DNA of 64,000 nt, from positions 2,432,001-2,496,000 of the forward strand of contig CAVUDW010000003.1 of the NCBI GenBank assembly GCA_963740355.1. Direction: 5' to 3'. Source of the stretch: an uncultured Gemmatimonadaceae bacterium (GTDB lineage Bacteria > Gemmatimonadota > Gemmatimonadetes > Gemmatimonadales > Gemmatimonadaceae). The stretch's first letter is position 1; each line of letters begins with the position of its first letter. The notes under the pieces were generated by a model that was given only the letters and a program-made list of their open reading frames with translations, was not told where the DNA came from and did no database searches. A program made the translations under genes and the position numbers. Below, piece by piece: positions 1 to 64,000 of the stretch.

Positions 1-81
1 TGTCGTCCGGTTGTCATCTGTTCGCACGTGGATCGCCGCCAGATGCGGGCAGCGTCATCGGCCTCGAATGCGGAACGAGTG

Positions 82-1008
82 TCACGAATCGCGCGGCACC
101 ACCATCACTGCGCAGGTTGCCGTGCGCACGACGCGAGTGGCCGCGCTACCGAGCACCATGCGCTCCACCAGCGAACGTGAGTGGCGGCCGACGGCGATCA
201 GGTCGGCATTGATTCGGGTGGCATGGAACACCAGCTCCCTCCCGATGTTGCCGGCCAGCGCGATCGTCTCGATCTCGAGCGTTTCCGGCAGCTCGAGCTG
301 CGAAATCATGCGCCCGAACGCCTCGTTGAGGCGATCGAGAACGTGCGGCGGCCAGTCCGCGAGCATCGCCGGCAATGGCTCTGCCAGCGGATCGATGTGG
401 ACGAAGGTGAGCTTGCCATGCGGCCCGACGAGGCGGGCGGCAGCGCGGGCGGCGGCCAGGCTGCTGCCGTCGAAATCCGTGCCGACCACGGCGTGCTGCG
501 GCAGCTTCGTCATGGCTTCCGGCACCGCCAACGTCGCCACATCCGCCTCCCGCACCGCGTGTAATGCGGTCTCGGTTCCGAAGAGACGGTCTACCGCCTT
601 GTGGCGACCGAGCCCGAGGATGATCAGCTCTGCCTTTTTCGCGACGGCGTGGAAGAGGATGCCACTCAGGGGCACGCTGCATTCCACGAACAGGTCTGCT
701 GGCGCAGGGAGCGCGAGTCGTTCGCACTGCAGCACGACCGCCGCGCGACGCGCACTGATCGCCGCATCCTCGGCACTCGGAACGGCAGTCGGTGCCAGTG
801 CGAGGTCGTTCACTGGCATCGGGTATGTCATCGGTTCCACGACGCTGATGACCGCAACATTCGCCCCGTCGCGTCGCGACAACGCGTCAGCGACGCGCAG
901 CGCACCATCCGCCGCGAGCGAGGTATCGGTCGCCACCAGCACACGACCGATTGGCGCCAATGGCGCGCTGCGCGCCGTGGGGAACGATGCCTTCACGGTA
1001 CCAGACAT
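82..1008 (-). CDS. Tandem-domain universal stress protein (UspA family)
   Basis: Two USP domains (RVLVATDTS...LIILGLGRHKAVDRLFGTET; VVGTDFD...DLIAVGRHSRSLVERMVLGSAATRVVRTATCAVMVVP). Start moved to ATG 1008, which has a GGAGA SD. Confidence 0.9.
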   Translation of the reverse strand: MSGTVKASFPTARSAPLAPIGRVLVATDTSLAADGALRVADALSRRDGANVAVISVVEPMTYPMPVNDLALAPTAVPSAEDAAISARRAAVVLQCERLALPAPADLFVECSVPLSGILFHAVAKKAELIILGLGRHKAVDRLFGTETALHAVREADVATLAVPEAMTKLPQHAVVGTDFDGSSLAAARAAARLVGPHGKLTFVHIDPLAEPLPAMLADWPPHVLDRLNEAFGRMISQLELPETLEIETIALAGNIGRELVFHATRINADLIAVGRHSRSLVERMVLGSAATRVVRTATCAVMVVPRDS

Positions 1009-1232
1009 TCCGGTCTCCCACCCGCGCAGCAGGTGGCGCGTACGGACGCGACCGTCGCACGGTAGTCGGCGACCGAATCGCGAGAGGCGCCGGTACGCGG
1101 CTGCGAGTCGCCTCTCAGCCAGCAATGTCGGTCTGGGACATCGAACGACTGTCAGTGATTCGCCGGACGGACCTGCCCGGACATCCCAACAGCCCTACAC
1201 GCCCCTCACATCCTCGACTTGCCATACGCAAA

Positions 1233-1277
1233 GGAGCCCGGCACCGCAGCCAAAAACAGGCGCTGGTGCCGGGCTCC
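1233..1277 (-). terminator. Hairpin downstream of rpmG
   Basis: ggagcccggcacc...ggtgccgggctcc inverted repeat, followed by TTT on the minus strand. Confidence 0.5.
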
Positions 1278-1294
1278 GCGCATCGCGCGGAACC

Positions 1295-1456
1295 TTACTT
1301 GGTTTCCTTGAACAGGACGTGCTTCTTCGCGATCGGATCGTACTTCTTCATCTCGATCCGCTCAGGATGCAGACGTGCGTTCTTGGTCTTGTGGTACGTG
1401 TACGGTGATTCCGTGCTGCGCAGCTTGATCTTGATGCGCTTGCCCTTTGCGGCCAT
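1295..1456 (-). CDS. rpmG: 50S ribosomal protein L33 (cysteine-free type)
   Basis: [26 protein letters not shown]...[28 protein letters not shown] before ATG 1456. Confidence 0.95.
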
Positions 1457-1574
1457 GATGCTCCTCGCGAGGTACTGGTAATCGTAGCCCACAAAGCTAT
1501 ACCGACCCGGTCCGGCATGGGAGGGGTGAGTCCGAGCAAATTCCTGCTCTGCTCGTGTTCCGACTGCCGCTAGG

Positions 1575-1961
1575 GGTCCACGGAGCTCACGGGTGCTCTG
1601 ATCTTCGCGCGTCTGTCTTCGCTGGCATCGCTAACAGAAATGGGGGGGGAGGCCACGGAGCTCACGGAGTGCGCCGATCGCGCGCGTCTGTCTTCGCGGG
1701 CATCGCTAACAGCAATGGGGGGGAGGCCACGGAGCTCACGGAGTGCGCCGATCGCGCGCGTCCGTCTTCGCGGGCATCGCTAACAGCAATGGGGGGGGAG
1801 GCCACGGAGCTCACGGAGTGCGCCGATCGCGCGCGTCTGCCTTCGCCACCTTCTGCACTGCACGGCGGGTTAGCGGCGGACGCGATCAAAGCAGAGCTGG
1901 GGTAGAGCCAACCTCTGAATCTGGAGCTACTCCGTGAGCTCCGTGGCCTCCCGCTCATTTG
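1575..1961. repeat. Family A repeat: ~75-bp tandem units with core GGCCACGGAGCTCACGGAGTGC plus one inverted copy
   Basis: Cores at ~1578, 1651, 1725 and 1800; inverted core ctccgtgagctccgtggcctcc at ~1930. Confidence 0.9.
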
Positions 1962-1992
1962 CTTTTGATCCTTTGTTTTAGACTGTGCCCCG

Positions 1993-3471
1993 ATGACCAT
2001 CGCGCCAACCTCTCCGCTTCTGTCGCCGGCCCCGCCGCTCGGCGACTTCGACCCCGCCGTGCTCGAGGCGGGGGTCGACCAGATCCTGGCCCTTTTCCGT
2101 CGGCTGCACGACGGCGGCGCGCTGCCGCCGGTGCTCAGTCAGGTCACGCCAGGGACTATCGCCGACCAGCTCGCGGCGTCGGCGCCGAGTGCGCCGGAGC
2201 CGCTCGCTGCGATCCTCGACGATGTCGAACGGATCATCGTGCCGGGCATCACGCACTGGCATCACCCCAGCTTCTTCGCCTACTTCGCCAACTCGAGCAG
2301 CGTCCCCTCGCTGCTCGGCGAGGTGCTGACATCGGGGCTGAACGCCAACGCGATGCTCTGGGTCACCAGCCCCGCAGCCACCGAACTCGAACAGCGCGTG
2401 CTGGAATGGCTCTGGGAAGCGATGGGGCTGCCGAATGCGAAGGACTGGTTCGGGATCATCACCGACACCGCGTCCATGTCGACCATGCTCGGTATCGCCG
2501 CCGCACGCGAAGCGGCTGGTTTCGATATCCGTCGCAAGGGCATGGCGGGTCGCGCCGACATCCCCGTGTTGCGCGTGTATTGCAGCGAACACACACACTC
2601 GTCGGTCGACAAGGCCTGCATCACGCTTGGCATCGGCACCGATAATGTGGTCAAGATCCCGGTGGACGACGCGTTCAGCATGCGCATCGATGCGCTGGAA
2701 TCAGCCATCGCAGCTGATCGGGCGGCCGGCATGTGTCCGCTGGCCGTGGTCGGGACCGTGGGCACCACCAGCACCTCCAGCGTCGACCCGATTCCGGCCA
2801 TCGCCGATCTCTGCGAACGCGAGAAAGTCTGGTTCCATGTCGATGCCGCCTACGCCGGCGTGATGGGCATCGCACCGGAATTCCGGCATGTGCTGGCCGG
2901 CGTCGATCGCGCCGACAGCGTGGTCACCAATCCACACAAGTGGTTGTTCACCACCATGGATTGCAGCGCGTTCTGGACCCGACATCAGGATGTGCTGCGG
3001 CGCGCCTTTTCGCTGGTGGCCGAATATCTCGTCACCGCGCGCGACTCACAGGTCGTGAATTACATGGACTACGGCGTGCAGCTGGGCCGTCGCTTCCGCG
3101 CGCTGAAGTTGTGGATGGTGATGCGCGCGTTCGGCACCGACGGGCTTGCAGCGCGACTCCGCGAGCATTGCGCACTCGCACGCGAGTTCGCCGTGCGTGT
3201 CGAGAGTGATCCGTCGTGGACGCTCTGTGCCCCTGTGCCATTTTCGCTGGTCTGCTTCCGATTTGCGCCAGCCGATCTGCGTGACGAAGACGCGGATGCC
3301 AGGAATGCAGAAATTCTCGCGACCGTAAACGCCGCCGGGCGTGTCTACCTCTCGCACACGCGCCTCAACGGCCGCTATGTCCTGCGCCTCGCGATCGGCA
3401 ACATCCTAACGATGCGTGAGCACGTCACACTGGCGTGGGACGAACTGCAACGCGCCGCGTCGTTGGCCTGA
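1993..3471 (+). CDS. PLP-dependent group II decarboxylase (aromatic-L-amino-acid decarboxylase-like)
   Basis: PGITHWHHPSFFAYF, SPAATELE, WFHVDAAYAG, NPHKW (PLP lysine), LGRRFRALKLW. Confidence 0.92.
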   Translation: MTIAPTSPLLSPAPPLGDFDPAVLEAGVDQILALFRRLHDGGALPPVLSQVTPGTIADQLAASAPSAPEPLAAILDDVERIIVPGITHWHHPSFFAYFANSSSVPSLLGEVLTSGLNANAMLWVTSPAATELEQRVLEWLWEAMGLPNAKDWFGIITDTASMSTMLGIAAAREAAGFDIRRKGMAGRADIPVLRVYCSEHTHSSVDKACITLGIGTDNVVKIPVDDAFSMRIDALESAIAADRAAGMCPLAVVGTVGTTSTSSVDPIPAIADLCEREKVWFHVDAAYAGVMGIAPEFRHVLAGVDRADSVVTNPHKWLFTTMDCSAFWTRHQDVLRRAFSLVAEYLVTARDSQVVNYMDYGVQLGRRFRALKLWMVMRAFGTDGLAARLREHCALAREFAVRVESDPSWTLCAPVPFSLVCFRFAPADLRDEDADARNAEILATVNAAGRVYLSHTRLNGRYVLRLAIGNILTMREHVTLAWDELQRAASLA

Positions 3472-3508
3472 CGCGGCACGCTGCTCTCACATCATACGGC
3501 ACTCGGCG

Positions 3509-4297
3509 CTACTCGTCACCGAGCAGCGCGCCGAGTGACCCGATCGTTCCGCGCGATCCGCCACCGGTGCGACCCGCAGGTGCGGCGGCGATGATGCGAT
3601 CGGCGAGTCGCGAGAACGGCAGCGTCTGCAGCACGATCCGGCCTGGGCCGCGCAACCGTACATAGAAGAGGCCTTCACCGCCGAACAACGCGGTCTTGAT
3701 CCCCTTCACCATCTCGATGTCGTACTCCACGCTGGGCTGCATCGCCACGAAACACCCCGTGTCGACGCGGAGGACTTCACCGGGCTGCAGGTCGCGCTGG
3801 ACGAGTGTGCCGCTCGCGTGCAGGAAGGCGAGTCCATCGCCGCTGATCTTCTGCAGCACGAATCCTTCGCCGCCAAAGAAGCCTGCGCCGATCTTGCGTT
3901 GCAGCGCGATGCTCACGTCGAGGCCGCGCGCGCCAGCGAGGAATGCGTCGCGCTGGGCGATGATCGTGCCGCCCCAGTCGAGCACATTCACCGCCTGGAT
4001 CTTCCCCGGGAACGGACTGGCGAAGGCCACGTCGCGTCGCTGGTTCGCTTCGTTGATGAACACCGTCATCATGAAGCTGTCGCCCGACAACACACGCTTC
4101 GCGCCGCCCATCAATTTGCCGAGCAGCCCGCCGCCTTCGTTGTTCGGATCGAGCGTCGTGATCGGCCGGATGCCGTCCTCCATGTACATCATCGCCCCCG
4201 CCTCCGCCGTCACCGCTTCGCCCGGGTCGAGGGTCACGATCACTGCCTGCAGATCATCGCCGATCAGGCGATAGTCGATTTCATCAGCTTTGCGCAT
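3509..4297 (-). CDS. AIM24/TIGR00266 family protein
   Basis: AEAGAMMYM, GAGFFGGEGFVLQK, LFGGEGLF...GPGRIVLQTLPFSRLA. Confidence 0.9.
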   Translation of the reverse strand: MRKADEIDYRLIGDDLQAVIVTLDPGEAVTAEAGAMMYMEDGIRPITTLDPNNEGGGLLGKLMGGAKRVLSGDSFMMTVFINEANQRRDVAFASPFPGKIQAVNVLDWGGTIIAQRDAFLAGARGLDVSIALQRKIGAGFFGGEGFVLQKISGDGLAFLHASGTLVQRDLQPGEVLRVDTGCFVAMQPSVEYDIEMVKGIKTALFGGEGLFYVRLRGPGRIVLQTLPFSRLADRIIAAAPAGRTGGGSRGTIGSLGALLGDE

Positions 4298-4400
4298 GAA
4301 CGATCCTGAAAGAGGAGACCTTCATCCAAGAAACTGCGGAAGACCAGGGACCACCGAGGATTTTCGATTGCGGCGAACGTGCAACGGCACCGGCAACTGC

Positions 4401-4577
4401 AACTGCAATGGGGGGGAGGCCACGGAGCTCACGGAGTGCGACCGCAGCAGCGTTCCGCTTTACACGCACCTACGATGAATTTGTGAAGACCCTTGAAGTT
4501 TCTAGTTGCCGCGCGAAGCACTGAGCATTGCCCTCGGAGCACTCCGTGAGCTCCGTGGCCTCCCCCTCATTGCAGTT
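4401..4577. repeat. Family A inverted doublet (REPIN/MITE-like)
   Basis: ~39-bp arms at 4401-4439 and 4539-4577 are near reverse complements around a ~100-bp spacer. Confidence 0.85.
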
Positions 4578-4595
4578 TCGTTTCACACCGAATGC

Positions 4596-5264
4596 TCAAG
4601 CCCAGTACTCCCAGTGATTCCCGAACACCACATACGCCGAAAGGCAGGCGTTGGTGACGGCGTGGGTCCAGACGAGGTCGGCCAGCGACTTGGTCTTGGC
4701 CATCCAGATGTTGTAGATGACGCCGCATAGCAGCCCGACTTCCCAGTAGGAACCGTGCTCGCTGGCGAACAGCACTGCGGTCGCCCAGAACGAAAGCGTG
4801 GTGAAGCTGCCGAGTGGCCGAAGGCGGAAGTCGTCGAACGAGTCCACCGCGCGTGGCAGCCAGCCACGCCAGAACAACTCCTCGAGAATCGGCACCAGCA
4901 GGACGGCCCGCGCCGCTCGCAGCCAGAGGGTGAGGGAGTCGCCCTGTGCTGCCGCATCGAGGCCGGCCGTCGGGCTGCCAACGATCCCGTTATCGAACAG
5001 CCAGTGCGACCGATAGCCCGGCCAGAGCGCATCCGGCGCAATCCAGAGCATGAACACCCCGACCCCGATTGCCGTCGACGTCAGCAGATGCTTCGGCAGC
5101 AGGTCGATCACGTCGCGGCTGAACACCAGCAGCGCCGCTACCAGCAGCACGACCCAGAGCAGCGCATTCCACGGCTGCGGAATCTCGAGCGGCTTGAGCA
5201 CGGCCAGCAGCACCATGAACAGTGCAAACGGGGCGACCCAGGGAACGGCGGCGCGAACGGGCAT
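4596..5264 (-). CDS. CAAX prenyl protease-related (CPBP/Abi family) intramembrane protease
   Basis: Multi-TM protein with ILEELFWRG, FASEH and HAVTN motifs. Confidence 0.88.
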   Translation of the reverse strand: MPVRAAVPWVAPFALFMVLLAVLKPLEIPQPWNALLWVVLLVAALLVFSRDVIDLLPKHLLTSTAIGVGVFMLWIAPDALWPGYRSHWLFDNGIVGSPTAGLDAAAQGDSLTLWLRAARAVLLVPILEELFWRGWLPRAVDSFDDFRLRPLGSFTTLSFWATAVLFASEHGSYWEVGLLCGVIYNIWMAKTKSLADLVWTHAVTNACLSAYVVFGNHWEYWA

Positions 5265-5424
5265 CGGGCATGTCGGAGGGAAGGGAACTGGAACGGCGTC
5301 AATCTAGACCCGCCATCGCTCCTCGCCGAGGCAATGGCGGCCACTACCGCCCGCGTCGCACACACGAGACACTGCAGTGCGGCACACCCGCAGCCCCGCC
5401 ACAGCATCCTCCGACCAGCCACCG

Positions 5425-7020
5425 ATGCGCCGCCTTCTTCCCTTCGCGTTTGCCGCGACGTCAGTCGTCGCCCCACTGTCGACGCTCTGTACCGTGCCGC
5501 TGTCGGCCCAGCGCCTTCCCGCCACGGCGCCGGTGGACCTGGACGCGTATGTGAATCGCGTGCTGCGCACCTTCAACGTGCCGGGGATGGCGGTCACGAT
5601 CGTCAAGGATGGCAAGGTGCTCGTCGCCCGCGGCTACGGCGTGCGAACCCTCGGTGACAGCACCCGCGTGAACGCGAGCACACGCTTCGGCATCGCCTCC
5701 AACTCCAAGGCCTTCACCGCCACCGCTCTCGCGATGCTGGTTGACGAGGGCAAGGTCGAGTGGGACGCGCCAGTGGTGACCTACCTGCCGCAATTCGCGC
5801 TGTCGGATCCGTACGTCACCCGACAGATCACCGTGCGCGACCTGCTGGTCCATCGCAGCGGTCTTGGCCTTGGCGCCGGCGATCTGCTCTGGTGGCCAGC
5901 GTCGACGTACACGCGCAAGCAGATCATGCATCGGCTGCGCGACATCCCGCTCAGCACCAGCTTCCGCAGTGCGTACGCCTACGACAACGTGCTCTATCTC
6001 GTCGCGGGCGAGGTGATCGAGGCGGTGAGCGGCAAGACATGGGAAGACTTCATCGCTTCGCGCATCCTCACCCCGCTCGGCATGTCGCAGTCGACCACCC
6101 GGCATTCAGACGCCGAAGCTGGAGGCAACGTCGCATCGACCCATGCGATCGTCGATGGCACGCTGCAGCGCGTGAAGCCGCTCACCAGCAACAACACCAA
6201 CCCGGCGGGCGGCATCAACACCACCGCCGACGACGTCGCGAAGTGGCTGATCACGCAGCTCGACTCCGGTCGGACCGGTGCGACACGTCTTTGGTCACAG
6301 CGTGCACAGCGCACCCTCTGGACCGGCGTCACGCCGATGCCCTTTGGTCCGCAACCGGGCGTGTTCGGCACCGTGGCGCCGCAGTTCAAGCTCTACGCCT
6401 TGGGCTTCGACGTGCAGGACTATCGCGGCACCAAGATCGCCACCCACACCGGCGGCCTGCCAGGCTATGTGTCGGAAGTCACCTTCGTCCCATCGCTCAA
6501 GCTCGGCATTGCGGTCTTCACGAACCAGGAAAGCGGCGCCGCGTTCAAGTCAGTCACCAACCGCGTGCTCGATCATTTCATGGGCGCCCCCGTCATCGAC
6601 TGGCGCGCCGCCTACGACAGCGTCGAGAACAGCGGCCGCGCTGCCGTCGCGGCGCAAGTTGCCGGCGCCACCACCTCGCGCGACTCGCTCTCCAGGCCAT
6701 CGCTGCCCATCGAACGCTACGCCGGTCGATTCACCGACAAGTGGTACGGCGATGTCACGGTGACAGTGAACAACGGCAGGCTGTCACTCGCGATGCAGCC
6801 CACACCGGAGCTGGTCGGTGACCTGCAACACTGGCAGTTCGACACCTTCGTCGTTCGCTGGAAGGACCGCTCGCTGCGCGCCGACGCCTTCATCACGTTC
6901 CAGCTCTCCCCCGACGGCCAGATCGAGAGCGCCCGCATGGCCCCCTTCAGCGCCGACGTCGACTTCTCCTTCGACTTCCAGGACCTCCGCCTCATCCGAG
7001 ACCGCCGTTCGACTCCGTGA
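5425..7020 (+). CDS. Exported serine hydrolase (class C beta-lactamase/peptidase S12-like) with C-terminal DUF3471-like domain
   Basis: Signal peptide; SNSK (SxxK), YDN (YxN) and HTGG motifs. Confidence 0.88.
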   Translation: MRRLLPFAFAATSVVAPLSTLCTVPLSAQRLPATAPVDLDAYVNRVLRTFNVPGMAVTIVKDGKVLVARGYGVRTLGDSTRVNASTRFGIASNSKAFTATALAMLVDEGKVEWDAPVVTYLPQFALSDPYVTRQITVRDLLVHRSGLGLGAGDLLWWPASTYTRKQIMHRLRDIPLSTSFRSAYAYDNVLYLVAGEVIEAVSGKTWEDFIASRILTPLGMSQSTTRHSDAEAGGNVASTHAIVDGTLQRVKPLTSNNTNPAGGINTTADDVAKWLITQLDSGRTGATRLWSQRAQRTLWTGVTPMPFGPQPGVFGTVAPQFKLYALGFDVQDYRGTKIATHTGGLPGYVSEVTFVPSLKLGIAVFTNQESGAAFKSVTNRVLDHFMGAPVIDWRAAYDSVENSGRAAVAAQVAGATTSRDSLSRPSLPIERYAGRFTDKWYGDVTVTVNNGRLSLAMQPTPELVGDLQHWQFDTFVVRWKDRSLRADAFITFQLSPDGQIESARMAPFSADVDFSFDFQDLRLIRDRRSTP

Positions 7021-7054
7021 GCATCGCTCAACGGCGTCTCTGCGATTCGCTGTC

Positions 7055-7092
7055 AAAAAAGAACGGGCGGACCGAATTCGGCCCGCCCGTTC
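7055..7092 (-). terminator. Rho-independent terminator of efflux operon
   Basis: gaacgggcgg...ccgcccgttc stem with a T-run on the minus strand, between convergent genes. Confidence 0.8.
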
Positions 7093-7116
7093 TCCGTGAC
7101 TCACCAGCAACGACGA

Positions 7117-10100
7117 TCAGTCACCCATGACTGGCTGCGGCATCACGGCGCCCTTCGGCACCGCGTGTTCCGCCGTCTGCGGCGTGCTGAACCCGAGTCG
7201 TGCGCCGAACCAGGCGCGCATGCCATCGAGGATCTCGTAGATCGTCGGCACCACGATCAACGTCAGGATCGTCGACGTGATCACACCACCGATGACTGCC
7301 GTGCCCAGTGGCTTGCGGAAGTCGGCGCCTTCACCCGTGCCGAGGGCGATCGGCAACATGCCCGCCACCAGCGCGAACGTCGTCATCAGGATCGGACGAA
7401 GACGAATCGCACCAGCTTCGATCAGCGCCGTGCGCAATGACACGCCTGCTTCTTCGCGCTGCCACTTGGCGAAGTCGATCAGCAGGATCGCGTTTTTCGC
7501 CACGATACCGGCCAGCAGGATCACGCCGATCAGCGACATCAGGTTGATCGTCGTGTTCGTCAATGCCAGCGCGCCGAACACACCAACCAGCGACAGCGGC
7601 AGCGAGATCAGGATCGCGATCGGATCGAGGAAGCTGCCGAACTGGATCACGAGGATCATGTACATCAACACGATCGCAATACCGAGCGCCGAGAGGATCG
7701 ACCCGAAGACCTTGTTCTGGTTCTCCGTGTCACCACCCTGGCTGAGCGAGACGCCAGGTGGCATCGGCTCCGACGCCATGATCTTGTTGATGTCGGCCAG
7801 CACATCGGAGTTCGGTCGACCAGCCACGTTCGCCTGCACCGTCACCAGCTTGTCGCGGTTGAGGTGGTTGATGATCGCCGGGCCGAGGCCCTGCTCCACC
7901 GTGGCCACCTGTCCCAACGGCAGCGTGCTCGACGGACCACCGTTCTTGCCAGGAATCACCAGTGGCAAGCGCGTCAGGTCGATCAGGCGTTCACGCGATT
8001 CCGGCGTGAAGCGCACCCGTACCTTGCGCGTCTCGCCCATCGGATCGACCCAGTCCCCTGCTTCCACACCTGCGAAGGCCGGCCGCAGCGACTGCGCGAC
8101 TGAACCCACGGTGACGCCGAGCGAGCTCGCCAGACCACGGTCGACCTGCACCGTCAGTTCCGGCTTCTGGCCCTTCGTGCTCAGGTCCACGTCCACGGCA
8201 CCCTTCACGGCCTTGATCTTCGGCAGGAGCTTTTCAGCATACGCCTGCAGCGACCGTGCATCGTCGCCGCGCAGCTGCAACTGGATCTGCTTCTGGTCGC
8301 CGTTGAAGTCGTTCGTGTACACACTCGCCACCGCGCCGCCGATCAGCGCCATGTCAACGCGCAGCTTCTCCGCCAGGCCGTCCGCCGAGAGCTGTCCCTT
8401 GCCCTTGCGTTCGCCCTTCGGATGCAGCTTCACGTACACATTGCCCGCGTCCACCGCGCCGCTGGCGCCACCAATCGTGGCGAACGTGAACACGACCTCC
8501 GGATACCGGCGCGCAATACGCTCGGCCTCGAGCACCTTCAGGCGCATGTAGTCCAGGTTCGAGCCCGGCGGCGTCTCAACCTTCACGTTCAACTCGGCGT
8601 TGTCCTCGCTCGGGAAGAAGCTGACGCCCACCTTGCCGAAGTCGAGCAGGGCGTTCGCCTTCTCGGTGCCCATCGCCGACTTCGCGATGTTCGGAACCAT
8701 CGGAATGCTGGCGATCGCCAGCAGCAGGAAGACCACACCGAGTGCAATACGAACACCACCCGACAGTGCCTTTCGGGTATCGAACCAGACACCGACCAGG
8801 ATCAAGCCCATCGCAATCGAGAAGCCGATGAAGCCGGACAGCGGCAGCGAGAAGGCAGCGAAGAACACGCCGACCGCGAGGATCATCATCGCCACACGGT
8901 GATCGAGCGCCCACGAGATCACGCCGCGGTACTTCTCGATCTGGTGATTGAACCAATGGTTGAACTTGTCCAGCCACTTGGTGATGAACCACTTCTTGTC
9001 TTCCGGCTGATGCGGATCAGGCCAGTAGGCCGACAACATCGGGTCGAGCGAGAAGCTGACGAAGAGCGACACCAGCACCGAGCAGGCGATGGTCAGGGCC
9101 AACGGCTTGAACCATTGTCCCGCTTCTGCCTCGAGGAACGCGATCGGCACGAACACCGCCACGATCGAGAACGTCGTCGCAGCCACGGCGAGGCCGATTT
9201 CGGCGGTGCCGTCCATGGCCGCTTGCATGTGGTCTTTGCCCATCTCCACATGTCTCACGATGTTCTCTCGAACCACGATTGCATCGTCGATCAGGATACC
9301 GATCGCCAACGACAACCCCAGCAGCGACATCGTGTTGAGGGTGAAGCCGAACGCATACACCGCCACGAAGCTCGCCACCACCGACACCGGCAGTGCCAGG
9401 CCCGTGATCACGGTGGAGCGCCATGAGTTCAGGAACAGGAACACCACCAGCACCGTCAACAGCGCGCCTTCGATCAGCGTGCCGCGCACGTTCGCCACGC
9501 TGGCATCCACGCGCTTGCCCGAGTCCTTGATCACCTGGAGCATCACGCCTGGCGGCATCCGCTTCTGGATCCGCTCGATCGCCGCCACAACCTTGGTCGT
9601 GACTTCGGTGGTGCTGTAACCGGTGGACTTGTTGACCTGCAGACCGACTGCTTCGACACCGTCAAGCAACGACAACGTGCGCTGCTCCTCGGTACCGTCG
9701 CGTATGTCTGCCAACTGGCCCAGCCGCACCAGCTGACCGTTCCGCTGCGCCACCGCGATGTTGGCAAAATCCTGCGCGTCCTCTAGGCGACCCTTGAGAC
9801 GGATCGTCCGCTCGTCCAGCACACCCGTCAGGCTGCCGACTGGCACCGCCAGGTTCTGCTGCTGGAGCGCGGCGACCACTTCACCGACACTGATGTTGTT
9901 CGCCTGTAGCGCCATCGGCTTCAGCTCGACCATCATCTCGCGCTTCACACCACCCGTCACTTCCACCTTCGCCACGCCGGCAATCGCGCGCAGTTCGCGC
10001 GTGACACCCGGATCGGCGATCAGTGTCAGCTGCGGCGCCGTCAACTCCTTCGACGACATCGCGATCTGCACCACCGGTCGATCGGTGGGATTGAACTTCT

Positions 10101-10485
10101 GCAGGATCGGCTCCTTCATTTCGGCCGGCAGGTCGTTGCGCTTCAGGTTGATCGCATCGCGAATCTCCGTCGTCGCTTCCTGCATGTTCTTGCCGAACTT
10201 GAAGAACGTGATCACGGTCATGAAACCGTCACGCGCCTCACCCTGCACCTTGTCCACGCCGGAGATGCCGGTGATGGCCTCCTCGACGGGATCGAGCACT
10301 TCGCGCTCCACTTGGTCCGGACTTGCACCCGGATACACGATCGTCGTCAAGACGACGGGAGGCGCCACTTCCGGAAACTCGTCCGTCTGCAGCTTGCCGT
10401 AGGCGAACAAGCCGCTCACCACCAACACCAGCATCGCAACGATGGTGATGAGTGGGCGCTTGATCGCAAAATCCGAAATCCACAT
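7117..10485 (-). CDS. RND efflux permease (AcrB/HAE1 family)
   Basis: ISDFAIKRP, GILIDDAIVVRENI, KNAILLID, RLRPILMTT. Confidence 0.96.
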   Translation of the reverse strand: MWISDFAIKRPLITIVAMLVLVVSGLFAYGKLQTDEFPEVAPPVVLTTIVYPGASPDQVEREVLDPVEEAITGISGVDKVQGEARDGFMTVITFFKFGKNMQEATTEIRDAINLKRNDLPAEMKEPILQKFNPTDRPVVQIAMSSKELTAPQLTLIADPGVTRELRAIAGVAKVEVTGGVKREMMVELKPMALQANNISVGEVVAALQQQNLAVPVGSLTGVLDERTIRLKGRLEDAQDFANIAVAQRNGQLVRLGQLADIRDGTEEQRTLSLLDGVEAVGLQVNKSTGYSTTEVTTKVVAAIERIQKRMPPGVMLQVIKDSGKRVDASVANVRGTLIEGALLTVLVVFLFLNSWRSTVITGLALPVSVVASFVAVYAFGFTLNTMSLLGLSLAIGILIDDAIVVRENIVRHVEMGKDHMQAAMDGTAEIGLAVAATTFSIVAVFVPIAFLEAEAGQWFKPLALTIACSVLVSLFVSFSLDPMLSAYWPDPHQPEDKKWFITKWLDKFNHWFNHQIEKYRGVISWALDHRVAMMILAVGVFFAAFSLPLSGFIGFSIAMGLILVGVWFDTRKALSGGVRIALGVVFLLLAIASIPMVPNIAKSAMGTEKANALLDFGKVGVSFFPSEDNAELNVKVETPPGSNLDYMRLKVLEAERIARRYPEVVFTFATIGGASGAVDAGNVYVKLHPKGERKGKGQLSADGLAEKLRVDMALIGGAVASVYTNDFNGDQKQIQLQLRGDDARSLQAYAEKLLPKIKAVKGAVDVDLSTKGQKPELTVQVDRGLASSLGVTVGSVAQSLRPAFAGVEAGDWVDPMGETRKVRVRFTPESRERLIDLTRLPLVIPGKNGGPSSTLPLGQVATVEQGLGPAIINHLNRDKLVTVQANVAGRPNSDVLADINKIMASEPMPPGVSLSQGGDTENQNKVFGSILSALGIAIVLMYMILVIQFGSFLDPIAILISLPLSLVGVFGALALTNTTINLMSLIGVILLAGIVAKNAILLIDFAKWQREEAGVSLRTALIEAGAIRLRPILMTTFALVAGMLPIALGTGEGADFRKPLGTAVIGGVITSTILTLIVVPTIYEILDGMRAWFGARLGFSTPQTAEHAVPKGAVMPQPVMGD

Positions 10486-10491
10486 GTTGGC

Positions 10492-11709
10492 TTACCTCGT
10501 CCCCGTGGTGGGCTTGGCCGCGGCCGGAGCCCCACTGCGATCGTTGACCGACGAAATCCGAACCTGCTTTCCCTCACCAATCGCCTGCGCCGCACCAAGC
10601 AGCACCGTGTCGCCACGCTGCAGACCGCTCGTGATCTCGTAGTTCTCACGCTGGTCGTCGCGAATGCCCAGAGCCACCGTCACCCGCTCCACTCGCCCGG
10701 AACGCAGACGCATCACCGACGGCTTCGCACCACGCTGATCGATCGCCGTCGCCGGCAACACCAGCGCCGAGCGTGACTCGGCATTCACACGCCCTTCCGC
10801 GAACAGGCCGCCGACCAGTGTGCCTGCCGAGTTCGGGATCGACGCGAGGATCGAGACCTGACGCGTCGTCGGATCAGCCACTGGGCTCACCCGCGTCACC
10901 TTGCCCGTGAACTTGCGATCGCCATAGCCACTGACGGCGAACGCCACCGGCATGCCGATGCGGATCTCACCGATCTGCGCCGCCGGCACGGCAGCCTCGA
11001 GACGCATGCTCTTCGGATCCACCACCGTGAACAGCTCGGTGCCAGGCTGCACCACATCGCCTGCACTCACCACCTTGCCTGCCACGACACCTGCGAACGG
11101 CGCGCGCACGGTGGCGCTACGCAGCTGCTTGTTGGCCTGCGCGTATGCCGACTTCACATTCGCCAACTGCGCCATCTGGGTCGAATACGTCAGGCGCGCA
11201 TTCTCGAGGTCGCGATCGGCGATCGCACCTGCCGCATTCAGGCGCTCGGCGCGATCCAGTTCCTTCTTCGCCTGTGCCGCCTGAGCCTCGGATGCCGTGA
11301 CGCCTGTGCGAGCCGAAAGTTCGGCGGCGCTGGCGGTCGTGGCGTCGATCCGGGCCAGAGCGGTGCCGGCCGCAACGCGCTCGCCGGTCTCGACATAGAC
11401 CTGCACCACACTGCCGGACACTTCTGCGCGAACCGATGCGCTGCGCTCGGCCGTCAGCTCGCCGGAGATCGACGGGCCGCTGGCGATGCGCATGGTGTCG
11501 ACCAACGCCACGTTCTCAGGCGTGATCATGGTCGGAAGCTCGACCGTCTGTGCATTGGCCGCATCCTTCTTGCCGCAGGCGGCAAGCCCAAGGGTGCTGC
11601 CCGCGATCAGCAGGCCAAGCAGCAAGGGACGGCCGGCGTAGGTGCTGTTCTGCTGTGCGCGCGAGGCGCGAATCGAATTGTCTGTCATGGTATTTGGCAT
11701 GTGAATCAC
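10492..11709 (-). CDS. RND periplasmic adaptor (membrane fusion protein), lipoprotein
   Basis: Lipobox LAAC; VRAPFAGVV; GTGA overlap with the upstream stop (start could be 11700 or 11688). Confidence 0.92.
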   Translation of the reverse strand: MIHMPNTMTDNSIRASRAQQNSTYAGRPLLLGLLIAGSTLGLAACGKKDAANAQTVELPTMITPENVALVDTMRIASGPSISGELTAERSASVRAEVSGSVVQVYVETGERVAAGTALARIDATTASAAELSARTGVTASEAQAAQAKKELDRAERLNAAGAIADRDLENARLTYSTQMAQLANVKSAYAQANKQLRSATVRAPFAGVVAGKVVSAGDVVQPGTELFTVVDPKSMRLEAAVPAAQIGEIRIGMPVAFAVSGYGDRKFTGKVTRVSPVADPTTRQVSILASIPNSAGTLVGGLFAEGRVNAESRSALVLPATAIDQRGAKPSVMRLRSGRVERVTVALGIRDDQRENYEITSGLQRGDTVLLGAAQAIGEGKQVRISSVNDRSGAPAAAKPTTGTR

Positions 11710-13334
11710 TCCGGCCGGCCGGTAGTGCCTGCGCTGCTGCTGCTGCTCGTCGTCGTGCTCGCCTGCTGTGTTGCGGCGCCGCCGGTGGACTGCGCACTGG
11801 CGCCGCCCGCTGCCGTTGCCGTACCGCCGCCCGAGCCGAGCGGCAGGTCGCGCAACAACGTGATCCGCAGTCGTGCGAGTTGCAGCGCCTTCGCTGCGCT
11901 GAGACGGTTGGCCTGCGACTGGATCAACAGATTCCGGATGTCGCTCAGTTCGAGCTGCGTCGAGATACCGTTGGTGTATCGTACTTCTGCGATGCGAAGC
12001 GCCTTGTCCGCCTGCTCCTCAGTGCCGATGCTGGCGAGCCAGTTGGCTTCCGCCTGCTCGAGGCTCTTCAGTGCCAGTTGCACATCGAGCGAGGCGGCCC
12101 GCTGCCCCTGATGCAACCGGGCTTCAGCGTCGGCGACGTTGGCACGCGCCACCATCTTGTCGCCGCTCAACTTCCCACTGGTCCAGATCGGAACCGAGAA
12201 GCCGAGTGCCACGGTCCACGCGGGATAAAAGTCCGCCAGGGAACGGGGTACGACGTTGCTGTTGGACGGATACGCGAACCGCTGATAGTTGCTCGTCAGG
12301 TTCAGCACCGGGACCTGCGCCAACTGCGCCTGACGCAGTGCGCCTTTCTGCACGACGAGCAACGCCGCCGCCTGCTGCACGGCGGCACGCGACTCCGGCG
12401 CGGTGTCGCGCGGGTTGATCTTGGGGAGTGTGCTCGGTCCACCGGTGGCAGACAGACCGCTGCCAGCGGACGGGCGCGTGTCGTTGTCGAGCGCCGATGT
12501 CGCCAGCACCCGATCCATGTCGGCATCCTGGATTGGCGTGGCGAGGTTGATCGTTTCGGTATACGGCAGGTTGAGCAGCTGCTTCAGCTGCAACGTTGCG
12601 ATGTCACGATTCTGCTGGGCCTGAATCAGCAGCGGACGCTGGGCATCCACCGCCACACGGGAACGCAGCAGGTCGTACTCCGCCACCGTGCCAACCTGGC
12701 GCTGCAACGTCGTCTGCCGTAGCGTGCGTTCGGTCTGCACCAGCGAGCTCTCGGCGATCTGCAGAAATTTCTCCGCGATCACGGCGTCGAAGTACGCAGA
12801 TGCGATATCGTAGCGCAGCTTGGCTCGCGCGGAACGCAGTCCGTACTTGTAGACATCTTCGTTCGCCTTCGCCACGCGATTCGCGAGCTGGAAGCGTCCG
12901 TCGAGGTAGATCGGCTGTGACGCCTGCAGGCCGAGCGTGATGGTGTTCGGCGATGCAAAGAGGACCGAGATCGGATTGAACGATTGCGTCGTCGTATCCG
13001 GCGGCGCATTCGGATCAGGTGCCTGCGCGAAGCGCTTCGTGATCGCGTTGAACTGGTTCTGGATGATGTGCGAGTAGTTCGCGCTGGCCGTCAGCTGCGG
13101 CAACACGGAGCCACGTGTCTGCAGGTATTGGCCGCGGGCGCGGGTGACCGCGTTCTGTGCAATGCGCACGTCGTCACTCGACGGTTCCGCGAGGCGGAAT
13201 GCGTCTTCCAGCGTGAGGGGACGTGCCGCAGCTGCCGATGCCTGCTGCGCCACCACACCCGTGGGCAGCATCGTGAACAAGAGCACCGACAGCGCGGCGT
13301 GACGGGCGACTCCCGCCAGAGCCGAATATTTCAC
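11706..13334 (-). CDS. TolC-family outer membrane efflux protein
   Basis: Signal peptide; PLTLEDA; two OEP repeats; RYTNGISTQLEL; GTG 13334 overlaps the TetR stop. Confidence 0.92.
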   Translation of the reverse strand: MKYSALAGVARHAALSVLLFTMLPTGVVAQQASAAAARPLTLEDAFRLAEPSSDDVRIAQNAVTRARGQYLQTRGSVLPQLTASANYSHIIQNQFNAITKRFAQAPDPNAPPDTTTQSFNPISVLFASPNTITLGLQASQPIYLDGRFQLANRVAKANEDVYKYGLRSARAKLRYDIASAYFDAVIAEKFLQIAESSLVQTERTLRQTTLQRQVGTVAEYDLLRSRVAVDAQRPLLIQAQQNRDIATLQLKQLLNLPYTETINLATPIQDADMDRVLATSALDNDTRPSAGSGLSATGGPSTLPKINPRDTAPESRAAVQQAAALLVVQKGALRQAQLAQVPVLNLTSNYQRFAYPSNSNVVPRSLADFYPAWTVALGFSVPIWTSGKLSGDKMVARANVADAEARLHQGQRAASLDVQLALKSLEQAEANWLASIGTEEQADKALRIAEVRYTNGISTQLELSDIRNLLIQSQANRLSAAKALQLARLRITLLRDLPLGSGGGTATAAGGASAQSTGGAATQQASTTTSSSSSAGTTGRPE

Positions 13335-14005
13335 GAGAGACTCGTTGTTTGCGTTGAAGTTGCGCCGCCGGCCGAGGCCGACGTGGCGTGGACCGCAGGG
13401 GCCACACCAAGTGCGCGGAGAAACACCTGTACGTACCGACGGGCAGCCCGGGTTTCCGGGACCCACAGATCCACGTCGTCCTTCATCTCCCGGGCCATCG
13501 CGTCGCCCCAGAGGGCACCGGTGAGCATGGTCTGGGCGGCGGTCAGCAGCTCTTCATGATCGGGGTCGTCGAGCAGCTCTGCGCCAACCCATCCGTCGCG
13601 CACCAGCGCGCGGACGTATTCGTGCACTTCCCGATCGGCGCATCGGGCGGGCTCGAAGCCATTTCGCATTTCGTGAAAGCGCGCCTCGTTGGCCCCCATC
13701 GCCTTGCGCAGCAGTTCGCGGGAGCCCCGGATCTGCGTCAAAAACTGGCCGCACCAGCTGGTCAGTTCCTCGGCGGGATCGAGCGGCGTGGCGGGCAGCG
13801 GGGGATCGACAATTTTCAGGGCAGCGACCCGGCGGAAGAGCGCCTCGTCCATGAGGGCGGCCTTCGAACCAAAGTTGCGGAAGATCGTGACTTCATTGAC
13901 GCCGGCGATTTCAGCGACGCGACGGGTGGTCGCGCCCTGGAACCCCGATTCGGCGTAGGCCGTCATGGCGGCGGTAATGATTTTTTCGCGGACATCATTT
14001 GACAT
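13331..14005 (-). CDS. TetR/AcrR family transcriptional regulator
   Basis: GFQGATTRRVAEIAGVNEVTIFRNFGSK helix-turn-helix; first gene of the efflux operon. Confidence 0.93.
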   Translation of the reverse strand: MSNDVREKIITAAMTAYAESGFQGATTRRVAEIAGVNEVTIFRNFGSKAALMDEALFRRVAALKIVDPPLPATPLDPAEELTSWCGQFLTQIRGSRELLRKAMGANEARFHEMRNGFEPARCADREVHEYVRALVRDGWVGAELLDDPDHEELLTAAQTMLTGALWGDAMAREMKDDVDLWVPETRAARRYVQVFLRALGVAPAVHATSASAGGATSTQTTSLS

Positions 14006-14012
14006 GACGCCC

Positions 14013-14053
14013 AGTATATGACCGCCCGGTCCTGTAAGCAAGTAGGTACTTGC
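14013..14053 (-). promoter_or_regulatory. Sigma70 promoter with overlapping palindromic operator
   Basis: TTGCTT(14036-41)-17bp-TATACT(14013-18); palindrome GCAAGTA-GG-TACTTGC at 14038-14053. Confidence 0.7.
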
Positions 14054-14142
14054 GTGCACAAGAGTCCGGCGTTGCCTGACGGTGACATTGCACCTACCGT
14101 ACTCATCATCAAATTTCGTAAAACAATGTCACTGAATGACTT

Positions 14143-14170
14143 AGGGCCACCAATCGAAATTGGTGGCCCT
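14143..14170 (-). terminator. Strong hairpin after M16 peptidase gene
   Basis: agggccaccaat-cgaa-attggtggccct perfect 12-bp stem; no clear U-tract. Confidence 0.55.
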
Positions 14171-14202
14171 GTCAGACAGTGTCAGACAACCCCGCGTGAG
14201 AG

Positions 14203-16992
14203 TTATGGAGTCGGGGTCGCCGCCTTCTTCTTGGCGCCCGCGAAGTCACCGGCGCGCACCATCACGATCTGCTTCGGGTCGATCATGCGCCGCAGCGCCG
14301 CGTTCACATCGGCCACCGTGAGCTTCTTCACTCGGTCGGCCATCGCCTGGTCGTAGCCGGTGAACGTGCGATCGTAGGCGCGACGGATGGTCAGTGTGCC
14401 CACCAGTTCATCGTCGTTCGCCAGCTCCTGATCGCGCGCACCCAGCCACCCCTTCCGCGCGGCATCCAGTTCTTCCTGCGTCACGCCGTCACGCAGCAGG
14501 CGATCCAGCTCCTCACGGAATGCCACTTGGAGTCGGTCGATGTTCTGCGGCGCATAGATGGCGTACGACAGCAACGCACCGTTGCGACCCCACGGCGCCG
14601 CGTTGAGCTGCGAACCCACGCCGTAGCTCAAGCCATCGCGCTGCCGAATCCGATCCGCGAGGCGACTCTTGAGGAAACCACCACCCAGGATCTCGCTGCC
14701 GAGCTGCGCGGCGGCATAGGTCGAATCGCCATCGTTGATGTCGAGACGCTGCACCGCGAAGAAGATGGCATTCGCCTTGTCGGGCGTCTCGATCGACACC
14801 ATGCCGGAATCGCTGCGCACGTAGGTGTTCGGCATCCGGACCCAGGGATTCTTCGCCCGCCAATCGCCGAACAGCCGTGTCGCCAGCTGCGTCATCTCGG
14901 CGCCATCGATGTCACCGACCACCGTCAGGTCGCCATTCTGCGCCCCGTAGAAATCCGAGTGGAACGACTTCACGTCAGCCAGCGCGACACCCTTCGCGAG
15001 TGCAATCGCCTCATCCAGCGTCTCGGGCACATACTCCGGATGTCCCTTCGCACGGGGCGTCATCACACGCTGCATCGCCAGCACGGCCAACGCCTGCGGA
15101 TCACTGCGTCCCGCTTCGAGTTGCGCCAGCTGTTCGCTGCGCGCGGTCTCCAGCTCCGTTGAATCGAACGCGGGACGACGCAGCATCTCGGCCACCAGTT
15201 CCATCGTCGGCACGAGATTCTCGCGCTTCACCTGGATCGAGACCGACACCGACGCAGCGCCACCCGACGGACGCACGGTCGCCTTCAGCTTGTCCAGTGT
15301 GTCCTTCATCGCCTGACGCGAGCGAACCTGTGTGCCACGGCTGAGCAACGTCGCCGCCATTGCACCGGCGGTGGCACGATTCGTCAGCGACTGCTCCGTG
15401 CCCATGCGCAATGTCACGCGTGCGAAGACCACGCCACCGCGTGACTTCTTCGGCAGCATCGTGAGGCGCATGCCATTGGGCAGCGCAGCGCGAATGGTAC
15501 GTGCATCGATCACTGCCGGTGTGGCATTGAATGCTTCACCCTGCGCCACGGTCTGCGTACCGGTGTAGCCGCGTACCAGCGTCTCGATCACCGGACCTTC
15601 CGGGATTTCCGCGCGGTCCGGCTTCGGCGTCGGAATGAAGACACCAACAGTACGGTTGTCCCGCTTCAGGTACGCGCTTGCGACACGCTGCACATCGGCC
15701 GGCGTCACCGCCTTGAGGCGATCGCGCGAGATGTGGAGCAGCCGCCAGTCGCCGCTGGCCTGTGCTTCGGTGAGTGCATACCCAACCTGCTCAGAGTTGT
15801 CGAGCAGCTGCTCGACACCCTTGACCAGCTCGTTTTTCGCCCGCTCGACTTCTTCCGCAGTCGGCGTGGTAGTCACCGCGCCATCGATGGTGCGCAGCAT
15901 CACGGCGCGCGCGGTGTCGAGATTCTGCTCGGTGCGCAGGTCGGCCGACGCGAACAGCAAACCTGGCTCGCGCAGGTCGAAGGTGAATGACGACACGTCG
16001 CTCGCCAGCTTCGCCTCGACCAGCGCCTTGTACAACCGACCATTCGGGCGCGCGCCAAGAATCGTGGCCAACACCTGCAGCGGTGCGTTGTCCACGTGTG
16101 CCAGCGATGGAATGTGGTAGGCCACCATCGCCACCTGGTTGTCACCCACGCGCTTGAGCGTCACCGACCGCTCACCATCCTGCACCGGATCGCGGGTATA
16201 CGTGCTGTAGAGCAGGTTGCCGCGGTCGAGCGAACGCACCGGCTTCGGGATCCGTCCGAACCGTGCATTCACCTGGGCCAGCGTCTTGGCTTCATCGAAC
16301 TTGCCGGCGACGACCAGCACGGCGTTGTCCGGCTGGTAGTAACGACGGTAGAACGCCTGCAGTCGTTCGATCGGCACGTTCTCGATGTCCGCTCGCGCGC
16401 CGATGGTGCTGTGCGCGTAGTTGTGCCAGAGGAAGGCGGTGCTCATGATCCGCTCGCGCAGGATGCTGCCGGGATCATTCTCGCCCATCTCGAACTCGTT
16501 GCGCACCACGGTCATCTCGCTCTCGAGATCCTTCGCGGCCACGAACGAGTTCACCATCCGATCGGCCTCGAGATCGAGCGCCCAGGCGAGGTTTTCGTCG
16601 CCAGCCGGCACGGTCTCGAAATAGTTGGTGCGGTCGAGCCAGGTGGTGCCGTTCGGGCGCGCACCACGCTCGGTCAACTCCTTCGGGATGTCCTTGTGCT
16701 TCGGCGTCCCCTTGAAGAGCAGATGCTCCAGCAGGTGCGCCATGCCGGTCTCACCATACCCCTCGTGCCGCGACCCGACGAGGTAGGTGATGTTCACCGT
16801 CACGGTCGGCTTCGACGCATCGGGAAAGAGCAGGACGCGCAGCCCGTTCGCGAGCCGGTACTCCGTGATCCCTTCCACTGTTGCGCCCTTCACCGGCGCC
16901 ACAGGTGCGGCAACAGCTTTCGGCACCCGCTGGGCGCCCACTGGCGCGGCCAGCAGCGCCAGCATCAACAAAGTCGAACCACGAATCTTCAT
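14203..16992 (-). CDS. Exported M16 (pitrilysin/PqqL-like) zinc peptidase
   Basis: Signal peptide; HLLEHLLFKGT (HxxEH); second half with IRQRDGLSYG. Confidence 0.93.
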   Translation of the reverse strand: MKIRGSTLLMLALLAAPVGAQRVPKAVAAPVAPVKGATVEGITEYRLANGLRVLLFPDASKPTVTVNITYLVGSRHEGYGETGMAHLLEHLLFKGTPKHKDIPKELTERGARPNGTTWLDRTNYFETVPAGDENLAWALDLEADRMVNSFVAAKDLESEMTVVRNEFEMGENDPGSILRERIMSTAFLWHNYAHSTIGARADIENVPIERLQAFYRRYYQPDNAVLVVAGKFDEAKTLAQVNARFGRIPKPVRSLDRGNLLYSTYTRDPVQDGERSVTLKRVGDNQVAMVAYHIPSLAHVDNAPLQVLATILGARPNGRLYKALVEAKLASDVSSFTFDLREPGLLFASADLRTEQNLDTARAVMLRTIDGAVTTTPTAEEVERAKNELVKGVEQLLDNSEQVGYALTEAQASGDWRLLHISRDRLKAVTPADVQRVASAYLKRDNRTVGVFIPTPKPDRAEIPEGPVIETLVRGYTGTQTVAQGEAFNATPAVIDARTIRAALPNGMRLTMLPKKSRGGVVFARVTLRMGTEQSLTNRATAGAMAATLLSRGTQVRSRQAMKDTLDKLKATVRPSGGAASVSVSIQVKRENLVPTMELVAEMLRRPAFDSTELETARSEQLAQLEAGRSDPQALAVLAMQRVMTPRAKGHPEYVPETLDEAIALAKGVALADVKSFHSDFYGAQNGDLTVVGDIDGAEMTQLATRLFGDWRAKNPWVRMPNTYVRSDSGMVSIETPDKANAIFFAVQRLDINDGDSTYAAAQLGSEILGGGFLKSRLADRIRQRDGLSYGVGSQLNAAPWGRNGALLSYAIYAPQNIDRLQVAFREELDRLLRDGVTQEELDAARKGWLGARDQELANDDELVGTLTIRRAYDRTFTGYDQAMADRVKKLTVADVNAALRRMIDPKQIVMVRAGDFAGAKKKAATPTP

Positions 16993-17147
16993 GAGTGAAC
17001 CAAGGTGACGGGTCGCAAGGCAGTGACGTCGTGTGGAATATTACACGCGCCACCCGCCTCCGGGTTTCAACCCGCCACCATTCTCATTTCTCGTCGATCG
17101 ACCATGCGCGCCGCGACGCTGCGCTTTCGCCTGCCAGTCCACACGTC

Positions 17148-17260
17148 CTGACGCGGAGCCGCGGGGGACGCGGAGCCGCGGAGGAACTGCGGGGGAACTG
17201 CAACCACTCAACCGCCAATCGCAAAACGGCTCAGGGGTACGGCAACAGTCGCAAAACTGT
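17148..17260. repeat. Family B/C intergenic repeat
   Basis: acgcggagccgcgggggacgcggagccgcgg (also at ~32400, 61075, 61320) and tacggcaacagtcgcaaaactg (also at ~39260, 63175). Confidence 0.75.
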
Positions 17261-17261
17261 C

Positions 17262-19547
17262 TTAGAACGCCGTCGTCAGTCGAAGCGTGAATGCGCGGCC
17301 GGGCAGGTTGTAGCCGCGCTTCTCGTAATAGTTCTCGTCTGTCACGTTGCTTACCTGCCCGTCGACGCGCAGACGCGAGGTGAGGCGCAAGCCCGCGGTC
17401 AGATCGACGACGGCGAACGGCGGATACTCGATGCTCGAGATGTCGGAGAAGTCGCTGAAGTCATCGTCGATGCGCTTGCCGACATACCGGCCGAGGGCAC
17501 CGACCCGGAAACGGGAACGCGTGTCGTACTCGAGACCCACATTCCAGTTCACGGTGGCCACGTTCTTGATCCGCACCTCCGTCTCCGGCCCACCGATCGT
17601 CACGCCACGGAAGATCGACGACGGCGAGAAGTTCGTCTGGCCGTTGAACTGCGCCGCATTCACGGTCACCGTGGGTGTGCGCTCGGTGGCGGAGAAGATG
17701 CGCGTGGCATTCGCGAAGGCATTCAGCGACCAGGATTTGGCCAGGGCCGAGCCGATATCGTACCGCACCCCTGCCTCGAGGCCACGAATCTGTGCGTCAC
17801 CGGCGTTGATCGAAGTCTGCACGCGTGACACCTGGTTGCCATTGGCCAGTGTCGGGCGGCTTCCCGCGGCGAACGAGGCGCGCGCGGTGGTGATGCGATT
17901 GTCGACCGAGGTCGTGAAGTAGGTGACGTCAGCATCGAAGGCCCCACGCAAGCGCGAGATGCCAAGGCCGACATCCGCCGTCACCGACTGCTCGGCCTTC
18001 AGCGATGGATTGCCGAAAGTGATCGCGGCCACGCCCGCGTTCACCGACTGCGTCAGTCCGGCTCGACCGAAGGCGTCCGGCGCCAGGAAGGCCCGGCCGA
18101 TGCTGCCATGCGCGCGCACACCACCACCGATCGCGTACAACAGCCCAGCGCTGGGATTGAACACGTTGAACGCATCGCTGCCGGCGATCACGTCGCTGCG
18201 GAATGGTGTAGTCAACAGCTTCAGCGTGACTCGGTCCGCACGCGCACCCACGGTGCCCACCAGCCGTCCCTGCAGCGCGGTGAGGCGGGCTTCGCCAAAC
18301 GCCGCCACCGACGACACTTCGCTGTTCGGACTGTAGGTACCGCCTTCAGTGTTGGCCGCGGTGTACAAGCGCGACTTGGCCTGCTGCTGCGTCAGGTCCA
18401 CGCCAAACACCACCTGCTGGTCGCGCACGCGCAGCACGTCCTGCAGCTGCGCACCCGTCGTGCGAGCCTGTGTGCTGTAGTTGATGTACCGCACACTGTC
18501 GGGCCGGTCGTAGTAGCCGCCAGTCTCATTGGTCGTGAACAGGCGCGCCAGCAATCCATGCGCTCCGGCCTTGCGCGCGAAATCCACCGAGCCACCGCTG
18601 CGGCGGACATCCTTCCGTCCGTCGCCCGGAAAGGGCGTATTGGCTGAGAACAGATCGCCAGGCGATGCCACATCCTGTGCGTCGAACAGGTCGCCACGCA
18701 CATCGATGCGCACGCCACCCGCCACGGTGCCACCAATGCGCAGGTTCCCACTGGTCGATGCCAGCGTCGTGAAATTGCGCTCGATGCCGTCGCCCAGCGT
18801 GTCGGGCACATAGCGATTCGCGGCACCGCCTGCAGGGTAGATCTTGAGCGCGCTGTCGCGACCGAACACGCCGCGCAGGGAATTCCCACCGCCGATGCGG
18901 AAGTCGTTGCGTTGGTCGTAGCGACGCAGGCTCACATCCACGTCGACACCACCTGCGATCAACCCACCGCCCTGCACACGAAATTCGCTCGCGCCAAAAC
19001 TTCCACCGGACACCGAGGCCAGCCCCGATCGTGCGCCGGTGCGGCGGCGCGTCACCACGTTCACGACGCCACCCATCGCCGTCGATCCGTAAAGCGCCGA
19101 CGCTGGTCCCTTCAATACCTCGATCCGCTCCACATCCTGCATGTCGAGCATCGCCACATTCGTGATACCGCTCGGCCGACCGTCGAGCAGGATCATCGAA
19201 CGCTGCTGCAACGAGCCGACCTGCGGCCGGAAGCCGCGAATGCCGATGCCGCCGAGCAGCCCGTTGTACTGCACCACATCGAGGTTGGCGCGCTTCTTCA
19301 GCACGTCGATCATGTCGAGCGCTGGTGTCGCATCGAGTTGCACGCGCGAGATCACTTCCACGCGCCGCGGCAGTGAATCGGCTGGCGCGTCATATCGTGA
19401 CGCGGTCGTGATGATTTTTGGCAGGCGCTGCACGCGCGAGGAATCCCGCTGCGGCTGCTGCGCGTGAAGCACTGACCCACTGGCGGATGCGCCAAGGGCG
19501 GAGGCACCGATCGCCACGATGGCGATGGTGCGGAGGTATGTGGACAT
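17262..19547 (-). CDS. TonB-dependent receptor, probably for cobalamin (BtuB-like)
   Basis: Plug ERIEVLKGPASALYGSTAMGGVVNVVT; C-terminal NVTDENY...PGRAFTLRLTTAF; B12 riboswitch upstream; ATG 19547. Confidence 0.9.
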   Translation of the reverse strand: MSTYLRTIAIVAIGASALGASASGSVLHAQQPQRDSSRVQRLPKIITTASRYDAPADSLPRRVEVISRVQLDATPALDMIDVLKKRANLDVVQYNGLLGGIGIRGFRPQVGSLQQRSMILLDGRPSGITNVAMLDMQDVERIEVLKGPASALYGSTAMGGVVNVVTRRRTGARSGLASVSGGSFGASEFRVQGGGLIAGGVDVDVSLRRYDQRNDFRIGGGNSLRGVFGRDSALKIYPAGGAANRYVPDTLGDGIERNFTTLASTSGNLRIGGTVAGGVRIDVRGDLFDAQDVASPGDLFSANTPFPGDGRKDVRRSGGSVDFARKAGAHGLLARLFTTNETGGYYDRPDSVRYINYSTQARTTGAQLQDVLRVRDQQVVFGVDLTQQQAKSRLYTAANTEGGTYSPNSEVSSVAAFGEARLTALQGRLVGTVGARADRVTLKLLTTPFRSDVIAGSDAFNVFNPSAGLLYAIGGGVRAHGSIGRAFLAPDAFGRAGLTQSVNAGVAAITFGNPSLKAEQSVTADVGLGISRLRGAFDADVTYFTTSVDNRITTARASFAAGSRPTLANGNQVSRVQTSINAGDAQIRGLEAGVRYDIGSALAKSWSLNAFANATRIFSATERTPTVTVNAAQFNGQTNFSPSSIFRGVTIGGPETEVRIKNVATVNWNVGLEYDTRSRFRVGALGRYVGKRIDDDFSDFSDISSIEYPPFAVVDLTAGLRLTSRLRVDGQVSNVTDENYYEKRGYNLPGRAFTLRLTTAF

Positions 19548-19656
19548 CAGTCTCTCGACGCGCGGCCGCCCTCGCAGCCTCGCGTTACCGGAATGCCCAC
19601 AGACAGCGCCACACCTGCGACGACCGGACCCGTTTCGCCACGCGGTCAACGCGACG

Positions 19657-19700
19657 AAACAAAAAACCCGCCCGTCCACAGAATGGACTGAACGGGGGTA
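19657..19700 (-). terminator. Leader terminator, probable riboswitch expression platform
   Basis: Minus strand cccccgttcagtccattctgtggacgggcgggttttttg: hairpin plus T-run between riboswitch and start codon. Confidence 0.7.
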
Positions 19701-19783
19701 GCCGAACACGACCGCACACACCAAGGGTGTGGCTGACGCGTGCGATCACCCCGCTCCCCTCCCTCGAGGGGCCTGCTGCGGGC

Positions 19784-19944
19784 GTGATCAGGGCCGGTCT
19801 CCTGGCTCGGAACCATCGAGCACCTTCCCGCAGCGCTACTCGCTGCAGTGGCATGACACTCGATGCTGCTGACGCTCGTCAGCCGTTCCTTACAGTGGCG
19901 GGGCCGCGCCGGTGTTTCACCGGACTTCCGGATGGCCAGATCAC
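19784..19944 (-). ncRNA. Cobalamin riboswitch
   Basis: GGAAGTCCGGTGAAACACCGGCGCGGCCCCGCCACTGTAA, GCCACTG...GGGAAGG and B12-box GAGCCAGGAGACCGGCC; promoter TTGCCA-17-TACTCT at 19962-19990. Confidence 0.92.
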
Positions 19945-20139
19945 GACAGAATTGTGAGTTCAGAGTACCGCACCCTTGGGCGTGTGGCAAGGAAGCATCG
20001 CCTGACACACCACGCGCAGTCATCCGACACGCCCCGCGACACAACACGCCTCCACGACGAGACGTAGACGGCGGTGCGCCTCTGCGTACACTTCCGCCAT
20101 CTCCGTTCTGCTCACGTGGATCGCTCACCAGGGTGTCAC

Positions 20140-22578
20140 ATGCGCTGCCTTTCCCTCGCTCGTCGCGTCGCTCTCGTCTCACTGCTCGTCCCGGTCGTCG
20201 CCCGTGCGCAGGATGGGTATCGCCAACCGCCTGAACCGATCCGCAGCATCCTTGACGCCACGCCGACACCACGCGTCGCCGTCAGTCCGGACAACACGTT
20301 GCTCCTGTTGCTCGATCGCCCGTCGCTGCCCGGCATTGCGGAGGTCGCCGCACCGTACATCCCGATGGCCGGTCAGCGCTTGAATCCCAATACGAACTTC
20401 CCGTCGCGTGCCGTCACCAGCACCGGTCTCTCGATCCTGACGATCGCCACCGGCCAGACACGGGTCGTCACACTGCCCGCCGGCGTGAAGCTGGGCAACG
20501 TGCGCTGGTCGCCCGATGGCAAGCGCGCAGCATTCCCGATGATCACCGATGCCGGCGCGGGACTCGGTGTGCTGGATGTGGCGAGCGGTGTCGTGACGCG
20601 CGTGGGCTCGGTGCGCGTCAATGGCGCCTTCGGTGATCCGTGTCTCTGGATGCCCAGCAGCGACGCGCTGCTCTGCAAGACCATTCCCGCTTCGCGCGCG
20701 GCTGCGCCGACGGCCCCCGCCGTTCCCAGTGGTCCCGTCTCGCAGGAGTCGTTCGGTCGCAAGTCGCCCGAGCGCACCTATCAGGACCTGCTCAGCGATG
20801 GTTACGACGAAGCACGATTCACGTACTACGGCACCAGCCAGCTCGCGATCGTCGCACTCGACGGCACCGCTCGCACGATCGGCGCACCGGCCGTCTACTC
20901 GAGCGCAGCACCGTCGCCCGATGGACGATTCGTGCTCTCGTCAGCGATGCACACGCCATACAGCTACGTCGTGCCGATGAGTCGCTTCCCGCTGGTGACG
21001 GATGTCTGGAGTGCTGACGGCAACAAGCTGCGCACGATCTACGATCGCGATCTGGCCGCCGAGCAGTCCACCGCCTTCGATGCCGTGGACGATGGTCCGC
21101 GCAACATTGCGTGGCGTGCCGATGCTCCCGCGACGCTGGCCTGGGTCGAGGCGCTCGATGGTGGCGATCCAGCACGCGCGGCGACGAATCGTGATCGCGT
21201 CGTCTCGCTCGACGCACCGTTCACTGCTCAGCCGGTGCAGCATGTCGCCGTCGCCACCCGCGTGCGTGGCGTCACGTGGATGAAGAACGACGTGGCGATG
21301 GTCACCGAATACTGGTGGAAGTCGCGCCAGACGAAGACCTGGCTGATCAATCCGTCGTCGCCGTCCGCCGCACCACGCTTGCTCTTCGATCGCTCGGCCG
21401 AGGACGCCTACAGCGATCCCGGTTCGCCGGTGATGACCATGACGCCGCAGGGCACGATGGTCGCCAGGCTGTCAGCCGATCGCACCGCCTTCTTCCTCAC
21501 CGGTGACGGCGAAAGCCCCACCGGAGCGCAGCCCTTCGTCGATCGTGTGGACATCGCCACCGCCAAGGCCACACGTCTCTGGCGCTCGGCAGGTGAACAG
21601 TACGAGGAGCCGATCGCGTTGCTCGATGATCGTGGATCCCGCCTGCTCACACGTCGTCAGACGACCACCGAACCGCCCAACTACTGGGTGCGCGATCTGG
21701 TGCGTCGCATCGCACCGCGTCAGCTGACGAAGTTTGCCGATCCGGCGCCGCAGTTCGCGGGCATCACGTCGAAGCTGATCACCTACTCGCGTCCCGACGG
21801 TGTGCAGCTCTCCGCCACCCTGTATCTGCCGGCCGGCTACAATGCCGAACGTGATGGCCGGTTGCCGTTCTTCTTCTGGGCCTATCCGCAGGAGTTCAAG
21901 AGTGCGAAGGCCGCTGCACAGGTGCGCGGGTCGCAGTACCTGTTCGTTCGCCCCACAGGCGCCAGCCACCTTTTCATGCTGACGCAGGGCTACGGCGTGC
22001 TCGATGGTCCCACGATGCCGATCGTCGGTGAAGGCAACAAGGAGCCGAACGACACCTACGTCGAGCAGTTGGTCGCGAGCGCCAAGGCTGCCGTGGACAA
22101 GGTGGTGGACCTGGGCGTGGCTGACCGTGACCGTATCGGTGTCGGTGGCCACAGCTACGGCGCCTTCATGACGGCAAACCTGCTCGCGCACAGCAACATC
22201 TTCCGCGCCGGGATCGCCCGCAGCGGCGCCTACAACCGCACGCTGACGCCCTTCGGCTTCCAGCAGGAAGAGCGTCCGTACTGGGAGGCGAGCGGCATCT
22301 ACAATCGCATGAGCCCCTTCACGTATGCGGACAGCATCAAGGCCCCGATCCTGCTGATCCACGGCATGAACGACGACAACAGCGGCACCTTCCCGATCCA
22401 GTCCGAGCGCATGTACGCCGCCCTCAAGGGCAACGGCGCCATCGTCCGCTACGTCCAGCTCCCCGGCGAGGCCCACGGCTACCTCGGTCGCGAAAGTGTC
22501 GGTCACACCCTCGCCGAGATGACGTCCTGGCTCGACCAGTTCGTCAAGCCTGCCAAGCCGAGAACCAAGGCGGACTGA
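20140..22578 (+). CDS. Exported S9 family peptidase (glutamyl endopeptidase-like)
   Basis: Signal peptide; GGHSYGAFMT nucleophile; ARSGAYNRTLTPFGFQ; IHGMNDDN; EAHGY. Confidence 0.93.
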   Translation: MRCLSLARRVALVSLLVPVVARAQDGYRQPPEPIRSILDATPTPRVAVSPDNTLLLLLDRPSLPGIAEVAAPYIPMAGQRLNPNTNFPSRAVTSTGLSILTIATGQTRVVTLPAGVKLGNVRWSPDGKRAAFPMITDAGAGLGVLDVASGVVTRVGSVRVNGAFGDPCLWMPSSDALLCKTIPASRAAAPTAPAVPSGPVSQESFGRKSPERTYQDLLSDGYDEARFTYYGTSQLAIVALDGTARTIGAPAVYSSAAPSPDGRFVLSSAMHTPYSYVVPMSRFPLVTDVWSADGNKLRTIYDRDLAAEQSTAFDAVDDGPRNIAWRADAPATLAWVEALDGGDPARAATNRDRVVSLDAPFTAQPVQHVAVATRVRGVTWMKNDVAMVTEYWWKSRQTKTWLINPSSPSAAPRLLFDRSAEDAYSDPGSPVMTMTPQGTMVARLSADRTAFFLTGDGESPTGAQPFVDRVDIATAKATRLWRSAGEQYEEPIALLDDRGSRLLTRRQTTTEPPNYWVRDLVRRIAPRQLTKFADPAPQFAGITSKLITYSRPDGVQLSATLYLPAGYNAERDGRLPFFFWAYPQEFKSAKAAAQVRGSQYLFVRPTGASHLFMLTQGYGVLDGPTMPIVGEGNKEPNDTYVEQLVASAKAAVDKVVDLGVADRDRIGVGGHSYGAFMTANLLAHSNIFRAGIARSGAYNRTLTPFGFQQEERPYWEASGIYNRMSPFTYADSIKAPILLIHGMNDDNSGTFPIQSERMYAALKGNGAIVRYVQLPGEAHGYLGRESVGHTLAEMTSWLDQFVKPAKPRTKAD

Positions 22579-22599
22579 CCGCGCTCTCGAATCGCGGAG

Positions 22600-23122
22600 C
22601 TGCCGAACTGCCTTAACGCAAAACAGAAAACAGCGAAACGGCGAGAGCCGCAGGGAACGACAACCGCCGCGAAACGGCCACCGCAAAACGCAGAGACGCA
22701 GAGGGACGCGGGGAGCACCGAGGGGATCTGCGCGGGACGTTACCTTCGGTGAGCATCGACCGATCGTGAAGGCTTTGGGAACAGCAACTGCGAGAGCAGT
22801 TCCCAAAGTTCACCTTCGGTGAAATGCGCACCGACCGTCGCTCCCCGCGCAGATCCCCTCTGCGTCTCTGCGTTTTGCTGTGGCCGTCGCGGTGGCCGTT
22901 GCCGTTCTGCGGCAGTTCACTTCTGCGGCTGTGCAGTTCTGCGTTATGCTCGTGCCGTTCGCTCGTGCCGTTCGCTCGTGCCGTTCGCTCGTGCCGTTCG
23001 CTCGTGCCGTTCGCTCGTGCCGTTCGCTCGTGCTGTTCCTCCAAGCCGTTGCCGTTTTGCGGCCGTTGTAGTCCCCCGCGGCCTTTTGCAGTTCCGCAGT
23101 TTTCTGTTTTGCGATTGAGCAG
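22600..23122. repeat. Family C long imperfect inverted repeat with internal 13-bp tandem array
   Basis: cgcaaaacgcagagacgcagaggg versus ccctctgcgtctctgcgttttgc arms; (GCTCGTGCCGTTC)x7 at 22948-23038, last copy with one mismatch. Confidence 0.85.
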
Positions 23123-23194
23123 TTTGTTGTCAGTAAGTGTGCAGTGTGCGCTTCACAGCACTGACCAGAAAAAGCACGTCAACGGAAGGAACAG

Positions 23195-25270
23195 ATGCGC
23201 CGACTCCTCCTCGCCATCGCTTGCCTCGCGCCACTCGTTGCTGGTGCGCAACCGTCCATCCGTGAGATCGATGGGGCGCCGTTTGCCGCCACGGTCGTCT
23301 CGGCGCCCGCCGCCAATGCCGTGGCGTTCGTGCTCAATGCGCGGGGCGTCCGGAATATCTGGGTCACCGATTCCACACGCGCTGACGCGCGGATGGTGAC
23401 GGCCTTCACGCAGGACGACGGACAGGACATCACCTCGCTCGCATTCAGCAGCGATGGACGCACCCTCTACTTCGTGCGCGGCGGTGGGCCGAACCGCGCT
23501 GGCGAGATCCCCAACCCGAACAGCGATCCCGCTGGCGCGGAGCAGGCCATCTGGCGCGTGAAGCTCGATGGGACCGCGGCGGTGCGTGTCACTGAAGGTT
23601 CGTCGCCAACGCCAGCGCCGCGCGGCGACAACTTCGTCTTCACACGACGTGGTGCGATCTGGATCGCGACCGTCGGCAGCGATTCCACGCGGGTGGCACA
23701 GCTGTTCAAGATGCGCGGGAGTGGCGGCTCGCTGCGCTGGTCGCCCAGCGGCGAACAACTCGCGTTCGTCTCCAATCGCGGCACACACAGCTTCGTCGGC
23801 ATCTACACACTGGCGAAGAAATCTCTCAACTGGATCGCACCCAGCACCGACAGCGACAACTCCCCCGTCTGGTCACCCGACGGATCGCGGATCGCGTTCC
23901 TGCGCATGCCGTACGAAGGCCAGGAACTTGGTTTCCGCGCCACCCGCTCGGCGCCGCCGTGGAGCATCATGGTGGCCGATGTCGCCACCGGCAGCACGCG
24001 CGAGATCTTCAAGGCCAGCACTGGTCGCGGCAGCGCCTATTGGGCCATCGTGGCGGACAATCAGCTGCTCTGGTGCACGGGCGACCGCATAGTCTTTGCC
24101 TGGGAGAAGACCGGCTGGGTCCATCTCTGGAGCATCGCATCCAGTGGCGGAACACCTGTCGAACTGACGCCAGGCAATGGCGAGGTCGAGTTCGTGTCAC
24201 GCAGTCAGGATGGCGCACGCCTCGTCTACAACACCAACATCGGTGACATCGATCGTCGTCATGTCATGACGGTGGCCGCCGACGGCAAGTCCGCGCCTGT
24301 CGCCACCGTGAGCGGCGCGCACATCGCCTGGAATCCCGTCGAGTCGAGCAAGGGTTCGATCGTCGCCCTCGTCAGCGATGCACGTTTGCCGGCGCACGCC
24401 GCCGTGATGGATGTCGTTGATGGCACGAACGGTTGGCGCGCGCTGGCGCCGGAAACCATGCCCGCCGATTTCCCTGCCGCTGCACTCGTCACGCCAACGC
24501 CGATCAGTTTCACGGCGCTGGATGGTGTCACGTCGTATGGGCAGCTCTTCCTGCCCCCCAACGCGAAGCCCGGCGAGAAGCATCCCGCCGTGATCTTCAT
24601 GCATGGTGGTTCACGCCGCCAGATGTTGCTCGGCTGGAACTACGGCAGCTATTACCACCACGCCTATGCCATGAATCAGGCGCTGGCGCTGCGCGGCTAC
24701 GTCGTCGTTTCGCTCAACTATCGCAGCGGCATCGGCTACGGCATGGAGTTCCGCGAGGCGCTGCGACAGGGTGCCACCGGCGGAAGCGAGTACGGTGATG
24801 TCGTGGCCGCCGCGAAGTGGCTCGGTGCGCGAACTGATGTCGATCGCACACGTGTCGGTCTCTGGGGCGGATCGTACGGCGGCTACCTCACCGCGATGGG
24901 CCTGACGCGGAATCCGGAGCTCTTCAAGGCCGGTGTCGACGTGCATGGCGTGCACGACTGGAATGTCGGCATTCGCACCTTCGTCCCCGACTACGACGTC
25001 TACGCCGATCCCGCCGCCACCAGGCTCGCGTTCACGTCCTCGCCGTTGTCGCAGGTGAAGAACTGGCGCGCCCCGGTGCTCCTCATTCACGGCGACGATG
25101 ATCGCAATGTGCGTTTCATCGAGACGCTGACCCTGATCCAGCACCTGCGTCAGCAGGGCGTGCCGGTGGAGCAGCTCGTCTTCCCCGACGAGATCCACGG
25201 CTTCCTGCGCCACGATTCCTGGATGCGCGCCTACGAGGCGGCGCTCGACTTCTTCAAGCGGAAGATGTAG
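23195..25270 (+). CDS. Exported S9 family peptidase (dipeptidyl/acylaminoacyl peptidase-like)
   Basis: Signal peptide; PD40-like repeats (WSPDG); GLWGGSYGG; IHGDDDRNV; DEIHGF. Confidence 0.93.
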   Translation: MRRLLLAIACLAPLVAGAQPSIREIDGAPFAATVVSAPAANAVAFVLNARGVRNIWVTDSTRADARMVTAFTQDDGQDITSLAFSSDGRTLYFVRGGGPNRAGEIPNPNSDPAGAEQAIWRVKLDGTAAVRVTEGSSPTPAPRGDNFVFTRRGAIWIATVGSDSTRVAQLFKMRGSGGSLRWSPSGEQLAFVSNRGTHSFVGIYTLAKKSLNWIAPSTDSDNSPVWSPDGSRIAFLRMPYEGQELGFRATRSAPPWSIMVADVATGSTREIFKASTGRGSAYWAIVADNQLLWCTGDRIVFAWEKTGWVHLWSIASSGGTPVELTPGNGEVEFVSRSQDGARLVYNTNIGDIDRRHVMTVAADGKSAPVATVSGAHIAWNPVESSKGSIVALVSDARLPAHAAVMDVVDGTNGWRALAPETMPADFPAAALVTPTPISFTALDGVTSYGQLFLPPNAKPGEKHPAVIFMHGGSRRQMLLGWNYGSYYHHAYAMNQALALRGYVVVSLNYRSGIGYGMEFREALRQGATGGSEYGDVVAAAKWLGARTDVDRTRVGLWGGSYGGYLTAMGLTRNPELFKAGVDVHGVHDWNVGIRTFVPDYDVYADPAATRLAFTSSPLSQVKNWRAPVLLIHGDDDRNVRFIETLTLIQHLRQQGVPVEQLVFPDEIHGFLRHDSWMRAYEAALDFFKRKM

Positions 25271-25543
25271 CCGATCAAGGGGTCAGAGATCTTGCTCGCG
25301 CAATACGTGGCATAACTCTCGCGGGAACAATGACTTACGCTCCGATCAAGGGGTCAGAGATCTTGCTCGCGCAATACGTGGCGTAACTCGCTCGGGAGCA
25401 TTGACTTACGCTCCGATCAAGGGGTCAGAGATCTTGGTCTTGTTTTATAGATCAAGGGGTCAGAGATCTTGATCGCGCAATACGTGGCGTAACTCTCGCA
25501 GGAACAATGACTTACGCTCCGATCAAGGGGTCAGAGATCTTGG
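25271..25543 (+). repeat. Family D array: 5 copies of (CC)GATCAAGGGGTCAGAGATCTTG, 71-bp period
   Basis: Copies at 25271, 25342, 25413, 25450 and 25519; the long spacers are near-identical. Confidence 0.9.
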
Positions 25544-25678
25544 TGTTGTTTTCGCGCAGGGTCCTCCGAGTGCGCGCCGCATGTTGTGTCGGATTGCGCC
25601 GCGCCGTGGTTGCGGCGTGTGTGCAAACCGCGTTGCCTCACGAGGTGATAGGACATTCTGCACCGAGGCTGTTCGAAG

Positions 25679-26170
25679 ATGCGAACTGATGCTCGGACGT
25701 GTGATGGTTGCAGCGCCGCCGGCGCGCAGCTGTCGCGTCGTGATTTCGTGTCGCACGCCACACTCGCTGCGGTAGCCGTGGCACTGAATGGCTGTGGAGG
25801 TGGTGGCACCGGCGGCGGACCATCGGCGCCTGTGTTCGTGCCAAAGGCGCCAAGCCTGTCGACTCCGCTCATCATCACGCTCGCGAACTTCCCTGCGCTC
25901 GCGACTGTGGGCGGGGCCGCGAAAGTCAGCAGCCAGCCGCCGATCGCGCTCGCTCGAACCGCCTCGGGGCTCGTCGGCTTCTCGCTCGAGTGCACCCACG
26001 CCGGCACGATGGTCGACCTGCTCTCGAATTTCACACTGCGCTGCCCAAATCACGGTGCCGAGTTCGCGTTCGACGGCGCCTGGGTTGGCGGGGCCCAGCA
26101 GACCTCGAGCCTGTTCCGGGTGACCGTGACGCCGGATGCCAGCGGCGCGACGGTCGCGATCACGAACTGA
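25679..26170 (+). CDS. Rieske 2Fe-2S domain Tat lipoprotein
   Basis: SRRDFV Tat motif; LNGC lipobox; CTHAG and CPNHG cluster ligands. Confidence 0.88.
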   Translation: MRTDARTCDGCSAAGAQLSRRDFVSHATLAAVAVALNGCGGGGTGGGPSAPVFVPKAPSLSTPLIITLANFPALATVGGAAKVSSQPPIALARTASGLVGFSLECTHAGTMVDLLSNFTLRCPNHGAEFAFDGAWVGGAQQTSSLFRVTVTPDASGATVAITN

Positions 26171-26190
26171 AGGCGACCGTCTGCCGCGCG

Positions 26191-26353
26191 ACCAAGATCT
26201 CTGACCCCTTGATCGGTGGCTAAACCGTTGCCACTGAAGCACTTCAGCCTCGAAACAGCCGACCAAGATCTCCGACCCCTTGATCGGCGGCTAAACCGTT
26301 GCCACTGAAGCACTTCAGCCCCGAAACACCCGATCAAGATCTCTGACCCCTTG
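26191..26353 (-). repeat. Family D array, inverted: 3 copies, 71-bp period
   Basis: caagatctctgaccccttgatcgg at ~26192, 26263 and 26334. Confidence 0.9.
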
Positions 26354-26437
26354 GTGCCCTTGGTGCGCTGACCCGATTGTCCTGAATCGCAACGCGTTGA
26401 CCACCCGCTCCACCGATCGTCCTCCCTACACTGCCCC

Positions 26438-26466
26438 TTGACAGCCCAGCACGCCGCAGCCAAAAT
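26438..26466 (+). promoter_or_regulatory. Sigma70 promoter of leader peptide/chorismate mutase
   Basis: TTGACA(26438)-17bp-CAAAAT(26461), 7 nt before ATG 26474. Confidence 0.65.
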
Positions 26467-26473
26467 GCCTGAC

Positions 26474-26557
26474 ATGAGTCACTCGGTCCGCGCCCTCTTT
26501 ACCAGCTTTTATTACTTTGGCCGCTTCGCGGACCAAGGTGGTAAAGCGCGCGCGTAA
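26474..26557 (+). CDS. Phe/Tyr-rich attenuator leader peptide (27 aa)
   Basis: MSHSVRALFTSFYYFGRFADQGGKARA*; 4 Phe + 2 Tyr in 10 codons; followed by a terminator and chorismate mutase. Confidence 0.8.
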   Translation: MSHSVRALFTSFYYFGRFADQGGKARA

Positions 26558-26578
26558 CACCGCACCGACTTTCCTCCG

Positions 26579-26610
26579 AGGCCCGCAGCGATGCGGGCCT
26601 TTCGCTTTTT
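26579..26610 (+). terminator. Attenuator terminator
   Basis: aggcccgca-gcga-tgcgggcct followed by ttcgcttttt. Confidence 0.8.
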
Positions 26611-26672
26611 AGCGAGGTCCGGACGCTGCGGACTCCTCTCCACCACGCCGATCCGGCACAGGAGCCCCGCCC

Positions 26673-27020
26673 ATGCACACCTCGCACTCGACCATCGATC
26701 GCACCCCCGAACAACAGCGCGCCGCCGAGCGTGTCGATTCGCTCCGCGCCTCCATCGATCGCATCGACGAGATGCTCGTGTCGCTGATCGGTGAACGCCA
26801 GCGCCTCGCCCGTGCCGTCGGTGTCGCCAAGCGCTCGGCCGCGCTGCCGCCTGTCGATGCCACCCGTGAGCACGATGTCATCCAGCGCATCGTCGATCAT
26901 GCCAGCGACCACGGCGTGAACGAAAACGAAGCCCGCGTCCTCGCTGACCAGCTGATCCGACTGGCCCGCACCACACAGGGTTTGCCGACGGTCAGCCGCC
27001 GCGATGTCGCTGCAGCATGA
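26673..27020 (+). CDS. Monofunctional chorismate mutase (AroQ/type II)
   Basis: LRASIDRIDEMLVSLIGERQRLARAVGVAK...PVDATREHDVI; GGAG SD; hairpin at 27018-27051 after the stop. Confidence 0.88.
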   Translation: MHTSHSTIDRTPEQQRAAERVDSLRASIDRIDEMLVSLIGERQRLARAVGVAKRSAALPPVDATREHDVIQRIVDHASDHGVNENEARVLADQLIRLARTTQGLPTVSRRDVAAA

Positions 27021-27203
27021 AGGGCGCCGGTCTCCGTGACCGGCGCCCTTCGATGTGTAGTGCTGCGTCACCGCGTGTGATCGCCTGACGTTGCCGTCAC
27101 ACATGACCTTCGTGCAAGATCGTCGCGCGAACTCGTCGTGCGTGATCAGCAGGCGTGGGTGTCGTCGTTCAGGGCGCGTGAACCTGCGCCCACCCGCGGT
27201 CGA

Positions 27204-28172
27204 TCAGAACTGATTCAGGCAGCCCTTCTGTCCACTCGTGTTCGCGTACCCGGTGCCGGCCGTGTAAGCACGGTTCGACCAGTTCCCCTGCACCTTCCAC
27301 TTGCTGCCGTTGTTGAAGGTCTGCAATGACGTGGTGTTGAACACCCAGGCGCACTTGTCGGAGTTCTCGTAGCCCTGTGCATCGTACCACGCGCCAGGGG
27401 AGGCGGGATCGGTGACGGCCTCGGAGAGTTCATGCGCCGAGACGTTGGCGATGGCGGCCAGTCCCTGTGAGTGCTGGCCTGATGCGTCGGCCGGATCACA
27501 ACCCGAATCGCCGTCGAGCTTCCAGAAGAACGCGAACTGCAGTGCCTTGCCACCGCAGCTCCCCGCCGAATGCCAGGCGCAATATCCCGCATTGCCACGC
27601 GGTACATCCGTGTACACTGCGATGTAGTCGTTGCCAGCCGGATCCACCGTGATTCCGTTCGCGGCCACGACCTTGCACACCTCATTCAGGATCGTCGTCG
27701 TGTTGCCACCGCCTGACGCGGTCGTGGCGTCGATGATGTGCCCCGCATACGTCGACGTCGCGCCGACGGTACCATTCGTGCCCGTGTACTCGATGTTCGT
27801 GCGCGCGATCGGCGTACCGCCCCATCCTGCATAGAACGTGTCCATGCCGGTGATCTTGTCGCCTGAATACGTCGCCCACGACGTCCCCCAGAACACCGTC
27901 CGCGTGATCGACGTCGGCATGATCTTGCCGCCATGGTACGTCATGTTCGGCGAACGACGTGCCGCCGCTCCACCACCCCCCGCCGCATTCGACTGATCCC
28001 ACCCACGAATGTGATGGACCTTCGCATTCCACGGCCCGTTCAATTCCGAGTTCCCACCCACGGCCATCGAGAGCTGCGAATCCTTGTTCGCAACTTCGGT
28101 CGGGGTGGCGTCAGGCGACGCGCAGGCGGCCAGCAAGCCAAGCGACACAACCGCGGTAAAACCCTTCTTCAT
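27204..28172 (-). CDS. Cys-rich lipoprotein resembling Phi-1/EXORDIUM-like proteins
   Basis: Lipobox LAAC; MTYHGGKIM, YCAWHS, AHELSEAVTDP, WYDAQGYENSDKCAW. Confidence 0.7.
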   Translation of the reverse strand: MKKGFTAVVSLGLLAACASPDATPTEVANKDSQLSMAVGGNSELNGPWNAKVHHIRGWDQSNAAGGGGAAARRSPNMTYHGGKIMPTSITRTVFWGTSWATYSGDKITGMDTFYAGWGGTPIARTNIEYTGTNGTVGATSTYAGHIIDATTASGGGNTTTILNEVCKVVAANGITVDPAGNDYIAVYTDVPRGNAGYCAWHSAGSCGGKALQFAFFWKLDGDSGCDPADASGQHSQGLAAIANVSAHELSEAVTDPASPGAWYDAQGYENSDKCAWVFNTTSLQTFNNGSKWKVQGNWSNRAYTAGTGYANTSGQKGCLNQF

Positions 28173-28231
28173 GCGACACGCTCCGTTCGAGGGGGGGGAG
28201 TCCTGCGTACAGTGGCCGAGTCTGGGGGGTG

Positions 28232-29059
28232 CTATCGAGCAGGTGCTGGTGCAAGTGCAGGAACACGAACTGCAGCGGGCGACATGTTCGCGCTCGCAAG
28301 ACCGGCCAGATGCCGGTCGATGATGCGCCGAAAGGCCTCGACCGGATGTGAGCCCTCCAGCGACACGCCATTGATCAGAAAGCCGGGTGTGCCGGCGAAC
28401 CCGAAGCGATGCCCTTCAGCGAGATCAGCATCCACGCGTGCGCGAATCGCCGGCGATTGCGCATCCACCTTCGCGCGCGCCAAGTCCGCACCTACCGACC
28501 TCACCGCCTGATCGAGATAGACCTCGCCCATCGCTTCCAACTTCTTCTGGTTGTTGAACAACTCGTCGTAGAGCTTGAACGCCTTCGCCGGATCCTGCTG
28601 CGCGACTGCTTCATACGTGAGCGCGGCAATCATGGCATGCGGATGGATCTCGAGCGGCGTCTGCTTCACCACCAGCCGCACCTGATCGCCATACTGCTTC
28701 ATGACGTCCACCAGGACATCGCGCTCTCGGCGGCAGTACGGACACTCGAAATCCGAGTACTCCACGATGGTGACCGGCGCATCCGCGTTCCCAAAGGCGA
28801 TGCGATGATCCAGGGCCGGCACCTTTGGCGTCCGGAACTCCTCCTCCATCTTCGCCTGCGCATCACGCACTGCGTTCTTCTGCAATTCACCCTGCGCCAC
28901 CTGCGCCGCCTTGTTCAGCGCCGCGATGAATTCCGCAGGGTGCCGCTCGATCACGCGATACAGAATTTCAGGATGCTGCTGCAGCTGTAACTCGATGTCA
29001 CGTGCGGACGGCTCGGCACGGCAGCCAAGCATCAGCAGCAACGCGGACAATCGAATCAC
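28232..29059 (-). CDS. DsbA/BdbD-like thioredoxin-fold protein
   Basis: GNADAPVTIVEYSDFECPYC; GTPGFLING; probable GTG start with lipobox-like MLGC (start uncertain). Confidence 0.88.
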   Translation of the reverse strand: MIRLSALLLMLGCRAEPSARDIELQLQQHPEILYRVIERHPAEFIAALNKAAQVAQGELQKNAVRDAQAKMEEEFRTPKVPALDHRIAFGNADAPVTIVEYSDFECPYCRRERDVLVDVMKQYGDQVRLVVKQTPLEIHPHAMIAALTYEAVAQQDPAKAFKLYDELFNNQKKLEAMGEVYLDQAVRSVGADLARAKVDAQSPAIRARVDADLAEGHRFGFAGTPGFLINGVSLEGSHPVEAFRRIIDRHLAGLASANMSPAAVRVPALAPAPAR

Positions 29060-29316
29060 GTCTGACAGTCGGTCCGGAATTGGGCGAGTCACAATCCCAA
29101 CGTTCACCACTTGCCAACGAACCGCAATGCTATGATATGTCAGTTGTTCTTGGGTTCGCGTTCTCGTTTCAGTAGGTTCGCTGGTGACGCTGTGGCTCCG
29201 CCATGCATCCGGAGCACAGCCACAACATTCGCGCGCCAATGCTGGCCGCGAATCAGCACCGCAGTGCGTAGACAATCGCCATCGCCGATCACGAATCGCT
29301 CTCCCAGCCACCACGC

Positions 29317-30933
29317 ATGACCACTCGTCGAGAATTCGTCGCCACCACCGCGATCGCCGCCGGTGCCCTCGCCCTCGGGCGACCACAGGACGCTGCCGCG
29401 CACACGCGTTTGATGCCGCATGTGCAACAGCGCATGGACGCACCCACGCGCGACCTGCTGATGCTCGCACTCGACACCGCCAAGCGGGGCGGGGCCAGCT
29501 ACGCCGACGTGCGCATCCAGCGCGTGCAGCGGAACGCCGTCTTCACCCGCGAACGCCAGGTGCTCGACGTGGTGGACAGCGACACCATTGGCTGCGGTGT
29601 CCGTGCGCTGGTTGATGGGTGCTGGGGCTTCGCTGCCACTCCACGTCTCACCAACGAAGGCATCCAGCGCGCTGCATCAGAGGCTGTCGCAACGGCCAAG
29701 GCCAATCGTATTGCGCGTGACCGGCCCGTCGAGCTGGCGCCAAACCCGAGTCATCCCGACGCCACCTGGTCGAGCGGCTTCACCATCGATCCGTTCAACA
29801 TCTCGATCGAGGAGAAGACGACCCTCGCGATCGCCGCCAACGCCGCCGCACTGTCCGTACCCGGGGTGCGATTCGTGAGCACGCAGCTGCAGTTCGTGAA
29901 GGAGGAGCGCAATTACGCCAACACCGACGGCTCGGTGATCGCGCAAACGCTGGTGCGCACGTATACGCCGATGGCGATCACCGCCGTCAGCGCTGATCGC
30001 AGCGACTTCGCCATCCGCGACGCCGTCGTGCAGCCGACGGGTCGTGGCTGGGAATCGGTGCTCGAGAACAACCTTGTCGTAAATGCCAAGAAGTGGGCAG
30101 AAGAAGCAGCCGAGAAGCTGACGGCGAAGTCGGTCGAGCCCGGGCGGTACGACCTGATCCTTCATCCGTCGAATCTTGGTCTCACGCTGCACGAATCGGT
30201 CGCGCACCCGACGGAGCTCGATCGCGCCTACGGCTACGAAGCGAATTACGCCGGTACCTCGTTCGTTGCACCGCCCGACAAGGTGCTCGGCACCTTGAAG
30301 TTCGGTTCACCTATCATGAACATCTACGGCGATCGCTCGCAGCCCGGCGGGTGTGCCACCATCGGGTATGACGACGACGGGGTGAAGCCGGATCAGTTCG
30401 ACATCATCAAGGATGGTGTCGTCGTCGACTACCAGACCACCCGCGAACAGGCGATGTGGCTCGACTGGTGGTACAAGAAGCGCGGCATGCCGACGCGCAG
30501 TCATGGCTGTTCGTATGCTGACTCGTGGAGCAGTGTCGCCTTCCAGCGCATGCCGAACGTCTCGATCAAGCCGGGGGCGAAGGATCTCAGCTTCAACGAC
30601 CTGATCGCCGCCACCGACAAGGGCATCGCGATCCTCGGTCGCGGATCGTACTCCATCGATCAGCAGCGTTTCAACGGCCAGTTCGGCGGTGCGCTGTTCT
30701 ACGAAGTGCGTGGCGGGAAGATCGTGGGACAGATGCGCGACGTGGCCTACCAGTTCCGCACAACCGAATTCTGGGCCGCGCTCGACATGCTCGGCGGGCA
30801 GAAGTCGTACGAACTCTACGCCACCTTCTCCGACGGCAAGGGACAGCCGGGACAGGCCAACGCCGTCACCCACGGCTGCGTACCGACGCGCCACAAGCAG
30901 GTCAACGTGATCAACACCGGACGGAAGGCATGA
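29317..30933 (+). CDS. tldD: TldD metalloprotease subunit with Tat signal (copy 1)
   Basis: HESVAHPTELD (HExxxH); QRMPN; C-terminal GKGQPGQ...THGC; N-terminal TRREFV. Confidence 0.92.
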   Translation: MTTRREFVATTAIAAGALALGRPQDAAAHTRLMPHVQQRMDAPTRDLLMLALDTAKRGGASYADVRIQRVQRNAVFTRERQVLDVVDSDTIGCGVRALVDGCWGFAATPRLTNEGIQRAASEAVATAKANRIARDRPVELAPNPSHPDATWSSGFTIDPFNISIEEKTTLAIAANAAALSVPGVRFVSTQLQFVKEERNYANTDGSVIAQTLVRTYTPMAITAVSADRSDFAIRDAVVQPTGRGWESVLENNLVVNAKKWAEEAAEKLTAKSVEPGRYDLILHPSNLGLTLHESVAHPTELDRAYGYEANYAGTSFVAPPDKVLGTLKFGSPIMNIYGDRSQPGGCATIGYDDDGVKPDQFDIIKDGVVVDYQTTREQAMWLDWWYKKRGMPTRSHGCSYADSWSSVAFQRMPNVSIKPGAKDLSFNDLIAATDKGIAILGRGSYSIDQQRFNGQFGGALFYEVRGGKIVGQMRDVAYQFRTTEFWAALDMLGGQKSYELYATFSDGKGQPGQANAVTHGCVPTRHKQVNVINTGRKA

Positions 30934-32318
30934 GCATCATCCTCGATCCGCGCGCTCCGCGCTCGCTCTTCGCCGACGACACCGTCATCTCCCGCGCCGA
31001 TGCGCAGCGCGTGGTTGAAAGTGTGGTCAAGCTGTCGCGCGCCGACTCGGTGCAGGCCGTCATTCGTTCGTCGCGGACACGCAACGTTCGGTTCGCCGCC
31101 AACCAGCTCTCCACGGCCGGCGTGGTCGAAGACACCACGCTGGTGGTGATGTCGTTCATCGGGCGAAAGCATTCCGCCGTCACCACCAACGATCTCTCGC
31201 CGGAAAGCATCGAGCGCACGGTGCGAAAGGCGGAAGCGATCGCGAAACTGGCCCCGGATGATCCGGAGATGCTGCCAGTGCTCGGCCAGCAGAACCTGCG
31301 CGACCTGACCGCCGCCTGGGACGAGGCGACCGCCACCCTCCCGGCAGGCGATGTCACGGCCGCCGCCAACACGGCGCTCGGGCCTGCCCGTCGCGCCGGC
31401 AGCACGCTCAACGTGGCCGGTTTCCTGGTGACCGGTGCTGACGCGATCGCGATTGGTACGAGTGCCGGCCTTTTCTCCTACCACCGCGGCACCAGCGCCA
31501 ACTACACCCTCACCGTCCGCACCGCCGACGGCACTGGCTCCGGCTGGAGTGGCGAAGATGCCGTCGCCTGGAGTTCGCTCAACTTTGCGGCCGTCAGTGC
31601 GCAGGCGATCGAGAAGGCGGAGAAGTCCCGAAATCCTGTCGCAATCGAACCGGGCCGGTACACCGTGATCCTCGAGCCGCAGGCCGTTGGCGACCTCGTG
31701 GGACTGATGCCGCGGTACTTCAACGCCCGCAGCGCCGATGAGGGCCGCTCTCCGTTCGCGAAGCAGGGCGGCGGCAACAAGCTTGGCGAAGTGATCGTGA
31801 ATGCGATGGTGAACCTCACCAGCGACCCCGCCGACCCGATGGTGCTCGCCCAGCCCTTTGATGGCGATGGCATGCCACTGACGAAGCAGTCATGGATCAC
31901 CAACGGGACACTTTCCACGATGCTGGTCCCGCGCGCCTGGGCTGCGCGAAAGAATCTCGTGGCGACAGGCAACCCGAACAACATCATCCTCGCCGGCGGC
32001 ACGACCACTCGCGACCAGATGATCGCCAGCACCCAGCGCGGCGTCCTGGTCACGCGCCTCTGGTACCTCCGCGAGACCGACCCGCGCACCATGAGCTACA
32101 CCGGCCTCACCCGTGACGGCACCTTCCTGATCGAGAACGGCAAGATCTCGAAGTCGATCAAGAACATGCGCTTCAACGAAAGCCCCCTCTTCCTCCTCAA
32201 CAACGTCGAAGCCCTCGGCCCCGTCCGCCGCACCGCCAGCGACGGCCCCGGCACCCAGATCATGCCCATCCTGAAAGCCCGCGACTTCAACTTCACATCG
32301 CTCTCAGACGCCGTGTAG
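30930..32318 (+). CDS. tldE: TldE/PmbA subunit (copy 1)
   Basis: EPGRYTVILEPQAV; TGLTRDGTFLIENG; no HExxxH; ATGA overlap with tldD. Confidence 0.88.
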   Translation: MSIILDPRAPRSLFADDTVISRADAQRVVESVVKLSRADSVQAVIRSSRTRNVRFAANQLSTAGVVEDTTLVVMSFIGRKHSAVTTNDLSPESIERTVRKAEAIAKLAPDDPEMLPVLGQQNLRDLTAAWDEATATLPAGDVTAAANTALGPARRAGSTLNVAGFLVTGADAIAIGTSAGLFSYHRGTSANYTLTVRTADGTGSGWSGEDAVAWSSLNFAAVSAQAIEKAEKSRNPVAIEPGRYTVILEPQAVGDLVGLMPRYFNARSADEGRSPFAKQGGGNKLGEVIVNAMVNLTSDPADPMVLAQPFDGDGMPLTKQSWITNGTLSTMLVPRAWAARKNLVATGNPNNIILAGGTTTRDQMIASTQRGVLVTRLWYLRETDPRTMSYTGLTRDGTFLIENGKISKSIKNMRFNESPLFLLNNVEALGPVRRTASDGPGTQIMPILKARDFNFTSLSDAV

Positions 32319-32379
32319 ATCGAACAGCGTCGGCGCCAAAGCTGGCAGCAGGCGCCGACGCCTCGTCCGTTCCCAAATT

Positions 32380-32520
32380 CCCTGCAGTTGCCCTTCCCCG
32401 CGGCTCCGCGTCCCCCGCGGCTCCGCGTGATACGTGTGGACGCCTCGAATCCCTCTCTCGGGCAACGCAGAGCGACGAAGCCACTACACGACTCACGCGG
32501 AGCCGCGGGGAACTGCTTTG
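32380..32520. repeat. Family B inverted doublet
   Basis: ccccgcggctccgcgtcccccgcggctccgcgtga ... tcacgcggagccgcggggaactgc. Confidence 0.75.
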
Positions 32521-32674
32521 AGGGGTGCGATGGCGCGGGAATCGTGCATGGTGGCAACCCGTCGGCCCGTGCACGAATCCAAATTGTCCCGTCAGCGTAT
32601 TCCTGAGCGTGTGCCGAGCCATGAAGTTCGGCCGCTGATTTTTGCACCAGCACAGCCACCCGAGCCCCACTCGC

Positions 32675-34309
32675 ATGACAACCCGCCGGGATTTTCTGGC
32701 CACCAGCGCCCTGGCCGCCGGAGCGATGGCCGTCGCGTCGTTGCCGGCTGAAGCCGAAGCCGCCGCACGTCGCTTCGCACCACAGCATCGACCGCACGTG
32801 CAGCCGCCGATGGACGCGCCCACCAAGGATCTCTTGATGGCCGCGCTCAACTCCGCCAAGATGTCGGGCGCGTCCTTCGCCGACGCACGCATCGGGCGAA
32901 CGCGCCGCAACTTCGTCATCACGCGCGAACAGCAGATCATCGAGATCGTCGACACCGACACCATGGGCTGCGGCATTCGCGCGCTGGTCGATGGATGTTG
33001 GGGCTTCGCCGCCACGCGCACGCTGACCGCCGACGGTGTTGCTGCCGCTGCGAAGGAAGCCGCCGCCATCGCGAAAGCCAATCGTGTCGCACGTGACCGC
33101 TCGGTCGAACTCGCGCCCGCCCCATCACTCGGCGAACGCACCTGGTCGAATGGCTTCACCATCGACCCGTGGAGCATCCCGATCGAGCAGAAGGCCGACC
33201 TGCTGCTGAAGGCGAACGCCGAAGCGATGAAGGTCGCCGGCGTGAAGTACGTCGCCAGCCAGATGTTCTTCGTCAAGGAAGAGAAGAACTACGCCAACAG
33301 CGAAGGCACCATCACCACGCAGACCATCGTGCGCAGCTGGGCGCCGATGAGCATCACCGCCATCTCGTCCGACTTCACCGACTTCCAGAGTCGCAGCAAC
33401 ACCGTGCAGCCCGCCGGTCGTGGCTACGAACACATCGTCGAAGCCGACATCGTCGGCAACGCACGCAAGTGGGGTGAGGAAGCGGCCGAGAAATTGAAGG
33501 CGAAGGCCGTCGAGCCGGGTCGCTACGATCTCGTGCTGCATCCGTCGCATCTCTGGCTCACCATTCACGAATCCGTCGGCCATCCGACTGAGCTCGATCG
33601 CGCCAGCGGTTACGAGGCCAACTACGCCGGCACCAGCTTCGTCAGCCCGCCAGAGAAGATTCTCGGCGCGCTCAAGTACGGACCGCCGATGTTGAACGTG
33701 CAGGGCGATCGTTCACAGCCTGGCGCCTGCGCCACGGTTGGCTACGATGACGAGGGTGTCGTGCCAGAGGACTTCCTGATCATCAAGAACGGCATCGTCA
33801 ACGACTACCAGACCACGCGCGAGCAGGCCAACTGGCTCAAGTGGTGGTACGACAAGAACGGCAAGCCGACACGCAGCCATGGCTGCTCATATGGTGACAA
33901 CTGGAGCAGCGTGCAGTTCCAGCGGATGCCGAACGTGTCGGTATTGCCTGGTGCGAAGGAGCAGTCATACGAGGACATCATCGCCGCTACTGACAAGGGC
34001 ATCGCAATCGTTGGCGACGGCAGCTTCTCCATCGACCAGCAGCGCTACAACGCGCAGTTCGGCGGCCAGCTGTTCTACGAGATCAAGGGTGGCAAGGTGA
34101 CTGGCATGCTGAAGGACGTGGCCTACCAGATGCGCACGCCGGAATTCTGGAACGCGCTCGACATGCTCGGCGGAAAGAAGAGCTACATGCTCGGCGCCAG
34201 CTTCTTCGATGGCAAGGGTCAGCCTGGCCAGTCCAATTCCGTCAGCCATGGCTGTCCGCCAACGCGTCACCGCCAGATCAACGTCATCAACACGGGACGC
34301 AAGGCATGA
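32675..34309 (+). CDS. tldD: TldD metalloprotease subunit with Tat signal (copy 2)
   Basis: HESVGHPTELD; C-terminal SHGC; N-terminal TRRDFL, hydrophobic stretch, AEA. Confidence 0.92.
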   Translation: MTTRRDFLATSALAAGAMAVASLPAEAEAAARRFAPQHRPHVQPPMDAPTKDLLMAALNSAKMSGASFADARIGRTRRNFVITREQQIIEIVDTDTMGCGIRALVDGCWGFAATRTLTADGVAAAAKEAAAIAKANRVARDRSVELAPAPSLGERTWSNGFTIDPWSIPIEQKADLLLKANAEAMKVAGVKYVASQMFFVKEEKNYANSEGTITTQTIVRSWAPMSITAISSDFTDFQSRSNTVQPAGRGYEHIVEADIVGNARKWGEEAAEKLKAKAVEPGRYDLVLHPSHLWLTIHESVGHPTELDRASGYEANYAGTSFVSPPEKILGALKYGPPMLNVQGDRSQPGACATVGYDDEGVVPEDFLIIKNGIVNDYQTTREQANWLKWWYDKNGKPTRSHGCSYGDNWSSVQFQRMPNVSVLPGAKEQSYEDIIAATDKGIAIVGDGSFSIDQQRYNAQFGGQLFYEIKGGKVTGMLKDVAYQMRTPEFWNALDMLGGKKSYMLGASFFDGKGQPGQSNSVSHGCPPTRHRQINVINTGRKA

Positions 34310-35697
34310 CATCGAAATTTGATCCCCGCGCCCCGAAGCGGCTGCTCGACGCAGCCGACGAACTTGTCTCGCGCGACGAAGCACAGCGTGTCATCGAGAG
34401 CGCCGTCAAGCTCTCGAAGGCCGATGCGGTACAGGTGAATCTCGGTGGTGGACGCCAGCGCAACGTGCGCTTCGCGGCTAACCAGATGTCCACTGCCGGT
34501 ATGGTGACCGACCTCTCGCTGGTCGTGACATCGAGCTTCGGCCCCAAGCACGCGATCACGACCACCAACGATCTGTCGCCCGAAGGCATCGAGCGGGCAG
34601 TTCGTCAGTCGGAGGCGATCGCGAAGCTCGCACCCGATGATCCGGAAGCGATGCCGTACCTGCCGCAGCAGAATGTCACGCCGGTCACAGCGGCGTGGGA
34701 CGAAGCGACGGTCAACCTGACCGCCGACGAATGCGCCAAGGCAGCGCTCACCGCGCTCGGTCCGGCCCGCACCAAGGGCTCAATCCAGGCCGCCGGCTTC
34801 CTGCAGGTGGATGCCAACGTGAATGCGCTCGGCAATAGTGCTGGCATGTTCCTCTATCACCGCGGCACGAAGTCGAACTACACGTTGACCGTGCGGACGG
34901 CTGACGGCACCGGTTCCGGATGGGCCGGCGCTGAGCAGCCGCAATTCTCGGCGGTCGACTTCGCGGGACTCAGTGCGCGTGCCATCGAGAAGGCGGAGCT
35001 GTCGCGCAATCCGGTGGCGATCGAGCCCGGACGCTACACCGTCATCCTCGAGCCACAGGCCGTCGGCGACCTCGTGTCATTGGTCGCGTTCTACGCCGAT
35101 GCGCGTGCGGCGGACGAAGGACGGTCGCCATTCGTCAAGCAGGGCGGCGGCAACAAGCTGGGCGAAAAGATCGCCGATGAACGCGTTTCGTTGTACAGCG
35201 ATCCGTTCGACCCGAAGATCCTCACGGATCCCTTCGATGGTGAGGGCTTCCCGCTCACCCGTCGCAACTGGATCGACAAGGGCGTGCTGAAGGAGATGCA
35301 GTACGGTCGGTTCTGGGCCAAGAAGCAGAACAAGCAGCCGACCGGCGGCGCGAACAACATCGTGTTGAGTGGTGGCAGCACGACGCGTGAGCAGATGATC
35401 GCGAGCACCCAGCGTGGCATTCTCGTCACGCGCCTGTGGTATCTGCGCGAAGTCGATCCACGCACGCTGCTCTACACCGGCCTCACGCGCGACGGCACGT
35501 TCCTGATCGAGAATGGCAAGATCACGAAGGCGATCAAGAACATGCGCTTCAACGAGAGCCCGCTGTTCATGCTCAACAACATCGACGCACTCGGTCCCAC
35601 GGAGCGCGTTGCGGGCATCGAGGCAGGCATTCCCTGCGTCATGCCGTTGCTGAAGGCGAAAGACTTCAACTTCACGTCGCTCTCGGACGCCGTCTGA
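34306..35697 (+). CDS. tldE: TldE/PmbA subunit (copy 2)
   Basis: Paralog of copy 1; ATGA overlap; identical C-terminus DFNFTSLSDAV. Confidence 0.88.
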   Translation: MTSKFDPRAPKRLLDAADELVSRDEAQRVIESAVKLSKADAVQVNLGGGRQRNVRFAANQMSTAGMVTDLSLVVTSSFGPKHAITTTNDLSPEGIERAVRQSEAIAKLAPDDPEAMPYLPQQNVTPVTAAWDEATVNLTADECAKAALTALGPARTKGSIQAAGFLQVDANVNALGNSAGMFLYHRGTKSNYTLTVRTADGTGSGWAGAEQPQFSAVDFAGLSARAIEKAELSRNPVAIEPGRYTVILEPQAVGDLVSLVAFYADARAADEGRSPFVKQGGGNKLGEKIADERVSLYSDPFDPKILTDPFDGEGFPLTRRNWIDKGVLKEMQYGRFWAKKQNKQPTGGANNIVLSGGSTTREQMIASTQRGILVTRLWYLREVDPRTLLYTGLTRDGTFLIENGKITKAIKNMRFNESPLFMLNNIDALGPTERVAGIEAGIPCVMPLLKAKDFNFTSLSDAV

Positions 35698-35734
35698 GGC
35701 GGAGCGCGGCTGGCAGAGTCGAACGAGCCGAGTC

Positions 35735-35780
35735 AAAACAGGAACGCCGCCCCGAGAATCTCGGAGCGGCGTTTCTGCTT
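35735..35780. terminator. Probable bidirectional terminator between tldE and tRNA
   Basis: aaaacaggaacgccgc-ccgagaatctcgg-agcggcgtttctgctt. Confidence 0.65.
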
Positions 35781-35786
35781 GCAGAG

Positions 35787-35858
35787 CTGGGGCGGCAGGA
35801 CTCGAACCTGCAACATCCCGGTTAACAGCCGGGTGGTCTGCCATTGACCTACACCCCA
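35787..35858 (-). tRNA. tRNA-Asn (GTT), CCA not encoded
   Basis: TGGGGTG...CCCGG-CTGTTAA-CCGGG...GCAGGTTCGAGTCCTGC-CGCCCCA-G cloverleaf. Confidence 0.95.
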
Positions 35859-35951
35859 TCACGGACTCACAACTTGTCAGCGCCAGGGAGAAAAGTGTAG
35901 GCCTTCGGACCAGAATGCTGCTGGACCGTGACCTCAGCCGAATCGTGACGA

Positions 35952-36236
35952 CTACTTCTTCTCAGGCGCCTTGGCTGCAGTATCGGCAGCAGGAGCCGCG
36001 GCAGGCGTGGCTGTCGAGTCCGCTGCCGGAGCTGCGGCCGCCTTCCCGTTGTTCGGATTCTTGTCCGCACCGGCGGCATTCAGGTAGCCCGGGGTGCTGC
36101 CGATCGAGCCATTGGCGCCAGCGCCGCCGTACGGGACGGCCGTATCGCCCTTTCCGGGGCTATCGGCGGTCTTCTCGCACGCCGTGGTCAGGACGACGGC
36201 GGCAATCAGCAGCGAGGCAAGGCGAACGGTCCGCAT
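35952..36236 (-). CDS. Small Ala/Pro-rich lipoprotein, unknown function
   Basis: Signal with TTAC lipobox; GGAG SD; low-complexity tail. Confidence 0.7.
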   Translation of the reverse strand: MRTVRLASLLIAAVVLTTACEKTADSPGKGDTAVPYGGAGANGSIGSTPGYLNAAGADKNPNNGKAAAAPAADSTATPAAAPAADTAAKAPEKK

Positions 36237-36340
36237 TCAGGCTCCAGAAATCGTGGCAATGTTCGGGTGATGCGGAAAGTTAGTCAGGCCGCGCAACGGC
36301 GTGGACTGCAGGGGGGCAGGTCGCGTACGACTGGACCCCA

Positions 36341-36673
36341 TCACTTCCGGAGGAGCAGCTTCCGGCGCTGCCGGATCTCCGTCTCGAGCCGGGCGCACAT
36401 CAGGTCACACAGCTGGAAGACGCTCTTGTCGGCGAGGGCGTAGTACACGAACAACCCTTCCTTTCGCCGGACGACGAAGCCGAGGGAAAAGAGCATCTGC
36501 AGGTGCTTCGACACATTCGCCTGGCCGAAGCCAGTGGCATCGACCAGCTCGCCGACCGTACGCTCACCGCTGCGCAGCGTGTTGAGGATCTCGAGGCGCG
36601 CAGGCTCGGCCAGTGCCTTGAACTTGTCGGCGACCAACGCGAGCACTTCGGGCGTCATTTCGAGACTTGGCAT
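36341..36673 (-). CDS. ArsR/SmtB family regulator
   Basis: FKALAEPARLEIL...QANVSKHL...RRKEGLFVYY; C-terminal CDLMC. Confidence 0.92.
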   Translation of the reverse strand: MPSLEMTPEVLALVADKFKALAEPARLEILNTLRSGERTVGELVDATGFGQANVSKHLQMLFSLGFVVRRKEGLFVYYALADKSVFQLCDLMCARLETEIRQRRKLLLRK

Positions 36674-36741
36674 TCAAACTCCATTCCCGGTTCGGGAGGT
36701 AGACAGCACGCGCGACAGCCGGCCGCGCGAGACAAGAGCGT

Positions 36742-38202
36742 TCAGTGAGCGGTGACCGACGCCGATGCGCCAACCGAATGTTCCACGGGAAGGTTTGCGG
36801 CTTCCCACGCTGCAAAGCCGCCTGACATGTTCATCACGTTCGTGAATCCATGTGCGCGCATCAGGCTCGCCCCGATCGCTGATCGCGCGCCGCCCTGACA
36901 GTGCAGCACCAGTGGACTCGAGGTCGGCAACTCGGCCAGATGATCGGTGAGGTAGCCGAGCGGAATGTTCGCGACGCCGGGCAGGTGACCCGCCTCCCAT
37001 TCCGTCGCGCCTCGCACATCCAGCACCGTCACTTCTCCGGCCTTGATTCGTTTCGCCACCTCGTCCGGCGACAGCTGCGGCATCGTGGCCAACATCCGGC
37101 CAGCGGCCGTTTCTGCACCGAGGGCGTCGATACCGAAGAATCCCGCAACGTGATCGAGGCCGATCATGGCGAGGTCACGCACCGCGGTGTCGATTGCGCT
37201 ACTGTCGCCGTCGTCATCGACCAGCAGGTAAAACGGCTGGTCGAAGGCCAGCATCCAACCCGCCCACGTGTTGAAGCTCTTGTTGAGCGGGATGTTGATC
37301 GTGCCCGGCACGAAGGCGTCCGCGTACGCCGTCGCCGATCGTGTATCGACCACGCTTGCGCCACTCGCCACCAGCTCTGCCAATCGTGATGGGGCGAGTC
37401 GTTCGGGACGCGTGAAGCCGTTCAGGATCGCTGGACCAATCTTGTTGATCCGCTTCATCTCGGCGAAGTATTTCGGCGGCTCGGGCTGGCCAGCCAATAC
37501 CGCGTCGACGAACTCCTGCTCATCGCTGATCACCAGTCCCCAGTTCGCGACCTTTTCATAGCCGATTGTCGTCATCGGTACTGCGCCCAGTGCCTTGCCG
37601 CACGCCGAACCCGCGCCGTGGCCGGGCCAGATCTGCAGGTGATCCGGCAGTTGCTTGAAGGCCTGCAGGCTGTGGAACAGTGTGCGGGCACCGGCCTCCA
37701 TCGTGCCCATCACCTTGGCGGCTTTCTCCAGCAGGTCGGGCCGACCGACATCGCCCACGAAAACGAAGTCACCAGTCAGCACGCCCATCGGGCCAGCCGA
37801 CGCCGGCGTGTCAGTGACCACGAACGACAGGTGCTCCGGTGTGTGACCTGGTGTGTGCAGGACTTCGAACTTGAGATTGCCAACCATGAACACATCGTGG
37901 TCATGCAGCAATGTCGCGTGCGACTGACTTGCGAAGGCGTATTTCCAGTCGGCATCACCTTCATCGGAGAGCAGCAATTGCGCGCCCGTGCGCTGCGCGA
38001 GCTCACGGCTTCCGGAGACGAAATCGGCGTGGATGTGTGTCTCGGTGACATGCGTCACGCGCAGCCCTTCCTCATCGGCCGCGTCGATGTACTGCGCCAC
38101 GTCGCGGTTGGCGTCCACGACCAGCGCTTCACCGGTGGCCTGGCAGCCGATCAGGTAGCTCGCCTGCGCGAGCTTGGTGTCATAGAATCGCTTGAGCAGC
38201 AC
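36742..38202 (-). CDS. MBL-fold persulfide dioxygenase-rhodanese fusion (CstB-like)
   Basis: ETHIHADF; HTPGHTPEH; GDVGRPDL; PGHGAGSACG; two rhodanese domains, the last with CQGGARS. Confidence 0.92.
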   Translation of the reverse strand: MLLKRFYDTKLAQASYLIGCQATGEALVVDANRDVAQYIDAADEEGLRVTHVTETHIHADFVSGSRELAQRTGAQLLLSDEGDADWKYAFASQSHATLLHDHDVFMVGNLKFEVLHTPGHTPEHLSFVVTDTPASAGPMGVLTGDFVFVGDVGRPDLLEKAAKVMGTMEAGARTLFHSLQAFKQLPDHLQIWPGHGAGSACGKALGAVPMTTIGYEKVANWGLVISDEQEFVDAVLAGQPEPPKYFAEMKRINKIGPAILNGFTRPERLAPSRLAELVASGASVVDTRSATAYADAFVPGTINIPLNKSFNTWAGWMLAFDQPFYLLVDDDGDSSAIDTAVRDLAMIGLDHVAGFFGIDALGAETAAGRMLATMPQLSPDEVAKRIKAGEVTVLDVRGATEWEAGHLPGVANIPLGYLTDHLAELPTSSPLVLHCQGGARSAIGASLMRAHGFTNVMNMSGGFAAWEAANLPVEHSVGASASVTAH

Positions 38203-39058
38203 GGTCGCTGTCTCCCGCTCCGATGGAGCTGGTAAGTGTCACCGCGTCGTGGTCGCGCAGCGCTGACGCATGTCGCACGTCAGGCGGCGGGAAGAACACA
38301 CTGCGGTTCTTGTACAGGATGAACGAGCCCATCACGATCAGGAACAACGAGAACGCCTGCTTCAGCGCGCGCTGCGAGATGAATCGGACGAGGTACGCGC
38401 CGGCGAGGATGCCACTGACCGCGAAGGCCGTGAAGGTGGCCATGAACAACCATGGCACCTCGACTGCGCCGAGGTATCCGGCGAAGCCTGACGCCGAGTT
38501 CATGGCGATCACCAGCAGCGACGTGCCGACGGCCTGCTTCATTGGTGCTCTGGCGAGGATCACGAGGGCGGGCACCACCAGGAATCCGCCGCCGATCCCG
38601 ACCACACCCGTCATCACACCCACCGCCAACGCGACTGGAATCAGCAGCGCCAACGGCATCGTGCGCGACGGTTCGGTCGCGGTGTTCTGTGCCGACGGTG
38701 TCCGTCTCGCCGAGCGGAACATCAACACCGCCGCTACCACCATCACGACCGCCAGCAGCGACAGTTGCACCTGTCCGTTGAGCAGCACGGCGAGCTTGGC
38801 GCCGGCGAACGCACCGAGCATGGCGATCACGCCGAACATGCCGGCCGCCTTCAGGTCGACGTTGCCGGCCTTCCAGTGCCCCCACGCCCCAACGAGGCTG
38901 GTCACGCCGACGACCGGCAGGCTCATCGCAATGGCCAGCTTCGGGTCGTAGCCGAGCACGTAGACGAAGATGGGCACGGTCAAGATCGACCCGCCCCCGC
39001 CCATGACCCCGAGCGAGAGCCCCACCACCGTCGCCAGCACGTATCCCAGCACGATCAC
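38180..39058 (-). CDS. TauE/SafE sulfite exporter family
   Basis: GVMGGGGSILTVP and GIGGGFLVVP repeats; AVGTSL. Confidence 0.92.
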   Translation of the reverse strand: MIVLGYVLATVVGLSLGVMGGGGSILTVPIFVYVLGYDPKLAIAMSLPVVGVTSLVGAWGHWKAGNVDLKAAGMFGVIAMLGAFAGAKLAVLLNGQVQLSLLAVVMVVAAVLMFRSARRTPSAQNTATEPSRTMPLALLIPVALAVGVMTGVVGIGGGFLVVPALVILARAPMKQAVGTSLLVIAMNSASGFAGYLGAVEVPWLFMATFTAFAVSGILAGAYLVRFISQRALKQAFSLFLIVMGSFILYKNRSVFFPPPDVRHASALRDHDAVTLTSSIGAGDSDRAAQAIL

Positions 39059-39088
39059 GCCGCCCCCCTCACGCTAGATCCCGTCATC

Positions 39089-39117
39089 ATTATACAACCA
39101 TGTAGTTGTTTATGCAA
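39089..39117 (-). promoter_or_regulatory. Sigma70 promoter with palindromic operator in spacer
   Basis: TTGCAT-17bp-TATAAT; TAAACAAC-N6-GTTGTATA inverted repeat. Confidence 0.8.
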
Positions 39118-39129
39118 CAAGAGAGGCTG

Positions 39130-40000
39130 TTACTTCAGGGGCAACGGCACAATGCAAAACGGAAATGCCGCAGAACGGAACAGCAAATCGCAGGGGCGCA
39201 AAGGCGCAGCGAACTTCACGAAAGACCGCGAACGGCCTTGTCGCAAAACAGAAAACGGCGATACGGCAAACAGCCGCCAAACTGCCAACAGCCGCAAAAC
39301 TGCGTGTGCCGGACCTGGCTCATCGAACGTCCAGAGTCCTTCTCTGGAGGGAACTGCTCTCCCATCCAGCGTCAGGCTCCCCCGGCCTCGTCCAGCCCCA
39401 CACCGTCCTCACCCCGCGCACCCATCCGAGTCAGTCGCTGTTGCCCTTCTGCGGCTGTTCTGTTCTGCGGCTGTTCACTTCTGCGTTAAAGCAGTTGCCG
39501 TTCGCCGTCGCCGTTCCAAAACGAGGTCGCAGTTTTGCGGCTGTCGCCCCACCCCGCGGCTGACGCTGTACCGCGGCTCTCAGTTCTGCGTCAAAGCAGT
39601 TCGTAGTTGCCGTTCGCCGTTGCCGTTCCAAAGCGCCGTTGAAGTTCTGCGGCTGTCGCCCCACCCCGCGGCCGTCGCTGTACCGCGGCTCTCAGTTCTG
39701 CGTCAAAGCAGTTCGTAGTTGCCGTTCGCCGTTGCCGTTCCAAAGCGCCGTTGCAGTTCTGCGGCTGTCGCCCCACCCCGCGGCCGTCGCTGTACCGCGG
39801 TTCTCAGTTCTGCGTCAAAGCAGTTCGTAGTTGCCGTTCGCCGTTGCCGTTCCAAAACGCCGTTGCAGTTTGGCGGCTGTCGCCCCACCCGCGGCTGTCG
39901 CTGTACCGCGGTTTTCAGTTCCGCGTCACGGCAGTTCGTAGTTGCAGTTCTCCGCGCCTCCGCGTCTCTGCGATTCGCAGTTTCGCAGAGACGCAAAACA
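39130..40000. repeat. Family C region with ~112-bp tandem units
   Basis: Units begin at 39581, 39693, 39805 and 39916, with a partial copy at ~39478; opposite-orientation arm at 39140-39305. Confidence 0.9.
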
Positions 40001-40007
40001 AGAGCAC

Positions 40008-41684
40008 TCAGACGCGAACGAGCTTCTTGTACCGCACCCGATGCGGCTGGTCGGCGTCCGAACCCTTACGCCGCTTCAGATCCTCGATGTAAGCCTGGTA
40101 GTTGCCTTCGAACCAGACCGTCTCGGAATCACCTTCGAACGCCAGGATGTGCGTCGCGATTCGGTCAAGGAACCAACGATCGTGGCTGATCACCACCGCG
40201 CAGCCGCTGAAGTCGAGCAGCGCGTCTTCGAGCGCGCGCAGCGTGTCGACATCGAGGTCGTTGGTTGGTTCGTCGAGGAGCAACAGGTTGCCGCCGCTCA
40301 TCAGCGTCTTCGCGAGGAAGAGGCGATTCCGTTCACCGCCTGACAAATTCGCCACCAGCTTCTGCTGGTCCGCGCCGCGGAAGCCGAAGCCGCTCACGTA
40401 GGCGCGCGAGTTCAGTTCGCGCGTGCCAACCGGGATCATCTCGCGACGACCACTCACCTCTTCCCACACTGTGCGTGCACCATCCAGCGTACGCGTCTGG
40501 TCGCCGTAGCCGATCTGTACCGTCGAACCCAGCGTCAGTGAACCACCGTCCGGCTGCTCGGTGCCCGTGATCATGCGGAAAAGCGTCGTCTTGCCAGCGC
40601 CGTTCGGGCCGATGATGCCCACGATGCCAGCGCGCGGCAGGTCGAACGAGAGCTGGTCGTACAACAGCACGTCGCCGTAGCCCTTCTTCAGGTTCTTCGC
40701 GATCACGACGTCGGCACCAAGGCGCGGTGCGGGCGGAATCACGATTTCGTGATTGTACGCGCGCTCCTGACCCAGCTCGCCGGCCAGGTCTTCGTACGCC
40801 TGCAAGCGGGCCTTGTTCTTCGCCTGGCGCGCTTTCGGCGCCATCCGCACCCATTCCAGCTCGCGATCGAGCGTCTTCTGCTTCTGGCTCGCCTGCTTCT
40901 CTTCCGTCTTCAGGCGTGCCGCCTTCTGCTCCAGCCAGCCCGTGTAGTTCCCTTCCCACGGAATGCCCTTGCCTCGATCCAGCTCGAGGATGTACTGCGC
41001 CACGTTGTCGAGGAAGTATCGATCATGCGTGATCGCGATGACCGTTCCTGCGAATTCAGCGAGGTATCGTTCCAGCCACGCCACACTTTCCGCGTCGAGA
41101 TGGTTCGTCGGTTCATCGAGCAGCAGCATGTCCGGCTGCTCCAGCAGCACACGACAGAGCGCCACGCGACGACGTTCACCACCCGACAACACCGTCACGT
41201 CGGCATCCGGCGGCGGGCAGCGCAGCGCGTCCATCGCGATCTCGACCTTGTTGTCCAGGTTCCAGAGATCCATCGTGTCGATCTGCTCCTGCACCTTCGC
41301 CTGCTCGGCCAGCAGCTTGTCCATCGCCGCGTCGTCCATCGGCTCGCCGAAGGCCATGCTGATCTCATTGAAGCGATCGAGCAGGGCACGCTGCGCCTTC
41401 ACCGCAACTTCGACGTTGCCGCGCACATCGAGCGTCGGATCGAGCTGTGGTTCCTGCGGCAGGTAGCCGATGCGCGTGCCCTTGTGGGCCCACGCTTCGC
41501 CCTGAAACTCGGTGTCCACGCCGGCCATGATCCGCAGCAGCGAGCTCTTGCCCGCGCCGTTGCCGCCGAGCACGCCGATTTTCGCGCCCGGGTAGAACGA
41601 GAGCCAGATGTCGTCGAGGATGACCTTCGAAGGCTGAACCACCTTCTTCAGGCCCTTCATGACGTAAATGAACTGTGGAGCCAC
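40008..41684 (-). CDS. ettA: Energy-dependent translational throttle ABC-F ATPase
   Basis: LSFYPGAKIGVLGGNGAGKS; two ABC domains; ELEWVR...KARQAKNKARL linker; PHRVRYKKL. Confidence 0.96.
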   Translation of the reverse strand: MAPQFIYVMKGLKKVVQPSKVILDDIWLSFYPGAKIGVLGGNGAGKSSLLRIMAGVDTEFQGEAWAHKGTRIGYLPQEPQLDPTLDVRGNVEVAVKAQRALLDRFNEISMAFGEPMDDAAMDKLLAEQAKVQEQIDTMDLWNLDNKVEIAMDALRCPPPDADVTVLSGGERRRVALCRVLLEQPDMLLLDEPTNHLDAESVAWLERYLAEFAGTVIAITHDRYFLDNVAQYILELDRGKGIPWEGNYTGWLEQKAARLKTEEKQASQKQKTLDRELEWVRMAPKARQAKNKARLQAYEDLAGELGQERAYNHEIVIPPAPRLGADVVIAKNLKKGYGDVLLYDQLSFDLPRAGIVGIIGPNGAGKTTLFRMITGTEQPDGGSLTLGSTVQIGYGDQTRTLDGARTVWEEVSGRREMIPVGTRELNSRAYVSGFGFRGADQQKLVANLSGGERNRLFLAKTLMSGGNLLLLDEPTNDLDVDTLRALEDALLDFSGCAVVISHDRWFLDRIATHILAFEGDSETVWFEGNYQAYIEDLKRRKGSDADQPHRVRYKKLVRV

Positions 41685-41800
41685 GGGTCTCTTGGGAATG
41701 CGGAAATGGCATGGGGCGTCGGCGCCGGGGAGGGCGCGCTGCCACGAACCCACAAGTTAGCGCCCACGACCAGCGGGCAACGCGGCGCGCCCCGCCGATG

Positions 41801-42024
41801 GAGATCTCAATCAGGATCTCGAGCAGGATCTCGAGCAGGATCTTGATCAAGACCTCTGACCCCTTGATCGGAGGCTAACCCCATGGCAGCAAACGGCTTC
41901 CGCCCACTATTCGCCCGATCAAGATCTCTGACCCCTTGATCGGAGCCTAAGTCCATACCCCCCAACACCTTCCGCGCCGCATCCGCCGTACACCCACCGA
42001 CCAAGATCTCTGACCCCTTGATCG
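41801..42024 (-). repeat. Family D array (3 copies, dissimilar spacers) preceded by 12-bp tandem GATCTCGAGCAG
   Basis: Cores at ~41845, 41917 and 41999. Confidence 0.85.
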
Positions 42025-42114
42025 CCCGACCGCCACGGGCTCACGGATCTTGCCCCCGGCACCAGCAATCGGCCCCGGGCGTACGTACCTTCGGCTCACC
42101 TCTCCCGAACCCAA

Positions 42115-42837
42115 GTGTCCGTGGACTTCTCGAATATCCAGGCGCAGCTCGGCGGCTCGCCGCTGAGCGCGATCCCGATCGTTTTCCTCGCCGGCGTGCT
42201 GACCTCACTCACGCCCTGCATCTACCCGATGATCCCCATCACCGCGGCGATCGTGGGCGGGGCCCAGTCGGCCAGCGGCGGCGCCAGCAAGCGGCGGACC
42301 CTTGGACTGACAATGGCGTATGTGTTCGGGCTGGCTCTGGTGTACTCGGTCCTCGGACTGATCGCCGGCCTGTCTGGCAGCATGTTCGGAGAGATCAGCA
42401 CCAACCCGTGGCTCTACTTCGCCATGGCCAACGTCCTTCTGCTCGCCGCCCTGAGCATGCTGGACGTGTTGCCGATCCGGCTCCCGAACTGGCTCCTGAC
42501 CCGCGCCACCAACGCGGGACAGAACGGCGGCTTCATAGGCGCCTTCGTGATGGGCGCGATGTCCGGCCTGGTGGCAGCCCCCTGCGGCGCCCCGGTCATG
42601 GCCAGCGTCCTCACCTGGGTCGCCACCACCAAATCCGCCGTCCTCGGCTTCATCTACCTGTTCGTCTTTTCGCTCGGCATGTGCTCCCTGCTCGTCGTCG
42701 TCGGCCTCGCCTCCGGCGCCTCCAGTAAACTCCCCCGCAGCGGCGCGTGGATGCTGTGGGTGAAACGGATCTTCGCCGTGCTCATGATCGGCGTCGCCGA
42801 GTACTACCTGATCGAGATGGGCAAGCTGCTCTTCTAG
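42115..42837 (+). CDS. ccdA: CcdA/DsbD transmembrane domain protein
   Basis: LTSLTPCIYPMIP and AAPCGAP cysteine motifs. Confidence 0.88.
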   Translation: MSVDFSNIQAQLGGSPLSAIPIVFLAGVLTSLTPCIYPMIPITAAIVGGAQSASGGASKRRTLGLTMAYVFGLALVYSVLGLIAGLSGSMFGEISTNPWLYFAMANVLLLAALSMLDVLPIRLPNWLLTRATNAGQNGGFIGAFVMGAMSGLVAAPCGAPVMASVLTWVATTKSAVLGFIYLFVFSLGMCSLLVVVGLASGASSKLPRSGAWMLWVKRIFAVLMIGVAEYYLIEMGKLLF

Positions 42838-42881
42838 CTTTTCGAATCTTGCTGTTCGAAGATCATCACACTCAACCACGA

Positions 42882-43385
42882 ATGACGATGTCCTTGCCCT
42901 TTGTCCGTCGACTGGCCCTCTCGGCAGCAATTGCAGCGCCGGCGTTGCTGCGCGCGCAGGAAGCGGGGATTCCGGTCGGGAACGTGGCACCGAATGCCAC
43001 CGTGCAGGCGCTCGACGGTCGACCGGTGCAGCTCTCGCAGTGGATCGGCAAGATGCCCGTGGTGCTCGAGTTCTGGGCCACCTGGTGCAGCAACTGCAAG
43101 GCGCTCGAGCCGGAGATGGTCAAGGTGTCGAAGACCTTCGGGCGCCAGGTGAAGTTCGTCGGTGTCGCGGTCAGCGCGAATCAGACCCCCGAGCGCGTGA
43201 AGCGCTACATGCAGGTGCATCCGACGGGCGTCGAGATGTTGTATGACCGCACTGGCACCGCCGTCGATGCGTATGACGTGCCGGCCACCAGCTACGTGGT
43301 CGTGATCGATCGCGCCGGCAAGGTTGTTTACACAGGGAGCGGTGGTACACAGGACCTGACGGCAGCGATTCGAAAGGCGTTGTGA
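42882..43385 (+). CDS. TlpA-like exported disulfide reductase
   Basis: Signal peptide; LEFWATWCSNC; DVPATSYVVVIDRAG. Confidence 0.9.
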   Translation: MTMSLPFVRRLALSAAIAAPALLRAQEAGIPVGNVAPNATVQALDGRPVQLSQWIGKMPVVLEFWATWCSNCKALEPEMVKVSKTFGRQVKFVGVAVSANQTPERVKRYMQVHPTGVEMLYDRTGTAVDAYDVPATSYVVVIDRAGKVVYTGSGGTQDLTAAIRKAL

Positions 43386-43435
43386 TCGCATCTTGATCGG
43401 GCACACCTTCGCCGACGTCGCACAGATGGAATGAC

Positions 43436-43479
43436 GAAAGACCGGCCCGCTCGATGTTCCGAGCGGGCCGGTCTTTTTT
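43436..43479 (+). terminator. Rho-independent terminator
   Basis: aaagaccggcccgctcg...cgagcgggccggtctttttt. Confidence 0.9.
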
Positions 43480-43554
43480 GCATTCGTTGCCCTGTTCTCA
43501 ACCTGCCGATTGGATCACCGCATCATCCTTCACGACGCGGTGACCCGACCATCA

Positions 43555-44997
43555 TCAGCAGCCCGGGCCCTTGAGCGTGGCATCGAGCGGAGCGCGGTAC
43601 AGGCACTCGGCCTGCGGCACCGGCTGCACCTTGATGCGGAAGTGACCCGGCACGTCGAGCGGCAACGTGTTCAGGCGACCGTACTTGCGCACGTCCACCC
43701 AACGGCTCCCTTCCCACAGCAGCGAGTAACGCTTCTCGTAGAGCAGCGCCGTCAGTGCAGCGTTGGCATCAGCAAAGGCGCCCAGTGGTGCCAGGCCGCC
43801 GCTGTTCACACGGATGTAGTTGATGTCCGTGAGTGCCGCGCCAAGGTTGCCGAGACCGATGTTTGCTTCCGCGCGAAGAAGGATGAGTTCTTCGTTACGG
43901 ATGATCGGCAGCGGCGTGACGTTGCTCGGGTACATCTTGAAGCCGACCGTCGTCGGCACACCAGCCGACGCGCCGCCCGGAGGTGACTTGGCCGGAATCG
44001 TCTGCGTCTTGGCACCGACGCGAAGATCGACGACTGCGCCGTTCGTCTGCGCATCAGCCACGATCGAGGCGTGGGCGACCTGGTCAGGCGAGACCGGGTT
44101 GCTCAAGCCGTTCAGTGCATCGCCCGCGGCGGACGAATACACATGGTACGCACCGGCGCGCAGATCGGCGCCAGCGGCCGAGTTCAGGAAGCTCGCGTTC
44201 AGGGCGGCCAGCGCCTCCGTGAAGCGCGCGCTGCCGCCACCAAGCACACCGTAGTTGATCAGGTAGCGTGCCGCGATCGCTCGGTTGAACTTGAGGAAGT
44301 TCGCCGGCGTGTTGAGCCCGGCGAATCCTGTCGTCAGCGTGAACGGGAACGCCGTGCCACCCGCAGCCAGGTCAGCGGCAGCGGAGTTGATCATCGCAAT
44401 GCCGAACTTGAAGGCGGAGTCGCGGCTGACGAACGGCTGTGGCTTGTTGGTCGAGTCGTCGATCGCGACCGGGATACCGATCGAATCGCGCTGCGACAAC
44501 AGGTAGAACACCTGCATCGCACGGAACGTGTTCGCAAAGCCACGCGCTGCGCTCTTCTCCGACGCCGTCAGGAACCCGGCATTGTCGGTGATTTTGATGA
44601 AGTTGATCGCGTTGCGCATGTTCACGAAACGGTTCGTCCAACCGCCGGCGGCGAAGCCGGCGTTGTCGATCTGCGCTGCGGCCAGGTAGTTGGACGTCGA
44701 GCGTCCGTCCGTCTGGAAGTAGTTGTACGACTCGCGACCGAAGATGCCCGCATCGCTGTAGTAGCCGGTGAGGCCCGCCCGCTCCTGGATCAGGATGCCG
44801 CTCGCCAGGTTCTGGACGAGGGCCTTGTCAGGGGTGGTGGTCGTCGCGACCGAGTTGTAGTTCGGAACGTTCAGCGCGTCGGCGTTACACCCTGCAAGCA
44901 GGACTACTGCAACGGCCGCAGCGACAGAGTGGCGAATCATGCCGTCACCGAGTCGGAAGGTTGAGCGCAGCGAAGCTGCGAAATGATGTGTCGTCAT
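43555..44997 (-). CDS. SusD/RagB family lipoprotein (copy 1)
   Basis: Lipobox LAGC; IIRNEELILLRAEA; LLYEKRYSLLWEGSRWVDVRK. Confidence 0.9.
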   Translation of the reverse strand: MTTHHFAASLRSTFRLGDGMIRHSVAAAVAVVLLAGCNADALNVPNYNSVATTTTPDKALVQNLASGILIQERAGLTGYYSDAGIFGRESYNYFQTDGRSTSNYLAAAQIDNAGFAAGGWTNRFVNMRNAINFIKITDNAGFLTASEKSAARGFANTFRAMQVFYLLSQRDSIGIPVAIDDSTNKPQPFVSRDSAFKFGIAMINSAAADLAAGGTAFPFTLTTGFAGLNTPANFLKFNRAIAARYLINYGVLGGGSARFTEALAALNASFLNSAAGADLRAGAYHVYSSAAGDALNGLSNPVSPDQVAHASIVADAQTNGAVVDLRVGAKTQTIPAKSPPGGASAGVPTTVGFKMYPSNVTPLPIIRNEELILLRAEANIGLGNLGAALTDINYIRVNSGGLAPLGAFADANAALTALLYEKRYSLLWEGSRWVDVRKYGRLNTLPLDVPGHFRIKVQPVPQAECLYRAPLDATLKGPGC

Positions 44998-45000
44998 GGC

Positions 45001-48000
45001 TTAGAACCCGAAGTCCACGCCGAACGAGAAGTTCTTCGTCGGAGGGAATGGCGCCAGGTCGACGAAACGGCCGACGTTGTTGCTGCCGAAGTTGTTCACT
45101 TCGGGATCGGCGCCCCAGTACTTGGTCCAGGTGTGCAGGTTACGACCGGTCAGGTTCAGGCGCACATCGCTGAAGCGCGTACCGAGGTAGCGCTGCGTGA
45201 ACTTCGCCGGCACGGCGTAGGTCAGCGACACTTCGCGGAGCTTCACGAAGCTGCCATCCTGCACGTAGGACGTCGCATTGCGACCGCCATTCCACAAGTC
45301 GTAGCGGTACTCACCGAGGATCGCGGTCGCCGACGTGTCGACGTAGCTGATCAGGTTCGTGCCATTGCTCTTGCGGCACATGATCATCGTGCTCGAGCCA
45401 TTGCGGCACGGCGACGGCGCATCGTAGTCGCGCGAGTTTTGTCCTTCGTCAAACAGGTTGTTCGACAGGTTCGACAGGTCACCGCCCTTGCGCCAGTCGA
45501 GCTGGATGCCGAGCGAGAAGCGACCGACCGTGAAGTTGTTCGAGAAGAACATTTCATGGTCCGGCGTTGCTTCACCGACGATCGTGTCACGCGTGATGAC
45601 CGAGTCCGGCAGGCCCGTGCGGGCGATGAAGATCGGCTTGTTGCCCCAGATCGCCGTCGTGCTCACACCCTGTGCGATACGGGCGCGACCGAACGCAGCG
45701 CCGAAGCCCGTGCTGGCGGCGTTGAACGTTGCGATCGGCAACGATTCCACCTTGTTCTTGATCTTCTGGAACGAGGTGCGTGACACCCAGCTGAAGCCCT
45801 TGGTGCGAATCGGCTCGATCGTGACAGCGACTTCACTGCCCTTGTTACGCAGCAGGCCGCCGTTGAAGAACTCGGTCGAGATACCGCTCGAGAGGGCCAA
45901 CGGACGCTGCAGGAACTGATCCTTGATCTTGGCGTCGAAGTACGTGAATTCGACACCGACGCGACCATTGAAGCCGCGAGCATCGAAGCCGTACTCGGTC
46001 TCCTGCTTCCGCTCGGGGAAGATGTTCGGGTTGCCCAGCAAACCGTTCACACCGAGACCGTTGCCGCCATTGATCAGGCCCGTGCCCGAGAGCGTGATGA
46101 AACGGGCGCCGTACGTCGGACGGTTACCCGTCTCGCCCCAGGAGGCGCGGAGCTTGAATTCATCGAGGTGCGGCAGCGCATTCACGAAGCGATACGAACC
46201 CTGCACGGCCGGGTAGGTATAGAACTTCTTGAAGTCGCCGTTGTCGCTCGAGCGGTCGCCGCGAAGGCTGCCGGCGAGATACAGCTTCTCGTCGAACGCC
46301 AGGATCGACTGCTGCACGTACCAGGCCTGGTCGATTTCCTTCGACTTGCCCTGCGTCGTGGCCTGCGTGCCCTGGTTCACATTCGTGATGCCCGGGATCA
46401 GGCCGCGGGCCTGTACGCGATAGCTGTTCAAGCGCTGCTGTTCTTCCGTGATGCCAGCCACAGTGCTGAGCGAGAACGGCATGTTCGACGGCGTGAAGTC
46501 GTACGACAGGCTCAGGCGCTGGTTCAACTGGCGGCTGATTGCGTTCGACTGCACCGCGGTACCGAGCAGGCCGTCATTGCCTTCGTACTGCAGGAAGTTC
46601 GGGCTGTAGATCTGGTTGTCCTGATCGAAGCGATCGATTCCGGCCAGGTATTCAAAGCGGAGGCGGTTCGCCGCGCTCTGCAGGGCCTGGAACGACACCG
46701 AGCCGGCACCGATGAAGCGGTTCACGTCTTCGGTGTTCTTGATGTACGTGAAGGTCGCGAACGGGTTCGAGCCCGTCACACCACCACCACCGGCGTACGG
46801 ATTGACCGGGAAGTTCCCCTGGGCATCGCGCGTGCGCTGGTCGAAGAAGCTCGGCGTGTACCCGAAGTTGTAGCCCGGGCTGGTGTTCGAGTTGTCGTTG
46901 TTCGAGATCGCACGATTGGCATTGTTGCGCGTGATGCCAAGATCGAGCTTTGCCGACAAGCGGCTCGACACGTTGTGGTCGATGTTGATGCGGGCGTTGT
47001 CGCGGAGTGCGTTGGTGTTGATCGCAATGCCGCCTTCCAACTGCCGGCTCACCGACGCCAGGTAGCGCGTGCCACCATCGGCCGTGCCACCGCTCACAGA
47101 GAGGGCGGAGTTGTAGCCGAAGCCCTTCTCACCGAACAGCTGGGCCGAGAAGTCGTTGTACGGAATCGTGTTGCCATTCGCCGCGTAGATCTGACGGAAG
47201 ATCGCTTCGCCATTCGGGCCACCGAAGTTTCCGGCGGCTGCGAGGGCGGAGGTCGTGTCCGTGAAGCGACGCTGGCCAACCGTGCGCAAGGCGGTCGACT
47301 GCCCGACGCGCTGGCTGAACGACCACTTCGGCGCACCCGCCTTGCCGCGCTTGGTGGTGATCAGCACGACACCATTCGTTGCACGCGAGCCGTAGAGCGA
47401 GGCGGCCGCGGCGCCCTTCAGCACCTGGATATCCTCGATTTCCGACGGGTTCATGTCGGCCAGGCGGTTCGTCGGGTTGTCCTGGTTGGTGGCGATACCA
47501 CCACCGGCACCCGTGATCGAGTTGGCACCGCTCGAGATCGATGTGTTCGACATGATGACGCCGTCGATCACGAACAGCGGCTGGCCGTTGCCAAGGATCG
47601 ACGTCACGCCGCGAATCTGGATCTGACCACCGCCGCCTGGGGCGCCGGAGTTCAGATTGATGCGCGCACCGACCACCTTGCCCTGCAACGCCTGGTCGAG
47701 TGAGTTCGACGGCACCGCCGCCAACGCTTCACCGCCGACCGAGACCACGGCCGTGGCCGCGTTCTTCCGTTCCAGCGTACCCTGCTGGCCCGTCACCACG
47801 ATGCCTTCCAACTGCAGCACGTCCTTCTTCATCACCACATCGGCGCTGCTGCTCGCAGCAGGAACCAGCACCGTCTTCAGTGTGTACCCGATACGACGAA
47901 CACGCAGAGACACGGCGCCGTTCGGCACCATCAACGAGTAGACACCGGCATCATTCGTGTAGGCACCGATCGTGGTGCCGACGAGCTGCACGCTCACGTT

Positions 48001-48123
48001 GCTGAGCGGTGAACCGCTCCCTTCCTCTGTCACCTTGCCGCTGATGCGCCGCTGCGCCAGCAGCTCGCCTGCCGCTAGCGCCAACAGCGCTAGTACGGTG
48101 GCTCCCCGACGGATGAGACCCAC
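45001..48123 (-). CDS. SusC/RagA TonB-linked outer membrane protein (copy 1)
   Basis: PLFVIDGV; IEDIQVLKGAAAASLYGSRATNGVVLITTKRG; C-terminal Phe; GTG 48123 with GGAGGA SD. Confidence 0.95.
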   Translation of the reverse strand: MGLIRRGATVLALLALAAGELLAQRRISGKVTEEGSGSPLSNVSVQLVGTTIGAYTNDAGVYSLMVPNGAVSLRVRRIGYTLKTVLVPAASSSADVVMKKDVLQLEGIVVTGQQGTLERKNAATAVVSVGGEALAAVPSNSLDQALQGKVVGARINLNSGAPGGGGQIQIRGVTSILGNGQPLFVIDGVIMSNTSISSGANSITGAGGGIATNQDNPTNRLADMNPSEIEDIQVLKGAAAASLYGSRATNGVVLITTKRGKAGAPKWSFSQRVGQSTALRTVGQRRFTDTTSALAAAGNFGGPNGEAIFRQIYAANGNTIPYNDFSAQLFGEKGFGYNSALSVSGGTADGGTRYLASVSRQLEGGIAINTNALRDNARINIDHNVSSRLSAKLDLGITRNNANRAISNNDNSNTSPGYNFGYTPSFFDQRTRDAQGNFPVNPYAGGGGVTGSNPFATFTYIKNTEDVNRFIGAGSVSFQALQSAANRLRFEYLAGIDRFDQDNQIYSPNFLQYEGNDGLLGTAVQSNAISRQLNQRLSLSYDFTPSNMPFSLSTVAGITEEQQRLNSYRVQARGLIPGITNVNQGTQATTQGKSKEIDQAWYVQQSILAFDEKLYLAGSLRGDRSSDNGDFKKFYTYPAVQGSYRFVNALPHLDEFKLRASWGETGNRPTYGARFITLSGTGLINGGNGLGVNGLLGNPNIFPERKQETEYGFDARGFNGRVGVEFTYFDAKIKDQFLQRPLALSSGISTEFFNGGLLRNKGSEVAVTIEPIRTKGFSWVSRTSFQKIKNKVESLPIATFNAASTGFGAAFGRARIAQGVSTTAIWGNKPIFIARTGLPDSVITRDTIVGEATPDHEMFFSNNFTVGRFSLGIQLDWRKGGDLSNLSNNLFDEGQNSRDYDAPSPCRNGSSTMIMCRKSNGTNLISYVDTSATAILGEYRYDLWNGGRNATSYVQDGSFVKLREVSLTYAVPAKFTQRYLGTRFSDVRLNLTGRNLHTWTKYWGADPEVNNFGSNNVGRFVDLAPFPPTKNFSFGVDFGF

Positions 48124-48213
48124 GGATCCTCCTCCCCAATTGATGTCTGGACTGCCGCCGCAACGATGCGGCACGGCCAGACGGCCGTGCTATATCAGAA
48201 GTGGCTGGGGGTG

Positions 48214-48242
48214 AGATTGGCGCGTGGCAATCGTCGTGTCAA
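48214..48242 (-). promoter_or_regulatory. Candidate promoter of susC copy 1
   Basis: TTGACA-17bp-CAATCT. Confidence 0.55.
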
Positions 48243-48604
48243 CAAATTCGTGACCGTAAAGAGCTGTTATTACAGCCGCTTGCTCGCAGTCCCGTGACCT
48301 TTTCCCTCTAAGAAATATCACAGGCGGCACATTTTGCCGCCCGTGGTACTCAGGAATGGGCAGCGCAGAATCAAGGTCTCGGCCCTCCCGGCTGCCTCCC
48401 GTCGCCGGCTCGGCAGCCGGACTCTGGCGAAACGAGAGGCGGCCCTGACGTGTGATACGTCAGGACCGCCTCTCGTTCTTCCGTACGCACTGTCTTGCGA
48501 AATCGCAGCGATTTCAACGATCGAACCTGCCATCTCAAGACGACGAGACGTCCGCCGTCTCGCGCCACACCGGAATCAGGTCATCCGGTGTGGCACGAGA
48601 AACA

Positions 48605-50044
48605 TCAGCAGCCCGGTCCCTTCAGCGTCGCATCCAGCGGTGCCCGGAACAGGCACTCGGCCTGCGGAACCGGCTGCACCTTGATGCGGAAGTGACCCGC
48701 GACGTCGAGCGGCAGGGTGTTGAGGCGACCGTACTTGCGCACGTCCACCCAGCGACTGCCTTCCCACAGCAACGAGTAGCGCTTCTCGTAGAGCAACGCC
48801 GTCAATGCGGCGTTGGCATCGACGAACGGAGCCAGCGGCAACAGTCCGCCGCTGTTCACACGGACGTAGTTGATGTCCGTGAGTGCCGCGCCAAGGTTGC
48901 CGAGACCGATGTTTGCTTCCGCGCGCAGAAGGATCAGTTCTTCGTTGCGGATGATCGGCAGCGGCGTGACGTTGGTCGGATACATCTTGAAGCCGACCGT
49001 CGTCGGGATACCAGCCGTCGCGCCACCCGGCGGTGACTTCGCCGGAATGGTCTGTGTCTTCGCATCAACACGCAGGTCGCGGGTCAGCCCGTTCGACTGG
49101 GCGTCAGCCACGATCGACGGATGTGCCACCTGGTCAGGTGAGACCGGGTTGCTCAAGCCGTTCAATGCATCGCCGGCAGCCGATGAGAACACATGGTACG
49201 CACCGGCTCGCAGATCGGCGCCAGCGGCCGAGTTCAGGAAGCTCGCGTTCAGGGCGGCCAGCGCCTCCGTGAAGCGCGTGGTTCCACCACCGAGGACACC
49301 GTAGTTGATCAGGTATCGTGCGGCGATCGCCCGGTTGAACTTGAGGAAGTTCGCCGGCGTGTTGAGCCCAGCGAATCCTGTCGTCAACGTGAACGGGAAC
49401 GCCGTGCCACCCGCAGCCAGGTCTGCTGCAGCGGAGTTGATCAGGGCGATTCCATACTTGAATGCAGAATCGCGGCTGACGAACGGCTGCGCCGTGTTGA
49501 GGGTGTCATCGATTTCAACCGGGATGCCCACCGAGTCACGCGACGACAACAGGTAGAACACCTGCATCGCCCGGAACGTGTTGGCGAACCCGCGCGAGGC
49601 GCTCTTCTGCTCGGCGGTGAGGAAGCCCGCACCCTGCGTGATCTTGATGAAGTTGATCGCGTTTCGCATGTTCACGAAACGGCCCGTCCAGCCGCCGGCG
49701 GCGAAGCCGGCGTTGTCGATCTGGGCTGCCGCCAGGTAGTTGGACGTCGAGCGTCCGTCCGTCTGGAAGTAGTTGTACGACTCGCGACCGAAGATGCCGG
49801 CATCACTGTAGAAGCCGGGCAGGTTTGCACGCTCCTGGATCAGGATGCCGCTCGCCAGGTTCTGGACCAGTGCCAGGTCAGGCGTGGTCGTGGTCGCGAC
49901 CGAGTTGTAGTTCGGAACGTTCAGCGCATCGGCGTTGCACCCTGCAAGCAGGACAACTGCAACGGCCGCAGCGACAGAGTGGCGAATCATGCCGTCACCG
50001 AGTCGGAAGGTTGAGCGCAGCGAGGCTGCGAATTGGTTTGTCAT
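48605..50044 (-). CDS. SusD/RagB family lipoprotein (copy 2)
   Basis: Near-identical paralog of 43555-44997. Confidence 0.9.
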   Translation of the reverse strand: MTNQFAASLRSTFRLGDGMIRHSVAAAVAVVLLAGCNADALNVPNYNSVATTTTPDLALVQNLASGILIQERANLPGFYSDAGIFGRESYNYFQTDGRSTSNYLAAAQIDNAGFAAGGWTGRFVNMRNAINFIKITQGAGFLTAEQKSASRGFANTFRAMQVFYLLSSRDSVGIPVEIDDTLNTAQPFVSRDSAFKYGIALINSAAADLAAGGTAFPFTLTTGFAGLNTPANFLKFNRAIAARYLINYGVLGGGTTRFTEALAALNASFLNSAAGADLRAGAYHVFSSAAGDALNGLSNPVSPDQVAHPSIVADAQSNGLTRDLRVDAKTQTIPAKSPPGGATAGIPTTVGFKMYPTNVTPLPIIRNEELILLRAEANIGLGNLGAALTDINYVRVNSGGLLPLAPFVDANAALTALLYEKRYSLLWEGSRWVDVRKYGRLNTLPLDVAGHFRIKVQPVPQAECLFRAPLDATLKGPGC

Positions 50045-50047
50045 GGC

Positions 50048-53000
50048 TTAGAACCCGAAGTCCACGCCGAACGAGAAGTTCTTCGTCGGGGGGAACGGAG
50101 CCAGATCGACGAAACGACCGACGTTGTTGCTGCCGAAGTTGTTCACTTCGGGATCGGCGCCCCAGTACTTGGTCCAGGTGTGCAGGTTACGACCGGTCAG
50201 GTTCAGGCGCACATCGCTGAAGCGCGTACCGAGGTAGCGCTGCGTGAACTTCGCCGGCACGGCGTAGGTCAGCGACACTTCGCGGAGCTTCACGAAGCTG
50301 CCATCCTGCACGTAGGACGTCGCATTGCGACCGCCATTCCACAAGTCGTAGCGGTACTCACCGAGGATCGCGGTCGCCGACGTGTCGACGTAGCTGATCA
50401 GGTTCGTGCCATTGCTCTTGCGGCACATGATCATCGTGCTCGAGCCATTGCGGCACGGCGACGGCGCATCGTAGTCGCGCGAGTTTTGTCCTTCGTCAAA
50501 CAGGTTGTTCGACAGGTTCGACAGGTCACCGCCCTTGCGCCAGTCGAGCTGGATGCCGAGCGAGAAGCGACCGACCGTGAAGTTGTTCGAGAAGAACATT
50601 TCATGGTCTGGCGTCGCATCGCCGACGATCGTGTCGCGCGTGATGACCGAATCCGGCAGGCCAGTGCGCGCGATGAAGATCGGCTTGTTGCCCCAGATCG
50701 CCGTGGTGCTCACACCCTGCGCGATACGAGCGCGACCGAAGGCAGCACCGAAGCCAGTGCTGGCCGCGTTGAACGGCGCGATCGGGAGGCTCTCGACCTT
50801 ATTGCGAATGCGCTGGAACGAGGTGCGCGACACCCAGCTGAAGCCCTTTGCACGGATCGGCTCGATCGTCAGCGCGACTTCAGTGCCCTTGTTCCGCAAT
50901 GAACCACCATTGAAGAACTCCGTCGAAATGCCGCTCGAGAGTGCCAACGGGCGCTGCAGGAACTGGTCGACGATCTTGGCATCGAAGTAGGTGAACTCGA
51001 CACCGACGCGACCGTTGAAGCCGCGGGCATCGAAGCCATACTCGGTTTCCTTCTTCCGCTCAGGGAAGATGTTCGGATTGCCGAGCGAGCCGTTGACGCC
51101 AAGGCCGTTGCCACCGTTGATGAGGCCCGTACCGGAGAGCGTGATGAAACGCGCGCCGTACGTCGGACGGTTGCCTGTCTCACCCCACGAGGCGCGGAGC
51201 TTGAATTCATCGAGGTGCGGCAGCGCATTCACGAAGCGATACGAACCCTGCACGGCCGGGTAGGTATAGAACTTCTTGAAGTCGCCGTTGTCGCTCGAGC
51301 GGTCACCGCGAAGGCTACCTGACAGGTAGAGCTTTTCGTCGAAGGCCAGGATCGACTGCTGCACGTACCAGGCCTGGTCGATTTCCTTCTGCTTCGCCTG
51401 GATCGTGGCCTGCGTGCCCTGGTTCACGTTCGTGATGCCCGGGATCAGGCCGCGGGCCTGCACACGATACTGATTCAGGCGCTGCTGCTCTTCCGTGATA
51501 CCAGCAACGGTGCTGAGCGAGAACGGCATGTTCGACGGCGTGAAGTCATACGAGAGGCTCAGGCGCTGGTTCAACTGGCGGCTGATTGCGTTCGACTGCA
51601 CGGCCGTGCCGAGCAAGCCATCGTTCCCTTCGTACTGCAGGAAGTTCGGGCTGTAGATCTGGTTGTCCTGGTCGAACTGGTCGACACCCGCCAGGTATTC
51701 GAACCGGAGGCGATTGGCTGCCGACTGGATCGCCTGGTACGACAGCGAGCCGCTGCCGATGAAGCGGTTCACGTCTTCCGTGTTCTTGATGTACGTGTAT
51801 GTCGCGAACGGGTTGGAACCGGTGATGCCACCACCACCCGCGTACGGATTGACCGGGAAGTTCCCCTGGGCATCGCGCGTGCGCTGGTCGAAGAAGCTCG
51901 GCGTGTAGCCGAAGTTGTAGCCAGGGCTGGTGTTCGAGTTGTCGTTGTTCGAGATGGCGCGATTCGCGTTGTTGCGCGTGATGCCAAGATCGAGCTTCGC
52001 CGACAACCGGCTCGACACATTGTGGTCGATGTTGATGCGGGCATTATCGCGAAGTGCGTTGGTGTTGATCGCGATACCACCTTCCAACTGACGACCCACC
52101 GACGCCAGGTAGCGCGTGCCACCATCGGCCGTGCCACCGCTCACCGAGAGTGCGGTGTTGTAGCCGAAGCCCTTCTCACCGAACAGCTGGGCCGAGAAGT
52201 CGTTGTACGGAATCGTGTTGCCATTGGCCGCGTAGATCTGACGGAAGACCGCCTCACCATTCGGGCCACCGAACAAACCGGCAGCAGAGATCGCCGCGGT
52301 GGTGTCCTGGAAGCGACGCTGGCCGACCGTGCGCAGCGCGGTCGACTGGCCGACACGCTGGCTGAACGACCACTTCGGCGCACCGGCCTTGCCGCGCTTG
52401 GTGGTGATCAGGATCACGCCATTGGTGGCGCGTGAACCGTACAGCGAGGCCGCCGCGGCGCCCTTCAGCACCTGGATGTCCTCGATTTCCGACGGGTTCA
52501 TGTCCGCGAGGCGGTTCGTCGGGTTGTCCTGGTTGGTGGCGATACCGCCGCCGGCACCCGTGATCGAGTTGGCACCGCTGGCGATCGACGTATTCGACAT
52601 GATGACGCCGTCGATGACGAACAACGGCTGGCCGTTACCGAGGATCGAGGTCACGCCGCGAATCTGGATCTGACCACCGCCGCCTGGGGCGCCGGAGTTC
52701 AGGTTGATGCGCGCGCCAACCACCTTGCCCTGCAGGGCCTGGTCGAGTGAGTTCGACGGCACCGCCGCCAACGCTTCACCGCCGACCGAGACCACGGCCG
52801 TGGCCGCATTCTTCCGTTCCAGCGTACCCTGCTGGCCCGTCACCACGATGCCTTCCAGCTGCAACACGTCCTTCTTCAGCGAGACGTCCACCGACGAACC
52901 GCCCGCGGGTACGAGGACGGTCTTCAGGGTGTAGCCGATGCGACGGACACGCAACGAGACAGCGCCGTTCGGCACCATCAGCGAGAACGTGCCGGCATCG

Positions 53001-53170
53001 TTCGTGTAGGCACCAGTCGTGGTACCGACCAGCTGCACACTCACATTGCTGAGCGGTGCGCCGCTCCCTTCTTCTGTAACCTTGCCGCTGATGCGCCGTT
53101 GCGCGAGCAGCTCGCCTGCCGCTAGCGCCAACAGCGCCAGTACGGTGGCTCCCCGACGGATGAGACTCAC
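50048..53170 (-). CDS. SusC/RagA TonB-linked outer membrane protein (copy 2)
   Basis: Near-identical paralog of 45001-48123; GTG start with GGAGA SD. Confidence 0.95.
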   Translation of the reverse strand: MSLIRRGATVLALLALAAGELLAQRRISGKVTEEGSGAPLSNVSVQLVGTTTGAYTNDAGTFSLMVPNGAVSLRVRRIGYTLKTVLVPAGGSSVDVSLKKDVLQLEGIVVTGQQGTLERKNAATAVVSVGGEALAAVPSNSLDQALQGKVVGARINLNSGAPGGGGQIQIRGVTSILGNGQPLFVIDGVIMSNTSIASGANSITGAGGGIATNQDNPTNRLADMNPSEIEDIQVLKGAAAASLYGSRATNGVILITTKRGKAGAPKWSFSQRVGQSTALRTVGQRRFQDTTAAISAAGLFGGPNGEAVFRQIYAANGNTIPYNDFSAQLFGEKGFGYNTALSVSGGTADGGTRYLASVGRQLEGGIAINTNALRDNARINIDHNVSSRLSAKLDLGITRNNANRAISNNDNSNTSPGYNFGYTPSFFDQRTRDAQGNFPVNPYAGGGGITGSNPFATYTYIKNTEDVNRFIGSGSLSYQAIQSAANRLRFEYLAGVDQFDQDNQIYSPNFLQYEGNDGLLGTAVQSNAISRQLNQRLSLSYDFTPSNMPFSLSTVAGITEEQQRLNQYRVQARGLIPGITNVNQGTQATIQAKQKEIDQAWYVQQSILAFDEKLYLSGSLRGDRSSDNGDFKKFYTYPAVQGSYRFVNALPHLDEFKLRASWGETGNRPTYGARFITLSGTGLINGGNGLGVNGSLGNPNIFPERKKETEYGFDARGFNGRVGVEFTYFDAKIVDQFLQRPLALSSGISTEFFNGGSLRNKGTEVALTIEPIRAKGFSWVSRTSFQRIRNKVESLPIAPFNAASTGFGAAFGRARIAQGVSTTAIWGNKPIFIARTGLPDSVITRDTIVGDATPDHEMFFSNNFTVGRFSLGIQLDWRKGGDLSNLSNNLFDEGQNSRDYDAPSPCRNGSSTMIMCRKSNGTNLISYVDTSATAILGEYRYDLWNGGRNATSYVQDGSFVKLREVSLTYAVPAKFTQRYLGTRFSDVRLNLTGRNLHTWTKYWGADPEVNNFGSNNVGRFVDLAPFPPTKNFSFGVDFGF

Positions 53171-53256
53171 AGACTATTCTCCGGAGTTAGTGACACTTTC
53201 AACCAAACACACATGTCGACGCCAATCGACGTCGCTCGAGTGGTGCTGGCCGACAC

Positions 53257-53298
53257 AGATTCGTTGCCGTGTACTCGCGTGTCAACGAGAGCGTTGAC
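53257..53298 (-). promoter_or_regulatory. Candidate promoter of susC copy 2 with palindrome
   Basis: TTGACA-17bp-GAATCT; GTCAACG-AGAG-CGTTGAC overlapping the -35. Confidence 0.55.
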
Positions 53299-53631
53299 CA
53301 AAAAACCGAGCGATCAGGCCGCACATCGTAACGAGTGCTGATACATCGCTGATATATTTTCGCCTCAGCAATTCTGGCATATCAGCGAATGTGCTGTAGA
53401 CAATGCTGATGTATCAAAGGTCTGCCAAAATCGCGCAGAAATATCAGGTGCGGACGCAACAGTTTTCTTGCTGGTGATGTGTCAGGAACAACACGCGCCA
53501 CCCGCGAATTCCGGATAGCGGCCCGTGCCGTGCGCCACCTCGCTGATCATCACGCACTCCGCGGTGACTGTCGCGCCACCCGCCGAGCTTCGTCGCCACG
53601 CATCGCACCGCCGCATCGCGCGCAACGGCGA

Positions 53632-54156
53632 TCAACCGCGCAGCGTGACCTCGCACAACAGCGTCGCCGGCTGCGGCTCGCGTGTCGCATACGCCTGGAT
53701 CCGATCGATGCGAATCGGTGCCCGCACCCGAAAGCGACGCGCCGACTGCCACGCCTCGTCCGTCATCGTGCGAAAGAAGTGCACCGTGCAATGCGGCGTG
53801 AACGCGAACTTCGGGGCCGCGAATGGCAGGCCACAGGTTGCGATCCTGTCGTGCAACCAGCGCACCGAGCCATGCACCGGAAGCGGCAACATGATGATGT
53901 TCGTGGCGGGGAATCGCTCTGGCGCACCGAAGACGAAGTCCAGTGGTGCCACCGCATCGCCCACGCGAGTCAGCGCCTCGGTCAATTCCGCGACAGGCGT
54001 GCCAAGTGGCAGCGTGCCCACACCACTCGACCCGGCCAGCGTGACATGCGGCCGAAACAACGCCGCGAACTTCGGATCGAGCTTGCGCTGCAACGCCGCG
54101 ATCCGATCCGCCTCAGGCCCGAACAGGTCTGCGACGATGAAGATCCCGTCAGCCAT
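53632..54156 (-). CDS. 2H phosphoesterase (2'-5' RNA ligase superfamily)
   Basis: Two HxT motifs: PHVTL and PHCTV. Confidence 0.85.
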   Translation of the reverse strand: MADGIFIVADLFGPEADRIAALQRKLDPKFAALFRPHVTLAGSSGVGTLPLGTPVAELTEALTRVGDAVAPLDFVFGAPERFPATNIIMLPLPVHGSVRWLHDRIATCGLPFAAPKFAFTPHCTVHFFRTMTDEAWQSARRFRVRAPIRIDRIQAYATREPQPATLLCEVTLRG

Positions 54157-54165
54157 CGCGCGGGC

Positions 54166-54987
54166 TCACTGCTTCAGAAATGTGCGATCGATCCGGCTGT
54201 TCGGGTGCGCATCATGCCAGCGGCGCACCACCACGGCGCTCAGCATGCCGACGGCCGCACCGCTCACCACGTCGGACATCCAGTGTTGTCGATCACGCAC
54301 ACGACTCGCCCCGGTCAGCGCGGCCAGCGAGTACACCAACGGCGGACCCACCGTCTTCCAGCCACTCATCCCTTGCCGACGCCACTCGGCCGCCAGCGAC
54401 ACAGCCGCCGCGGCCGACAGCGCCGTGTGCCCGCTGGCGAAACTCCGCGTGCTGTCGCTGCGGAATCCGCCGAACAGATCCCAGTGCGTCGGGCTGTGAT
54501 CGGCAGTGGCGAATGGACGCGTGCGGCCTGCGATCATCTTGATGGCCGAGATGGTGACGCCGCTGAGGATCACCGACTCGGTGGTGCGCAGTCCGAGGAC
54601 CGCAGTGCCTGAGTCACCGCGCACACGTCCCAGCAGCCACGTCGCTGGCCCAATCGCGACCGAGACCTTGCTGCCCATCACATCGCCGACATCCGAGAAG
54701 TGGCGCAGGGTGGCATCGCCGCTCACGCCTGGACGTCGCGCCCAGGCATCGCCGCGCCGATCGGCGGTGGCGACGATCAGGGCCAGTGCCGCCATGCCCC
54801 CCAGCTTCACGCCATCGGTGCGGCGAAGTCCGAGTGTGGCGTAGTGATACGTCGCACCGACGGGCGCGACCGCGGCGCCAAGCGGCTGCGCCATCACGCG
54901 TGTCCCCGTCACACCGCTCAACATGGCGACCAGGCCGAATCCCGCGGTCAGTGGTCGAGCCGCCGTGCGAGCGCATCGCAGCATCAT
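54166..54987 (-). CDS. PAP2-family phosphatase
   Basis: KMIAGRTRP, SFASGH and SRVRDRQHWMSDV; ATGA overlap with the SET gene stop. Confidence 0.88.
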   Translation of the reverse strand: MMLRCARTAARPLTAGFGLVAMLSGVTGTRVMAQPLGAAVAPVGATYHYATLGLRRTDGVKLGGMAALALIVATADRRGDAWARRPGVSGDATLRHFSDVGDVMGSKVSVAIGPATWLLGRVRGDSGTAVLGLRTTESVILSGVTISAIKMIAGRTRPFATADHSPTHWDLFGGFRSDSTRSFASGHTALSAAAAVSLAAEWRRQGMSGWKTVGPPLVYSLAALTGASRVRDRQHWMSDVVSGAAVGMLSAVVVRRWHDAHPNSRIDRTFLKQ

Positions 54988-55802
54988 TTCTGGCCCTTCT
55001 TCCCCTGTGTACCGGCCTTCTTCGCGGCCCCCTTTTTCGCCCCGCCTTTCTTCGCCGCACCCTTCTTTGCGGCACCCTTCTTCGCTGACCCCTTCTCGGC
55101 GTGCTTCTTCGCGGCCTTCTTGGCAGCTTTTTTGTCCGCCTTTTTGGCCGAGTGCTTCGCGGCGTGCGCGGCTGGCAAATCGGTGTGGGTGTCTGCGTCC
55201 TGCTTCCGCGACGCTTCCTTTTCCTGCTGCTTCTCTTCGTCGCGATTCGCCTTGCCGTCCAGCTTTTCCTGCTTCGACTTCTTGTCCTTCTTGTTCTTCT
55301 TGTCCTTCTTCTTCTTGTCCTTCTTCGTCTCCTTCAGCGGCGCCATGATCGTGCCGCGACACTTCGGCGACCCGCAGCGACAGACGTACAGCTTGAGATC
55401 CGCCTCAGTGTGCTCCGGCGTCCGCTCGTAGGCGTAGTCGTAGAGCAATTCGGTGCCTTCCTCGATCGTCTTCAGCGCACCGATGAACACGCGGCCGTCT
55501 TCCTCCTCGACCGCTTCGCAATTCGGGTCGCAGGAGTGATTGATGTACTTCGCCGGCCAGTCGATCGGCCCTGCATCCAGCACTCGCGAACCATCGCCGA
55601 TCGAGAACAGGAAGGTGTGATGCCGCCCCATCTCGTCGTCCGGATACCGGATGTCGGATTCCGCCTCGTCAATGCACTCACCGAGATATTCGATGATACG
55701 TGCACCCTTTTTGATACGACGAGTGGCGAAGGCACCCTTACCTTGGATCTTGGAGGTCCGGATGGCGAAGGCGAGCTTGCGAGTTCCTGCGAAGTGAGCC
55801 AC
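54984..55802 (-). CDS. SET-domain lysine methyltransferase with post-SET and Lys/Ala-rich histone-H1-like tail
   Basis: GKGAFA, EYLGE, YINHSCDPNC, ELLYDY, CRCGSPKCRG; then ~118 aa with KKAAKK/KKGAA repeats. Confidence 0.9.
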   Translation of the reverse strand: MAHFAGTRKLAFAIRTSKIQGKGAFATRRIKKGARIIEYLGECIDEAESDIRYPDDEMGRHHTFLFSIGDGSRVLDAGPIDWPAKYINHSCDPNCEAVEEEDGRVFIGALKTIEEGTELLYDYAYERTPEHTEADLKLYVCRCGSPKCRGTIMAPLKETKKDKKKKDKKNKKDKKSKQEKLDGKANRDEEKQQEKEASRKQDADTHTDLPAAHAAKHSAKKADKKAAKKAAKKHAEKGSAKKGAAKKGAAKKGGAKKGAAKKAGTQGKKGQK

Positions 55803-56175
55803 GGATGGAAGACTGAAGTGATGACAAAAGTGCAGGCTGGAACAGCGACGATGGCGCGCTGACCGGCGTTGTCGTGGTCTGCGGCGACGTGCGGAGAATA
55901 GTCGCCTTCGCCATGTCGGTCACATGCCGGGCATATGTCCGCCAGCGGGACAGAACTACGAATTCTTGTTTGACAACCGTTTTCTCGCGCGATCCGCCGG
56001 CACCAACCGGTCCCCCAGAGCGCTTGCACCTCGTACGAGCAGCACACGCGAGCAACACACGCTTGCAACACACACGATCACGCAGCGCTACCTCGACATG
56101 CTACGTTCCTAACAGTGCCCGACTTGCGGTAAAGTCGAGCTCGTCAGCGCGACGATGCGCCCCCACGAGTCCCCC

Positions 56176-57186
56176 ATGCGTCTGTTTTCGCTCGACCCTG
56201 CCAGCCCCGATCCGGTCATCATCGCCGACGCCGCGGCACGTCTCCGCGCAGGAGAACTGGTCGCCTTCCCCACCGAGACGGTCTACGGCCTGGGCGCCAA
56301 CGCCCTCGATGCCGACGCGGTCGCCGGCATTTTCTCGGCCAAGGGACGCCCGTCGTACAACCCGGTGATCGTGCATGTGCCGCACACCGAGGCGGCGCGA
56401 CGGGTGGTGACGGAATGGCCGGACGCCGCCGCCAAGCTGGCCGCCGCCTTCTGGCCCGGACCACTCACCATGGTCCTCCCGAAGTCCCCGGATGTGCCAG
56501 ACAGCGTCTCGGCCGGCCTGCCGATGATCGGCGTTCGTGTCCCGGCGCACCCGATCGCCCTCGCGCTCCTCCGCGCCGCCGGTGTGCCGGTCGCCGCACC
56601 CAGCGCCAACAAGAGCAACCAGCTCTCCCCCACCTCCGCCGAACACGTAGCCCGCGGTCTGGCCGATGTCGAAGGCACGCTCCTCGACGGCGGCCCCTGC
56701 GAGGTGGGCATCGAAAGCACGGTGGTCGACCTCAGTACCGATCCGCCCACGCTGCTGCGCCCAGGTGGCCTCTCGGTCGCCGCCATGGAATCGGTGCTGG
56801 GCGTCAGGCTGCAGCGCCAGACCACGGTCGCCACAGGCGAGACTCCGCGCCGCTCACCCGGCGCCCTCGAACGGCATTACGCCCCGCGCGCAAAGGTGCG
56901 CATGGTCCCCGCCGCCGACGCGGTCGCCCTCGCCACCACCATAGACGCGCTCCGCGGCGACGGTGTCATCATCGGCGTGGTGGCCTACTCCGACTACGAC
57001 CTCCCCTTCCGCGAGGATGTCGTGGTCCGCCAGCTCCCAAGCCGCGCCGAACCGTACGCCAGCGTGCTCTTCGCCGCCTTGCACGAGCTGGATGACGTGG
57101 GCGTGACCGCGATCGTGGTCGAAGCGGTGCCGGATCTGCCGATCTGGGACGCCGTGCGCGACCGACTCAAGCGCGCATCGACATAA
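56176..57186 (+). CDS. tsaC: L-threonylcarbamoyladenylate synthase (Sua5 type)
   Basis: VAFPTETVYGLGA, AKGRPSYNP, AAPSAN, GIESTVVD, C-terminal SUA5 domain. Confidence 0.95.
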   Translation: MRLFSLDPASPDPVIIADAAARLRAGELVAFPTETVYGLGANALDADAVAGIFSAKGRPSYNPVIVHVPHTEAARRVVTEWPDAAAKLAAAFWPGPLTMVLPKSPDVPDSVSAGLPMIGVRVPAHPIALALLRAAGVPVAAPSANKSNQLSPTSAEHVARGLADVEGTLLDGGPCEVGIESTVVDLSTDPPTLLRPGGLSVAAMESVLGVRLQRQTTVATGETPRRSPGALERHYAPRAKVRMVPAADAVALATTIDALRGDGVIIGVVAYSDYDLPFREDVVVRQLPSRAEPYASVLFAALHELDDVGVTAIVVEAVPDLPIWDAVRDRLKRAST

Positions 57187-57240
57187 TCGACTCGACCTCC
57201 AGCATGCGGCGCCGGCCTCAGCGCACTTAGTTTGCTCCCC

Positions 57241-58140
57241 ATGCTGCCCATCAATCTCTCTGGCAAGCGCGCGCTGGTCGCCGGCGTCGCTGACGACAAC
57301 GGCTTCGGCTTCGCGATCGCGAAGGCCCTCGCCTCAGCCGGTGCCTCGGTCTGCGTGGCCACCTGGCCCCCCGCGCTCAACATCTTCCTCAACCTGATCG
57401 AACGCGGGAAGATGGACGATTCACGTCGCATGGCGGACGGATCGCTCCTCACCTTCGAGCGCATCTACCCGCTCGACGCGGTCTACGACTCGCTCGACCA
57501 GGCCCCCGAAGAGGTACGCGAGAACAAGCGCTACAAGGAGGTCGGCGACTTCAGCATCGATGGCCTCGTGAAGCGCTTCACCGACGACTTCGGCGAGAAG
57601 CCGATCGACATCCTGGTGCATTCACTCGCCAACGGCCCGGAAGTGAAGAAGCCGCTCCTCGAAGTCTCGCGGAACGGCTACCTCGCTGCTGTCAGCGCCA
57701 GCGCCTACTCGATGGTCAGCATGGTGCAGCGCTTCGGCCCGATCATGCGGGAAGGTGGCTCGTTCAACTCGCTCACCTACATGGCCAGCGAACGCGCGAT
57801 TCCAGGCTATGGCGGCGGCATGTCGAGCTCGAAGGCCGCGCTCGAATCCGACACTCGCCTGCTGGCCTTCGAGGCCGGACGGAAGTGGGGCGTGCGCGTG
57901 AACACGATCTCTGCCGGCCCCCTCGCGTCACGCGCAGCCAGCGCGATCGGCATCATCGAGAAGATGGTCGAGTACTGCGCTGAAAATTCGCCCCTGCCCG
58001 ATGCCTTGACGGCGATGGATGTCGGCAACACCGCGGCCTTCCTCGCCTCCGACCTCGCCAAGGGCATCACCGCCACGACGGTCTACGTCGACAAGGGCTA
58101 TCACTCGATGGGCATGGGCGCCAACGCCACCAAGCGCTGA
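57241..58140 (+). CDS. fabI: Enoyl-ACP reductase, plant/Chlamydia-type
   Basis: [56 protein letters not shown]. Confidence 0.93.
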
Positions 58141-58328
58141 TGCACCGCATTACCCGACGGTAGAAACGTCGTACGCGCCCGGCCTGGATTCGTCCCGGCC
58201 GGGCGCGCTGCCATCTGCTCCACCGTCCGGCACATCGCCGGGCACCGAACAACGCTCCCGCACGCTTCAACGTATCGTTCGCCTGTGCCAGACCTGGCAC
58301 CATCGAATTTCTCCGCAGCCCCCGTTTC

Positions 58329-60906
58329 ATGTCCCGTTTCTCGTCCATTGCCGCACGTGGCGCCGCAGTTGTGGCGCTGGTGGGGTTCGCCGGCTGCAGC
58401 AAGCCGGCGCCGACCACCGCCCCGACGCCGGCACCGAGCACGCGCCCGACGACCCAGGCCCCCACCACGCCGACGCCCGGAGCACCGGGCGCGCCGACGA
58501 TCGGCAACCCGACCGCTGGTCAGGGTGGTGGCACACCCGCCGGTGCCAACGGCGATCCGACGCCACGCCCGTACGCGAACGTCATCACGCCACGCGCACG
58601 CACCCGAAAGGGCCTCTTCAGCACCCACGTGCTGGGCAGCCGCCTCTACTTCGAGATCCCGGCGAAGGAGATGGGCAAGGACATGATGCTGGTCGCGAGC
58701 CTCAAGGGCACGCCCGCCGGTATCGGCATTCGCGGCACACTGGGCAACAACGCGCTGCTCCGCTTCGAGCGGAAGGACAACCGCGTGCTGGTCCGCGCCG
58801 TCAACTACCGCAACGTCTCCAGCGACACCGCGAACCGCATCAATCGCGCGATGCCGATCATCCAGTACTACCCGGTGATCGCCGCCTTCAACATCGAAGC
58901 CTACGGCCAGGATAGCGCCGCCGTCATCGATGTGACGCGCATGTTCACCGGCGGCGTGCAGGAACTGACGGCCTTCGGTCAGCGGGTCGCGGTCGATCCG
59001 ACGCGTTCGTTCATCGAGCGCGCCGTGGCCTTCACCAACAACGTCGAAGTCGAAGCATCGCAGACGTTCACGCCTGCGGCCGCTCCGACCGCTGCCCCGC
59101 AGGGTTTCGGCGGCGGCGCCCCGGCCGGTGCCACGACCGAGCTCTATCACTTCTCAATCGTCAAGCTGCCGGATGACCCGATGCAGCCGCGCTTCTGGGA
59201 TGAACGCGTGATCTGGTTCCGCAGCGCAGCACAGGATTTCGGCTCGTCGCAGCAGCGCGTACCGGATCGTGTCTTCATCAACCGCTGGCGCCTGGTGAAG
59301 AAGGACCCGAACGCCGCCCTCAGCGAGCCGGTGAAGCCGATCACGTATTACGTCGATCCGGCCACGCCGCTCTGGCTGCAGCCGTGGGTGAAGAAGGGCA
59401 TCGAGGAATGGCAGGCAGCCTTCGAACAGGCTGGCTTCAAGAACGCGATCGTCGCCAAGGATGCCCCGAACGATCCTGATTTCAGCGGCGAAGACGCGAG
59501 CGTCTCGATGGTCCGCTGGTTGCCGACCCCGGTGCAGAACGCCGTCGGGCCAAGCACGGTCGATCCGCGCACCGGCGAGATCCTCGACGCCGATGTGCAG
59601 ATGTACCACAACATCATGTCGCTCCAGCGCACCTGGTACTTCTCACAGGTTGGTCACCTCGACCCGCGCTCGCAGTCGCTGCAGTTCCCCGACTCGCTCA
59701 TGGGCCGCCTGATCCAGTTCGTGGTCGCCCACGAAGTCGGCCACACGCTCGGCTTTCCGCACAACATGAAGGCGAGCTCGATGTACCCGCTCGACAGCAT
59801 CCGCAACGCGAGCTTCGTGAAGCGCATGGGCCACTCGCCCAGCATCATGGACTACGCGCGCTTCAACTACGTCGCGCAGCCGGAAGACAACATCGCGCTC
59901 GCCGACCTCGTCCCGCGCGTCGGTACCTACGACACCTTCGCCGTGAAGTGGGGCTACACGCCGATCCCCGGCGCCAAGACGCCGGAAGCAGAAAAGCCGA
60001 CGCTCGATGCCTGGGCCCGTCAGCAGGACACGATCCCATGGTTCCGCAGCGCCGACGACCGCGGCATTCAGGGCGCCGATCCAGGCGAAGTGAACGAGGC
60101 AGTCGGCGATGCCGACGCCGTGCGCGCCACGGAATACGGTATCCGCAATCTGAAGCGCCTCGCCCCGATGGTCGAGAAGATCGGCGAATCGATTTCGGGC
60201 GAGGATTTCAGTGACGTGGCCGAGGTGTACAACGGCATCGTCGGGTCAGTGGCGCACGGAACTGGGTCACGTCACGCGCATCATCGGTGGCGTGAACCAC
60301 ACGGCCAAGGCCACCAGCCAGAAGGGCGATGTCTACGTACCAGTCAGCGGCGCTCGTCAGCGCGCTGCGATGAAGTTCCTGCAGGAGAACGCCTTCGAGA
60401 CGCCGACCTGGCTGCTCGACCCGTCGGTCCTGCGCAAGATCGAAGCATCGGGCAGCATCGATCGCATCGGCAACGCACAGGCCTCTGTCCTGGCCGCGCT
60501 GGTGAGCAACGATCGCATGGTCCGCATGATCGAACTCGACGCACTGCCGACCACCGGCGATCGCTACACGCTGCCGACGATGCTGACGGACCTCCGTCGC
60601 GGTGTCTGGAGCGAGATCTACGCCGGCAAGTCGATCGACGCCTACCGTCGTCGCCTGCAGCGTGTCTACCTCGAAGCGATGGCGGCCAAGATCAATCCGC
60701 CGGCGCCAAATCCAGCGCTGGCAGCCTTCGGCCTCGCCGGTCCGTCGGTCCGCGCCCTCGCCGATTTCCGCGGCCTGCTTCGCACCGAGATGCAGGACCT
60801 CTCGCGCGACCTCGCCTCCGCCGCGTCGCGCACCTCCGACCGCACCACCCGCGCGCACCTCGAAGACGCGCGCGACCAGATCAAGAAGATGCTCGACCCG
60901 AAGTAA
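58329..60906 (+). pseudogene. Zinc-dependent metalloprotease lipoprotein (DUF5117/DUF4953-like), frameshifted near 60243-60245
   Basis: Lipobox FAGC; AHEVGHTLGFPHN, SIMDY; reading continues QWRTELGH...KKMLDPK in another frame after a GGG run. May be a sequencing error. Confidence 0.8.
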
Positions 60907-60927
60907 TCGTTCGCAGTCGCAGTCTCA

Positions 60928-60969
60928 CGCGCCGGCATCGCTCTTCGGAGCCGTGCCGGCGCGTTTTTT
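60928..60969 (+). terminator. Rho-independent terminator
   Basis: cgcgccggca...tgccggcgcg followed by tttttt, just after the stop at 60906. Confidence 0.8.
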
Positions 60970-60984
60970 CTGGCCTTTCTCTGT

Positions 60985-61470
60985 TTGCGTCGACGCTACG
61001 CTAACGCCAGTCGGTCCACACTCTGCCGGTTCTGCGGCGACGCTGCGCTTACGCCTGACGGTCCACACTCCCTCACGCGGAGCCGCGGGGGACGCGGAGA
61101 CGCGGAGGACTGCCAAAGCACCCACGGCGACGCTGCGCTTACGCCCGGCGGTCCACCGTATCACGCGTTCGGGCGTACATGGCCGCCTCCCGTGTCGTCC
61201 GGTAGGCCGATTTGTTGGGAACTGCGCGCACAAAGCGTGGCCACCCACACCCCCTTCAAAGGCAGTTGCTCCTTGTCGGGTGTGGACCGCCCCGCCGCCC
61301 CAGGCGTCCGGTGCTGTCCTCCGCGTCTCCGCGTCCCCCGCGGCTCCGCGGGTTTGACCGTGTGGACCGCCGGCGCGGCACGCGCGCTTGAGTGTGTGGA
61401 CCGCCGGCGCGGCACGCGCGCTTGAGTGTGTGGACCGCCAGCGCGGTACGCGCGGTTAAGTGTGGACCAA
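60985..61470. repeat. Family E (GTGGACCGCC) REP-like cluster nested with family B
   Basis: Inverted ggtccac at ~61013, 61060 and 61149; direct gtgtggaccgcc at ~61280, 61360, 61394 and 61428 (34-bp period). Confidence 0.85.
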
Positions 61471-61583
61471 AGCCGCCGGAACACCGATCCCCAAGCCCGA
61501 CTGACGCGACGGGCTTTGAGGGGTAGTTTCAGCGGCTCGGTCCAGCCTGACAGGACTGCATTCTCACGCCGCACCCACACGCA

Positions 61584-62627
61584 GTGACCCCAAAGCGCTG
61601 GCTCCTCACCATCCTCTCGTTCGCGGCTGCCCTCGGCGCCTCGGCTTGGGTGGTATGGTCGAGCTGGCCAGCGGGACACGGGCGGCTCTCGCTCCCGCTC
61701 ATCGCACACCTCGTCGCGCTCAGCGGTGCCGTCGCCGAAGTCACACTCCGAGCCTTCAAGCTCACCTGGAGCGCCAAGGCACTGAACGTCCCGCTCACAC
61801 TCGGCACCGCCTTCCGCGTCTGCCTCGGCGGTGACTTCGGAGCCTCGGTGACACCCTCCAGATCCGGAGCGGAACCAGCGCGCTTCCTGATCATGGCCGA
61901 AGCGAAGACCCCGCTCGGTGGCATCGTTATGGTCCTCTGGGCCGAAATCGTGCTCGAGGTCCTGTCACTGGCCACCGTCGCGCTCCTCATCGCACTGCTC
62001 TTCCCCGGTACCGACCGCGCCGTCACCAGCGTCCTCGTCGTCATCGCCAGCTACGCGCTGACCGTGCTCGCCGTCTCGATCCTTGGACTTGTCCTCTCCC
62101 GAAAGAACGCCAACGGCCCGCCCCCAGCATGGGCGCCGAAGATTGGACTGAATGCTGGAAGATGGCGCGGAATACAGAAAGCATTGCGCCAGCTTCGAGA
62201 CAGTGTCGCGGCAATTCGACACGCCAAGATCGTTCCGATGATCGCGTCATTCGTGGCCTCGGCGCTCCACGTCATCGCTCGCCTCTGCATCCTTCCCGGC
62301 CTCGTGCTCTTCGTGGCGCCCGACACCAAGATCGCCCCATTGGTCGCCTGGCCGTTGGCGATGCAGTACGGTGCCGCGGTCGTGCCGGCCCCAGGCGGAG
62401 GCGGCGCGGTCGAGCTCGTCTTCAAGCAGACACTCGGCAATGTCATTCCTGCCGAAATCTTTGGTGCCAGCCTCGTCTGGTGGCGGTTCTACACCATCTA
62501 CCTCTACATCATCGTCGGCGCGCTCGTGGCCGGCAGCACGGTGATGCGCGCGCTCAAACCCAAGGACGCCGTCGGCGCGCCTGACCCCGACGCGCCCAGC
62601 CCGCCACCGCTTTCGATCGGCGACTGA
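61584..62627 (+). CDS. Lysylphosphatidylglycerol synthase TM / flippase-like membrane protein
   Basis: VTPSRSGAEP, PAPGGGGAVE and WWRFYTIY motifs; multi-TM. Confidence 0.82.
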   Translation: MTPKRWLLTILSFAAALGASAWVVWSSWPAGHGRLSLPLIAHLVALSGAVAEVTLRAFKLTWSAKALNVPLTLGTAFRVCLGGDFGASVTPSRSGAEPARFLIMAEAKTPLGGIVMVLWAEIVLEVLSLATVALLIALLFPGTDRAVTSVLVVIASYALTVLAVSILGLVLSRKNANGPPPAWAPKIGLNAGRWRGIQKALRQLRDSVAAIRHAKIVPMIASFVASALHVIARLCILPGLVLFVAPDTKIAPLVAWPLAMQYGAAVVPAPGGGGAVELVFKQTLGNVIPAEIFGASLVWWRFYTIYLYIIVGALVAGSTVMRALKPKDAVGAPDPDAPSPPPLSIGD

Positions 62628-63262
62628 TGACCGGTTCAATCCCTGCCTTCTCGACTGCATGGGCCGAAGCGCTGCTGCATGCCATCAACGCCGACGAGGC
62701 CTTCCGGGCCGCGGCCCGCGGGTGGACGAACGTCGTGGCGCTGGTCGTGGCGGAGGTCGCGGCCGTCACGACTGCCGTACAAGTGGACCTCAACGCCGGC
62801 ACCTGCCGCGCTGCGGCGGCGGTTCACCCTGACGAAGTGACTGCGCCCTTCGTCCTCGCCGCCGACCTCGCCATCTGGCGCGAGATCATCGGCGGCTCCG
62901 GTGACCCCATCCTCGCCGTCGCCGCCGGCAAGGTCAAACTCACCCGTGGCTCGCTCGGCACCCTCATGCTCCACTCCCGCGCCGCCAAAGCCCTCCTCGT
63001 CTGCGCCCGCCAGATCGACACCCTCTGGCCTAGCTCCGCGCCGACGCGGCGAAGAGCAACTGCCTTAACGCGCAGAACAGCACAGCCGCAGAACTGCCAC
63101 CGCAAAACGCGGAGACGCAGAGACGCAAAGAACGGCAACTGCTCAACTACTTTGACGCAAAACAGCTTTAAAGGATACGGCAACAGCCGCGAAACGGCAC
63201 ACAGCCGCAAAACTGCGTGTTCGTACCGGACGCTCGCGTACAAGTCGCCTCTGCTTTGTTGA
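62627..63262 (+). CDS. SCP2 sterol/lipid-binding domain protein; ORF runs into repeat DNA after ~63030
   Basis: FSTAWAEA...INADEAFRAAARGW...WREII...DPILAVAAGKVKLTRG; the domain ends at DTLWP. Confidence 0.75.
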   Translation: MTGSIPAFSTAWAEALLHAINADEAFRAAARGWTNVVALVVAEVAAVTTAVQVDLNAGTCRAAAAVHPDEVTAPFVLAADLAIWREIIGGSGDPILAVAAGKVKLTRGSLGTLMLHSRAAKALLVCARQIDTLWPSSAPTRRRATALTRRTAQPQNCHRKTRRRRDAKNGNCSTTLTQNSFKGYGNSRETAHSRKTACSYRTLAYKSPLLC

Positions 63263-63520
63263 TGTAACTACTCGCCCAACGACTTTCCAAGTCCAAGGCC
63301 CTTTACCAAAGCAGTTGAAGTTGCACGTGCCGTTCTCTGCGACCTCTGCGCCTTTGCGCCTCTGCGTCCAGCTGTTGCAGTTTTGCGGCAGTAGCAGTTT
63401 TGCGGCTGTTGCCGTACCCGCCTGCCGTTTTGCGTCAAGGCAGTAGCGTTGCAGTTGCCCTTCCGCGGCTGTTCTGTTCTGCGGCTGTTCCGTTCTGCGT
63501 TAAAGCAGTTGCAGTTAACG
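63055..63520. repeat. Family C long imperfect inverted repeat
   Basis: aactgccttaacgc...tacggcaacagccgc arms mirrored by gcggctgttgccgta...gcgttaaagcagtt. Confidence 0.85.
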
Positions 63521-63541
63521 ATCTCAAAAGATGACTCCGAA

Positions 63542-64000
63542 ATGAAGCTGCCGACGCTGAAAGAGCTGGATGATGCCGCGACGCTGATCGGAACGTCGTT
63601 TGCACCGACGCCGCAGTATCGCTGGCCGTTGCTCGAGCAGCGCCTCGGGACGAGATGCTGGGTGAAGCATGAGAACCACACGCCTGTCGGCGCCTTCAAG
63701 GTGCGCGGTGGGTTGGTGTATTTCGATTGGCTGCAGCGGGAGCATCCCGAGGTCGCCGGGGTGGTGAGTGCCACGCGCGGCAATCATGGACAGTCCGTCG
63801 GTTATGCCGCGCAGCGCACTGGGATGCGCACCTGCGTGGTCGTGCCGATGGGAAACAGCGTCGAGAAGAACGCGGCCATGCGGGCGCTTGGTGTGGAGTT
63901 GATCGAGGCCGGCGATGATTTCCAGGACAGTGTCGAAGTTGCCGACGCGCTGGCCATCGAACGCGGTTGGCATCGCATGCCGAGTTATCACGGTCACCTC
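63542..64000 (+). CDS. PLP-dependent threonine/serine dehydratase family (partial, runs off window)
   Basis: Manual translation: MKLPTLKELD...PTPQYRWPLL...VKHENHTPVGAFKVRGG...SATRGNHGQS. Confidence 0.9.
   Translation, partial: MKLPTLKELDDAATLIGTSFAPTPQYRWPLLEQRLGTRCWVKHENHTPVGAFKVRGGLVYFDWLQREHPEVAGVVSATRGNHGQSVGYAAQRTGMRTCVVVPMGNSVEKNAAMRALGVELIEAGDDFQDSVEVADALAIERGWHRMPSYHGHL

Follow-up and report, generated by a model that had tools for sequence, protein, structure and literature searches.

A predicted SET-domain methyltransferase with an H1-like lysine-rich tail in an environmental Gemmatimonadaceae bacterium

The window analysed here, a stretch of 64,000 nucleotides, comes from a soil or sediment Gemmatimonadaceae bacterium. 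On its minus strand lies a 272-aa ORF, which starts with GTG at 55802, ends with TGA at 54984-54986, and codes for a SET domain followed by a long basic tail (Table 1). The SET stop codon overlaps the start of a PAP2 phosphatase gene, behind which a 2H/LigT-type phosphoesterase is encoded, whereas Sua5 is located upstream. Both the overlap and the PAP2/LigT order are kept within the source genus: PAP2 and LigT follow in 9 of the 11 loci examined (the other two end at contig ends), and Sua5 lies within 1.5 kb in 6 of the 11. Linkage to PAP2, LigT or Sua5 within 1.5 kb was not found in any of 80 more distant loci. Because the PAP2/LigT order is confined to the genus, gene order was not used for assigning function; the succession of SET, PAP2, 2H phosphoesterase and Sua5 gives no hint of chromatin. 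Scanning positions 53400-56300 revealed no promoter-like site, and three terminator-like sites against 1.9 expected, an uninformative outcome. For positions 54700-56100 no RNA data set was listed as matching; the six runs listed were of DNA or unknown type, with small shares (0.07-0.27).

Table 1. Coordinates of the tailed SET gene and its parts in the window
Feature	Positions	Strand	Basis
SET methyltransferase with basic tail (predicted), whole CDS	54984..55802	-	ORF list; Pfam SET 3.1e-20; architecture shared by 119 homologues
SET catalytic core, residues 12-125	55428..55769	-	Pfam, invariant columns, AlphaFold, Foldseek
Post-SET zinc motif, residues 139-150 (YVCRCGSPKCRG)	55353..55388	-	Invariant cysteines; alignment with NSD2 post-SET
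Proximal tail, residues 151-202	55197..55352	-	TIMAPLK linker, then K/D/E/Q-rich block including KKDKKKKDKK
Histidine-containing island (ADTHTDLPAAHAAKH), residues 203-217	55152..55196	-	Sole tail segment with sequence conservation
Distal tail, residues 217-272	54987..55154	-	KKAAKK and KKGAA pentapeptide repeats; predicted disordered; H1/AlgP-like part

The Pfam SET profile (PF00856) matched residues 21-123 with an E-value of 3.1e-20 (73 bits, cut-off 22.4; profile positions 1-104 of 105), and scanning the whole genome with the SET profile led to the same place. The GxG, NHSCxPN and ELxYDY motifs, as defined in PMC3980110, are represented by GKG (residues 21-23; GxG, SAM), NHSCDPNC (88-95) and ELLYDY (118-123). 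Ten residues (G23, Y39, N88, H89, C91, E118, Y123, C141, C143 and C148) were invariant across an alignment of 134 sequences, and a further six (G21, P93, N94, L119, Y121 and D122) were conserved in at least 90% of them. The segment CRCGSPKC (residues 141-148) has the CxCx4C pattern of post-SET, and its cysteines C141, C143 and C148 complete the motif together with C91. In post-SET domains these cysteines and the Cys of NHSC constitute a zinc site. The SET and post-SET motifs are indeed intact, as a first reading of the sequence alone (the sequence-only reading) had stated.

In the AlphaFold model block pLDDT values were 85-98 over most of residues 11-150, with two blocks at 75. Foldseek returned 368 PDB matches at E <= 0.001, headed by MLL1, MLL3, NSD1/2, ASH1L and SETD2; the best match was MLL1 (2w5z, E 2.1e-12). 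By sequence, the best relatives of solved structure were NSD2 (phmmer, 3.6e-20), MLL1 and ASH1L. SET was the sole domain that Pfam scanning identified in the 272-aa protein; AWS/pre-SET, PWWP and PHD domains were not among its matches, and the segment ahead of the first SET strand is only 11 residues long. The closest folds are those of the MLL/SET1 (KMT2) enzymes: the alignment with MLL1 2w5z covered ~150 residues at 33-35% identity, and its TM-score on the target was about 0.65-0.75. Our protein has an MLL-like minimal core (SET-N, SET-I, SET-C and post-SET, without pre-SET). It differs from the MLL enzymes, which stop at the post-SET motif and need WRAD partners, by having a tail; to our knowledge no WRAD-type partners of the Gemmatimonadaceae enzyme are known. 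The net charge of the catalytic domain is -5. We infer that the 272-aa protein is enzymatically active; it is probably a cytoplasmic protein-lysine methyltransferase.

The tail (residues 151-272, 122 aa) contains 42 Lys, 24 Ala, 10 Gly, 9 Asp, 7 Glu and 2 Arg, corresponding to 34% lysine and a net charge of +28. Using six-frame open frames of at least 400 aa as a rough proxy of the proteome, we estimated lysine at ~1.9% and arginine at ~10.2%. Given this low lysine content, and because only seven open frames of the genome are comparable (see below), the composition of the tail is far beyond chance.

Three segments can be distinguished in the tail. In the proximal segment the KKDKKKKDKK block occupies residues 160-169, and AlphaFold predicts one long charged helix for residues 160-202 (block pLDDT 86-94). 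The histidine-containing island that follows belongs to a pattern of the type H..H[AGS]..[KR], which was found in 27 of 97 tails of at least 40 aa, where shuffled tails would lead one to expect 3.4; more distant Gemmatimonadaceae have related HH.A.RH strings in their tails. The distal segment carries KKAAKKAAKK at residues 224-233 and KKGAAKKGAAKKGGAKKGAAKK at 241-262, so that the lysine-rich strings quoted in the sequence-only reading are all present. Tandem Repeats Finder detected repetition at three places: positions 55016-55096 hold 5.4 copies of a 15-nt (pentapeptide) unit, positions 55114-55150 repeat with a period of 12 nt, and positions 55263-55335 with periods of 9/18 nt. In the AlphaFold model the distal tail is not docked (pLDDT 44-58). 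Prediction of a complex between SET residues 1-155, with SAM and zinc, and tail residues 196-240 gave a score of 0.23 (mark 0.32) in runs made without controls, which speaks neither for nor against docking.

That the tail is H1-like, another claim of the sequence-only reading, holds for its K/A repeats, its charge and its H1/AlgP-like composition, but not for homology: the Pfam HC2 profile (PF07382) did not match this protein at E <= 1. Nothing on the tail came up in NCBIfam either, where NF038053 represents the histone H1-like DNA-binding proteins; the sole Pfam match of the tail, to BAF1_ABF1, was compositional and scored below the cut-off (20.9 bits, cut-off 28.9). The likeness to H1 is one of composition. 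A precomputed PF07382 label was attached to 3 of the 120 relatives listed (P0050, P0099 and P0103). Between the tail and the free-standing H1-like gene of the same genome there is 70-73% DNA similarity over 101-150 nt. Origin of the tail by fusion with that gene was considered but not adopted, as similarity of this degree is indistinguishable from convergence of AAG/GCC repeats.

The conservation of the tail was surveyed among orthologs, as the sequence-only reading had proposed. All 119 closest homologues listed have a basic post-SET tail, 12-175 aa long, and the tailed SET gene was found in all 19 genomes of the source genus, most of which also have a tail-less 156-aa paralogue. Lack of the tail in orthologs, which the sequence-only reading had named among the findings that would refute it, was not observed. 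Judged by this retention in the sequences compared, the tail is under selection. Its sequence and length are variable even between SET domains that are ~90% identical. Lysines outnumber arginines in 113 of the 119 tails, though arginine is about five times commoner than lysine in the genome. Stops inside the tblastn matches of the genus genomes represented chance read-through. The other genera of Gemmatimonadaceae have the SET gene with a short basic tail only. To look for a split-off tail gene, the first 450 nt after the SET stop were read at locus L007 and at nine further loci (other genera and paralogues); a lysine-rich mini-ORF was present at none of them.

The 80 more distant loci, taken from named genomes, comprised 40 from Gemmatimonadota and 40 from other groups, including Myxococcus, Corallococcus, Massilia, Oxalicibacterium, Steroidobacteraceae, Anaerolineae and Ignavibacteria. 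Of these 80 loci, 72 carry a basic extension: at the C-terminus in 67 and solely at the N-terminus in five; the remaining eight have neither. The post-SET motif was found in 135 of the best 150 cluster representatives, and 73 of these 135 had a basic tail of at least 8 aa; in 26 of the 73 arginine was more frequent than lysine. Some tails of the wider family are just 7-12 aa long, and in some members a basic stretch is present at the N-terminus instead. By these comparisons the basic extension appears as a near-universal trait of the whole small-SET family across phyla. Since it is positive charge and not lysine that is conserved in the wider family, the role of an electrostatic anchor fits better than that of an obligatory methyl acceptor.

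Searched in all six frames and over its whole 5.45 Mb, the genome yielded only seven open frames with at least 12 lysines in 40 residues. Four of the other six code for DNA proteins or resemble them: an HU with a K/A-rich C-terminal tail (Bac_DNA_binding, 1e-27), a SWIB protein with a K/A N-terminus (SWIB, 7e-31), a deoxyribonuclease IV (endonuclease IV) with an N-terminal lysine-rich extension (TIGR00587, 256 bits, cut-off 130) and a free-standing H1-like K/A-repeat protein of 109 aa. There is also a lysine-tailed ROK-type kinase, whose best match, polyphosphate-glucose phosphotransferase, was far below the cut-off (39 bits, cut-off 250). The SET tail, the free-standing H1-like protein and the tail of HU have AAKK contexts in common. 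As the latter two, with K/A repeats of the same kind, are candidate substrates in their own right, the enzyme need not be its own substrate. Tailed HU and long SET tail co-occur mainly within one genus, and because these genomes are close kin, the co-occurrence does not count as independent support. With the query used, no tailed HU was found in other genera of Gemmatimonadaceae.

We favour, with moderate confidence, the interpretation that the tail represents an enlarged form of the basic post-SET extension and tethers the SET enzyme to chromosomal DNA, near lysine-rich nucleoid-protein substrates. Most prokaryotic relatives, like the eukaryotic NSD enzymes, have a short basic stretch behind the post-SET motif, from which the tail would differ by its enlargement. 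Being polycationic, it would bind a polyanion by charge, most likely chromosomal DNA, and would keep the acidic catalytic domain on the nucleoid, where the enzyme could methylate lysines of DNA-bound lysine-rich proteins. Candidate substrates are the K/A-tailed HU, the 109-aa H1-like protein and the SWIB protein with the K/A N-terminus; both the DNA binding and these substrates are what we infer. If these proteins are substrates, bystander methylation of the SET tail, which carries the same AAKK-type contexts, is likely. Methylation of the enzyme's own tail is plausible, yet it would not be the reason for the tail's existence.

Several observations are consistent with a DNA tether. Most of the other lysine-rich proteins of the genome are DNA proteins (HU, SWIB, endonuclease IV). 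Methylation of chromatin proteins has been recorded for prokaryotic SET enzymes: of the proteins Hc1 and Hc2, both bound by cpnSET of Chlamydophila pneumoniae, Hc1 is methylated by this enzyme, and the substrate of Go1-SET of Methanosarcina mazei is the endogenous DNA-associated protein MC1-alpha (both as described in PMC3980110). Go1-SET resembles our protein in being a small prokaryotic SET enzyme of a free-living host and differs from it in being archaeal. Lysine-rich bacterial tails are known as methyl acceptors, the example being HbhA, in which at least 13 of the 16 C-terminal lysines are methylated (PMC8467707). The lysine preference in 113 of the 119 close tails speaks against a mere tether, as lysine itself could matter; the same bias is seen in the other lysine-tailed proteins of the genome. 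H1-type tails are generally lysine-biased. The finding that H1-like AlgP localises to polyphosphate granules (PMC9239181), where such tails can also bind, likewise weighs against DNA as the partner.

In NSD1-3, SETD2 and ASH1L a basic stretch stands directly behind the post-SET motif, and the phmmer alignment of our protein continues into this region of NSD2: query residues 152-190 are aligned with the K/R-rich region behind the NSD2 post-SET. NSD2 requires its basic post-SET extension to methylate nucleosomes, and contacts of this extension with DNA phosphates are expected (PMC8593083). The NSD enzymes differ from the Gemmatimonadaceae protein by possessing AWS/pre-SET, PWWP and PHD domains, and their substrate is the nucleosome, which cannot be the substrate here. 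The basic extension comprises ~18 residues in NSD2, as opposed to 122 in our protein, where it contains tandem pentapeptide repeats. By analogy, the use of a basic post-SET extension for reaching a DNA-bound substrate may predate nucleosomes.

A low-complexity K/A(/P)-rich tail on a folded domain is also found in mycobacterial HupB and HbhA, Mycobacterium smegmatis Ku (PAKKA repeats), actinobacterial TopA and Pseudomonas AlgP, but in these proteins the folded domain is never a lysine methyltransferase. The lysine-repeat tails of mycobacterial Ku and actinobacterial TopA, and also that of HupB, have been described as DNA-binding, and the HupB tail, like that of HbhA, is itself methylated. In our literature search, whose coverage included few of the subscription journals, we came across no SET enzyme with an H1-like tail, and an Asgard chromatin preprint contained nothing relevant to the SET tails of bacteria.

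Bacterial SET proteins have so far been studied almost only as effectors with which pathogens rewrite host chromatin; which role SET enzymes play in free-living bacteria is a long-standing question that was put forward in PMC3980110. One soil/sediment genus has enlarged the basic extension into a full H1-like tail, alongside a tailed HU, a SWIB protein and a free-standing H1-like protein. Taken together, the near-universal basic extension and its H1-like enlargement at the genus level suggest that these enzymes work on polyanion-bound lysine-rich proteins of their own nucleoid, and the two results give the question of SET function in free-living bacteria a testable answer. If methylation of nucleoid proteins were shown, regulation of the histone-tail kind would extend to ordinary bacteria.

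The sequence-only reading had gone further and proposed a self-methylating nucleoid protein and a possible chromatin-like switch, a proposal that is borne out only in part. Enzyme and substrate would then be united in one chain: the tail would be a nucleoid-coating H1-like protein, methylated by the SET domain in cis or in trans, and the modification, as a chromatin-like mark, would modulate compaction, the affinity for DNA or the resistance of the protein to proteolysis. The intact catalytic core and a real, conserved tail agree with this proposal, and so does the preference for lysine over arginine in 113 of 119 close homologues in a genome with ~10% Arg and 2% Lys. The lysine bias, however, is common to every lysine-tailed protein of the genome, and is not specific to the enzyme's own tail. 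The tail shares its AAKK contexts with the H1-like protein and with the tail of HU, the DNA similarity to the H1-like gene points in the same direction, and the HAAKH island, in view of its excess in long tails, could be a specific acceptor or pseudosubstrate site. There are precedents as well: NUE of Chlamydia trachomatis automethylates (PMC3980110), and the methyl-lysines of the lysine-rich HbhA tail have been linked to proteolysis resistance (Pethe et al. 2002, cited in PMC8467707). Against self-methylation as the purpose of the tail, 26 of the 73 basic tails of the wider family are dominated by arginine, and we know of no SET enzyme that methylates arginine; in distant relatives the tail can be very short or replaced by an N-terminal stretch, and AlphaFold docks neither the island nor the repeats (pLDDT 44-58) on the domain. 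Neither JmjC nor chromo profiles, searched as signs of erasers and readers, matched in the genome; these blanks are weak, because the profiles were silent in all 14 control genomes too. One weak Cupin_8 match (36.8 bits) was seen at G000:C3:1422796. We consider this explanation unlikely, and equally so its fuller form, in which the SET domain would mark the HAAKH island and the AAKK repeats of its own tail, would extend the methylation in trans to the H1-like protein and to the tail of HU, and would in this way tune DNA compaction. Were it true, it would mean an endogenous system of chromatin marks in free-living bacteria.

Charge could also direct the tail to another polyanion, polyphosphate granules or RNA and ribosomes, in which case the substrates would be granule-associated or ribosomal/translation proteins. 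The lysine-tailed kinase with its sub-threshold match to polyphosphate-glucose phosphotransferase and the RNA-related neighbours in the genus (the 2H/LigT-type phosphoesterase and Sua5, which functions in tRNA t6A) could be read in this way. It also fits that Gemmatimonas was first isolated as a polyphosphate accumulator and that eukaryotic SET enzymes methylate ribosomal proteins as well. The localisation of AlgP is a precedent (PMC9239181). Most of the other lysine-tailed proteins are DNA proteins, however, the linkage to PAP2, LigT and Sua5 is confined to the genus, and both the NSD precedent and the two endogenous prokaryotic substrates that the cited sources describe as characterised (Hc1 and MC1-alpha) concern DNA-bound proteins. 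We consider a different polyanion rather improbable.

Very improbable, in our estimate, is a secreted effector directed against eukaryotic cells (protists, fungi or plants), with the tail as nuclear localisation or cell-entry signal and host histones as substrates, in the manner of NUE, RomA/LegAS4, BtSET and BaSET. Most of the experimentally studied bacterial SET proteins are nuclear effectors, and NUE has near its C-terminus a basic KHRKKR stretch, interpreted as a nuclear signal (PMC3980110). For type VI secretion the genome has the sheath gene VipB (449 bits), and the sole NCBIfam match of the protein was to the Legionella AnkI/LegAS4 model (NF043024). This match, though, reached 33.4 bits against a cut-off of 550 and covered the SET domain only; VipB lies on a different contig from the SET gene, and VirB4 was not found in the genome, which is 94.5% complete. 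On inspection the N-terminus has no hydrophobic signal-like segment, and a tail of 122 aa is far longer than a nuclear signal. Compared by description, cpnSET and NUE are similar to our protein as small bacterial SET and post-SET enzymes tied to lysine-rich H1-like nucleoid proteins; the chlamydial H1-like proteins, however, are separate gene products, whereas here the H1-like tail is inside the enzyme. Chlamydiae are obligate intracellular organisms and NUE is a secreted type III effector, in contrast to the gene described here, which is kept vertically at one chromosomal place beside housekeeping genes in 19 of 19 genus genomes. Members of the SET family occur widely in free-living lineages of soil and sediment, the relatives are environmental metagenome genomes, and the lineage itself is one of environmental Gemmatimonadaceae, in agreement with the remark of the sequence-only reading that the window has no sign of host association.

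The ORF listing confirmed that the minus-strand segment 54984..55802 is a real reading frame, which starts with GTG and encodes a protein of 272 aa. Residues 21-123 constitute a full SET domain (73 bits, cut-off 22.4; E 3.1e-20), and in this protein Pfam recognized neither a pre-SET/AWS nor any further domain. When 134 family members were aligned, residues G23, Y39, N88, H89, C91, E118, Y123, C141, C143 and C148 showed no variation. In the AlphaFold model, which was built on this alignment, the SET domain is modelled with high confidence, and a Foldseek search identified MLL1 as the nearest fold (2w5z, E 2.1e-12), followed by MLL3/4, NSD1/2, ASH1L and SETD2. By sequence, 124 distinct PDB sequences match the protein at E ≤ 0.01, the closest being NSD2 (3.6e-20), then MLL1, MLL3 and ASH1L.

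The segment following the post-SET motif (residues 151-272) contains 42 Lys, 24 Ala, 10 Gly, 9 Asp, 7 Glu and 2 Arg, and has a net charge of +28; that of the catalytic domain is -5. Lysine accounts for 34% of the tail versus 1.9% of a rough proteome proxy, in which arginine makes up 10.2%; the G+C content of the genome is 65%. The sequence-only reading had described intact SET and post-SET motifs followed by a lysine-rich repeat tail, and Pfam, the motifs, the composition and Tandem Repeats Finder bore this out in every detail.

Features of the SET protein, its gene neighbourhood and the other lysine-rich proteins of the source genome (C2 and C3 are contigs of this genome; L013-L019 are loci with their own local coordinates)
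Feature	Position	Strand	Details
GKG motif	residues 21-23		
NHSCDPNC motif	residues 88-95		
ELLYDY motif	residues 118-123		
Post-SET CRCGSPKC	residues 141-148		
K/D/E/Q-rich block	residues 151-202		AlphaFold: one long helix 160-202, a prediction to be read with caution on low-complexity charged sequence; block pLDDT 86-94
Histidine-containing island	window 55152-55196, residues 203-217		LPAAHAAKH = 209-217
KKAAKK and KKGAA repeats	residues 217-272		AlphaFold: predicted disordered, pLDDT 44-58
15-nt tandem period	window 55016-55096		5.4 copies; Tandem Repeats Finder
12-nt tandem period	window 55114-55150		Tandem Repeats Finder
9/18-nt tandem periods	window 55263-55335		Tandem Repeats Finder
PAP2-family phosphatase	directly downstream of SET		~270 aa; PAP2 6.8e-22
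2H/LigT-type phosphoesterase	9 nt past PAP2 gene		1.4e-15
Sua5 and FabI	upstream of SET		divergent
Tail-less SET + post-SET paralogue	C3:1348760-1349212 (L019:986-1450)	+	outside window; 155 aa, ~50% identical, four-residue basic stub at end
Free-standing K/A-repeat, H1-like protein	C2 765754-766080 (L013:454-780)		109 aa
HU with K/A-rich C-terminal tail	C2 591891-592262 (L015:487-858)		Bac_DNA_binding 1.3e-27
SWIB-domain protein with K/A N-terminus	C3 2419335-2419859 (L017)		7e-31
Deoxyribonuclease IV with K-rich N-terminal extension	C2 1244976-1246187 (L016)		TIGR00587, 256 bits versus cut-off 130
Acidic protein with PAKK repeats	C2 107955-109355 (L014)		no family
ROK-type kinase with K-rich C-terminus	C2 1051718-1052683 (L018)		

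A word-index search returned 3473 proteins at E ≤ 0.001 out of 7999 scored candidates, and the names of the homologues point to Gemmatimonadaceae/Gemmatimonadota as the home of the gene. A survey of the tail in orthologues, the check that the earlier reading had proposed, showed that among the matches listed all 119 proteins other than the window's own have the post-SET motif and, beyond it, a basic tail 12-175 aa long; in 113 of these tails lysine outnumbers arginine and in 6 the reverse holds. Between proteins whose SET domains are ~90% identical, the tails still differ freely in length and sequence: the homologue P0038, with 94% identity over the aligned part, has a tail of 50 aa. As judged from these sequences, selection acts on the composition of the tail, not on its sequence. 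The sole sequence-conserved piece of the otherwise free-running tail is the histidine-containing island. HAAKH-type islands are present in 27 of 97 long tails versus 3.4 expected from shuffles; the form in relatives is GH[VI]E[AQ]HAAKHA, and distant Gemmatimonadaceae have related HH.A.RH strings. The island may be a metal site, a docking motif or a specific acceptor lysine. Another homologue, P0096 (365 aa), apparently has two SET + post-SET units joined in tandem in one protein.

Among related genomes 31 of 41 gave a SET match: all 19 of the genus, all 24 of the family (source genome not counted), and 1/8 and 5/8 in the order's two other families. The SET proteins of the family's other genera have short basic tails only. 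In the ten loci inspected over the 450 nt beyond the SET stop, some of them from other genera or belonging to paralogues, no small K-rich ORF was present that could represent a split-off tail. In the full HMMER scan with residues 1-160 as query, 1.84 billion cluster representatives yielded 10050 matches at E ≤ 0.001. The post-SET motif was recognizable in 135 of the best 150 of these, and 73 of the 135 carry a basic tail of at least 8 aa (K > R in 42, R > K in 26, equal in 5). Several members with a very short C-terminus, e.g. P0134, P0164, P0196 and P0198, have a K-rich N-terminal extension. By the thresholds used, 80 loci from named genomes comprised 67 with a basic C-terminal extension, 5 with an N-terminal one only and 8 with neither; 40 of the loci are from Gemmatimonadota and 40 from Corallococcus, Myxococcus, Massilia, Noviherbaspirillum, Oxalicibacterium, Steroidobacteraceae, Burkholderiales, Anaerolineae, Dehalococcoidia and Ignavibacteria. 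Judging by these proteins, the family-wide conserved property is positive charge at one protein end rather than lysine per se. Since the extension is common in the wider family, the tail seen in this genus appears to be an enlarged form of a basic extension that small prokaryotic SET proteins generally have. The gene itself is already on record, because NCBI names its relatives "SET domain-containing protein-lysine N-methyltransferase"; in the literature searched, whose coverage is thin for subscription journals, neither the H1-like tail nor the basic extension across the family was found to be described.

The six-frame scan of all 5.45 Mb detected only seven open frames with 12 or more lysines in a 40-residue stretch, the SET protein included. 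These are mostly DNA proteins or alike. Of 15 genus genomes searched for the locus of the 109-aa H1-like protein, 13 retain it, with 78-90% DNA identity. Outside the genus, where 18 of 19 genomes have it, the tailed HU occurs in one further genus; in the order's two other families the HU genes end near residue 95-100. Co-occurrence of the long SET tail and the tailed HU, being among close kin, is weak evidence. Just downstream of the H1-like gene (L013:860-965) lies a dispersed repeat of ~30-100 nt with a GATC-flanked core, which resembles REP or MITE elements. The H1-like locus as query gave 68 matches in the source genome, many to the repeat segment, and more in other genus genomes; copies inside the window are at 25412-25468 and 41995-42023.

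The TGA stop of the SET gene overlaps the first ATG of the PAP2-family phosphatase gene (ATGA, window 54982-54987), which suggests, from the arrangement of the two frames, that the genes are co-transcribed and translationally coupled. A 398-aa ORF (54166..55362) was rejected as a separate gene: it results from reading the PAP2 gene too far upstream, where an alternate frame of the lysine repeats lacks stops. Of 11 loci examined in relatives, 9 have the order SET, then PAP2 and LigT, and contig ends cut the other two; Sua5 lies within 1.5 kb of the SET gene in 6 of the 11. None of the 80 distant loci has the PAP2/LigT/Sua5 gene order.

The best-supported reading of the tail, which we judge somewhat likelier to be right than wrong, is that of a charge tether. 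Efficient nucleosome methylation by human NSD2 is reported to require a basic C-terminal extension after post-SET, expected to contact DNA ionically (PMC8593083), and in phmmer the K-rich block of the SET protein aligns to this extension. Among prokaryotic SET proteins, cpnSET is reported to bind Hc1 and Hc2 and to methylate Hc1, and Go1-SET to methylate the DNA-associated protein MC1-alpha (PMC3980110). The K-rich bacterial tails of HbhA and HupB are among described methyl acceptors (PMC8467707). The lysine-repeat tails of Ku and TopA have been described as DNA-binding modules. On the basis of these precedents we propose that the tail would anchor the catalytic domain, which is acidic, to the nucleoid; there the SET domain could methylate K/A-rich tails, namely those of HU and the H1-like protein and perhaps that of the SWIB-domain protein. 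If these are substrates, its own tail, which offers the same contexts, would probably be methylated too.

The stronger claim of the sequence-only reading, that enzyme and substrate are united in one chain as a chromatin-like switch, appears unlikely. The strong lysine bias of the close-clade tails, the retention of the HAAKH-type island with its distant HH.A.RH relatives and the reported automethylation of NUE (PMC3980110) are in its favour, but a primary role as self-substrate fits poorly with other family members whose tails are dominated by arginine or whose basic stretch is N-terminal, with the very short tails of many members and with the undocked tail of the AlphaFold model. Weak searches of the genome found no eraser or reader for such a switch. 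A single Cupin_8 (JmjC-related) match of 36.8 bits is located at G000:C3:1422796-1423299, in the source genome, ~74 kb away from the SET paralogue that lacks a tail.

Tethering to polyphosphate or RNA has a precedent in AlgP (PMC9239181) as far as polyphosphate is concerned, and the K-tailed ROK kinase resembles polyphosphate-glucose phosphotransferase, far below threshold. For RNA, the 2H/LigT phosphoesterase and Sua5 are suggestive neighbours within the genus, but their absence from this position in the distant loci argues against it, and we consider such a tether improbable. That the protein is a secreted effector is very improbable: the gene is vertically conserved among housekeeping genes, its carriers are free-living lineages, VirB4 was not found in the genome and the AnkI/LegAS4 model scores 33 versus 550 bits, although the genome does encode a type VI secretion sheath protein, VipB (449 bits), at another place (G000:C2:1563494-1564396).

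In most genomes of the genus the tailed SET gene is accompanied by a second one, for a ~156-aa paralogue ending a few residues past post-SET, which provides a natural 'minus tail' counterpart to the tailed protein.
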